A stretch of DNA of 41,690 bases, from assembly GCA_029856105.1 (NCBI GenBank), contig JAHQWH010000059.1:1-41690 (forward strand), written 5' to 3'. The DNA is from Promethearchaeia archaeon. Lineage in GTDB: Archaea; Asgardarchaeota; Lokiarchaeia; Sigyniarchaeales; SOKP01. Under the pieces are notes generated by a model. The model had not been told where the DNA came from and searched no databases. It saw only the letters and a list, made by a program, of their open reading frames with translations. Within the stretch, counting starts at the first letter, position 1. Each line of letters opens with the position of its first letter. The position numbers were made by a program, and so were the translations under genes. Positions 1-41,690 of the stretch are shown here, piece by piece.

Positions 1-970
1 AATGGGTGACGACCACAGGAACCTTAAAATGCTCAGCTATTTTTGCCTCTTCCATAGTTCTTAGATCCTTACCCCAAGGAACGTCCATTTGGTATTTATT
101 ATTGAGGATATCTAAAGCTTCTGCATATTTAATTGTAGGATATTCCGCTTTTCCATAATGTTCCAGCAACTTAATGTCTCTCTCTAAAATTTCAAGTTCT
201 TTCTTGTTACGTTTTAAAACTTCTTTTACAATAAACCTAATTTCGTCTTTAGCAACTTCTGTAGCCTCTTCAAGCGTCATCCAAGCAGCCTCCATTTCCG
301 CCATCCAAAATTCTGCTAAGTGTCTTGATGTTTTTGACTTTTCAGCCCGGAATGTCGGACCCATATTATATATTTTCCCTAAAGAAAAGATCCCGGCCTC
401 AGCGTACAATTGCCATGTTTGACTTAAATACATTATATCTTCAAAATATTTAACTTCAAACAGCGTTGAACCGCCTTCAGATTGGCTAGGTTGGAAAATT
501 GGTGCGTCAAATTCGTAATAACCGTGACTTCTAAAAAATTCGTGAATAGCTCCAACAACCGTATGTCGTATTTTTAAAACTGCGTTCAATTTTCTAGACC
601 TTAACCATAAATGTCGATTATCATATAAAAGCTCAGGCGATTGGTGTTCAGTAATGGGAAAGGGCTCGGCAATTTGGATAATTTCCATATCCGATACAGA
701 AACTTCAAATCCGGTGGGAGCTCTTACATCCTCCTTTAATTCGCCTGAAATTTTAATTGAAGATTCAATTGTGAGCTTTTCAGCTTTTTCAAAGAGTTCT
801 GCATTTTTGCTTTTAGAGATTACACACTGTATTATGTCAGATTCGTCCCTTAAAACAATAAAAACGAATTTGTTTGACGCTCTTTGTCGATACACCCAAC
901 CTCTCAAATATACTTTGGTCAAATCCTTTTTCAGAGCTTCATCAATGGTTACATATTTTGATTCCTTCAT
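1..970 (-). CDS. asnS: Asparagine--tRNA ligase, runs off the left edge of the window
   Basis: Not in the ORF track because it is truncated. Manual translation from ATG at 970 gives MKESKYVTIDEALKKDLTKVYLRGWVYRQR..FIVLRD (OB-fold anticodon domain), NRHLWLRS, EGGSTLF, YLSQTWQLY and class II motif 2 GPTFRAEKSKTSRHLAEFWMAEME. Confidence 0.92.
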   Translation of the reverse strand, partial: MKESKYVTIDEALKKDLTKVYLRGWVYRQRASNKFVFIVLRDESDIIQCVISKSKNAELFEKAEKLTIESSIKISGELKEDVRAPTGFEVSVSDMEIIQIAEPFPITEHQSPELLYDNRHLWLRSRKLNAVLKIRHTVVGAIHEFFRSHGYYEFDAPIFQPSQSEGGSTLFEVKYFEDIMYLSQTWQLYAEAGIFSLGKIYNMGPTFRAEKSKTSRHLAEFWMAEMEAAWMTLEEATEVAKDEIRFIVKEVLKRNKKELEILERDIKLLEHYGKAEYPTIKYAEALDILNNKYQMDVPWGKDLRTMEEAKIAEHFKVPVVVTH

Positions 971-1267
971 TTTTGATTATAAGAGAATAGTAGATAATTT
1001 AAAAAAATTATATTTATGCAAATTGGGGATTTCTAAAAAATTTGATTGAATTTTTTTTCGATTATTTAGGACTTAAATTAGTGATTAATTTATCAATAGA
1101 TTCTATTATATCTATATCAAACTTGCTAAAAATATCCCTTTTAAAGAACGCTTTTTCAGCTAATAGTTCTAAAGCTTTATTATCGTTTCAATCTACTAAA
1201 TCTAATATTTTGATAAGAAATAAATTATTTATAGCTCTAAGTTCACCTTTAATCAATTTTTAAGTAA

Positions 1268-2188
1268 TTAGAGGTTTACATTATTATTTTTAGCTTCTAC
1301 TATTTTTTTGATTCGCGTAGTAACAATTTCAGTCAGCTTTTTCACTGTATCATCACGGACAATATTTTCAACGACAGGAACCCCCACAATTTTTGCTTGC
1401 TCTTTTAAATATTCCTGAATTATTCTGATTTGTTCGAAATTTTCATAATACCTATTAACAGGGCGCCTCATAGAAACATTAAATGCTCGAAGAGAGAATC
1501 TATTCTTGTGCTGTATCTCGTCGGATAAATTTAACATCACAAAAACTATATTTGGATGTTCTAAAATGTCATTGGAAAGGAATTCAGGAGACAAGTGAAC
1601 ACCTTCGATGATCATGTTAAATCCTTCATAAAGGGCTCTTTTGATCAAAGCTTCAACACCTACAGTCACAATCTTGACTTGTTCACTATACCCTAAAATA
1701 GTGGAGTTAAACCTTGATGACCTATAATGCTTCGAGAATTTACCCGCTTCGTAAGAACTCTGGTGTAATTCAGGTATTAAATCATTACTCAATACTTTTC
1801 TCATTATTTCCCTGATTGAGTCAGTCCCAATCATACTACGAAAGTCTAATCGATGGGCTAGCGTTAGAGCTACTGTTGATTTTCCAATTCCAGTTGTTCC
1901 ACTAATTAATATAATAATAGGTTGCTCTAATTTAGTAATTTTCTTAAAAACAAGAAAGTTTTCGGCGTATTGTGCACCTTTTTTATTTGCTAAAATCTTA
2001 TAAATTTTATTATCCATTTCCTGCATTGAAATTTCCTGTATCTTCATTTTCAGTAAGTTATTTTTTATCTCTTCGGCAATCTCACGTGCTTCGAGAAATG
2101 ATATTCCTGTTTTTAGTAAACTATTGGCAATTAATCCTCTAGAGAATATTATTGAATAATCTTGGTCGATGATTAAAATTTTATCCAT
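1268..2188 (-). CDS. pgk2: 2-phosphoglycerate kinase (ATP-cone plus P-loop kinase)
   Basis: N-terminal FSRGLIANSL..TG ATP-cone, Walker A GTTGIGKST, IGTDSIREIMR, LHQSSY, IIEGVHL and HKNRF..R are typical of archaeal 2PGK. Confidence 0.85.
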   Translation of the reverse strand: MDKILIIDQDYSIIFSRGLIANSLLKTGISFLEAREIAEEIKNNLLKMKIQEISMQEMDNKIYKILANKKGAQYAENFLVFKKITKLEQPIIILISGTTGIGKSTVALTLAHRLDFRSMIGTDSIREIMRKVLSNDLIPELHQSSYEAGKFSKHYRSSRFNSTILGYSEQVKIVTVGVEALIKRALYEGFNMIIEGVHLSPEFLSNDILEHPNIVFVMLNLSDEIQHKNRFSLRAFNVSMRRPVNRYYENFEQIRIIQEYLKEQAKIVGVPVVENIVRDDTVKKLTEIVTTRIKKIVEAKNNNVNL

Positions 2189-2390
2189 TCTATTAGACTC
2201 TCAAATTATGTTATTAGAGTTATTATTATATTTTGAAATAAATTATTTAAATAATTGTTTCTGGGATTATTATTAATTGTCATTTGGAACTTTTTTTAAG
2301 ATAATAATTAAAAGAGATATTTTATTTGAAAAATATCATAAAATCTATAAAAATTGCTACTTGGAATTGTTCAATTTTTTTAAGTTTTAT

Positions 2391-2939
2391 TTATAAAATA
2401 AATACTACTGCTGCTAATACAGAAGCCCACTCATCTTCATTTCTAACAGTAGCATCTTCAGTAATATTTTTGGTTTCAATTATTTTGCCTCCCATCTTAT
2501 AAGTTTCGCGTTTTTCATCGTAGTTAGCATCGGGATCAAATGGAATCCCCAGTGTTGAAGCTAACATTTCTGCTGCTAAATCTTCGGCAATATCTCCTGT
2601 CTTCTCGGCTTTTACCCCGTATGTATGATGTTCACTTAAATACCCATAATGACCTTTATCAGCAGGTTTTGCAATTCCTATAGACGCACAAATCAAGCGA
2701 TTAAATTCGTTAGATTCTGCTCTAGCCATCACAGTATAAACAATCTGTCCAATGCGGAGTTGTTTTAAACCATCTTCCTTACTTATTTCAATACAATATG
2801 GAGGAAATATGGAGGAAACAATAACTAAATTGAATTTTTCAATTCCCGCATCTCTAAGGGCCAATTCAAAAGCTGCTAACTTAGATTTATGAAATCCTTT
2901 TCCTTTTACAAAGAATACCTTTTTTGGGACAAGTGACAT
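2391..2939 (-). CDS. pdaD: Pyruvoyl-dependent arginine decarboxylase
   Basis: VPKKVFFVKGKG, AFELALRDAGIEKFNLVIVSSIFPP (Ser-Ser autocleavage site), GYLSEHH. Confidence 0.92.
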   Translation of the reverse strand: MSLVPKKVFFVKGKGFHKSKLAAFELALRDAGIEKFNLVIVSSIFPPYCIEISKEDGLKQLRIGQIVYTVMARAESNEFNRLICASIGIAKPADKGHYGYLSEHHTYGVKAEKTGDIAEDLAAEMLASTLGIPFDPDANYDEKRETYKMGGKIIETKNITEDATVRNEDEWASVLAAVVFIL

Positions 2940-3255
2940 GTTTCGATATAAATTCTATTATAGATCTTAATTAATAAATAAATAAATAAATATGATTAAT
3001 ATTTAAACTTATTTAAAATTTATAGATTTACTTTGAACCCTCTATTCTAAATTCTTGATGTAAATCTTATTTATCATAATATTTATGACAATGTGAGATA
3101 ATACAATAATATTTAATATATTTAGAGTTAAATCGAAAAAATAAAGTTTACGAAGATTATTATTAAAATTATTATACCCTTTTAATCATTATAAAATAAT
3201 AGATAAAATTCATGAGTAATTAATTAAATTAGAATTTTTAAAAAAAATTGCATAG

Positions 3256-4281
3256 ATGTATTTAATAAATCTAGAATGTTTAATTCTAATTATGAATAAA
3301 AAACATAAAGAAGATTACTTAATTCAAAAAATAACTCCGTTTAATGTTAATGAAGTGAAAAATGTTGACGATCTTTTAAGAGCCCTTAAAAATTGTGGAT
3401 TTCAAGGAAGAAACTTAGGGAAAGCTTTAGATATTCTTTATAAAATGGTTAGTAATGCTGACATTTTAACTGTATTAACTTTAAGTGGTGCTATGATTCC
3501 CGCAGGTATGGGAGATTTAATTTATACATTAATGGACCATAAATTAATTGATGTTTTAATTACTACAGGAGCAAATATCATACATGATTTAGTAGATGCA
3601 TTAACTGATGTAGGACATTATATTGGAAGTTCTACTATAGATGATAATGAATTGTTTAAATTGAGAATTAATAGAATATACGATACTTTACTACCTGAAG
3701 AAAATTATAAGGTGGTTGAGGATGCTTTATTAGAGATAATTCATGAAATATTTGAATTTAAAGAAATTAACATTTTACCTTCAGATCTTTTAGCTAAAGT
3801 TGGTGAAAAATTAAATAACAGAAGTCTTTTAACTGTGGCTGCTAAAAACAACATTCCTATTTTTGTCCCTGCTTTTTCTGATTCTGAATTTGCATTAAAC
3901 TTAATCAAATATTCTATAAAAGAAGATTATAAGTTCAATTTTGATATTCTTGGAGATGTATTAAAATTTGCTGATATCATAAGAAAATCCAGAGAATATG
4001 GTACTTTAATAGTTGGAGGGGGGGTTCCAAGAAATTGGGCTCAACAAATCTTTCCTTTGCTTGATCAAATAGAAAATGTTGAGAGGATGGGTTATAATTA
4101 CTCCGTCAGAATACATACTGCTACTGAATATGATGGAGGTCTTTCAGGATGTACTATTTCAGAATCAAAAAGTTGGGGAAAATATTCTTTAGAATCAAAA
4201 TATATAAGTATATGGTGCGATGCAACCATAGCATTACCAATTTTAGTTACTGGATTATTACAGAGATTGAAAATCATCTAA
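3256..4281 (+). CDS. Deoxyhypusine synthase-family protein (true start may be ATG 3292)
   Basis: GFQGRNLG, LSGAMIPAG, TTGANIIHD, INRIYD, PAFSDS, GGGVPRN and DGGLSGCTISESKSWGK with the catalytic Lys in SWGK, then DATIALP. Confidence 0.88.
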   Translation: MYLINLECLILIMNKKHKEDYLIQKITPFNVNEVKNVDDLLRALKNCGFQGRNLGKALDILYKMVSNADILTVLTLSGAMIPAGMGDLIYTLMDHKLIDVLITTGANIIHDLVDALTDVGHYIGSSTIDDNELFKLRINRIYDTLLPEENYKVVEDALLEIIHEIFEFKEINILPSDLLAKVGEKLNNRSLLTVAAKNNIPIFVPAFSDSEFALNLIKYSIKEDYKFNFDILGDVLKFADIIRKSREYGTLIVGGGVPRNWAQQIFPLLDQIENVERMGYNYSVRIHTATEYDGGLSGCTISESKSWGKYSLESKYISIWCDATIALPILVTGLLQRLKII

Positions 4282-4637
4282 AAATATCTTTTTTAGAAAT
4301 TTTTCAATTTTAAAATCATATTTCAATAGGTGAATTGAAAAATGTGTTTTGAAAAGATAATTTCATAAAAATACCTTACCAAAAAATACTTATAATGAAG
4401 AATTAAATCCTATTTGAAATAGAAAATCACACTTTAAATTTAAGCAACATTAATGGTTTTGATTAAATAATAAAAATTCATTTTATTTTTGCTTTCATAG
4501 GGAAAAGCAATTGATGAGTTCATTTAAAATTCATTTAAAAATCTGATTAAAAAGAAATAATTATTAATGTAAAAAAAAATTTAGACTCACTTGTATTGAA
4601 TTGGGGATGTCATTAGATTATAATAGTCTATTTAAGT

Positions 4638-4745
4638 CTAAAAGTCTTCAAAGTCACCATCATTTTCATCATAAACTTCCCAATCATCATCTTCTTCGTG
4701 ATAATTTTCCCAATCTTTTTCTTTATCTTTAATTTCAATATTCAT
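4638..4745 (-). CDS. 35-aa acidic Trp-containing small protein MNIEIKDKEKDWENYHEEDDDWEVYDENDGDFEDF
   Basis: Below the ORF-track cutoff. ATG at 4745, TAG at 4638-4640, Shine-Dalgarno GGAGGT at 4753-4758 (7 nt spacing). Composition is strongly non-random for an AT-rich intergenic region. Confidence 0.65.
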   Translation of the reverse strand: MNIEIKDKEKDWENYHEEDDDWEVYDENDGDFEDF

Positions 4746-5361
4746 TTTAAAAACCTCCAATTTTATTTTGTTTTTATTGAGATTAAAAATATCAAATAGT
4801 ATCAATTATAAGGAAAACCAATAACATATATAAATATTTCTATATCAACTCATAGTGTTTCTGATCTATTTATTCAATGTTAGAATTGTCAAGTCTGGAT
4901 TAGGGTAAAGTATTAGAGAGTTAGTCTTTCTATTCTTTTTAGTTAAAAATTATTGTTTGGAAATCCTTTCGTATAAAGATATATTCAATACTGTGGATAA
5001 CTTAAATCGAAAATTTACTTTACTAAAAGCTTAAAAAAATCTGGAAAATTAATAAATTTGAAAATTCAGTATAGGTATGTTCATGTATTCTCTCAAAATC
5101 TCGATAATTTCGACAAAATAAATTAAAGATAAAAGATAAAATTGTATATAAATCTCAGAAATATTTGCATTTATGCTATGAATATAACATGGTTGGAAAT
5201 TATTTAAATTAAAAAATTTGCATAGAATATTAGAGTACTTATTCTATTCTAGTGGTGGTTTATTTTTAAACTTCTAATAGTTGATTCGTTTAAGTAATTT
5301 CTTGCTGAGTTAAAGAAAAATCCCATTTTGAGATATAATTGGTGAGGGATCTTACTTAGTA

Positions 5362-5508
5362 ATGTTGTTCTTGATTATGGTGAGTAGATTTCTTGTAGGG
5401 ATATTTTGGATAAGAAAGGACTTGACAGAAAATTATTTTAATTCAGAAATACTTCCCACATTTGAAGATCAGGTGAAAAAATGGAAGAAAATTTTTATAT
5501 TTCCCTAA
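5362..5508 (+). pseudogene. Possible remnant or small membrane protein (48 aa)
   Basis: MLFLIMVSRFLVGIFWIRKDLTENYFNSEILPTFEDQVKKWKKIFIFP. The frame stays open for about 10 codons upstream to a TGA, which suggests the 3' end of a decayed gene. Confidence 0.25.
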
Positions 5509-5518
5509 TATTAAGATC

Positions 5519-6982
5519 TCATCCAATTACATGATAATGTAAGGAAGAATGATGGTAATATCTTGGAGATATAATATAAGCTAACGGTCTTTTTCTCACA
5601 TACTTTTCTAAATCTTTTTCTAAGAAAGTATATGCTAAAAGATGTACAATTGGGATTATTAATTGCGTCCATTCATCATATTGGCTTTGTGAGAAGCTAT
5701 TTTCAACTTTAATGATTTCAGGATTCATTGCTAATAAGAGAGCATATTCAATTAATTCAGGTACAAATTTGGCACTTTGAGCCCGTAGGATGTTCATTTC
5801 TGCCCTTAATAAAATCATCCAAGTTTCCTTAACATCCCATGGAAATAAAGCTGAAAGCGATGCAAAGAATTTAGAACCTTCAGGAATATCACGCAATAAA
5901 TCTTTAAAAAAGGTTAGTTTTGATAGATCTCCTATAAAGGGGATAACAAATGAAGCATATACGACTTCTTTATTACTTAAAGAACCTATAGGTTGATCCT
6001 TAAAGATTTTTTTCAAATTTTTTAAATATTCATCACCCAACGCTTCACTTCCATGATGAAGAGACCAGTTCGAGAATAATCTTCCTATCATTGAAGTGGC
6101 TTTTTTAATTCTTTGATAATGAGGATAAGCATGTAAAAATTCTTTTATATCATGAGCGGGATTATCTTTTCGATATTTATATTGCATATTTTTTTCAATT
6201 TTTAGGATATCTCTATTTGAATCAGGTATGCTTAATTGAGGATTTCTCATAAAATTAATAGAAAGTGTCATCATTCTCTTCTCTGCTTGTTGATAAGTAT
6301 ATTCTCTTTTTGATATCGAGTTAAATGCTTTTTCTAATCCGCCTAAATTAGTATTTAACAGATAAACTGCCCAGATTGGAGAAAAAACTCCCGTTTTCAT
6401 TATATCGCCCACTTTATTAATTAAGGATGAAAATTCTTCATCAAGTTGATCGATTAGATTAATCAAGACATTTAAATCCCTTGATAAAAAACGTTCTCGA
6501 GCTTCAATCTCATCAATCATATTATCTCCTATAGGTGTTAAGACAACATTTTTTCCATTGACTCGTACAGCCTGATTAATTGATTGCTTTTGATCATTTA
6601 ATCTCAAAATTTGATCCTTAATAATACTGACTTGAGTATCCATCTTTTTTATCTCATTCTTCGATTTAGAAATTTGAGACTTCAGCTTTTTTCCTTTTCC
6701 AATTTGTAAATAACTAGCTAGCTTACTACCTAGAGAAGCATGTTCATATTCTCTTTCTATAGATAATAACTCCTTATTTAGTCCATGAATCTCGCTATTT
6801 AGTCGATCATAATTCATCTTAAGAGTATTTATCTCACTTTCCGTTGGTAGATCGGCACTTTCTTTCCCGTATTCGCTAATAAAGGAGAATTTCAATAAGT
6901 CTGAAATCTCATCAGAAGAACAAGGAATATCATTCCTTTTTTTAATCGATGTTAATATTTCTAAAGCTCTTTCACAATCCAT
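5519..6982 (-). CDS. Hypothetical protein: winged-helix-like N-terminus with inserted coiled coil, helical body, His-rich C-terminus
   Basis: 487-aa ORF with heptad-like region at about aa 48-137, VVLTPIG wing motif and C-terminal YYHHSSLHYHVIG. Starts 1 nt after the upstream stop. Confidence 0.75.
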   Translation of the reverse strand: MDCERALEILTSIKKRNDIPCSSDEISDLLKFSFISEYGKESADLPTESEINTLKMNYDRLNSEIHGLNKELLSIEREYEHASLGSKLASYLQIGKGKKLKSQISKSKNEIKKMDTQVSIIKDQILRLNDQKQSINQAVRVNGKNVVLTPIGDNMIDEIEARERFLSRDLNVLINLIDQLDEEFSSLINKVGDIMKTGVFSPIWAVYLLNTNLGGLEKAFNSISKREYTYQQAEKRMMTLSINFMRNPQLSIPDSNRDILKIEKNMQYKYRKDNPAHDIKEFLHAYPHYQRIKKATSMIGRLFSNWSLHHGSEALGDEYLKNLKKIFKDQPIGSLSNKEVVYASFVIPFIGDLSKLTFFKDLLRDIPEGSKFFASLSALFPWDVKETWMILLRAEMNILRAQSAKFVPELIEYALLLAMNPEIIKVENSFSQSQYDEWTQLIIPIVHLLAYTFLEKDLEKYVRKRPLAYIISPRYYHHSSLHYHVIG

Positions 6983-6983
6983 T

Positions 6984-8159
6984 TTAATTCACCATTTCAA
7001 GTAATGGAATTTCTACTAAAGGAACTTCAGTTCCCTCTAATACAATTAATAAATCTTTATTTTGATTTTTTGAATATACGAAACTGTCTTGATTTATAGC
7101 AAGTTGGATGAGTAGTGCTAACTCTTCTCTCTGCCTATTCCAAGACATCTTAGAACCTTCTAATTGGTGTCGATATGAATCGATTTTAACTAAGGCAAAA
7201 AGAAATTCAAAAGCTAATTTCTCCCACTCCTTAGATTGAGTTTCTGCGAATTTGTCTTGAGATACTGTTTTCCATATCAATCCTTCTAAGTCAGCAAAGT
7301 GAATTGTACCATCAGGAGCAACCACGCAATCTTTATCTAGCCACACATCTTGATATATGATTCCTGTTATGTTATCTCCTTCTTTTTTTGCCGATCTCAA
7401 AAATAAAGACAATAATGCTATCCCGCTTTTGATAAAGTTTATTTCAAATTTTTCAATAAGTTTTTCGGTATCTAAATCAAATAACGAAAAGAAAGAACTA
7501 GGATTAGCAACTAAACGAGAAGATTCAAAATATAATCGTATGTTCGAAGGCATTAATCTAATTTCTTGATAAAAATGATCTTTATAGGTACTAAACCAAA
7601 AGAACTTACGAGCCATTTCTTCAATTTCAGGAGGTAATTGTACGACCCCTATGACAGGGCAAATGTGAGCACCATTGATGGAATCTAATTTTGCTAACTT
7701 GGAGAAAGCTAACTCATCAAAGGCATTGATAAAACCTTGACAACCATATGGGCTTTCTCCCATCCAAGATTCGCCCATAATAAAACCTGTTCCTGTTGTT
7801 AATTTATCTACAAGATGAAGGCATGTAGAATCGCGACAAGCATTTCGTATACGAGGGGGTGATAATAATTTTCCTTCGTACATATCTTCATATGCTCCAC
7901 ATCCTTTAATAGCTAAAAAAAAAGTTTTGTCATTTAAATTGACTGAAAATTCTGGAAATATTGCGTTGCGATTTTCATCTTTTATAGCATTTAGTTTTGG
8001 TTCTTTGATATCATGTAATTCCGCCGTAGCGGGACCTATGTATCCTGTTATCCATTTCTTATATGATTTGAATTGCGGATTTATTGCTGAAATTTCTGCA
8101 TTTACAGAATATAATTGTAAATCAATTGACTCATGAAGAAATCGTTCGAAAGTATTCAA
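6984..8159 (-). CDS. SelO/YdiU-like atypical protein-kinase-fold protein
   Basis: Collinear SelO-like motifs: ENRNAI (DGRAI), LAIKGCG (LQLKGAG), YG...AFDELAFS (DG...SIREYLIS), NGAHICPVIGVV (LGIPTTRAL), IRLMPSNIRL (TRVAPSHIRF), and a divergent catalytic segment ..DKDCVVAPDGTIHFADLE. Confidence 0.65.
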   Translation of the reverse strand: MNTFERFLHESIDLQLYSVNAEISAINPQFKSYKKWITGYIGPATAELHDIKEPKLNAIKDENRNAIFPEFSVNLNDKTFFLAIKGCGAYEDMYEGKLLSPPRIRNACRDSTCLHLVDKLTTGTGFIMGESWMGESPYGCQGFINAFDELAFSKLAKLDSINGAHICPVIGVVQLPPEIEEMARKFFWFSTYKDHFYQEIRLMPSNIRLYFESSRLVANPSSFFSLFDLDTEKLIEKFEINFIKSGIALLSLFLRSAKKEGDNITGIIYQDVWLDKDCVVAPDGTIHFADLEGLIWKTVSQDKFAETQSKEWEKLAFEFLFALVKIDSYRHQLEGSKMSWNRQREELALLIQLAINQDSFVYSKNQNKDLLIVLEGTEVPLVEIPLLEMVN

Positions 8160-9832
8160 AAGCGTCTCACCTTTACTTTAGGCATTTTAGTTCCAAATAA
8201 AGTAACCTTTCCCAATTTTGGGGCGTTAAAATCATCATAAATATTTTTTGCAGGGCTATTCCATTCAGCAATTTCTGTTATAGCAGAATTACATCCTAAT
8301 TCTTTTAAAATTGATAATCGAGCATTTACTAGTGCTCTACCAATTCCTTTATTTCTGAAAGCAGGATGAACATACAGCCCATATAACCATCCCGTTTCTT
8401 TTCCGGGAGTAGCAAATCCAACGCCTAATAGTACTCGGTCTAAATATATTTCTGGTTTTTTATAATTTCTTCTGAGGATCTCTTTTAAGATCTCTTCAAC
8501 CCATTCTTCTTTGGTAGAAGCTGTTGCGATTACTATAATATCACTCTTAGCCGCTTCAATAACCCATTTTGCATCCCTTTTTTTGGTAGTGCCACTATCT
8601 TCATTAGCAATCAATCGCATGATTGCATCTAAATCTTGAGCTGTTGCAGGCTCAATTAGATTAGCATCATAATGAACTTCCATTCCCTGCAAGTATTTAA
8701 TCTTAAACACATCATACTTCTCGATAGTTTTAAAACCAACGAGTCTAGAATGTTCAGCGTGGGCATATTTTACTTTAGTATATAATATTAAGTCCTCAGA
8801 ATATTTTCCAAAAAATGTCCCAACCTTTCCATTCGGTTCAATAAATCCGATTCCTTTAAGCTTTTCTTGATTATGAGCCGAAACAATTGTTTTTCCTTGA
8901 ATTTTTGCTCTGGAAAGATATGCAAGAATCATTTCTGAATAAGGAGAATCAACAGAAAATTCTAACCCTCCTGGCATTTTTCTTTCTACAACCACTTCTT
9001 GCTTCTTACCTCGTGCTCTTATAACTCTTGGTTTCCATCTATAATGTTCATAGACTACATAGAAAATTATAGCCATAAATAGTAATGGGGCCCAATAGGT
9101 AAGAAGATACATCCAAATGCAAAATGGGCGTAAGTAACTTGAAGATGTTATAAATACATATGAATCCAATACAAATTCTGAATAATAACCACTACTATAA
9201 CCTTTATCTTCTTCACGTAATACTTCTCCAATTAAATACCCTTCAGGAGTAAAATATTCATCAATTGTGTAAGTAGCTTCAAATTGTCCATATACATCAT
9301 TTCTTGAATATTGCCCCGCAGAAGTTAATCGTTTTCCTGTAAATGGCATGAGATGTCCTAACCAAATCAAACCATCACCAACAAACTCATAAGTCTCATT
9401 AAGCATGGAATAGGTATCATCTTGAATTCCTCCTGGTATGTGAAACCAGACGTTTAACCCCGTAGCATCATATTCTTGATCACCAAAAGAAAGATATTGT
9501 CCATCTATTAATGAATAAGTAAAACTATAATAATCCTTTCCCCCGTAATCCTCTTCGAGATATCCTTCAAGCCAACTCTGAAATGTCCAAGTAATTACAC
9601 ATAAGACACTAGCAACTGATCCACTATAATCAATTTCATAATGTCCATTTGCCCTAAAACTCTCCGTATAACCTAGATACCATCCTCCAGTTCCAGTAAT
9701 GTCCCAATTGTAAACATAATCAAATTCAAGGTCATGATCTGTAAATTTTATACCAAGATACGGAATTCCAAATAATTGAATAACAATTGAAATTATCAGC
9801 ATTAATAAAAATAACATCGATCTTTTTTTCAT
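8156..9832 (-). CDS. Membrane-anchored GNAT acetyltransferase with putative extracellular domain
   Basis: Hydrophobic N-terminus (aa 6-28), Tyr/Gly/Asp-rich beta-type region, TM helix at about aa 238-261 followed by basic RWKPR, and C-terminal GNAT motif A LYVHPAFRNKGIGRAL plus NSPAKNIY. Confidence 0.82.
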   Translation of the reverse strand: MKKRSMLFLLMLIISIVIQLFGIPYLGIKFTDHDLEFDYVYNWDITGTGGWYLGYTESFRANGHYEIDYSGSVASVLCVITWTFQSWLEGYLEEDYGGKDYYSFTYSLIDGQYLSFGDQEYDATGLNVWFHIPGGIQDDTYSMLNETYEFVGDGLIWLGHLMPFTGKRLTSAGQYSRNDVYGQFEATYTIDEYFTPEGYLIGEVLREEDKGYSSGYYSEFVLDSYVFITSSSYLRPFCIWMYLLTYWAPLLFMAIIFYVVYEHYRWKPRVIRARGKKQEVVVERKMPGGLEFSVDSPYSEMILAYLSRAKIQGKTIVSAHNQEKLKGIGFIEPNGKVGTFFGKYSEDLILYTKVKYAHAEHSRLVGFKTIEKYDVFKIKYLQGMEVHYDANLIEPATAQDLDAIMRLIANEDSGTTKKRDAKWVIEAAKSDIIVIATASTKEEWVEEILKEILRRNYKKPEIYLDRVLLGVGFATPGKETGWLYGLYVHPAFRNKGIGRALVNARLSILKELGCNSAITEIAEWNSPAKNIYDDFNAPKLGKVTLFGTKMPKVKVRRF

Positions 9833-10132
9833 TGAATATAATCAACTCTAAAGGATTTAATTGTGTGACTACTACTACTATTAGATTGAAAGTCAAACAT
9901 TAATAATATGATCGATCTAACAATACTCCTATATAAAGTTTATTCAGATTAACTCAATGTAATCAAAACTTTTAAATAGGCTGTTTAAAATTGATAGAGT
10001 ATTTTAGATTTATAGAAAAAAAGCGCTTGCTCAAAGCCCCCTAGCTTAGATTTATGATAACCTATTCTTTTTACAAAAAAAAAACTTTCTTAGGGACAAA
10101 TGACTTGATTTTAGTTTGGTTCTAATATATCT

Positions 10133-10930
10133 TTAAATCTTATCTATTGAATCTTCCTTCTTTTTCAGGAGGTACTTGGAGAAAATATTCATATAAAGAC
10201 ATTCTTCGGGAGGCATTTCTGTGGTTAATTGTGGATTCTCTGTGAATTCTATATTACTTCCACGTATGATTACTACAGGCGTCTGTTGATCCGCTTCACT
10301 TAAAAGAAATTGGGCTGCGCTTGTAAGGTCATCTGCGATAGCTCTCATCGTAATTTCTAATGGACGGTTAAATAAATCTGGATGCCCACGTAAATCTTCA
10401 ATAGGCTCAAAACCGGCTGTAGCTATTGCTATACCAATAGTTCCCTTTCTGAGAGGCTGAACTCTCGAATCGGCAATGATCACTCCAAGGTTTTTTATTT
10501 TGAATTCTTTTTTTAAATCTCTCCAATATTCCCAAACAACTTGATTAAGATTTTCTGGTAATAGGATAACCTTATTTGGACCAGCGTTGGATTGATCGAT
10601 CCCGGCATTTGCGATTAAAAAATCGTTAACTTTTGCTAAAATAACGTGTGTTAAACCTCCTAATATCATAGATGATTCTTCTAAAATTAGCTCTACATAT
10701 CTTTCGTCCATATCGTACTTGTTAGCCAAATCTTTAGCTTTATCTGAGATGTTTTTCACATCAGATAAAATTCTAACTCTCCCCTGGGAAGTAGCAATTA
10801 CTTTTTCTGCGATAACAATGACATCTCCTTCTTTTAACGATTCTCCTTCTCTTTTAATCTGCTCTATTAAAATTCTTAATAATGGATCATTCTCTTTTAT
10901 TAGAGGGAGACTTACTGAAAATAATTTCAT
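10133..10930 (-). CDS. cofE: Coenzyme F420-0:L-glutamate ligase
   Basis: PLIKENDPL, GDVIVIAEKVIATSQGR, ANAGIDQSN, VIIADS..PLRKG.IGIAI...GF, DLRGHPDLFNRPL, ADDL, PVVIIRG. Confidence 0.92.
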   Translation of the reverse strand: MKLFSVSLPLIKENDPLLRILIEQIKREGESLKEGDVIVIAEKVIATSQGRVRILSDVKNISDKAKDLANKYDMDERYVELILEESSMILGGLTHVILAKVNDFLIANAGIDQSNAGPNKVILLPENLNQVVWEYWRDLKKEFKIKNLGVIIADSRVQPLRKGTIGIAIATAGFEPIEDLRGHPDLFNRPLEITMRAIADDLTSAAQFLLSEADQQTPVVIIRGSNIEFTENPQLTTEMPPEECLYMNIFSKYLLKKKEDSIDKI

Positions 10931-11107
10931 GGTGATTAAAAGAATTAAACTTATTTGAAATATTTTTTTACTTCTCTAGCCAATTTTAAATTTCATAAAT
11001 CCTTACTTCCACTTCCAAATAGATTTATAATAATTTTCTCTATTTAAATTTTGAAATAATTTTTCTGTTGTATACATTTAAATATTTTGACACACATCAA
11101 TATATAG

Positions 11108-11596
11108 ATGATAAAAATAGATTCTTCAACACTTATAATTTCTTTGAAAATGAATTTTATAGAGATTCTAATTCAATTATATGATGAGCTTATTATTACT
11201 GAAGCAGTACATAATGAAGTAATAATTAACGGAAAGAAAAAAGGAAAGCAGGAAGCAATAATCGGGGAAAACTTATTAAAGGAAAATAAAATAAAAATTC
11301 ATAAAATAGAAGGGGACCTAATAGATTTAAAATTAGGAATAGGAGAGACTGAAGTAATACATAATTCAATCAATCTTAAATGTCCTTGTATGATGGAAGA
11401 TAAAAAGGCAAAAAGAATTGCTGAGAATTTTAATTTGGATGTAAAAAGAATTCCGATCTCCCTTTTAGAAGCATATAAAAATAAAATTATTGATAATTTT
11501 AAATTTGAGGATTACTTAATAAAATGGGTAAGATATAGTAGCCCTTCATATGAGGAGGTCTATTTTATAAAAAAAATAAAGGAGATGTTAGATTAA
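11108..11596 (+). CDS. PIN-domain protein (DUF3368-like), putative toxin
   Basis: IDSSTLI, ITEAVHNEV, LGIGETEVI and MEDKKAKRIA give the PIN acidic residues. Confidence 0.78.
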   Translation: MIKIDSSTLIISLKMNFIEILIQLYDELIITEAVHNEVIINGKKKGKQEAIIGENLLKENKIKIHKIEGDLIDLKLGIGETEVIHNSINLKCPCMMEDKKAKRIAENFNLDVKRIPISLLEAYKNKIIDNFKFEDYLIKWVRYSSPSYEEVYFIKKIKEMLD

Positions 11597-11599
11597 AGT

Positions 11600-11938
11600 A
11601 TGAATAATTTATCTGTACGAATGAATAAAGAATTAATTGATGAACTCGATCGAATAGCTAAATTACTTGGTGTAGATAGAGCTACTATTGTAAGAAAAAT
11701 AATTAATAATGGGGTTGAACAACAAAAAATAGAAGTTGCCATTGATTTATTTCAAAAGGGAGATACATTAGAGCGAGCAGCAAATATTTCTGGGGCTTTA
11801 CTTTGGGATCTTTTTGATGAATTGAAAAATAGAGGTATAACATCTAAATTTGATATTGAGCAAGAGAAAGATACTTATATAAGGATATTTGGGAAAGAAA
11901 ATAAGGATCTAGTTAAAAAAATAAGAGATATTAAATAA
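11600..11938 (+). CDS. Ribbon-helix-helix plus UPF0175-like protein, putative antitoxin
   Basis: LSVRMNKELIDELDRIAK..DRATIVRKII (CopG-type RHH) followed by AIDLFQKGDTLERAANISG..LWDL..L..RGI. Confidence 0.78.
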   Translation: MNNLSVRMNKELIDELDRIAKLLGVDRATIVRKIINNGVEQQKIEVAIDLFQKGDTLERAANISGALLWDLFDELKNRGITSKFDIEQEKDTYIRIFGKENKDLVKKIRDIK

Positions 11939-11952
11939 AATAGATACACTTT

Positions 11953-12840
11953 ATGGTTTTACAAGATTATATAGCTATGAATGAAATTTATGCGAGACTG
12001 TTTGATTTTTTAGAAATAGGAGATAATTTTCCAACGGTAATAATGGGCGTATTGAATTTAAGCCCAGAATCGTTCTATAAAGGTTCTGTATACAACGATC
12101 TAACGCTATTAGAAAAAGCAACTTTAGAAATGGTCGATGGAGGGGCGAAAATATTGGATTTAGGTGCCCGTTCTACAGCACCATGGTCAAAAAAAATTAC
12201 TATTAAAGAAGAACTCGACCGTTTAACGCCTTCAATGGAACTCGTATGTAAAATCATCCCAAATGAGATTGTTATTTCGATCGACACGCAATATCGGGAA
12301 GTTGCTCAACAAACATATGACATTGCTATAAAAAACAAAAAAAGAATTATTATTAACGATGTGAGTTGCTTAAAAACCGATCCCACGATAATAGATTTTA
12401 TAGTAGAGCACGACTTACCTATTATTTTAATGGCTTCTAAAAATGTTCCTGGCGATTTATGTACAGTTGATGAAATTATAGAAGAATTTAAATCTACTAT
12501 TAAAATCTTAAAAAAAAAAGGATATGATCTTAAGAAAGTTATTTTAGATCCGGGTATTGGTCATTGGATCGAAAGAAAAACTCATAAATATGATTTAAAA
12601 ATAATTGGTAATTTAAATAAGCTCCGCGTTCTAGAAAAACCGATTTTAGTGGCAATATCTCGAAAATCTTTTATAGGAACAACTTTAGATATACCTGACC
12701 CTGAAAATAGACTAAACGGAACTCTTGCCGCAACTGCAGTTGCAGTATATAATGGGGCTCATATTGTCCGAACGCATGATATAAATAATCAACTAATGGA
12801 ATTCACAAAAATGGCAGAGGAGATCAGAAAAAACCAATAA
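11953..12840 (+). CDS. folP: Dihydropteroate synthase family protein
   Basis: IMGVLNLSPESFY, LDLGARST, ISIDT, INDVS, ILDPGIG, ISRKSFIG, GAHIVRTHD. Confidence 0.9.
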   Translation: MVLQDYIAMNEIYARLFDFLEIGDNFPTVIMGVLNLSPESFYKGSVYNDLTLLEKATLEMVDGGAKILDLGARSTAPWSKKITIKEELDRLTPSMELVCKIIPNEIVISIDTQYREVAQQTYDIAIKNKKRIIINDVSCLKTDPTIIDFIVEHDLPIILMASKNVPGDLCTVDEIIEEFKSTIKILKKKGYDLKKVILDPGIGHWIERKTHKYDLKIIGNLNKLRVLEKPILVAISRKSFIGTTLDIPDPENRLNGTLAATAVAVYNGAHIVRTHDINNQLMEFTKMAEEIRKNQ

Positions 12841-13127
12841 ACCTCCCTCCTTTTAGATATAAGTTAAAGTTATAAAAGCAACCCCATTTTTTTAAACCTC
12901 GCAATAATTAGGCTTATTTTTTGTAAAACAGCGTTCTTTAAATATATTTCATGCTTTTAGCCAATAGATTTTATTATTCTTCGGTTTCAAGCGACGATAA
13001 AATGTACTAACATTTATAACATTTTAATTCCATATATTATATGTAAATTGTTAAATTATCACTTAAGTTCAATTAAGAACAGATGATTTTACCTTTACAT
13101 TAAATTAAATATAAGAATGAAATTCTT

Positions 13128-15200
13128 ATGCCTGAAAAAGAAAATATTTCTTTATCTAATAACCCTTCTAAAAAACACTCTTACAACGCGGATGATATTC
13201 AAGTTCTTAAAGGTTTAGAAGGAGTTAGAAAGCGCCCTGCGATGTACATTGGCGATCAAGGAAAGAAAGGGCTTCATCATCTTGTTTTTGAGGTTTTGGA
13301 TAATTCTGTTGACGAGGCAATCGGGAAATATGCAACAGAAATTAAAGTAACTCTTTTCAAAGATAATTCTGTGTTAGTTTTCGATAACGGACGCGGTATT
13401 CCTATTGGTAATCATCCCGAATATAATAAACCTGCTTTAGAAGTCATTATGGAACATTTACATTCCGGAGGAAAATTTGATAATAAAAGCTACAAAATAT
13501 CCGGAGGGTTACACGGTGTTGGACTTTCAGTTGTTAATGCCTTGGCAGAATGGTTAGAAGTAGAAATTTCTAGAGATGGTCTTATCTATAAACAAAAATT
13601 TTCGCGGGGTGTTAAAGTTACTGAACCAACGATTACAAAAACCGCAGAAATAGGTTCTTACACAAAAATCTCTTTTTATCCGGATGACGAGATATTTGAT
13701 TTCGATAAAAATGAAGTAATTTATAATGCTTCCACAATTTCTAATAGGATGCGCGAACTCGCGTTTCTTACGCCTCAAGCGCGATTTGAGCTCCATAATA
13801 AAATTAAAGACGAGAAAGAAGAATTTTTTTACGAAGGAGGAATTAAAGAATTTATTTCTTATTTGAATAAAGACAAGCAACCTCTACATAATGACATTAT
13901 TTTTATAAGCGATTCAGTTGAAAACGAAGATGGAGCGCTAATTTACCTCGATTTAGCTATGCAATACAACACTACATACCAAACAAATATTCTTACATAT
14001 GCTAATACAATTAATACTGTGGAAGGTGGCGTCCATCTTACAGGTTTTAAATCCGCACTCACTAGGACTTTTAATTCATATATTGAAAATTTTATGGAAA
14101 AAAAGTATAAAGAACACGTCCTAAGTGGGACGGATACCAGAGAGGGTTTATCTGCTGTACTTTCAGTTAAATTACCAGACCCTCAATTTGAGAGTCAGAC
14201 AAAAATCAAATTAGGAAATCCCGAAGTTAGACAAATTGTTAGCCAAATAGTTACAGAAAAATTAACTCAGTACTTAGAAGAACAGCCTCAAATAGCCAAA
14301 AAACTCGTGTTGAAAACGATTAACGCGAAAATAGCACGGGAAGCCGCCCAAAAAGCAAGGTCGTTAATCCGTAGAAAATCTGTATTGGATGGCGCAAGAA
14401 TGCCCGGAAAACTAGCTGATTGTTCTTCTAATAATCCAAAAGAATGCGAAATATTTATTGTTGAGGGAGACTCAGCTGGTGGCTCAGCAAAACAGGGAAG
14501 AGATAGGGGTTATCAAGCAATACTACCTCTTAGAGGAAAAATATTGAATGTAGAAAAAGCTCGAATGGACAAAATATTACAAAATAACGAAATTCTGGCG
14601 ATTATAAAAGCACTAGGTGTTGGAATTCAGGAATTTAACGAAATAAATGGATCTGAAAGTGAGAATGGAGCACCTGAAGAGACGGGGGAGAACGGGGGGC
14701 CCGAGGAAACTGAACACGGTATCGACCTAAATAAGTTAAGGTACCATAAAACGATCATAATGTGCGATTCTGATATCGACGGAAAACATATTGAAACATT
14801 ACTGCTCACGTTTTTTTTCAGATACATGCGACCATTAATAGACGGTGGATACCTATATATGGCTATGCCTCCTCTCTACAAAGTATCTTATAAAAAATCA
14901 AAGCATTATGTTTTTACGGATAAAGATAAAGAAGAAGCACTAAAAAATATTAAATTAAAATACAAGCTGAAAAATGTAGATACGGTAAAAATTCAGAGGT
15001 ATAAGGGATTAGGGGAGATGAACCCCGAAGAACTTTACGATACGACAATGAATAAGGAGACTCGAACGTTAAAGAAGGTATTGTACGAAGATTACATTGA
15101 GAATGATTTGATCTTTACGAAACTAATGGGCAAAGAAGTAAAATCACGTAAGAAATTTATTATAGCCAATTTTGATCAAGCAAATGTTTTAGATGTATGA
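13128..15200 (+). CDS. gyrB: DNA gyrase subunit B
   Basis: GLEGVRKRPAMYIG, EVLDNSVDE, DNGRGIP, GGLHGVGLSVVNAL, VEGDSAGGSAKQGR, PLRGKILN, DSDIDG, QRYKGLGEMNPEEL. Confidence 0.97.
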   Translation: MPEKENISLSNNPSKKHSYNADDIQVLKGLEGVRKRPAMYIGDQGKKGLHHLVFEVLDNSVDEAIGKYATEIKVTLFKDNSVLVFDNGRGIPIGNHPEYNKPALEVIMEHLHSGGKFDNKSYKISGGLHGVGLSVVNALAEWLEVEISRDGLIYKQKFSRGVKVTEPTITKTAEIGSYTKISFYPDDEIFDFDKNEVIYNASTISNRMRELAFLTPQARFELHNKIKDEKEEFFYEGGIKEFISYLNKDKQPLHNDIIFISDSVENEDGALIYLDLAMQYNTTYQTNILTYANTINTVEGGVHLTGFKSALTRTFNSYIENFMEKKYKEHVLSGTDTREGLSAVLSVKLPDPQFESQTKIKLGNPEVRQIVSQIVTEKLTQYLEEQPQIAKKLVLKTINAKIAREAAQKARSLIRRKSVLDGARMPGKLADCSSNNPKECEIFIVEGDSAGGSAKQGRDRGYQAILPLRGKILNVEKARMDKILQNNEILAIIKALGVGIQEFNEINGSESENGAPEETGENGGPEETEHGIDLNKLRYHKTIIMCDSDIDGKHIETLLLTFFFRYMRPLIDGGYLYMAMPPLYKVSYKKSKHYVFTDKDKEEALKNIKLKYKLKNVDTVKIQRYKGLGEMNPEELYDTTMNKETRTLKKVLYEDYIENDLIFTKLMGKEVKSRKKFIIANFDQANVLDV
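14661..14714 (+). repeat. Imperfect 2x27-bp in-frame tandem repeat in gyrB (ENGAPEETG / ENGGPEETE)
   Basis: gagaatggagcacctgaagagacgggg followed by gagaacggggggcccgaggaaactgaa. Confidence 0.7.
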
Positions 15201-15265
15201 TATTTGATGTGTAGTTTATCTTTTTATTAAATATTATTAAATAATAAATAGATTTGGTATTAAAA

Positions 15266-17722
15266 ATGACTTCAGAGAATATTATAGAGATCGAATTAAA
15301 AGAGGAAATGAAAAGTAGTTACATAGATTACGCCATGTCCGTTGTCGTTGGGCGCGCGATTCCCGACGTGAGAGATGGATTAAAACCAGTACATCGTAGA
15401 ATAATTTACGCTATGGCCGATAACAATTATTTTTACAATCACGCACACGTGAAATCCGCGAGGATTGTGGGCGAGGCTATGGGAAAGTATCATCCTCATG
15501 GAGATGCTGCGTTGTATAATACATTAGTTCGTATGGCACAAGACTTTTCGTTAAGATATCCATTAATCGATCCACAGGGAAATTTCGGCTCGATCGATGG
15601 AGATCCTCCGGCTGCTATGAGATATACAGAAGCACGATTAGGACAAATATCTAATGAACTAATCGAAGATATAGACAATGAAACAGTGGATTTTGTCCCG
15701 AATTTTGATGATAGTTTAAAAGAACCTGCTTTTTTACCCGCTAAGCTACCAAATATGCTAATCAACGGAACAAAAGGAATAGCAGTTGGGATGGCTACAT
15801 CTATGCCTCCTCATAACCTGACAGAAATTTGTCAGGGGATTATTGCAACAGTTGACGATCCTGTGATATCTACTGAGGAACTTATGGAAATTATAAAAGG
15901 ACCAGACTTTCCAACAGGAGGAAGCATTATTGATACGAATGGTATTTACAATGCTTATACAACTGGAATGGGCAATATAACTCTAAGGGGAACTGTTGAT
16001 GTCGAAACAAAAGGAAATAAAAATCGATTAATTATTTCTGAAATTCCTTATTTAGTGAATAAAACTACCCTAATCGAATCGATTGCCAAACTTATAAAAG
16101 ATGGAGTACTTAAAGATGTTCGAGATTTAAGAGACGAATCTGACAGAAAAGGAATGCGAATTGTTATAGAACTAACTAAAAATGCTCAACCGGTTATACT
16201 GAAAAATATTATATTTAAAAGAACTAGGCTTCAAACGACATTTAACATTAGTAATTTAGTATTAATTAACGAAGGAAGACAACCTAAGATTCTTAATTTG
16301 AAAGAGTTAATCGAAGAATACATCGAACACCGCCTTAAAATTATTTATAGAAGGACTGAATTTCATCTCAAAAAAGCTAAAGATAGGCTTCATAAAGTTG
16401 AGGGTCTCTTAATCGCATTAAATAATATAGATGATGTTGTAAACATTATTAAAAGCGCTAGCGATACCAACGACGCAAAGAATAAATTGAAAATCGCATA
16501 TAAATTAAGTGATATTCAAGTTCAAGCGATATTGAGTATGCCTTTATCGAGATTAACAAATTTAGAACAACAAAAACTAGTTGACGAAGAAAAATCTTTG
16601 AAAAAAAGTATCACTGAATTAGAAAAGATATTAGAAAATAAAAAAATCCGCTTAAGTATAATTAAGCAAGAATTAACCGAACTAAACCTAAAGTACGGCG
16701 ATAAAAGAAAAACAAGAATTGAAATTATTGAAGAGGAAAAAATTAGAGAACTTAAAAGGAAAGATTTAATCAAAAAAGAGCCAACAATTGTAATCTTCAC
16801 TAAAAACCAATACATTAAAAGAATCTCTGTAGAAGATTACCACGCTCAAAGGCGAGGCGGACGCGGAAAAAGAGGTATGACTGTTCGTGAAGAAGATTTC
16901 ATAACCGATTTATTTGTTTGTTCCACTCACGACACGATCTTAATTTTTACTTCCAAAGGTAGAGTATATTCCATGAAATGTTTTGAACTTCCGTTACAAA
17001 CGCGCACGGCTAGAGGGAAACCCATTATAAATTTGATCGCCCTACAACCGGGGGAAAACATATCATCAATGATTCCAATTAATAACTTTGACACTAATGA
17101 AATGCTCATTATGACCACGAAAAAAGGCATTATAAAGAAAGTCCCTTTAAGGTTATTCTCGAAATTTAAAAAAACAGGTGTGCGAGCTCAACGGATAAGA
17201 CCAGATGACGAATTAATTAGCGTAAAAAGATTATCAAACGAACTACAAGATATTTTTATTGCAACAAAACTCGGTTATGCCGTAAGATTTGACGAATCAG
17301 AGCTAAGAGAATTAGGAAGGACCTCAATGGGCGTGAAAGGGGCATCGCTAAGGGAGGGGGACGATGTAATCGATAGTTTGTTAGTAACTGATGATAATAT
17401 TATTCTTACCCTAACTGAAAAAGGCTACGGACAAAGAACTTTTCTTAAAGAATATCGAAAAACAGGGAGAAATGCTAAAGGAGTAAAAAATATTTCATTA
17501 GATCATGAAAAAAATGATAAAGTTATTGCTATAAAAATGGGAAAATTAATGGATATCTTGATAGGTACAGAACAAGGACAAGTAATCAGACTTCCAGTGG
17601 ATTCAATTAGAATAACTCATAGAAAAGCAAAAGGAGTTAGAGCCATAAAACTATATGAAGACGACTCTGTTGTTGCAATAGGTAAATGCGCAACATTCAT
17701 TGACGATAAGGAAGAAAAATGA
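15266..17722 (+). CDS. gyrA: DNA gyrase subunit A (ATG 15266 preferred over TTG 15254)
   Basis: SYIDYAMSV, DVRDGLKPVHRR, YHPHGD, catalytic AAMRYTE, GyrA-box QRRGGRG and beta-pinwheel repeats. Confidence 0.97.
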   Translation: MTSENIIEIELKEEMKSSYIDYAMSVVVGRAIPDVRDGLKPVHRRIIYAMADNNYFYNHAHVKSARIVGEAMGKYHPHGDAALYNTLVRMAQDFSLRYPLIDPQGNFGSIDGDPPAAMRYTEARLGQISNELIEDIDNETVDFVPNFDDSLKEPAFLPAKLPNMLINGTKGIAVGMATSMPPHNLTEICQGIIATVDDPVISTEELMEIIKGPDFPTGGSIIDTNGIYNAYTTGMGNITLRGTVDVETKGNKNRLIISEIPYLVNKTTLIESIAKLIKDGVLKDVRDLRDESDRKGMRIVIELTKNAQPVILKNIIFKRTRLQTTFNISNLVLINEGRQPKILNLKELIEEYIEHRLKIIYRRTEFHLKKAKDRLHKVEGLLIALNNIDDVVNIIKSASDTNDAKNKLKIAYKLSDIQVQAILSMPLSRLTNLEQQKLVDEEKSLKKSITELEKILENKKIRLSIIKQELTELNLKYGDKRKTRIEIIEEEKIRELKRKDLIKKEPTIVIFTKNQYIKRISVEDYHAQRRGGRGKRGMTVREEDFITDLFVCSTHDTILIFTSKGRVYSMKCFELPLQTRTARGKPIINLIALQPGENISSMIPINNFDTNEMLIMTTKKGIIKKVPLRLFSKFKKTGVRAQRIRPDDELISVKRLSNELQDIFIATKLGYAVRFDESELRELGRTSMGVKGASLREGDDVIDSLLVTDDNIILTLTEKGYGQRTFLKEYRKTGRNAKGVKNISLDHEKNDKVIAIKMGKLMDILIGTEQGQVIRLPVDSIRITHRKAKGVRAIKLYEDDSVVAIGKCATFIDDKEEK

Positions 17723-17745
17723 AAAGATTAACTATCTTTTTTTGT

Positions 17746-18105
17746 CTATTTTTTTAGATATGGAATAAGGCATATGAAGACTAAATCTTCTTCACTAAGA
17801 TTATCTATTCCATGTTTCTCAAATGGAGGGATATACAACACATCTCCGCTCCCAACTACTTCATCCTTACCAGAATCGTCGTAAAACCTTCCTTTTCCGC
17901 TTAGAATGTAGATTTCGTGGTCTTGGGGGTGATTGTGAAGGTGTACTTTGGTATCTGGTCTAATCTCAAATCGCCTCATAGCGAAGTTTTGAGCTCCATC
18001 ATCTTCTTTGTTAATTACCCGTCTTACGTAGACGTTTTTAACTGGAGTGCCATCGGTTAAAGTCGCTTCTTTGTTTTCTACTTCCCTATAATTTTTTTTT
18101 ATCAT
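17746..18105 (-). CDS. Cupin-domain protein
   Basis: FAMRRFEI, HLHNHPQDHEIYILSGKG, GDVLYIPPFEKHGIDN. Confidence 0.9.
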   Translation of the reverse strand: MIKKNYREVENKEATLTDGTPVKNVYVRRVINKEDDGAQNFAMRRFEIRPDTKVHLHNHPQDHEIYILSGKGRFYDDSGKDEVVGSGDVLYIPPFEKHGIDNLSEEDLVFICLIPYLKK

Positions 18106-18182
18106 AGATAGAAATAAATTTTTAATCTTAATAAAATAATATCATGTATTAATTTAATATCAAATTTAAGGAATGCAATTTC

Positions 18183-19109
18183 ATGAGTACTGAATATAAT
18201 ATAGGTTTTGATTATTCTCATAAAAATAAGCTAATAATAGAGGACCCCGGATTCACTGATTTTATTGAATTTCTATTTAATTCGGATTTAAAATTGGGAA
18301 AAATTGAAGCGGGAATTACTTACGAAAAATTATCTGCTTATAATGTATTTATTATAGGTGTTCCGGTTGCTGAATCTTATCTAACCTCGGAAGAAATTGA
18401 GGATTTATTGAATTACGTTAATGATGGAGGGTCGCTTCTAATTATAAACGATAAAGGAGGAGACTACGAGAACAAAAATAATTTATCCGAGTTAACAAAA
18501 CATTTTGGAATTAAATTCAACCACGATCAGTTATTTGATAACGAAAATTTCTCGAAAGATAATTCGCGTCCGATAATTAAAGAATTCAAAAAACACTTTA
18601 TAACTCGAGATATTACTCAAATTATTCATTCTGTGGGTTGTACTTTAGAAATTGATAAATCAGTTGAAAATGAGGATATCGATGTTAACGCGGTCGCGTT
18701 TTCATCTGAAGAATCTGCTTGGCACAAATATTTTGATGGAGAAGAATGGGTTGATGAACCTGTTAAAAGTTTACCAATAATAGCAATCGGACATCATAGT
18801 ATGGGAAAAATTGTAGCCATAGGGAACTTGTCTCTTTTTTCTGGCTTCCACGATTCATACGGTATTCACGCTGCTGACAACTTTAAATTAATTTCTAATG
18901 TAATCTCTTGGCTTATGAATAAAGCTCATTCTCAAGAAGCACAGTTATCGCAACCCATATACACGGCTATTCCCATTGAACAAGATCTATTTTATTGGAT
19001 AAAAGAAAAACTTGACGAAGGACGATGGAACACCGTAGAAGAAATCGTTAACTTTGGGCTTAAAGTCGTTAAATTTAGAATGAGAAAGCACGACTCTCAA
19101 GAAGAATAG
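18183..19109 (+). CDS. GIFT (GldG/IFT52, DUF4350-like) domain protein with C-terminal RHH-like module
   Basis: FDYSH, EEIEDLLNYVNDGGSLLIINDKGG..NNLSELTKHFGIKFN, GKIVAIGN.SLF, DNFKLISNVISWL; tail IEQDLFYWIKEKLDEGRWNTVEEIVNFGLK. Confidence 0.7.
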   Translation: MSTEYNIGFDYSHKNKLIIEDPGFTDFIEFLFNSDLKLGKIEAGITYEKLSAYNVFIIGVPVAESYLTSEEIEDLLNYVNDGGSLLIINDKGGDYENKNNLSELTKHFGIKFNHDQLFDNENFSKDNSRPIIKEFKKHFITRDITQIIHSVGCTLEIDKSVENEDIDVNAVAFSSEESAWHKYFDGEEWVDEPVKSLPIIAIGHHSMGKIVAIGNLSLFSGFHDSYGIHAADNFKLISNVISWLMNKAHSQEAQLSQPIYTAIPIEQDLFYWIKEKLDEGRWNTVEEIVNFGLKVVKFRMRKHDSQEE

Positions 19110-19203
19110 AAAAAAGATCTCTTTAGTTCAATTCATCAATGTTTTTATATCAAGACATCTAATTCATCTTAAAGAAACTTAATTTTAGATAAAGGATTTT
19201 ATT

Positions 19204-20091
19204 ATGGGTCATTTTAACAAAGAAGGTAAGTTTAATGAAAATTCATACTTGATAGATGCAGAATTCATGAAGCTAAAGGGGACTTTTTCGTTGTATCTTT
19301 TAGAAAATGATGGAATGCGGATGTTAATTGATGTTGGAGAAACGTTGGCTGCAAGAAAGATCGTCAAAAAGCTTAAAGCCTTAGGACTTTTCCCAATCCA
19401 TAAGATCTTACTTACTCACGCGCATTGGGATCATATTCAAGCACTCCCTCGAATCTTAAAACAAATGGAGGGAGAAGAAGTTGAAATATTGGCACATAAA
19501 AATGCTCTTGGCATTTTAAAAGATCCTGAGGAAATGAACAAATATTTTGAGTTTATAGTAGAACCTATAGAAAACATAACTCCCTTGAAAGAAAATGATA
19601 CTATTGATTTGAATGGGTTTGAACTTAGTATTTACGAATTTTTTGGGCACACGCAAGATTCAATTGGCGTATACGATAAGGTACATAAAAACATCATCAT
19701 AGGAGATGCGATCATGGATCTCTTTGAAAATGAGACTTATTTCCCCACACTATATGGGCCACATTTTGATGAACAATCATTATTGAATTCATTTGATAAA
19801 CTTCAAGGAATGAAAGATCAATTGGAATCTATCTCTCTTGCCCACTTCGGCGTGTATAGTGGTGATGATTTTCAGAGAATTTTAAATGGTCTTAAAGCCA
19901 AATACTTGAATGCTAAAGATTCAATCATAAAGTGGTATAATGAAAATCCGGATGGTGATTACGTAACTGAAAAATATCAAGAACACATCATCCCCAATTC
20001 AAAAATATTTCCCAAAGAAAATCTTGGGGGAATACATTGGCTTATTGTGCAAAATATTAAAGCTTTAAAAGCTGCAGGCTTCATTAAATAA
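19204..20091 (+). CDS. Metallo-beta-lactamase-fold hydrolase
   Basis: LIDVG, THAHWDH, GHT, GDA, LAHFG. Confidence 0.9.
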   Translation: MGHFNKEGKFNENSYLIDAEFMKLKGTFSLYLLENDGMRMLIDVGETLAARKIVKKLKALGLFPIHKILLTHAHWDHIQALPRILKQMEGEEVEILAHKNALGILKDPEEMNKYFEFIVEPIENITPLKENDTIDLNGFELSIYEFFGHTQDSIGVYDKVHKNIIIGDAIMDLFENETYFPTLYGPHFDEQSLLNSFDKLQGMKDQLESISLAHFGVYSGDDFQRILNGLKAKYLNAKDSIIKWYNENPDGDYVTEKYQEHIIPNSKIFPKENLGGIHWLIVQNIKALKAAGFIK

Positions 20092-20120
20092 AAATAAATA
20101 ATTTCATTTTTCCATTAGTT

Positions 20121-20687
20121 TTGGTGTTTCTCATGATTATAACTGATAAAAAAGAGTTATTGATTGGAGTCTTATCCGATACGCACATCCCACATAGGAC
20201 TACCATTTTTCCTGAAATCGTGCTAGGAGATTTTAAGAAAAGAAATGTAGATTATGTATTTCATCTGGGGGACTTTACTGAGTATAAAGTGTATAAACGC
20301 CTTGTTGATGAATTTGGTAAGGAAAAAATTATTGCTGTTCGAGGTAACATGGATTTTGACCAAGAATTAAATAATATTTTACCCGATAAAATAGAATTGG
20401 AGATTCTTAGTCATAAGATCTTAATGCTACATGGAATGGGTGGACCTAACATGATAATAAAAAGATTAATCAAAAAGTTGGATTTAGATAATTCAGATTA
20501 TGATATCATAATATTCGGTCATACTCATCGCCCAGTAAACGAAGAAATACAATTAACATTAAAGAAAGTTTTATTTTTTAATCCAGGTACTACAACACCA
20601 ATCGATAACAAGTTTACAGTGATAAGTTCATATGGTTTCATTAGAATCTCTAAAGATAAGGTTGAAAGAGAAATTATATATTTATAA
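20121..20687 (+). CDS. YfcE/MJ0936/Vps29-family metallophosphoesterase (start may be ATG 20133)
   Basis: SDTH, HLGD, RGNMD, LHG, FGHTH, NPG. Confidence 0.9.
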   Translation: MVFLMIITDKKELLIGVLSDTHIPHRTTIFPEIVLGDFKKRNVDYVFHLGDFTEYKVYKRLVDEFGKEKIIAVRGNMDFDQELNNILPDKIELEILSHKILMLHGMGGPNMIIKRLIKKLDLDNSDYDIIIFGHTHRPVNEEIQLTLKKVLFFNPGTTTPIDNKFTVISSYGFIRISKDKVEREIIYL

Positions 20688-20800
20688 AATATTCAAAATA
20701 CGAAGAATTAGATTAGAACATAAAGCTGATAAAATGAATGAGTAGAGCTTAAAAGTACTATTAAAAATTAGATTTATAAGATTTTAAAATTAAGGTCTGA

Positions 20801-21415
20801 TTATGAGCTTTCCATAGCTTTGCCACTCAATTTTTTGTAGTGGTTAAGCACGGCTTGTCTGGCGGCATATACAAATGCTCTTTTTACGTTAACTCCCGTA
20901 ATAGCGATAGTTTCGTAAATCAAGGTGTGGTCCATCTTGGCGGTATCTAAAACCTGTCTAATTTTTGATATCTCGACGATGTCTTCAAGATCTCTTTTAT
21001 TGGCTAACACTACCAGAGGTACTTCTGGGGGGTCAAATGGGGCTGGGGGAATTAATTTATCACCGTAAAACTTCAATAGTTCTTTTAAAGACCATATATT
21101 TTCTTGAAATTGGTCAATTAGGGAATCGAAAGTGAATATTACGGCATCGGTGCCCTTCAAAACGGTCTGGCGTTGGAATTTATGTCTGCGCTGGCCAGCA
21201 ACGGTATATACTTGAAAAACTACGTTAGATACTCTTGCAACTACCCGATCAAAAAACAGAGTTCGTCCAGTAGGGTCCTGAATTTGTTGCATGTCCCCAC
21301 TAGCTAGTCCTTCACGATGGTAAACCCACTCTAATGCGGTAGTTTTTCCGCCGAGCGAAGGACCGTAAAAACAAATCTTAAAAACTAGCGTTCCATCTCC
21401 TCGTCTACTTGGCAT
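20801..21415 (-). CDS. Small GTPase, MglA/Arf-like
   Basis: KICFYGPSLGGKTT (G1), RTLFFD (G2 with MglA-type Arg), YTVAGQ (G3 lacking Asp, as in MglA), NKRD (G4), TIA (G5). Confidence 0.9.
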   Translation of the reverse strand: MPSRRGDGTLVFKICFYGPSLGGKTTALEWVYHREGLASGDMQQIQDPTGRTLFFDRVVARVSNVVFQVYTVAGQRRHKFQRQTVLKGTDAVIFTFDSLIDQFQENIWSLKELLKFYGDKLIPPAPFDPPEVPLVVLANKRDLEDIVEISKIRQVLDTAKMDHTLIYETIAITGVNVKRAFVYAARQAVLNHYKKLSGKAMESS

Positions 21416-21636
21416 TGATTAAAACCTCGATTATAATAAAAAAGTCAAGTTTGATTTTATAGAATTATAGAACTAATAATAATTAATATATATTAAATTT
21501 CGCAAATCAAAAACTTTGCTATTATTAAAAATTCAATTAATTCTAACTGAATGTAATTAATTCTAGTATCCATATATCACGAATAATATTTGAAGTTCCT
21601 TTTTTTAAAAATGAGGTATTAAGTTCAAGTTTAGCT

Positions 21637-22785
21637 TTAGTAAAAGGGGTTATGATATTGAGTATTTTGTTGAGAAAAAATGGTTTTTTCCTTAATTTCC
21701 TTATCGATCAATCCTTCGATGTGACAAAGATATTCGTATTCGTCTTTTAAACAGAGTGTAATTGCAACTCCGCGTTTATTCATGCGAGAAGTTCTCCCTA
21801 TTCGATGGACATAATTCTCTGGGTATTTTGGAATGTCGTAATTAAAAACATGTGAAATATTATTGATATCCAAACCTCTAGCTGCAACATCTGTGGCAAT
21901 GAGTAAGTTAATCTTATGCGCTTTAAAAGCTTTCAAAATTTTTTCTCTTTGATGTTGAGACAAGTCTCCAGAAATAAGATCCACATTATATATGAAATTA
22001 TCTAACGACTTTAACCTCTTGCTCAACCAAGACGCAGTTCTTTTCGTGTTCACGAAGACTAGAAGGTGATCTGGTTTTTCTCTCCTCAGTATTTTAAGGA
22101 AAGTTTTTAGTTTATCTCCATATCTGTCAATCAGATAATAGAACTGTTTTGTGTTTCCAACAGTCAAATTATCTCTGCTTAAGTTTAAAAATTCGAAACT
22201 ATTTTTCGAATATTGTTTCACTAATTCTCTGATTCTATTGTCAAAAGTTGCAGAGAATAGCATGAATTGGTAATCCGAATGAATTTGATTTAAAATGTAT
22301 TTCACATCTGGAGTGAAACCCATATCAAACATTCTATCAGCTTCATCAACGACAACAAACCTAATTTCATTTAATCTTAAATTTCTTCTTTTGTACAAAT
22401 CAATAATTCTTCCTGGAGTTCCAATGATAATATTTATGCCGTTTTCTAGTTTATTTATTTGATTATTTATAGAAACTCCGCCATAAATCGGAAATGCTTT
22501 TACTCTTGAATCTCCCAAATCTCTAACTACTTCGTATATTTGATTTGCTAACTCCCTCGTCGGGACCAAGATTAAAGCTTCATTACGCGTAAATTTAAGG
22601 TTTTCTATTATTGGAAGTATAAAAGCTAAAGTTTTGCCACTACCTGTTCTCGCTTGAGCCATTATGTTTTGGCCCTTTAAGATTAGAGGTATAGCTTTTA
22701 GTTGGACAGGCGTGGGTTTATTTATGTTAACTTTTTTTAACGCGTTAGCGTTATGTTCGTTAATTCCTAATTCTGTAAAGTTCAA
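21637..22785 (-). CDS. DEAD-box RNA helicase
   Basis: Q-motif PTPVQ, ARTGSGKT, PTRELA, TPGR, DEAD, SAT, ARGLD, HRIGRTSR. Confidence 0.95.
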   Translation of the reverse strand: MNFTELGINEHNANALKKVNINKPTPVQLKAIPLILKGQNIMAQARTGSGKTLAFILPIIENLKFTRNEALILVPTRELANQIYEVVRDLGDSRVKAFPIYGGVSINNQINKLENGINIIIGTPGRIIDLYKRRNLRLNEIRFVVVDEADRMFDMGFTPDVKYILNQIHSDYQFMLFSATFDNRIRELVKQYSKNSFEFLNLSRDNLTVGNTKQFYYLIDRYGDKLKTFLKILRREKPDHLLVFVNTKRTASWLSKRLKSLDNFIYNVDLISGDLSQHQREKILKAFKAHKINLLIATDVAARGLDINNISHVFNYDIPKYPENYVHRIGRTSRMNKRGVAITLCLKDEYEYLCHIEGLIDKEIKEKTIFSQQNTQYHNPFY

Positions 22786-22916
22786 TTTATTTGTTCACTA
22801 AAAAAATCTTTCTTTTCTCACTCTAAATCAAGTATTTAAATTATTTGTGAAAGATAAACTTTACTAAAATTCTAATTTTTGATAAAAATGGTATATAGAT
22901 TTAATTTAATTTACAA

Positions 22917-25091
22917 TTAACTCTTAAAAACAACTTCTTTGGTCAAATTATCCAGTTTCATTAGCTTTTGATAGATAAAGGTTCTAACCTTCTCAGGAGT
23001 TATTTTTGGGTTGTTGAATACTAAATCTTGTACTACGGTATGATATTTCTGGCTTTTTTTTGCCAATTTTATGTGGAGTTCATTCTGTTCGTCGTATAAT
23101 GGAATTGGAAAAGAGAAAGGTCTTTTATGAATGTGCCTACTCGATTTTATGAGCTTAATGTTTTTCGAAAGTATTAGAGAGTTGAAAATTGCCGATAGAT
23201 AATGCGCCTCGTTTTGTGAATCGGTGGAATAGTAGTAATTTTCTGAACAAATTATTATTTCCTTTTCTTCGTTATCGATAACTGCCGATTTCAGACGGGA
23301 ACCACTTGCGTTGTATACGACGATATATTGTTTGTTATTAATTTGTTTGGTTAATTTATTCCAATAATTCAAGTTTGAGAAAAGATTATCGATTTCGCTC
23401 GTTTCTACCTTGTTTTCTCTATAAAATTTATTAAGCTCATTGTAAAACTCTAAAGCTCTTGGATTATTTTTAAGGAAGGTCTCGTCAAATTCAAAATTTT
23501 CGTTAATTGGCAAAAATACGCGTTTAAATCGCTTTATACCGAATGGTATTAGATCTTTGTTTAAAAAAGCCTTAAAATTGAATTTGTTTTCAATTTTTTT
23601 ATTTTGAAAAGAATACCTCCAATTTTTCTTAGCGCGTAATTTAACTTCAGGATCGGAAGAGATTTGTAGATATTTTTCATTTTCCCCGTCTATTTTAAAA
23701 AAGACAAGCGCTCGAGGTACCAAAGTCGCCCCTTGAAGGAATTTACGTCTGTATTGACTTTCTGAAAGCGTATTTAAGAAATTTAGATCTTGTTCGGGTA
23801 AAATAATTTTTGCTCCCTTCTCGTCGAATGCTAAGCTAGAGTAAGTTGTTGCTCGTTGAATTTCAAGAGCGCTATCGTAAATTTTAGTCTTAATTGGATA
23901 TTTTTCGGAAATTGGAATTTCCGAACTTCTTCCGATATATTTTGCTTTTAGACAGATATGCTCTACGTTAAAGAAATAATTGTTAGGAAAATCCCATATT
24001 TCAATCTTATTAAAAACTGAAAACGCGCGGAACTTATAGCAATGATCTCCGTTTAAAATGCTCTTAGTAAGAACAAAGAATATACTTCCTCCAATTTTTA
24101 AGAATGCTATAGGGATCGCGTAAAAAAAAACTGCTGCTAGTTCAATGTGGGTGATGTATTGACTTTGGGGCTTAATTCCTAACGTTTCAGATAGCGTTCT
24201 AATCTTTATTTGGTACTCCTTATTGACAATGTCTTTGTAAGTTAACCACGGAGGGTTTCCAATAATTAAGTCAAACGAATGATAAAGCTCCGATAAACGA
24301 ATCTTAAGGTTTTTTTTGTTCTGGTCGGGAAAAAGAGCGTCTATTAGAAAAATATTTATTTTGGGAAGTTTATAATTTTCTGCTTTGTAATAATCGAAAA
24401 GTAGCAATAATATATTTGCCTTAGCCGTCAAGGTTGCTAATAGGTTAATATCAAAGCCGTAAATATTTTCAATCGCATCAAATTTTTCATTTTTTTTAAC
24501 GTTAGAATTGAGGATTTTGATAATGATCTCTATTAAAAAACTACCAGAACCGCAGGAAGGATCTAAAGTCTTTACACCCATTTCGTAAAAATCGTCAATC
24601 ATTTTTTTAGCGAGTTCAGGTGGAGTATAGAATTCTCCTAATTTATGCCTTGTTATGATAAAAAAAACTTGCTGATACAATTTTTGGAAGAGATCGTGAT
24701 AAGCAAAACGAGAATCTTTTAATAATACGTGTATCTGGTTAATAACATCTTTTTTGAGATCTGGACAAAAAAAATATTCTAATTCGCTTAAGTTATGATT
24801 CTGATAAATATCTTTGAGGCTTTCCTCTCCTTGAGCGTTTAATTTTCTCACTATTAAAAGCTTTAGAATTAGTGCGAAGTAGGAATGTTTTAGAAAAAGA
24901 GAATGATCAATATCATTTCCATAAATGCGTTTAAAAATCGATTTCCAAAGTCGATATTTCTTTTGGAACTCTAATTCGTCTAATTTCGCTTGTTTTTCAA
25001 GAAAATTAGTGATCTCGTTATAAAAAACCGAATTTATTCCAAAGAAATTCAAAATCTTTTTCGAATCAATTACTTTTTCGTACTCAACCAT
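22917..25091 (-). CDS. N6-adenine DNA methyltransferase (gamma class, Eco57I/type IIG-like MTase plus TRD)
   Basis: LGEFYTP, LDPSCGSGSF (motif I), GFDIN, IGNPPW (motif IV), long C-terminal specificity region. No nuclease motif recognised in the short N-terminus. Confidence 0.88.
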   Translation of the reverse strand: MVEYEKVIDSKKILNFFGINSVFYNEITNFLEKQAKLDELEFQKKYRLWKSIFKRIYGNDIDHSLFLKHSYFALILKLLIVRKLNAQGEESLKDIYQNHNLSELEYFFCPDLKKDVINQIHVLLKDSRFAYHDLFQKLYQQVFFIITRHKLGEFYTPPELAKKMIDDFYEMGVKTLDPSCGSGSFLIEIIIKILNSNVKKNEKFDAIENIYGFDINLLATLTAKANILLLLFDYYKAENYKLPKINIFLIDALFPDQNKKNLKIRLSELYHSFDLIIGNPPWLTYKDIVNKEYQIKIRTLSETLGIKPQSQYITHIELAAVFFYAIPIAFLKIGGSIFFVLTKSILNGDHCYKFRAFSVFNKIEIWDFPNNYFFNVEHICLKAKYIGRSSEIPISEKYPIKTKIYDSALEIQRATTYSSLAFDEKGAKIILPEQDLNFLNTLSESQYRRKFLQGATLVPRALVFFKIDGENEKYLQISSDPEVKLRAKKNWRYSFQNKKIENKFNFKAFLNKDLIPFGIKRFKRVFLPINENFEFDETFLKNNPRALEFYNELNKFYRENKVETSEIDNLFSNLNYWNKLTKQINNKQYIVVYNASGSRLKSAVIDNEEKEIIICSENYYYSTDSQNEAHYLSAIFNSLILSKNIKLIKSSRHIHKRPFSFPIPLYDEQNELHIKLAKKSQKYHTVVQDLVFNNPKITPEKVRTFIYQKLMKLDNLTKEVVFKS

Positions 25092-25099
25092 TCTTTATC
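25063..25099. repeat. Left copy of 37-bp direct repeat (att-like), containing the MTase start codon
   Basis: gaatcaattactttttcgtactcaaccattctttatc, 35/37 identical to 26921-26957. Confidence 0.9.
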
Positions 25100-25191
25100 T
25101 TTGCATGGAACCAATAAAAATGCTGGCATTAGAATAATAAAATATTCTTGGACCATTTTTTTGTTAAAGAGCATTCTGAATTCTTCATGTT

Positions 25192-25620
25192 TTAAAGGCG
25201 GTGCTTACGACATATCAGAGGAATTGATAATGCAGAACCATCGCTAAATCTAAAATGCTTGTCGACAACAAATTTCTCAAGCTTCTTATCAAAGATAAAA
25301 AATTCGGAGCCTTCTGTAATTGTAAGAACTCTTGTTAGGGGATTATCGTCATCTTCGCAAACAATTTTATATAAATCAACCAAGGATTTTGAATCTAAAC
25401 CAACTCTTTCTAACTTCGCTTCGAGATTCGTGGCGTGAGAAAGAAAATTTACCGCCAGCAAATAACCGCTCGACGTATGGAACGCCCTACCATCTTCACT
25501 CTCCACAACTTCGCTAAAAACATAATAACTGATTCCGCTAAAATCTTTCCCATCCAACAAAAAGGACATTAAATCGTGATATTCGCTATTTGAATGAACG
25601 AAGTAAAGCCAATCTACCAT
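25192..25620 (-). CDS. Hypothetical protein (element cargo)
   Basis: 142-aa ORF preceded by GGAGGA SD-like sequence; no recognisable motif. Confidence 0.7.
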   Translation of the reverse strand: MVDWLYFVHSNSEYHDLMSFLLDGKDFSGISYYVFSEVVESEDGRAFHTSSGYLLAVNFLSHATNLEAKLERVGLDSKSLVDLYKIVCEDDDNPLTRVLTITEGSEFFIFDKKLEKFVVDKHFRFSDGSALSIPLICRKHRL

Positions 25621-25719
25621 AAATTTTATTCCTCCATTATAATAACAAAAAACAAGTATTTAAAGTTATAGGTAATCTGCGATACTTGGTTGACCCGGAT
25701 TAACGTCAGTCTGCTTTAT

Positions 25720-25863
25720 AAGTAGAATACGACACGGATTTTGAAGAAGATTTAGAGCTTAAAATGTTATGGAGAAAAATACGAAGAAGTAAAATCTCTT
25801 TTTCTTGATTTTATAGCTAGTTTTGAAGTAGAATACGACACGGATTTTGAAGAAGATTTAGAG
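25720..25863. repeat. Perfect 38-bp direct repeat, two copies (25720-25757 and 25826-25863)
   Basis: aagtagaatacgacacggattttgaagaagatttagag twice, separated by 68 nt. Confidence 0.9.
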
Positions 25864-26013
25864 AAATTAAGCAATATTTTTGAAACGATTCACGATTTTT
25901 ACGAAGGATGTAGTTACCGTTTAGAGAACGAAGAACCAAAAAAAGAATACAAAGAAATAGTTCAAATCGCAAAAAAAATATACGAAACTCTTGAAAACCA
26001 AAACGTTAAATGA
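25756..26013 (+). pseudogene. Start-less (5'-truncated) acidic helical ORF, 85 codons
   Basis: ..CYGEKYEEVKSLFLDFIASFEVEYDTDFEEDLEKLSNIFETIHDFYEGCSYRLENEEPKKEYKEIVQIAKKIYETLENQNVK*. No in-frame start after the upstream TAG; its TGA overlaps the GAGG SD of the next gene. Confidence 0.6.
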
Positions 26014-26023
26014 GGAAACAACT

Positions 26024-26608
26024 ATGGTAGAAAAAGCTCAAACGATAAGAAAAGTAGTAAGCCAGAAGACCTTAGACTCCAAGAAATTCATAGTGGGCGC
26101 TAAGGGAGAGAGAGTAAGATGCGAGTTTTGTAAGGGGAAAGTCGTGGACATAATAAGACACTTGCAGAAATGCCACCGAAATCCGAGCAACGCCCCTAAG
26201 ATCGAAGTCGATTGGGAGTATTTGGAGCAATACCAAGAGTTCGAGAACTATTTAATTAAAGACCCTCGCACCGAAAAAGCGAAAGAGTTTAACCAGATTC
26301 TCGCCCCTAAGGGCAACCCTTTCGAAGAATTCGAGGTAAAAATGTTGGATTACGCAATCAACCTACCTAAAACCCATAAAGACAAGATGATAAACCAGAA
26401 ACTCGACGAAATATTGACCGCAGGCATCGAATTAAGGCTTTTGAACAAAGAAGAGTTCCTCGACAAGTTAAAGGACAAAGTGAGGAAGGGATATCACCTC
26501 TACCTATTTGATCGGCTAAAACCTACCACTATCGAAGAGATCGAGCAAAACGAAGGTATTTTGTGGCAAGATCAAAGAAAGTCTGTAAAAAAAACCAGAG
26601 GGTATTAA
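26024..26608 (+). CDS. C2HC zinc-finger protein (element cargo; ATG 26024 preferred over TTG 25991)
   Basis: CEFC-x9-H-x3-C in RCEFCKGKVVDIIRHLQKCHRNP; GAGG upstream of ATG 26024. Confidence 0.72.
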   Translation: MVEKAQTIRKVVSQKTLDSKKFIVGAKGERVRCEFCKGKVVDIIRHLQKCHRNPSNAPKIEVDWEYLEQYQEFENYLIKDPRTEKAKEFNQILAPKGNPFEEFEVKMLDYAINLPKTHKDKMINQKLDEILTAGIELRLLNKEEFLDKLKDKVRKGYHLYLFDRLKPTTIEEIEQNEGILWQDQRKSVKKTRGY

Positions 26609-26611
26609 ATT

Positions 26612-26965
26612 ATGGCAAAAGCAGAACCAACCAAAAATTACGACAATACAAGGATTTTAAAGATATTGCTAACAGCCAAGATTTTTTCGCTTTTTTTAGA
26701 TTTTTTTTTAGACCAAATCTACTACAGGCACAAGAACGGATACCAAGCGTCTTTAGGAGAGTTCGTTGGAAGGTCGTGTCGCGTCGCCCCTCTTAGAAAC
26801 ACGCTACGAGAAGCGATTAAAGACTGTTTTGAGTTCATGGAAGCCCACAACGACAAACGCCTTTTAAAGATTCGATTAGACGAGCAATATTTTGCTCAGA
26901 ACTTGGCAACTTCTATTTTTGAATCAATTACTTTTTCGTTCTCAACCATTCTCTATCAAGTATAA
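26612..26965 (+). CDS. Hypothetical protein (element cargo) whose 3' end reads through the right repeat
   Basis: 117-aa ORF 3 nt downstream of the Zn-finger gene; last about 14 codons come from the repeat and flank. Confidence 0.55.
   Translation: MAKAEPTKNYDNTRILKILLTAKIFSLFLDFFLDQIYYRHKNGYQASLGEFVGRSCRVAPLRNTLREAIKDCFEFMEAHNDKRLLKIRLDEQYFAQNLATSIFESITFSFSTILYQV
26921..26957. repeat. Right copy of 37-bp direct repeat (att-like), encoding an orphaned MTase N-terminus MVENEKVIDSK
   Basis: gaatcaattactttttcgttctcaaccattctctatc. Confidence 0.9.
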
Positions 26966-27140
26966 AATCCCAATCAAATATATCTTCAGAATTAGACTTA
27001 TCATCTATCTTTGGCTCTAAAAAAAGAGCTTCAATTTTTTCATTCTTTCGTATTTTTTTACCTACTGTGTTTCCTGTCATCTCTTACTATTTTTTACACA
27101 TTTATGACTTAAAGATTAATATTTCCTTAGATTACTTTAC

Positions 27141-36982: not shown

Positions 36983-37843
36983 TTATTTGCCTTCGAGCTG
37001 AGATTTAATCTGGTTTTTTAAAATCTCTTTCTTAGATTTGTACTCTACTTTAGCGTCCATAGGTCCACTTGTATGTTTAAGAAATTCTATTGCTAAAATC
37101 TTCCCATTCTCTGATAAAATTCTTGGAGAATAATCCTCGGCAAAAAATACTCCTTCTGGAATGGCTCCAACCTTTGAAATTTCTTTTGATACTTGTTTTT
37201 CGCCCAAAAACGTTTGAACTCTTTCAACTACTGAGTATGCGTGATTCCCGATAATTATTAATTCTCTTTCAAATCCATCAGGTATTTTTATGGCTTCTAA
37301 TTTTTGCATAATTTCGTTAAAATCAACGTGTGTTTCGTCTTTCATAAGCGTAGAAAACGACGATTCACCAGTATACAAAGGTCCTGTGTTCTGAGTCGCT
37401 CTATCTCTGGATCCGGCTATATTCATTCCCGATGCAGGTTCAGGGGTCCCAAATACATTTTTCTCTCTTAAAGGATGCACTGCTTGACCAGTTCTAGCTG
37501 CTGGTCTTTCTTCTGCTTTAATCTCTTTTGCAATACCTCCTTCGGTCTTCCCACCAATTAACTTTATAAAATCGGGGTCTTCTTCTCCCTCGTCGAGAGG
37601 AATAACCCCAAAATGCATGCCTACCTGACCGCGTATATCTTGGCTACGTTTTGCACCTATAAATTTCGACCTAACATTACTCTCAATGCCTTTCCATAAA
37701 TAAACTTTACGGTATTCGTCAGAAACTATTACGTAACACTCAGCCGTCTTTAGAATATCTTTTATAGGGCCTTCTGTTTTGTTTTCTTCCGTGTTTCCAT
37801 CTGGTAAAATTTTGAAAACTTGAGTTCCCATACTCTCAACCAA
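36983..37843 (-). CDS. Single gelsolin-domain protein with C-terminal extra domain (start may be ATG 37831)
   Basis: LKTAECYVI...KVYLWKGIESNVRSKFIGAK.S..I......LDEGEEDPDFIKLIG is a gelsolin-repeat signature. Confidence 0.85.
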   Translation of the reverse strand: MVESMGTQVFKILPDGNTEENKTEGPIKDILKTAECYVIVSDEYRKVYLWKGIESNVRSKFIGAKRSQDIRGQVGMHFGVIPLDEGEEDPDFIKLIGGKTEGGIAKEIKAEERPAARTGQAVHPLREKNVFGTPEPASGMNIAGSRDRATQNTGPLYTGESSFSTLMKDETHVDFNEIMQKLEAIKIPDGFERELIIIGNHAYSVVERVQTFLGEKQVSKEISKVGAIPEGVFFAEDYSPRILSENGKILAIEFLKHTSGPMDAKVEYKSKKEILKNQIKSQLEGK

Positions 37844-38000
37844 CTAATTTTCTGTGTTGTAATAAGGACAATAAATTTATACTATTATAATAAATTAGGT
37901 GTTAATAAACTTTTATTAAAAAATAATTTGCACAAAACAAGCTATATAACCTTGTATAGTTGTTAGCTGACATTAAAATTGTTATTTAATTTTAATAATT

Positions 38001-39554
38001 TTATAAACTTAAAATTCCTTTATTAATGTTATTTATCATATCCATTGCCGTAAATCGAGGTCCTATCGTTTTCTTACAAAATTCTCCTATGTGACCATTC
38101 AAAAAAGCGGCAGAGCATGCAGATTGGAACGGATTATTTCCTATAGTTAAAAAACTAGCGCATAATCCAGCTAAAACGTCGCCAGTTCCGCCGATAGACA
38201 TTTCTGGGCAGCCAGTTCTATTTATTTTTAGTTTTTTACCGTTGCTAATATAGTCATATGGTCCTTTTACCAATAACGTAACGCCTAGTTTCTTAGCTAA
38301 GTTAAATATCTCGGTTCCCCTCCGTTCTATTTCGTCATAGGGTGGTAGTTCAATACCCATCATAATTTTCAGTTCTCCTTCGTGAGGAGTTAAAATCACA
38401 TTTTTTCCCTTTATCAAATCGAGATGGTTTTTGATTAATTTTAAAGCATCTGCGTCAATAACAATTGATTTATCCTTATTTTTAATTGGTTCTAATACTT
38501 TAATTAAGAGTTCCTCGCTTGCGTTTTCAGTTCCTAATCCCGGGCCAATAATAATTGTATTTGTCCAATCAACTAATGACAAAATTTCGTCTAAAGCTTT
38601 TATATTTAACCAATCTCCTGGATTTGTCCTTACTATCATATTTGGAGAATAACTTCTTACTACATCTCCAATGACTTCCGGAACATAAGTTATAACTAAA
38701 TCACATCCAAAACGAATGCTTGATAATGAAGCGTAAGCAGGCGCTCCAGAATAATTCTTTGAGCCCCCAATAACTAAAACCCTTCCGAATTCTCCCTTGT
38801 GGTTATCGATTTTTCTTGATTTTAAAGTTGGGATTAAATCGCCTTTTCCAACAAAGATACTTGCTTCTTGTGGTATCCCAATAGATTTAACTACTATTTG
38901 ATATTTTCCAGTTTTCATGCCTTTTTTAATTCTATGAAAGGTTATTACTAAATCCGTATTAACTGCTTTATCATGAACTTTTCCCGTATCGGGATTCATT
39001 CCGGAAGGCACATCAATAGAAGCAACTTTAATACGTTCTCTTTCTTTTTCCCGTATATTATTTATGAGGTCAATTGTTGATGTTATTGGTTCTCTAATGT
39101 GCCCTTTTATTCCCGTACCTAGTAATCCATCTATAATTAACCTATAACTTTGATCTTTTTCAATAATTGATTCAATCTTTTTTACATCCGTAGAATCTTT
39201 AATAAATTCTATTTTAATCGAGTAAGTTAGATTGTTAAATAATATGTTCCAATTGAGTTGAGCTTCTTTCGTTCTTATTTTATCAGGGCTTCCGACTAGG
39301 ACTACCAATACTTTCGCTCCTAAAGAAGATAAATGACGTGCGATAACAAATCCATCTCCACCATTATTTCCCGTTCCACAAAAAATAGCGACCTTTGAGT
39401 TTTCCTTTAAATAACCCTGGGATACTATTTCTGTTGTGAAAGAATACCCCGCACATTCCATTAAATGGCTTTTTGGAATTCCTAACCACTCAGAATTATT
39501 GTCTAATATTGTCAATTCTTCGGAAGAAATCTTTTTTGAAATAAATCTTTCCAT
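38001..39554 (-). CDS. nnr: Bifunctional NAD(P)H-hydrate epimerase/dehydratase
   Basis: LMECAG, CGTGNNGGDG, DGLLGTG, DVPSG; HKGEFGRVLVIGGS, GPGLG, DADAL, TPHEGE, GGTGDVLAG. Confidence 0.95.
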   Translation of the reverse strand: MERFISKKISSEELTILDNNSEWLGIPKSHLMECAGYSFTTEIVSQGYLKENSKVAIFCGTGNNGGDGFVIARHLSSLGAKVLVVLVGSPDKIRTKEAQLNWNILFNNLTYSIKIEFIKDSTDVKKIESIIEKDQSYRLIIDGLLGTGIKGHIREPITSTIDLINNIREKERERIKVASIDVPSGMNPDTGKVHDKAVNTDLVITFHRIKKGMKTGKYQIVVKSIGIPQEASIFVGKGDLIPTLKSRKIDNHKGEFGRVLVIGGSKNYSGAPAYASLSSIRFGCDLVITYVPEVIGDVVRSYSPNMIVRTNPGDWLNIKALDEILSLVDWTNTIIIGPGLGTENASEELLIKVLEPIKNKDKSIVIDADALKLIKNHLDLIKGKNVILTPHEGELKIMMGIELPPYDEIERRGTEIFNLAKKLGVTLLVKGPYDYISNGKKLKINRTGCPEMSIGGTGDVLAGLCASFLTIGNNPFQSACSAAFLNGHIGEFCKKTIGPRFTAMDMINNINKGILSL

Positions 39555-39657
39555 AACAATTAATTTTAAGATATTGAGATAAAAAACATTTTAGGTTTTG
39601 TTTAAAATAAAAAAAAGTAGTTTATAATTATTTCTACGCTAATTGAATAAAATTAAG

Positions 39658-39981
39658 TTATTCTGGCATCTTAAGACCTATCATTGGCAATGATTTTACT
39701 CCTGATAAGAAGGTACCATCTATAAAATTAATTCCTTCGATATCAGCATACCTAAGTCGAACTTTAGTGTTCCGTTCTAATAATTCTTCGTATTTACCTT
39801 CTTTAACTTCTACTAAAGATATAACTTCTATTTCATTTCCTATTGTTCTTGTTCCTAATTGTAAAATTACTTTTTCTAAAGATTTATCAGGTGGAAATTC
39901 TTTCGCTACTTCAAGATATCTTTTACCAACTTCTTTTACCTTACTAATTGGAAACCTTGTGGTTGACAAAACTAATACCAT
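39658..39981 (-). CDS. Small hypothetical protein (ATG 39981 preferred)
   Basis: GAGGTGA SD upstream of ATG 39981; alpha/beta pattern; no function recognised. Confidence 0.75.
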   Translation of the reverse strand: MVLVLSTTRFPISKVKEVGKRYLEVAKEFPPDKSLEKVILQLGTRTIGNEIEVISLVEVKEGKYEELLERNTKVRLRYADIEGINFIDGTFLSGVKSLPMIGLKMPE

Positions 39982-40126
39982 AACATTCACCTCTATTAAA
40001 ATTTTATATATTGGATTTAGATGTGAGATTTATTAGGATAATTGTGTTTAAATATTTATCCAATTTTGTCAAAAATCATCACTTATTTTAAAAGAAATTA
40101 TCGATTTAATTTTTCGAAAAGATGGT

Positions 40127-40471
40127 TTAGCTATTATCAAGAGGTTTTATAAATCGATTACTCAAATTTAAGAATAAGATTCCACTAATTCCAATCACTA
40201 TAAGAACTACAAATATCCAAGTTGAAATTAATTCAAAACTATCGGGAATTATAAATCCAAAAATTGCTACAATCAATAAGGGGACCCCTAAAACAAAAAA
40301 CAAAATTGAATAAAATTTTGACACTCCTTCTTTATCAACACTGAACTTCTTTCTCCGGATAGCTTTTTGAAATCCTTCATATCTATCAATCAAAAAGTTT
40401 AGCCAACCTACTTTCATTAAAATGCCAAGTACGCACAAAACGAGACCAATAGTTAATGCATAAATTTCCAT
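40127..40471 (-). CDS. Small three-TM membrane protein (DUF3784-like)
   Basis: Three hydrophobic segments and LGIL...NFLI..Y....D pattern. Confidence 0.7.
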   Translation of the reverse strand: MEIYALTIGLVLCVLGILMKVGWLNFLIDRYEGFQKAIRRKKFSVDKEGVSKFYSILFFVLGVPLLIVAIFGFIIPDSFELISTWIFVVLIVIGISGILFLNLSNRFIKPLDNS

Positions 40472-40561
40472 ACATAACAGAGAGAATAGATGTATTTAAA
40501 ATTTGGTAATAGAGTGGTTGAAATTGAGTTGAGCAAGATGGGATAAACTTAAAAAATTAGA

Positions 40562-41344
40562 TTAATCTCTTCTTAGATAATAATAACTATAAACTTTATT
40601 CATACCTAAATTCTTATATAGTTTCATTGCATTAAGGTTTTGTAGTTCTACTTGGAGCCAAATATTCTCGGCTCCATTCGATATCGCCCATTCTTTTATT
40701 ACAGTTTTGAGCATAGAACTTGCGATTTTTTGACGTCTAAATTCTGGATTAACAAACACATCAGCGATGTAAAAATAATCATGAGGATTTAGTACACCCA
40801 TTAGAGTTCCTATAGTCTCTCCTCGCCATTTAGCGATGACAAAACATTTTTTTGGAACAATGATTCTATTAGTTATCTCTTTTATTATCTCCTGATGGTA
40901 TCTGTCTCTTTTCGTAAACTTCGCTAATAATGAGGAGAATTCATTTATTCTTTTATTATGAATCTCGTAGTTAAATTCGTTGTTAATGTGCTTTAAATCA
41001 AGATTTTGAACTTGCATTAACAAGGCATTTGTGCGATCCTGTTCAATATATCCTCGACGCTTTAAAACGCCATCTAGTTCTTTCGGTTCAAAATACTCAT
41101 GCATGGTGAATATAGTTGGTAAATTGAATGAGCTATACGCATTTTCAACCATTTCTATATTTTTTTCGATAAGAGTGCTTTTTCCAGTATAATTAAGTGG
41201 TATAACTGAATTAGCCCGATAAGTGACTCCCTTAGTAAATCGTAAAATCCATCCATTCAAAAAGAAATACTGTTCAGCTGGCCATGCATTCATTAAAAAT
41301 TCTTGAAATGATTTAATATCAACTTTAGATAACATTGTATTCAA
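40562..41344 (-). CDS. GNAT family acetyltransferase
   Basis: NAWPA..GWILRF..G.T.RANS N-terminal domain; VFVNPEFRRQKIA, WLQVE..N..AMKLY..LG. Confidence 0.92.
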   Translation of the reverse strand: MNTMLSKVDIKSFQEFLMNAWPAEQYFFLNGWILRFTKGVTYRANSVIPLNYTGKSTLIEKNIEMVENAYSSFNLPTIFTMHEYFEPKELDGVLKRRGYIEQDRTNALLMQVQNLDLKHINNEFNYEIHNKRINEFSSLLAKFTKRDRYHQEIIKEITNRIIVPKKCFVIAKWRGETIGTLMGVLNPHDYFYIADVFVNPEFRRQKIASSMLKTVIKEWAISNGAENIWLQVELQNLNAMKLYKNLGMNKVYSYYYLRRD

Positions 41345-41411
41345 TTCAAAGAATTAAAGTATACATTTAAATTAGACGAAATCCAAAAAACCAAAAAATG
41401 AAATGAATAAA

Positions 41412-41549
41412 TGCCGGTGGTGGGATATGAGCCCACGAACCTCCAGATTACATCCAGTCTGACCCATTTTTTCAGTAGGATTATGAGTCTGGCGCTTATT
41501 AAACAAACATTTAATACGAATGTTTTATAACCAGCTAAGCCACACCGGC
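41412..41549 (-). tRNA. tRNA-Met(CAT), elongator type, with two introns (D-loop region and 37/38)
   Basis: Acceptor GCCGGTG/CACCGGC plus A73; D-stem GCTT/AAGC with about 29-nt insertion; anticodon stem CCAGA/TCTGG with loop CTCATA[33 nt]A; T-stem GTGGG/CCCAC. T-loop is atypical. Confidence 0.82.
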
Positions 41550-41641
41550 AAATTAAATATATAATATTATTAACTATTAATCTAATTTAAAATTATTATT
41601 ATCTTTTTTGTTTTATTAGAAGAAGTAAAAAGAAATAAGAA

Positions 41642-41690
41642 AGCCTCCGGCGGGAATTTCCGAATAAAACAAAATGTTTCTTTCTTTTGA
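41642..41690 (-). tRNA. 3' end of a tRNA (probably Thr) with a T-loop intron; runs off the right edge
   Basis: Minus strand ..TCAAA[AGAAAGAAACATTTTGTTTTATTCGGAAAT]TCCCGC-CGGAGGC-T. T-stem strand CCCGC, acceptor strand CGGAGGC, discriminator U73. Anticodon is outside the window. Confidence 0.65.

Follow-up and report, generated by a model that had tools for sequence, protein, structure and literature searches.

The window analysed here, 41,690 nt of a Lokiarchaeia (Promethearchaeota) genome, carries a three-gene module that is probably a previously undescribed means of tagging a single dedicated protein. Tentatively, and short of calling it probable, we favour a reading in which the kinase-fold enzyme encoded by gene 2 adenylates the carboxylate of the terminal Gly of the gene 3 protein and then couples it to an amine, a conjugation that would resemble that of ubiquitin or ATG8 but work without an E1. 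The features are as follows:

8156–9832, minus strand: gene 1 (558 aa), predicted signal anchor, extracellular β-sheet domain, transmembrane (TM) helix and cytoplasmic tandem GNAT (64 homologues)
9764–9820, minus strand: N-terminal signal/anchor helix of gene 1, residues 5–23 (hydropathy 2.6 after a basic N-terminus)
9113–9751, minus strand: gene 1 ectodomain, residues 28–240, a curved antiparallel β-sheet of LmcA/DUF6263/lipid-transfer-like shape (model of the homologous domain of L103)
9047–9109, minus strand: second TM helix of gene 1, residues ~242–262, then a basic stop-transfer segment (hydropathy and charge)
8159–9010, minus strand: cytoplasmic acetyltransferase region of gene 1, residues ~275–558 (PF00583; acyl-CoA motif)
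6984–8159, minus strand: gene 2 (391 aa, TTG start), SelO/NIS-type kinase-fold enzyme (model, fold searches, column counts)
7329–7352, minus strand: catalytic loop of gene 2, residues 270–277 (sequence-based register against E. coli SelO 240–247 and IucC 420–425)
5519–6982, minus strand: gene 3 (487 aa; L103 homologue modelled, Loki and split types homologous)
5522–5539, minus strand: invariant gene 3 tail, His482-x-His484 plus terminal Gly487 (homologue counts)

The three minus-strand ORFs, first proposed in a sequence-only reading of this DNA, proved real with their coordinates intact, and each is single-copy in the host genome. The 4 nt shared by genes 1 and 2 (8159–8156) read TTGA, combining the TTG start of gene 2 with the TGA stop of gene 1, rather than the ATGA reported earlier; the single nucleotide between genes 2 and 3 (6983) was correctly placed. 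The isolation of the module by long intergenic regions is half true: 1237 nt follow it here, but a co-directional cofE-like gene lies 300 nt upstream and the downstream gap is about 75 nt in another locus (L005). As the sequence-only reading needed, the genes co-occur elsewhere. The module is also present in Thermoplasmatota and Bathyarchaeia, its gene order persists even where gene 2 has diverged to about 35% identity, gene 2 is followed by gene 3 in all 134 of the 134 loci with sufficient flank, and both ectodomain and GNAT are present in 68 of 69 wide loci (many loci in both counts are from close relatives). This clustering is far beyond chance. One derived split clade, comprising 41 of the 69 wide loci, encodes the GNAT separately, as a soluble protein whose gene lies on the opposite strand (convergent). 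Precursor-supply or transport genes travelling with the module were not found among the loci examined. Polyamine genes adjoin the module in the window, with the same neighbours in close relatives only; links to these genes and to a formylmethanofuran dehydrogenase-like cluster were both rejected because the adjacency is lineage-limited. A sigma-70 promoter scan stayed at chance level, the sigma-70 model being unsuited to archaea.

The SelO-like motifs noted earlier in gene 2 are indeed present in order and with matching spacing, and the fold agrees with them. The gene 2 model (pLDDT 94.9) was matched best by SelO/YdiU (PF02696; PDB 6EAC, 6LNA) at Z 15.2, rmsd 4.0 and 263 aligned residues (Foldseek E 4e-4 to 9e-4). 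Four NIS synthetases followed at ranks 2–5 (Z 10.3–12.3, the top one with rmsd 5.2 over 285 aligned residues) and ordinary kinases scored Z about 9, while SidJ and NiRAN were absent among the fold matches listed. The match covers SelO residues 10–336 only, at 10–12% identity; gene 2 ends at residue 391 in a three-strand sheet and lacks the C-terminal helical domain with the Cys/Sec redox tail of SelO. Sequence searches of gene 2 against Pfam, NCBIfam and the PDB gave no match, PF02696 matched 0/50 members of the family, and hhalign against a single E. coli SelO sequence was not significant. No true SelO was found in the assembled contigs of the host by a PF02696 search in which the controls worked.

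Columns were counted in two alignments of 50 sequences each (A1 and A4); R64, K85, R201, R208, D271, D275, K276, D277, D290 and E292 are invariant by counts of 50/50, D271 in A1. In a register set by motif spacing and not by an inspected superposition, SelO R87, K107, R170, R177, N247 and D256, which serve as triphosphate ligands (PMC8097203), correspond to gene 2 R64, K85, R201, R208, D277 and D290, so that the order Arg, Lys, Arg-6x-Arg, metal ligand and DFG Asp is shared. K85, R201, R208 and D290 were each found in 50/50 sequences, the Asn position of SelO was Asp277 in 50/50, and the HRD-Asp position in this sequence-based register was Val (V272, 50/50), as in SelO. At the position of the SelO general base (D252 in P. 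syringae, PMC8017715; D246 in E. coli), gene 2 has Lys276 (50/50 in both alignments), with an invariant Asp one residue earlier; the motif register places Gln here in IucC. Because of this Lys, gene 2 is not a SelO member. The αC Glu (E136/E130 in SelO) is also not conserved, the only nearby Glu, E149, occurring in 22/50, and the DFG Asp, assigned the base role by one review (PMC8097203), is kept. The loop reads W-L-D-K-D after a Y-Q-D in which D271 was found in 50/50 sequences of A1 and 45/50 of A4. Unlike SelO, gene 2 belongs to an operon of fixed composition that also encodes its candidate dedicated substrate. Fold and residues together suggest that gene 2 binds ATP flipped, in the SelO orientation. 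The SelO-type fold that the sequence-only reading called for is there, but simple AMPylation of Ser, Thr or Tyr is not the reaction we favour, since the base Asp and αC Glu are missing and the enzyme is nearly as close to the carboxylate-adenylating NIS ligases.

Gene 3 had been put forward as the dedicated target, and its invariant tail supports this. The terminal Gly was present in 104 of 106 complete homologues, both exceptions being frameshifted copies, and in 17/17 homologues below 50% identity; H-x-H was present in 103/106. The background rate for such an ending is 2.6%, no other protein in the host genome has such a tail, and genes 1 and 2 show no comparable end conservation. All four Gly codons and all stop codons are used, and the Gly is still kept while the distance from the His to the end varies from 3 to 12 residues. 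Judged from the model of a homologue, L103, gene 3 has a winged-helix-like N-terminus with an inserted coiled-coil hairpin (~1–160) and DUF4003-like helical repeats (~165–450), followed by the aromatic/His tail. L103 is a natural frameshift fusion that joins gene 3 and ectodomain in a single model; its tail is broken, and the low confidence at 464–549 says little about the native tail. PDB searches with this model barely tested the helical-repeat part. Bathyarchaeia-type homologues superposed on DUF4003 (PF13170, Bacillota) with TM 0.76 by target over about 300 residues. At the sequence level, PF13170 found no match in the host genome, and Pfam scans of gene 3 itself and of 73 homologues returned no significant family, only coiled-coil noise; the link is structural only. 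The winged-helix/coiled-coil end and the His/Gly tail set gene 3 apart from DUF4003. Loki-type and split-type gene 3 proteins are homologous over their full length (hhalign 95%, E 3e-8). An ESCRT-III reading was rejected because the coiled-coil matches (CHMP4B, SMC and others) are generic.

For gene 1, hydropathy and charge give the topology proposed earlier, a single-pass receptor-enzyme in one chain with signal/TM helix, aromatic ectodomain, TM helix and cytoplasmic GNAT. Three basic residues precede the first hydrophobic helix (5–23), 9 K/R against 2 D/E follow the second (242–260), and split-form ectodomain homologues start in a signal-peptide-like manner; the N-terminal domain is accordingly predicted to lie outside the cell, not in the cytoplasm, and the GNAT inside. 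Region 28–240 is acidic, 22% aromatic and carries the conserved motifs R-x-D-x-Y-G and V-W-F. The homologous domain of L103 (pLDDT mostly above 90) resembled LmcA (Z 12.4, rmsd 4.5, 188 aligned, PDB search), and DUF6263 (TM 0.58); autotransporter barrels scored nearly the same Z as LmcA, so lipid binding is a lead only. The fused and split-form ectodomains are homologous (E 6e-13). PF00583 matched residues 463–532 (E 7e-12; 46.1 bits against a cut-off of 20.7), and every score against NCBIfam equivalogs, which might have pointed to protein lysine, an N-terminus or a small amine as substrate, was far below cut-off. Acyl-CoA motif A (R-x-x-G-x-G; 8356–8339, minus strand) was found in 104 of 117 homologous ORFs and is retained in the fused form and in the split form, where the free-standing GNAT has 276 aa. 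The region appears to combine a degenerate N-terminal with an intact C-terminal GNAT. The predicted layout of this gene 1 would suit the earlier term "receptor acetyltransferase", but the soluble, opposite-strand GNAT of the split clade means that it cannot be the universal mechanism. Overall, the sequence-only interpretation is partly supported.

From the linkage, folds, conserved residues and invariant tail, we infer the following chemistry and regulation. Holding ATP flipped in the SelO manner, gene 2 would activate gene 3 at the carboxylate of its free C-terminal Gly, forming an acyl-adenylate much as NIS synthetases and SidJ do with their carboxylates, and would join the activated Gly to an amine, for which a lipid head group, a lysine of the membrane partner or a small amine are candidates. 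Lys276 at the SelO base position would suit such an anionic nucleophile. The His-x-His on the flexible tail may be a recognition element, and conjugation would relocate or switch gene 3, with the winged-helix/coiled-coil end as the likely output. By acylating the acceptor amine or a module protein from acyl-CoA, the GNAT may gate or prepare the reaction; the surface β-sheet domain would link the module with the envelope, perhaps with a lipid-like molecule as its ligand. There are precedents in SidJ, which forms a protein acyl-adenylate (10.1101/2021.04.13.439722), and in a kinase-fold aerobactin synthetase that works with a GNAT (PMC2922099). Counting for conjugation are the strict linkage, the single-copy genes, top fold matches that transfer at the α-phosphate, and a Gly fixed despite variable His-to-end distance, codons and stops. 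Complex prediction for genes 2 and 3 scored 0.47 (best control 0.00), with runs agreeing in at least 46% of contacts and partner pLDDT of at least 76. Of 80 solved pairs 58 reached the mark used, as did 2 of 110 mismatched ones, but scores of 0.60 or under accounted for only seven of these solved pairs and for both mismatches; the prediction gives weak support to the pairing. Counting against conjugation, the active-site register is one of motif spacing and the hhalign comparison with SelO found nothing; the missing base could be supplied by D271 or D275, both invariant, or by the DFG Asp that gene 2 keeps. A conserved terminal Gly can equally serve for docking or degradation, similar loops occur in DPANN sister enzymes that have no gene 1 or gene 3 neighbours, and no deconjugating protease or evident acceptor is encoded within the module. 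Somewhat unlikely, in our estimate, is the bolder proposal of a one-step, E1-independent kinase-fold ligase that attaches the gene 3 Gly to a membrane lipid or protein under envelope-linked acetyltransferase control, a second, independent ubiquitin/ATG8-like chemistry in Asgard and other archaea.

In the main rival, which refines the model of the sequence-only reading, gene 2 would instead be a dedicated NMP transferase placing AMP or UMP on His or Tyr of the gene 3 tail, with the Gly docking the tail and the GNAT adding a second, competing mark. In its favour, the fold is matched best by SelO, UMPylation of Tyr and His is documented for YdiU (10.1101/692707), both residues abound in the tail with two His invariant, and His should require less base catalysis than a hydroxyl. 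We nevertheless regard this as unlikely, given the Lys at SelO's base position and a last residue fixed at a variable 3–12 residues from the His pair, which it leaves unexplained. The least probable alternative is a true kinase passing γ-phosphate to His or Ser/Tyr of gene 3 in a receptor-GNAT-kinase-regulator chain, with D271 as an HRD-like base. The conserved Y-Q-D and the 13-residue spacing from D277 to D290, equal to PKA N171–D184, would suit it, but that same spacing puts Val272 at the HRD-Asp position, several sister enzymes carry Gly at 271, the two extra arginines that bury the γ-phosphate in SelO are invariant here, and ordinary kinases match far less well than SelO.

There are two further readings. 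His clusters often bind metals, and the tail, instead of being the substrate of gene 2, may bind metal or the GNAT or act as a degron. The module would then serve in stress or defence, with gene 2 acting on other cell targets and gene 3 as its inhibitor or scaffold. The patchy distribution (21/301 Asgard genomes searched, 16/401 in the Thermoplasmata-type phylum of L025) and variable genomic position fit this, yet we judge it improbable: six proteins searched with PADLOC 2.0 (library from 2023) gave 0 matches at E 0.01, most neighbours are housekeeping genes with an AbiE pair near one locus only, and the C-terminal sequence seems to evolve very slowly for a conflict system. Module GC follows host GC from 30% to 72%, on which ground a recent mobile island was rejected, and the defence role suggested earlier found no support. 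About as improbable is biosynthesis resembling that by the NIS synthetases IucA/IucC, AcsD and SbnC (PF04183). Here a small amine or lipid, once acylated by the GNAT, would be condensed by gene 2 with a small carboxylate that it has adenylated; the product would be bound or displayed by the surface domain, and gene 3 would serve as regulator or carrier. These synthetases are kinase-fold carboxylate-adenylating ligases (Z 10–12) without Asp at the SelO base position, aerobactin biosynthesis likewise pairs such a ligase with a GNAT, of the IucB type (PMC2922099), the ectodomain is similar in shape to lipid-binding barrels with a cavity (PMC8972800), and polyamine genes lie next door. However, gene 2, at 391 residues, falls well short of the roughly 570 of NIS enzymes, lacks the H-x-Q-N loop and a PF04183 match, and is partnered by a ~490-residue protein whose invariant end is left unexplained; siderophore precursor or transport genes do not accompany it, and the polyamine neighbours are confined to close relatives.

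A precedent for the conjugation favoured here is the Legionella glutamylase SidJ, whose kinase fold forms an acyl-adenylate on a dedicated protein before making an amide bond. In SidJ, however, the residue activated is an internal Glu, calmodulin is required and there is a second pocket. In ubiquitin, SAMP, ATG8 and ThiS/MoaD systems, a C-terminal Gly is activated by E1/ThiF enzymes. The module shares with them an invariant terminal Gly, a flexible tail and a putative adenylating enzyme alongside; it differs in lacking a β-grasp protein, E1/ThiF fold, E2 and JAB protease, gene 3 being large, helical and ending in a single Gly more often than Gly-Gly, and gene 2 having a kinase fold. What is new is the combination: every part has a known fold, no described system was found with the same set, the literature searched yielded no paper describing the module, and its function is putative. 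The kinase fold has more than once turned out to catalyse unforeseen reactions (SelO, SidJ, NiRAN). In this module a family of that group, so far without annotation, has its probable substrate encoded beside it, and the tail gives a clear pointer to the target site, which should make the reaction testable with two purified proteins and a mass spectrometer. If gene 2 is a C-terminal Gly ligase, the archaea most closely related to eukaryotes would have a new means of ubiquitin-like tagging, and His NMPylation would still be a new dedicated archaeal signalling modification. The module also supplies a first context for the DUF4003-like fold, which to our knowledge has no known function.

The three minus-strand ORFs proposed in the sequence-only reading are present in the window, arranged as follows:

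8156-9832, minus strand: gene 1, 558 aa, signal anchor, ectodomain, TM helix and GNAT
6984-8159, minus strand: gene 2, 391 aa, TTG start, kinase-fold enzyme
5519-6982, minus strand: gene 3, 487 aa, winged-helix/coiled-coil and DUF4003-like protein

The 1-nt gap between genes 2 and 3 was correctly called, while the overlap of genes 1 and 2, read as ATGA, is TTGA. Each gene is present in the assembly as a single copy, a result that a profile search confirmed. The nearest homologues are in Promethearchaeota (Lokiarchaeia) genomes, which places the window in that group. The proposed co-occurrence holds: gene 3 directly follows gene 2 in 134/134 loci having at least 300 nt downstream, although these and the other locus counts include many close relatives and are not independent. 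The order was kept in all 23 Asgard loci examined, gene 1 preceding the pair in each contig long enough to include it, and likewise in three Thermoplasmata-type loci at ~35% identity. A literature search found no account of the gene 2 family or of the module, querying the KINtaro families by term gave SelO and IucA_IucC only, with no archaeal entry, and the module had no match in PADLOC. The module is a real, conserved, undescribed archaeal system built on a new family of kinase-fold enzymes. Distribution is sporadic: the module was found in 21/301 Asgard genomes, which fall in two families, and in 16/401 from the phylum containing a Thermoplasmata-type locus, L025. Module GC content tracks that of the host from 30% to 72%, so the module is a long-term resident.

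Gene 2 was recognised by none of the sequence libraries searched, and its structure was modelled confidently (pLDDT 94.9). The top fold match was SelO/YdiU (Z 15.2, rmsd 4.0, 263 aligned), followed by four NIS synthetases (Z 10.3-12.3). With the register set by motif spacing rather than coordinate superposition, R87, K107, R170, R177, N247 and D256 of E. coli SelO correspond to gene 2 R64, K85, R201, R208, D277 and D290, all present in 50/50 sequences; in SelO, these residues hold ATP in a flipped pose (PMC8097203). With D277 as the reference for counting backwards, Val272 falls at the HRD-Asp position, which is Val in SelO too. The SelO general base (D252 in P. syringae; PMC8017715), however, is replaced in gene 2 by an invariant Lys276, where IucC has Gln, and gene 2 lacks both the alphaC Glu and the C-terminal domain of SelO. 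The shared ATP-holding residues and Val272 suggest that gene 2 would work like the kinase folds that transfer alpha-phosphate, but it is a member of neither SelO nor NIS. Either of the invariant residues D271 and D275 could serve as the base instead.

Gene 3 of the Loki type and of the split type (found where gene 1 is divided in two) are homologous along their full length (hhalign 95%, E 3e-8). A split-type homologue was modelled: it opens with a winged-helix-like region whose beta-hairpin holds an inserted coiled-coil hairpin of ~95 residues. Short helical repeats come next, and these match DUF4003 (TM 0.76). Of 106 complete homologues, 103 carry a His-x-His motif in the tail and 104 end in Gly, both exceptions being frameshifted copies. 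The terminal Gly is retained in 17/17 sequences with less than 50% identity. Every one of its four codons is used, each of the three stops can follow, and its distance past the His pair ranges from 3 to 12 residues. Gly ends only 2.6% of long ORFs in the genome, no other protein of which combines a His pair with a terminal Gly, and the ends of the other module genes are variable, unlike that of gene 3. Persistence despite divergence, the varied codons, stops and spacing, and the low background indicate selection on a free terminal Gly.

Several gene 3 copies depart from the usual form. Three are longer, at 578-590 aa (L022:7213-8949, L023:7271-9043 and L053:8331-10073), and L022 and L023 have, ahead of the His-x-His-Gly end, a long low-complexity insertion rich in Arg, Tyr, His and Gly that might bind RNA or membranes. 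A frameshift at L103:3999-6572 joins gene 3 to the membrane protein with loss of the Gly end; frameshifts also break gene 3 at L126:6165-7813 and gene 1, near an N, at L024:871-2510. All three may be assembly errors. At one Thermoplasmata-type locus, an extra 285-aa gene without a Pfam match overlaps the gene 3 end (L051:9978-10835).

Gene 3 is probably the dedicated substrate of gene 2. In our tentatively favored mechanism, gene 2 would convert ATP into an adenylate on the gene 3 tail, activating the terminal Gly carboxylate, and an amide would then be formed with an amine, by analogy to SidJ (10.1101/2021.04.13.439722) and to the NIS ligases, kinase-fold enzymes that are likewise paired with GNATs (PMC2922099). 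Prediction of the gene 2-gene 3 complex with ATP and Mg yielded no interface; the score of 0.47 against 0.00 for the best control lends weak support, with contacts agreeing in at least 46% and a partner pLDDT of at least 76. In calibration, 58 of the 80 solved pairs and 2 of the 110 mismatched ones reached the mark, but those that did so with a score no higher than 0.60 comprised only seven solved pairs and both mismatches.

A less probable reading is NMPylation of a His or Tyr in the tail, residues that YdiU is capable of modifying (10.1101/692707); selection on the terminal Gly is what points us to the carboxylate instead. That the tail has another role entirely seems unlikely. Slightly lower still we place a small-molecule ligase. 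Least likely is that gene 2 is a true kinase; ordinary kinases came after SelO and the NIS synthetases among the fold matches, with Z near 9.

For gene 1, hydropathy and charge predict an N-in orientation, residues 28-240 outside and the C-terminal part inside, in agreement with the receptor topology first proposed. The ectodomain of a homologue was modelled as a curved antiparallel beta-sheet, best matching mycobacterial LmcA (Z 12.4, rmsd 4.5, 188 aligned), a cavity-bearing protein (PMC8972800). Autotransporter barrels, lipovitellin and DUF6263 were near runners-up. A hydrophobic ligand is a possible lead. The acyl-CoA motif of the C-terminal GNAT is intact in fused and split forms. Among 69 wide loci, gene 1 is fused in 27, split in 41, and the GNAT went undetected in one. 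In the split form, seen in Bathyarchaeia and some Thermoplasmata, gene 2 and gene 3 are followed by a membrane protein that combines this ectodomain with a TM helix, a Pro-rich linker and a zinc ribbon; beyond it, encoded on the opposite strand, lies a soluble GNAT of 276 aa. Split forms make up one clade (100/100) nested among fused forms in the gene 2 tree, suggesting a single fission of gene 1, although the outgroup consists of long-branched DPANN rows and the root is unsure. The GNAT stays adjacent even when split and so is part of the system, but with one clade using an unlinked soluble enzyme, direct transmembrane control is at most lineage-specific. The notion of a receptor acetyltransferase thus fits the fused loci but not the split ones, and the original idea is partly supported.

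Genes for polyamine metabolism, a pyruvoyl arginine decarboxylase (2391-2939) and a deoxyhypusine-synthase-family gene (3256-4281), adjoin the module in this window and, elsewhere, only in close relatives. The intervening 4282-5518 has no large ORF, is 86% identical to L003, a homologous locus, over 993 nt and is missing from most relatives; it contains a tiny, very acidic minus-strand ORF around 4638-4805. In many Loki genomes (L013:9001-12877; similarly L001, L006-L016 and L019), and in no other phylum seen, a formylmethanofuran dehydrogenase-like cluster (amidohydrolase, molybdopterin-binding, Fe-S) is convergent with gene 3. On the other side of the module, a 162-aa gene without a Pfam match, by eye a presumed PIN-like candidate, and an RHH/UPF0175 gene (11108-11938) are probably a toxin-antitoxin pair, beyond which we take the genes at 11953-17722, also by eye, to be dihydropteroate synthase, gyrB and gyrA.

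Parvarchaeota and Woesearchaeota have remoter relatives of gene 2, unaccompanied by its partner genes. Neither of two sister enzymes (L165:7001-8681 and L166:7001-8900, the latter from a cluster named Parvarchaeota) has gene 1 or gene 3 beside it; a CYTH gene converges on one of them, and the other has a 234-aa gene 1 nt downstream. On a Logan contig (SRR31012007), a distant relative, P0344 (8001-9230), is followed by a 456-aa gene (9232-10602), probably a second relative, since another, P0362, has the same length and contig size. The pair lies directly downstream of two M16 peptidase genes, with which it could form a separate peptide-modifying unit of DPANN-type archaea.

Follow-up and report, generated by a model that had tools for sequence, protein, structure and literature searches.

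A foreign DNA segment of about 1.9 kb (roughly 25025-26915 of the window, that is, of the whole stretch of 41,690 nucleotides analysed here, from a Promethearchaeia archaeon) has probably recombined, by way of a homology anchor, into the junction between an actin-related-protein (ARP) operon and an orphan DNA methyltransferase (MTase) gene, and we put the probability of this reading at roughly 0.55. The incoming DNA is a mosaic of mobile-element debris with two captured host gene starts at its left end. On the evidence of the sequence, an insertion anchored by homology and closed by an illegitimate joint lying 34 nt into the resident gene would be a better fit than an integrase crossover.

Repeat, flanks and empty sites

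The MTase gene, the repeat and the native right flank are arranged as follows:
22917..25091, minus strand: N6-adenine DNA methyltransferase, 724 aa, intact (Pfam N6_Mtase 7.5e-13, Eco57I 1e-8, MmeI_Mtase 1.5e-5)
25025..25095: hyper-divergent tract, about -4 to +67 relative to the MTase ATG, a putative imported 5' allele
25058..25099: left repeat copy, made up of the ATG, the 8 nt ahead of it and the opening 11 codons (MVEYEKVIDSK); the working MTase start
26916..26957: right repeat copy, holding the start of the resident MTase gene; a dead end today, with MVENEKVIDSK followed by IEVAKF*
26928..27080, minus strand: orf50, native small upstream ORF, its stop overlapping the resident MTase start
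27141..27689, minus strand: orf182, last gene of the conserved ARP operon, with a weak PLDc_2 match; marker of the native right flank

The initial annotation described a 37-bp direct repeat (35/37) across the start of the MTase gene. The repeat exists, but is revised here to 42 nt with 39/42 identical, its copies (25058-25099 and 26916-26957) being spaced by 1858 nt from start to start. It occurs twice and no further in the 3.66-Mb genome, and a repeat of comparable quality within 3 kb was found in 0 of 100 Markov shuffles of the window. The MTase ATG (25091-25089, minus strand) lies inside the left copy and the 724-aa frame is intact, so that the gene has indeed been kept whole with its upstream region swapped; the right copy, also as described, starts a dead-end frame, of 17 codons (26949 to 26896, minus strand).

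Comparison with related genomes, the check proposed at the outset, finds the empty allele in several of them (G009, G017, G136, G015, G014, G011 and G024). In G009:C1 and G017:C65 (about 91% identical) the MTase gene is joined directly to its native upstream region with a single copy of the repeat core, and several more distant genus members are arranged likewise, showing that the insertion is strain-specific. The MTase keeps its synteny across the genus next to the ARP operon, with orthologues of 87-93% identity in G005, G009, G017 and G122; orf182 is 84-96% identical in relatives, and the orf50 protein 81-82% in G009 and G017. Actually, the 3' end of orf50 together with the MTase start makes up the best-conserved 73 nt of the spacer genus-wide (85% where the gene has ~70%). 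The possibility that orf182 partners the MTase in restriction was also considered, and rejected because orf182 is the conserved ARP operon's dead-PLD gene.

It is very improbable that the arrangement is an assembly or binning artefact, in which a chimeric join was made across the repeat. The genome (G000) is a metagenome-assembled genome (MAG) of 238 contigs with 6% estimated contamination, which leaves some place for such a join, but the longest exact run common to the two copies is 19 nt, below the usual assembler k-mer sizes for a false join. Besides, either flank is collinear with the corresponding DNA of relatives, the insert lies in the interior of a contig of 41.7 kb, and neither a captured host fragment nor a divergent tract is an assembler product.

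The methyltransferase start now in use

Compared with resident-type sequence, all three mismatches of the repeat sit on the left copy: Y4 for the genus-wide N4, which is invariant among all relatives examined, gataaaga for gatagaga, and TCG for TCA. The right copy and the right flank agree with the empty-site alleles of G017 and G009. Around and beyond the left edge of the left copy, 13 substitutions private to this genome fall in the 38 nt of 25025-25062, whereas the rate in the remainder of the gene is 2.5% per nt (binomial P 1.8e-8), and further private substitutions are present at 25082 and 25095; across the same tract the relatives are 92-97% identical to one another. The changed residues, eight in number, all lie within residues 4-23. 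This substitution cluster and the resident-like right copy and flank indicate that the MTase start now in use is probably an imported and diverged allele. A second locus points the same way. In G017:C34, a relative of orf142 (a gene of the insert, see below) adjoins a sufC copy 80% identical to relatives, with identity recovering further left, while a stranded sufC start of 122 codons on the far side has 94%. This locus has the architecture of the MTase insertion, with an imported allele about 1 kb long.

A donor allele for 24990-25112 was not found among 135 family genomes, in which the best matches are ordinary orthologues (78-85%), and this leaves room for localised mutagenesis at the junction. 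The repeat could accordingly be a target duplication from break repair or template switching, microhomology-mediated and error-prone, with the nearby substitutions being repair mutations and not an import. The missing donor and the T-run microhomologies at the joints are consistent with such an origin, and a perfect 38-nt local duplication where two parts of the mosaic meet (25720/25826) shows that joints of this kind arose here. However, 13 substitutions in 38 nt on one side and zero in the right copy would need very heavy one-sided mutagenesis, the substitutions leave the frame intact and the N-terminus plausible, as in a natural allele, and the sufC case in G017 clearly has an imported allele of about 1 kb. 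We regard the repair origin as quite improbable.

A mosaic of accessory genes

The following features are found between the repeat copies or reach into them:
25070..25156, minus strand: upstream ORF of 28 codons, from the captured membrane-gene ATG to a TAA 20 nt inside the MTase frame
25100..25112: linker of 13 nt between the two captured gene starts, matching nothing in sequence searches
25113..25185, minus strand: captured 5' fragment of a host membrane-protein gene, 73 nt, with 29 nt upstream, the ATG and 14 codons (MVQEYFIILMPAFL)
25192..25620, minus strand: orf142, intact accessory gene, its homology unit extending to about 25721
25720-25757 and 25826-25863: perfect internal direct repeat of 38 nt, at the joint of the orf142 unit and the truncated orfS
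25756..26013, plus strand: orfS remnant, which lacks a start codon and keeps the C-terminal portion of a 134-aa zinc-finger protein
26015..26608, plus strand: orf197 (probable ATG 26024), intact CxxC..H..C zinc-finger protein
26612..26965, plus strand: orf117, chimeric frame, homologous only from about residue 35 (26713) on

In accordance with the initial description of an integrase-less insert with orphan ORFs, no ORF between the repeat copies matches a recombinase family in Pfam or PHROG. The interior holds two intact genes (orf142 and orf197), two truncated ones (orfS and orf117) and the start of an unrelated host membrane-protein gene, and its mosaic nature is evident from cargo distributions that differ gene by gene, DNA homology limited to single genes, the truncations and the captured host fragment. 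The cargo genes were never found together at any other locus in our genome comparisons. The GC content of the interior is 0.368, in the top 6% of equal-sized windows (genome mean 0.319, SD 0.031). The host fragment agrees at 66/73 positions with G000:C214:2179-2251, where a gene for a 234-aa membrane protein begins in the same genome; the G005 orthologue is 93% identical to the fragment and the G024 orthologue 96% over 49 nt. The 28-codon upstream ORF that begins in it has the same stop and frame as native orf50 at the right copy. As for the internal repeat, its right copy lies within native orfS sequence and its left copy abuts the orfS truncation point.

The gene orf142 is present in 6 of 121 family genomes, and its 51 relatives are all Lokiarchaeota or hypothetical. 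It has no Pfam or PHROG match and no PDB relative. The AF2 model (pLDDT 88.8) predicts a ferredoxin-like fold, for which the structure searches return generic ferredoxin-like matches (best Foldseek E-value 0.048, best VIA-align Z 4.9) and no nuclease or recombinase relative, and the protein atlas gives no lead. An HUH Rep-domain assignment was rejected, the structural rows being weak and the HUH motif absent from the sequence. In the sister genus g21, orf142-like genes have as their neighbour a zinc-ribbon protein that weakly matches a phage 'HNH endonuclease' profile and has no homologue in G000; in another MAG, orf142 is fused to the end of an XPD-type helicase gene.

Of the other cargo, orf197 and orfS are members of a module linked to PCNA that is seen in Promethearchaeota metagenome contigs. 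In L054, L058, L062, L063 and L083, orf197 is the last gene of this module, adjoining host genes, and tblastn matches to orfS are found in L058 (931-1335), L062 and L063, contigs that also hold orf197. The 36 relatives of orf197 are from Promethearchaeota only, and among 154 order genomes the complete gene is found only in G000. Its AF2 model is poor (pLDDT 53) and a PDB profile search gave chance-level matches only. A splitting of orf197 on integration, in SSV style, was rejected because the truncation points of its fragments are scattered and not at one site. In orf117, the homologous part corresponds to the C-terminal 80 aa of a zinc-finger family of 175-180 aa. Homology to this family stops at ...TCTATTTTT, directly at the repeat edge and in a T-run common to the MTase start, and the native stop (...TSIF*) is lost precisely where the right repeat copy begins; in two orf117 homologues the native 3' flank is similar, at 17/22 positions, to what follows in the MTase start, in sequence that is AT-rich, a resemblance that would make for a microhomology joint.

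The metagenome scan gave matches with a profile query and none with a single-protein query. The search of the cargo against virus sets, also proposed at the outset, found no relatives of orf142, orf197 (as single sequence and as profile) or orf117 in IMG/VR or GenBank phage records. No CRISPR spacer-like match to the insert occurs in G000, and the four short insert matches seen in the CRISPR search of relatives all lie outside repeat arrays. The proposed origin from a decayed mobile element is sustained in part, the cargo being mobile-element-like and partly decayed; its 'satellite' component finds no support, with no packaging, primase or helper-interference genes seen in the insert and no relatives on viral contigs.

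Routes of entry and known systems

A repeat spanning a gene end is a classic mark of integrase-mediated integration and counts against the homology-anchored reading. The insert could be a decayed provirus, plasmid or satellite, integrated site-specifically by its own (since deleted) integrase or by one acting in trans, with the 42-nt repeat as attL/attR and the element copy restoring the gene. We consider this origin unlikely, if still to be taken seriously. Archaeal elements of the integrase type, including those with SSV-type 'suicidal' integrases (PMC7253208), target gene ends and bring a replacement copy. The insert resembles them in its attL/attR-like repeat across the gene end, the gene kept whole and the single-copy empty sites in relatives, and differs in having no whole or split integrase, a site unused by related elements and an import extending past the repeat. 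Further in favour, orf197 is the last module gene before host DNA, the expected place of an att site. The MTase start was also hit more than once: the insertions in G005 and G122 differ from that in G000 and lie within about 15 nt of the same spot, giving two independent insertions within about 60 nt, one in G000 and one in the ancestor of G005 and G122. Counting these, species of about 91-93% identity show three insert contents as well as the empty state at this site. The double hit hints that the site is a preferred one, for which a site-specific enzyme would be the simpler account; however, the G005/G122 insertion has no flanking repeat. Extra tyrosine recombinases do occur in some genus members, but the six regions around them that were inspected hold none of the module genes. 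Neither PF00589 nor PF00239 has a match in the G000 assembly. At 92% completeness this genome-wide absence weighs little, the XerA-like gene carried by 38 of 42 genus genomes being missing from the assembly too. The core sequence is found nowhere else in G000 or in 135 family genomes beyond orthologous MTase starts. Finally, a crossover within the core predicts resident DNA on the chromosomal side of the repeat, where 25025-25057 is divergent. The protein-coding att site of the initial annotation is therefore not upheld, and its switch of MTase expression by excision is speculation.

Under the homology-anchored reading, the incoming DNA would have acquired two gene starts at earlier residences, namely a diverged 5' end of the MTase gene, from about -8 to +67, and the membrane-protein gene start, which lies 13 nt deeper in the insert. 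The MTase-like piece would have served as the anchor, with a crossover near 25020, and the other end may have been joined illegitimately at a T-run microhomology lying 34 nt into the resident gene; or else the right-hand copy may have been longer and later trimmed by deletion. By either route the imported start would drive the intact gene, and the first 11 codons of the resident copy would be stranded 1.86 kb away, the two together making up the imperfect direct repeat. A dedicated recombinase would be unnecessary, and the insert would now be an immobile relic. The MTase would thereby be cut off from its native upstream region and preceded by insert DNA, in which the 28-codon ORF would overlap the MTase start as native orf50 did.

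Homology-facilitated illegitimate recombination is known in naturally transformable bacteria (Acinetobacter, Streptococcus pneumoniae), where donor polymorphisms remain at the one homologous anchor, short microhomology serves to join the other end, and a small target duplication or deletion results. The present case is alike in its anchor, with donor-type polymorphisms on one side only, and in having no dedicated recombinase. It differs in coming from an Asgard archaeon in natural populations and not from experiment, and in having for its anchor a diverged and very short gene start on mobile-element debris. Free-standing phage homing endonuclease genes co-convert flanking markers and leave no duplicated target. 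Patchy single-gene units between conserved genes and a donor tract in the neighbouring gene recall such genes, whereas here the target is duplicated and no endonuclease gene is found in the insert or in G000. Marks of a transposon are likewise lacking, with no transposase family match and no inverted repeat pairing the insert ends, and the duplication is 42 nt and imperfect. Among described Asgard mobile elements are Heimdallarchaeal viruses and the aloposons, which target tRNA genes and have tandem giant genes (PMC8813620), as well as NMV2S, a putative satellite that is a circular helicase-primase/Cas4 element (bioRxiv 10.64898/2026.08.12.739948). Like the insert, they are Asgard mobile DNA with mostly unannotated genes; none of them has genes in common with it, and aloposons and NMV2S were rejected as its relatives.

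Overall, the insert is a real but fairly ordinary strain-specific insertion, which probably arose via homologous recombination, and it reveals no new kind of mobile element and no demonstrated regulatory switch. It is a datable example of the entry of foreign genes into the core chromosome of Loki-type Asgard archaea, an entry that appears to use short homology and not an integrase and that gives a conserved gene a new start and a new region upstream. The MTase start is a small recombination-prone site, and three Promethearchaeota-specific accessory families (orf142, orf197 and orf117) together with the PCNA-linked module are markers for the poorly known Lokiarchaeal mobilome. The two tandem captured gene starts, the sufC pattern in G017 and the fusion of orf142 with the XPD-type helicase gene suggest a further, rather doubtful idea: that orf142, orf197 and their kin are single-gene 'hitch-hiker' cassettes of Lokiarchaeia, which spread without a recombinase of their own and carry the 5' ends of neighbouring genes as anchors. 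If this were true, the N-termini and upstream regions of core genes would have been swapped repeatedly in Lokiarchaeia.

The repeat, the empty site and the native setting

The window is contig C61 of the source genome (G000), a metagenome-assembled genome of Promethearchaeota (Loki-type) with 238 contigs and 92% completeness. An insertion between two copies of a direct repeat at the start of the methyltransferase gene (MTase) was proposed in the initial annotation, and both the repeat, which turns out a little longer than claimed, and the insertion are borne out. The features are as follows.

22917..25091, minus strand: MTase, 724 aa, with N6_Mtase, Eco57I and MmeI-type methyltransferase domains
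25058-25099: left repeat copy, 42 nt; on the minus strand it comprises an 8-nt leader followed by MTase codons 1-11, with the ATG at 25091
26916-26957: right repeat copy, 39/42 identical to the left, opening a 17-codon dead-end frame; start-to-start distance between the copies 1858 nt

The two closest relatives having the region on one contig, G009 (C1) and G017 (C65), join 25099 directly to 26916 at ~91% identity with one copy of the core, and the empty arrangement is also found, at lower identity, in G136, G015, G014, G011 and G024. No further copies of the 42-nt repeat exist beyond this locus in the 3.66-Mb assembly, and none of 100 Markov shuffles of the window gave a repeat of similar quality. 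Since the longest run of exact identity between the copies is only 19 nt, and the sequence on either side of the insert is collinear with the relatives, a join made by the assembler is very unlikely. With a G+C content of 0.368, the interior is richer than the genome mean of 0.319 (SD 0.031) and ranks among the top 6% of windows of its size. The insert is a real, well-resolved and strain-specific insertion of decayed mobile-element DNA.

The MTase itself lies directly downstream of a conserved operon of actin-related protein (ARP) in most members of the genus, showing that it is a core and apparently orphan methyltransferase, outside any mobile restriction system. The native spacer between MTase and the ARP operon is ~230 nt in G009 and G017, versus 1.86 kb in G000. 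The best-conserved part of this spacer across the genus is the MTase start with the end of orf50, the native small upstream ORF. Over the 73 nt at 26918-26990, and at the orthologous sites, the MTase start and the last ~20 codons of orf50 are ~85% identical where the MTase reaches only ~70%.

Origin of the working MTase start and mode of entry

We aligned the MTase of G000 with those of four relatives (G017, G005, G122 and G009) and counted substitutions private to G000 over 2.1 kb. On the whole they occur at 2.5% per nt, but 13 of them fall within 25025-25062 (binomial P 1.8e-8), directly adjoining the left repeat copy on its left side, and two more lie inside that copy at 25082 and 25095. 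Across the same stretch, identity among the relatives is 92-97%. At each of the three positions where the copies differ, the right one carries the empty-site allele, and the flank to its right is the same as in G017. In addition, Asn4 is invariant in every MTase orthologue examined and is Tyr4 in the working copy. Judged from these alignments, the cluster of private substitutions, the resident-like right copy and Tyr4 are together best explained if the working 5' end (~-8 to +67) is a diverged allele that was imported and the right copy is the resident start. Eight residues are altered, all within residues 4-23, and the MTase remains intact. As no donor allele was found in the sampled genomes, mutagenesis associated with the junction stays a minor alternative source of the substitution tract, beside import of a diverged allele. 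Non-resident DNA to the left of the 42-nt core is contrary to an integrase crossover within the core, which predicts resident DNA there.

As the initial annotation had it, the insert carries no recombinase: no interior ORF has a Pfam or PHROG match to a recombinase, transposase or nuclease, and no inverted repeats pair the insert ends. A confident structural model of orf142 (pLDDT 88.8) has a ferredoxin-like domain with no convincing structural relatives, and modelling of orf197 gave no usable structure. PF00589 and PF00239 are without a match in G000, which is weak evidence because the assembly is 92% complete and also misses the XerA-like gene; this conserved PF00589 gene is detected in 38 of 42 genomes of the genus, and is probably absent from G000 because it was not assembled. 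In another genus (g21; genomes G099 and G086, loci L029 2019-3335, L030 73-1443 and L031 1949-3082), orf142-like genes always follow a protein of 377-456 aa that contains zinc ribbons, has an IEHQG-type motif in its C-terminal part and weakly matches a phage 'HNH endonuclease' profile (phrog_559, E 8.7e-8). This protein could be a nuclease partner of orf142-like genes, and a homologue is absent from G000.

With no integrase found, no other copy of the core in G000 or in 135 family genomes beyond the orthologous MTase starts, and probably imported sequence beyond the repeat, the insert would fall outside the integrative elements that target gene ends, to which its resemblance is superficial. 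It works most like the homology-facilitated illegitimate recombination of transformable bacteria. An incoming molecule would have carried an MTase-like gene start and crossed over by homology near 25020, and its other end would have been joined 34 nt inside the resident MTase, where homology to orf117 ends in a T-run. An equivalent variant would be Campbell-type integration via 75-90 nt of homology, followed by a deletion trimming the right copy. In two orf117 homologues the native 3' flank is similar, at 17 of 22 positions, to the adjacent MTase sequence. The substitution pattern fits such a homology-anchored entry with the second joint inside the resident gene. Aloposons and the described Asgard satellite were considered as relatives and rejected, the insert being unrelated to them.

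Mosaic interior of the insert

The interior is a mosaic, with pieces listed below from the MTase side.

Pieces of the insert
Linker: 13 nt, leftmost interior piece, origin without a match
Captured start of a membrane-protein gene: 73 nt (29-nt leader, ATG and 14 codons), in the orientation of the MTase; 66/73 identical to an intact gene on contig C214
orf142: intact; present in 6 of 121 genomes of the family; metagenomes add 51 close relatives
Local duplication: perfect, 38 nt, 25720-25757 and 25826-25863, exactly where homology to the orf142 unit stops and the truncated gene begins
orfS: C-terminal remnant, lacking a start codon, of a zinc-finger protein of 134 aa
orf197: intact; conserved CxxC..H..C protein, only in Promethearchaeota
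orf117: last ~80 residues match the C-terminus of a zinc-finger family of 175-180 aa; remainder non-homologous

The parent of the captured start encodes a 234-aa membrane protein, and the G000 gene is no closer to the captured piece than others are (90% for its own copy, 93% for G005, and 96% over 49 nt for G024). The left copy of the 38-nt repeat lies exactly at the joint of the orf142 unit with the 5'-truncated orfS. This repeat mirrors the main one on a small scale and points to template switching or unequal recombination. At the other end, orf117 loses its native stop (...TSIF*) precisely at the border with the right repeat copy. A 232-aa ORF in G136 (C101, L038 1015-1713) has a signal-peptide-bearing N-terminal region fused to the C-terminal two thirds of an orf117-family protein, and is another chimera of host gene and mobile gene.

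No other searched genome holds orf142, orf197 and orf117 together, and the DNA homology with orf197 relatives ends at the gene borders. On metagenome contigs the module order is PCNA-like, orfS-like, HAD/PNKP-like, one or two small ORFs and orf197, then ordinary host genes; with orf197 last in this PCNA-linked module, and an orfS-like gene also within it, orfS and orf197 here represent a collapsed module end. Among 154 genomes of the order, full-length orf197 is found in G000 only, all others having fragments. One fragment is shared at an orthologous locus by G000, G005 and G017, so that its insertion is older than their split; this stop-riddled relic of the orf197 middle (G000:C194:4323-4496, L002/L095; also on G005:C19 and G017:C52) is intergenic in the three species, between nitroreductase-like and radical-SAM genes. 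Such a distribution is the signature of mobile-element genes which enter and then decay.

Related events and consequences upstream of the MTase

Two further relatives, G005 and G122, have insertions at the same MTase start. Their common left junction is at 25085/25086 (codon 2-3), differing from that of G000, and there is no flanking repeat. G122 (C35, L115, ~2790-7836 in reverse complement) has a ~5 kb block including a 1281-aa acidic tandem-repeat protein, and its MTase acquires a new in-frame N-terminus; G005 (C77, L014 3809-8064) has a 4.25-kb block of STAS, RsbT-like kinase, PP2C, histidine-kinase and response-regulator genes, and its MTase frame is broken. At least two independent events therefore fall in a stretch of ~60 nt that surrounds the start codon, and their clustering may reflect either a fragile or favoured sequence, or the sole spot tolerating insertions.

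In G017 (C34, L016 6015-7872), an intact sufC, only ~80% identical to the gene of relatives, has orf142 upstream of it; on the far side of orf142 is a stranded 122-codon sufC start with 94% identity to relatives, and identity climbs again further left. The architecture matches the MTase case: the working gene has an imported start, the resident one is left stranded, and orf142 separates the two. This locus gives independent support to the reading of the MTase start as imported. A metagenomic protein of 216 aa (P0084) joins the C-terminal region of a helicase of XPD/Rad3 type (PF13307) in frame to orf142 from about residue 17, suggesting that an orf142 unit entered the helicase gene at its 3' end by recombination. 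In G015, a copy of orf142 lies beyond the MTase gene, ~80 nt from its 3' end. A more novel reading, drawn from three loci and rather unlikely, is that these single-gene units habitually travel with host gene starts as anchors. Elsewhere in the window, 2866-2915, the first codons of a gene at 2391-2939 (minus strand), matches 10031-10080 over 50 nt at 80% identity; the latter is intergenic, upstream of a gene at 8156-9832, and may be another stranded gene-start fragment.

There is no evidence for excision of the insert, and the expression switch put forward in the initial annotation is unsupported. For the MTase of G000, the captured membrane-gene start opens a 28-codon upstream ORF (25156-25070), closed by a TAA that lies 20 nt into the MTase frame; the native orf50 ends at the same stop at the right copy. 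This upstream ORF may keep translation coupled, and a promoter may have arrived with the insert.
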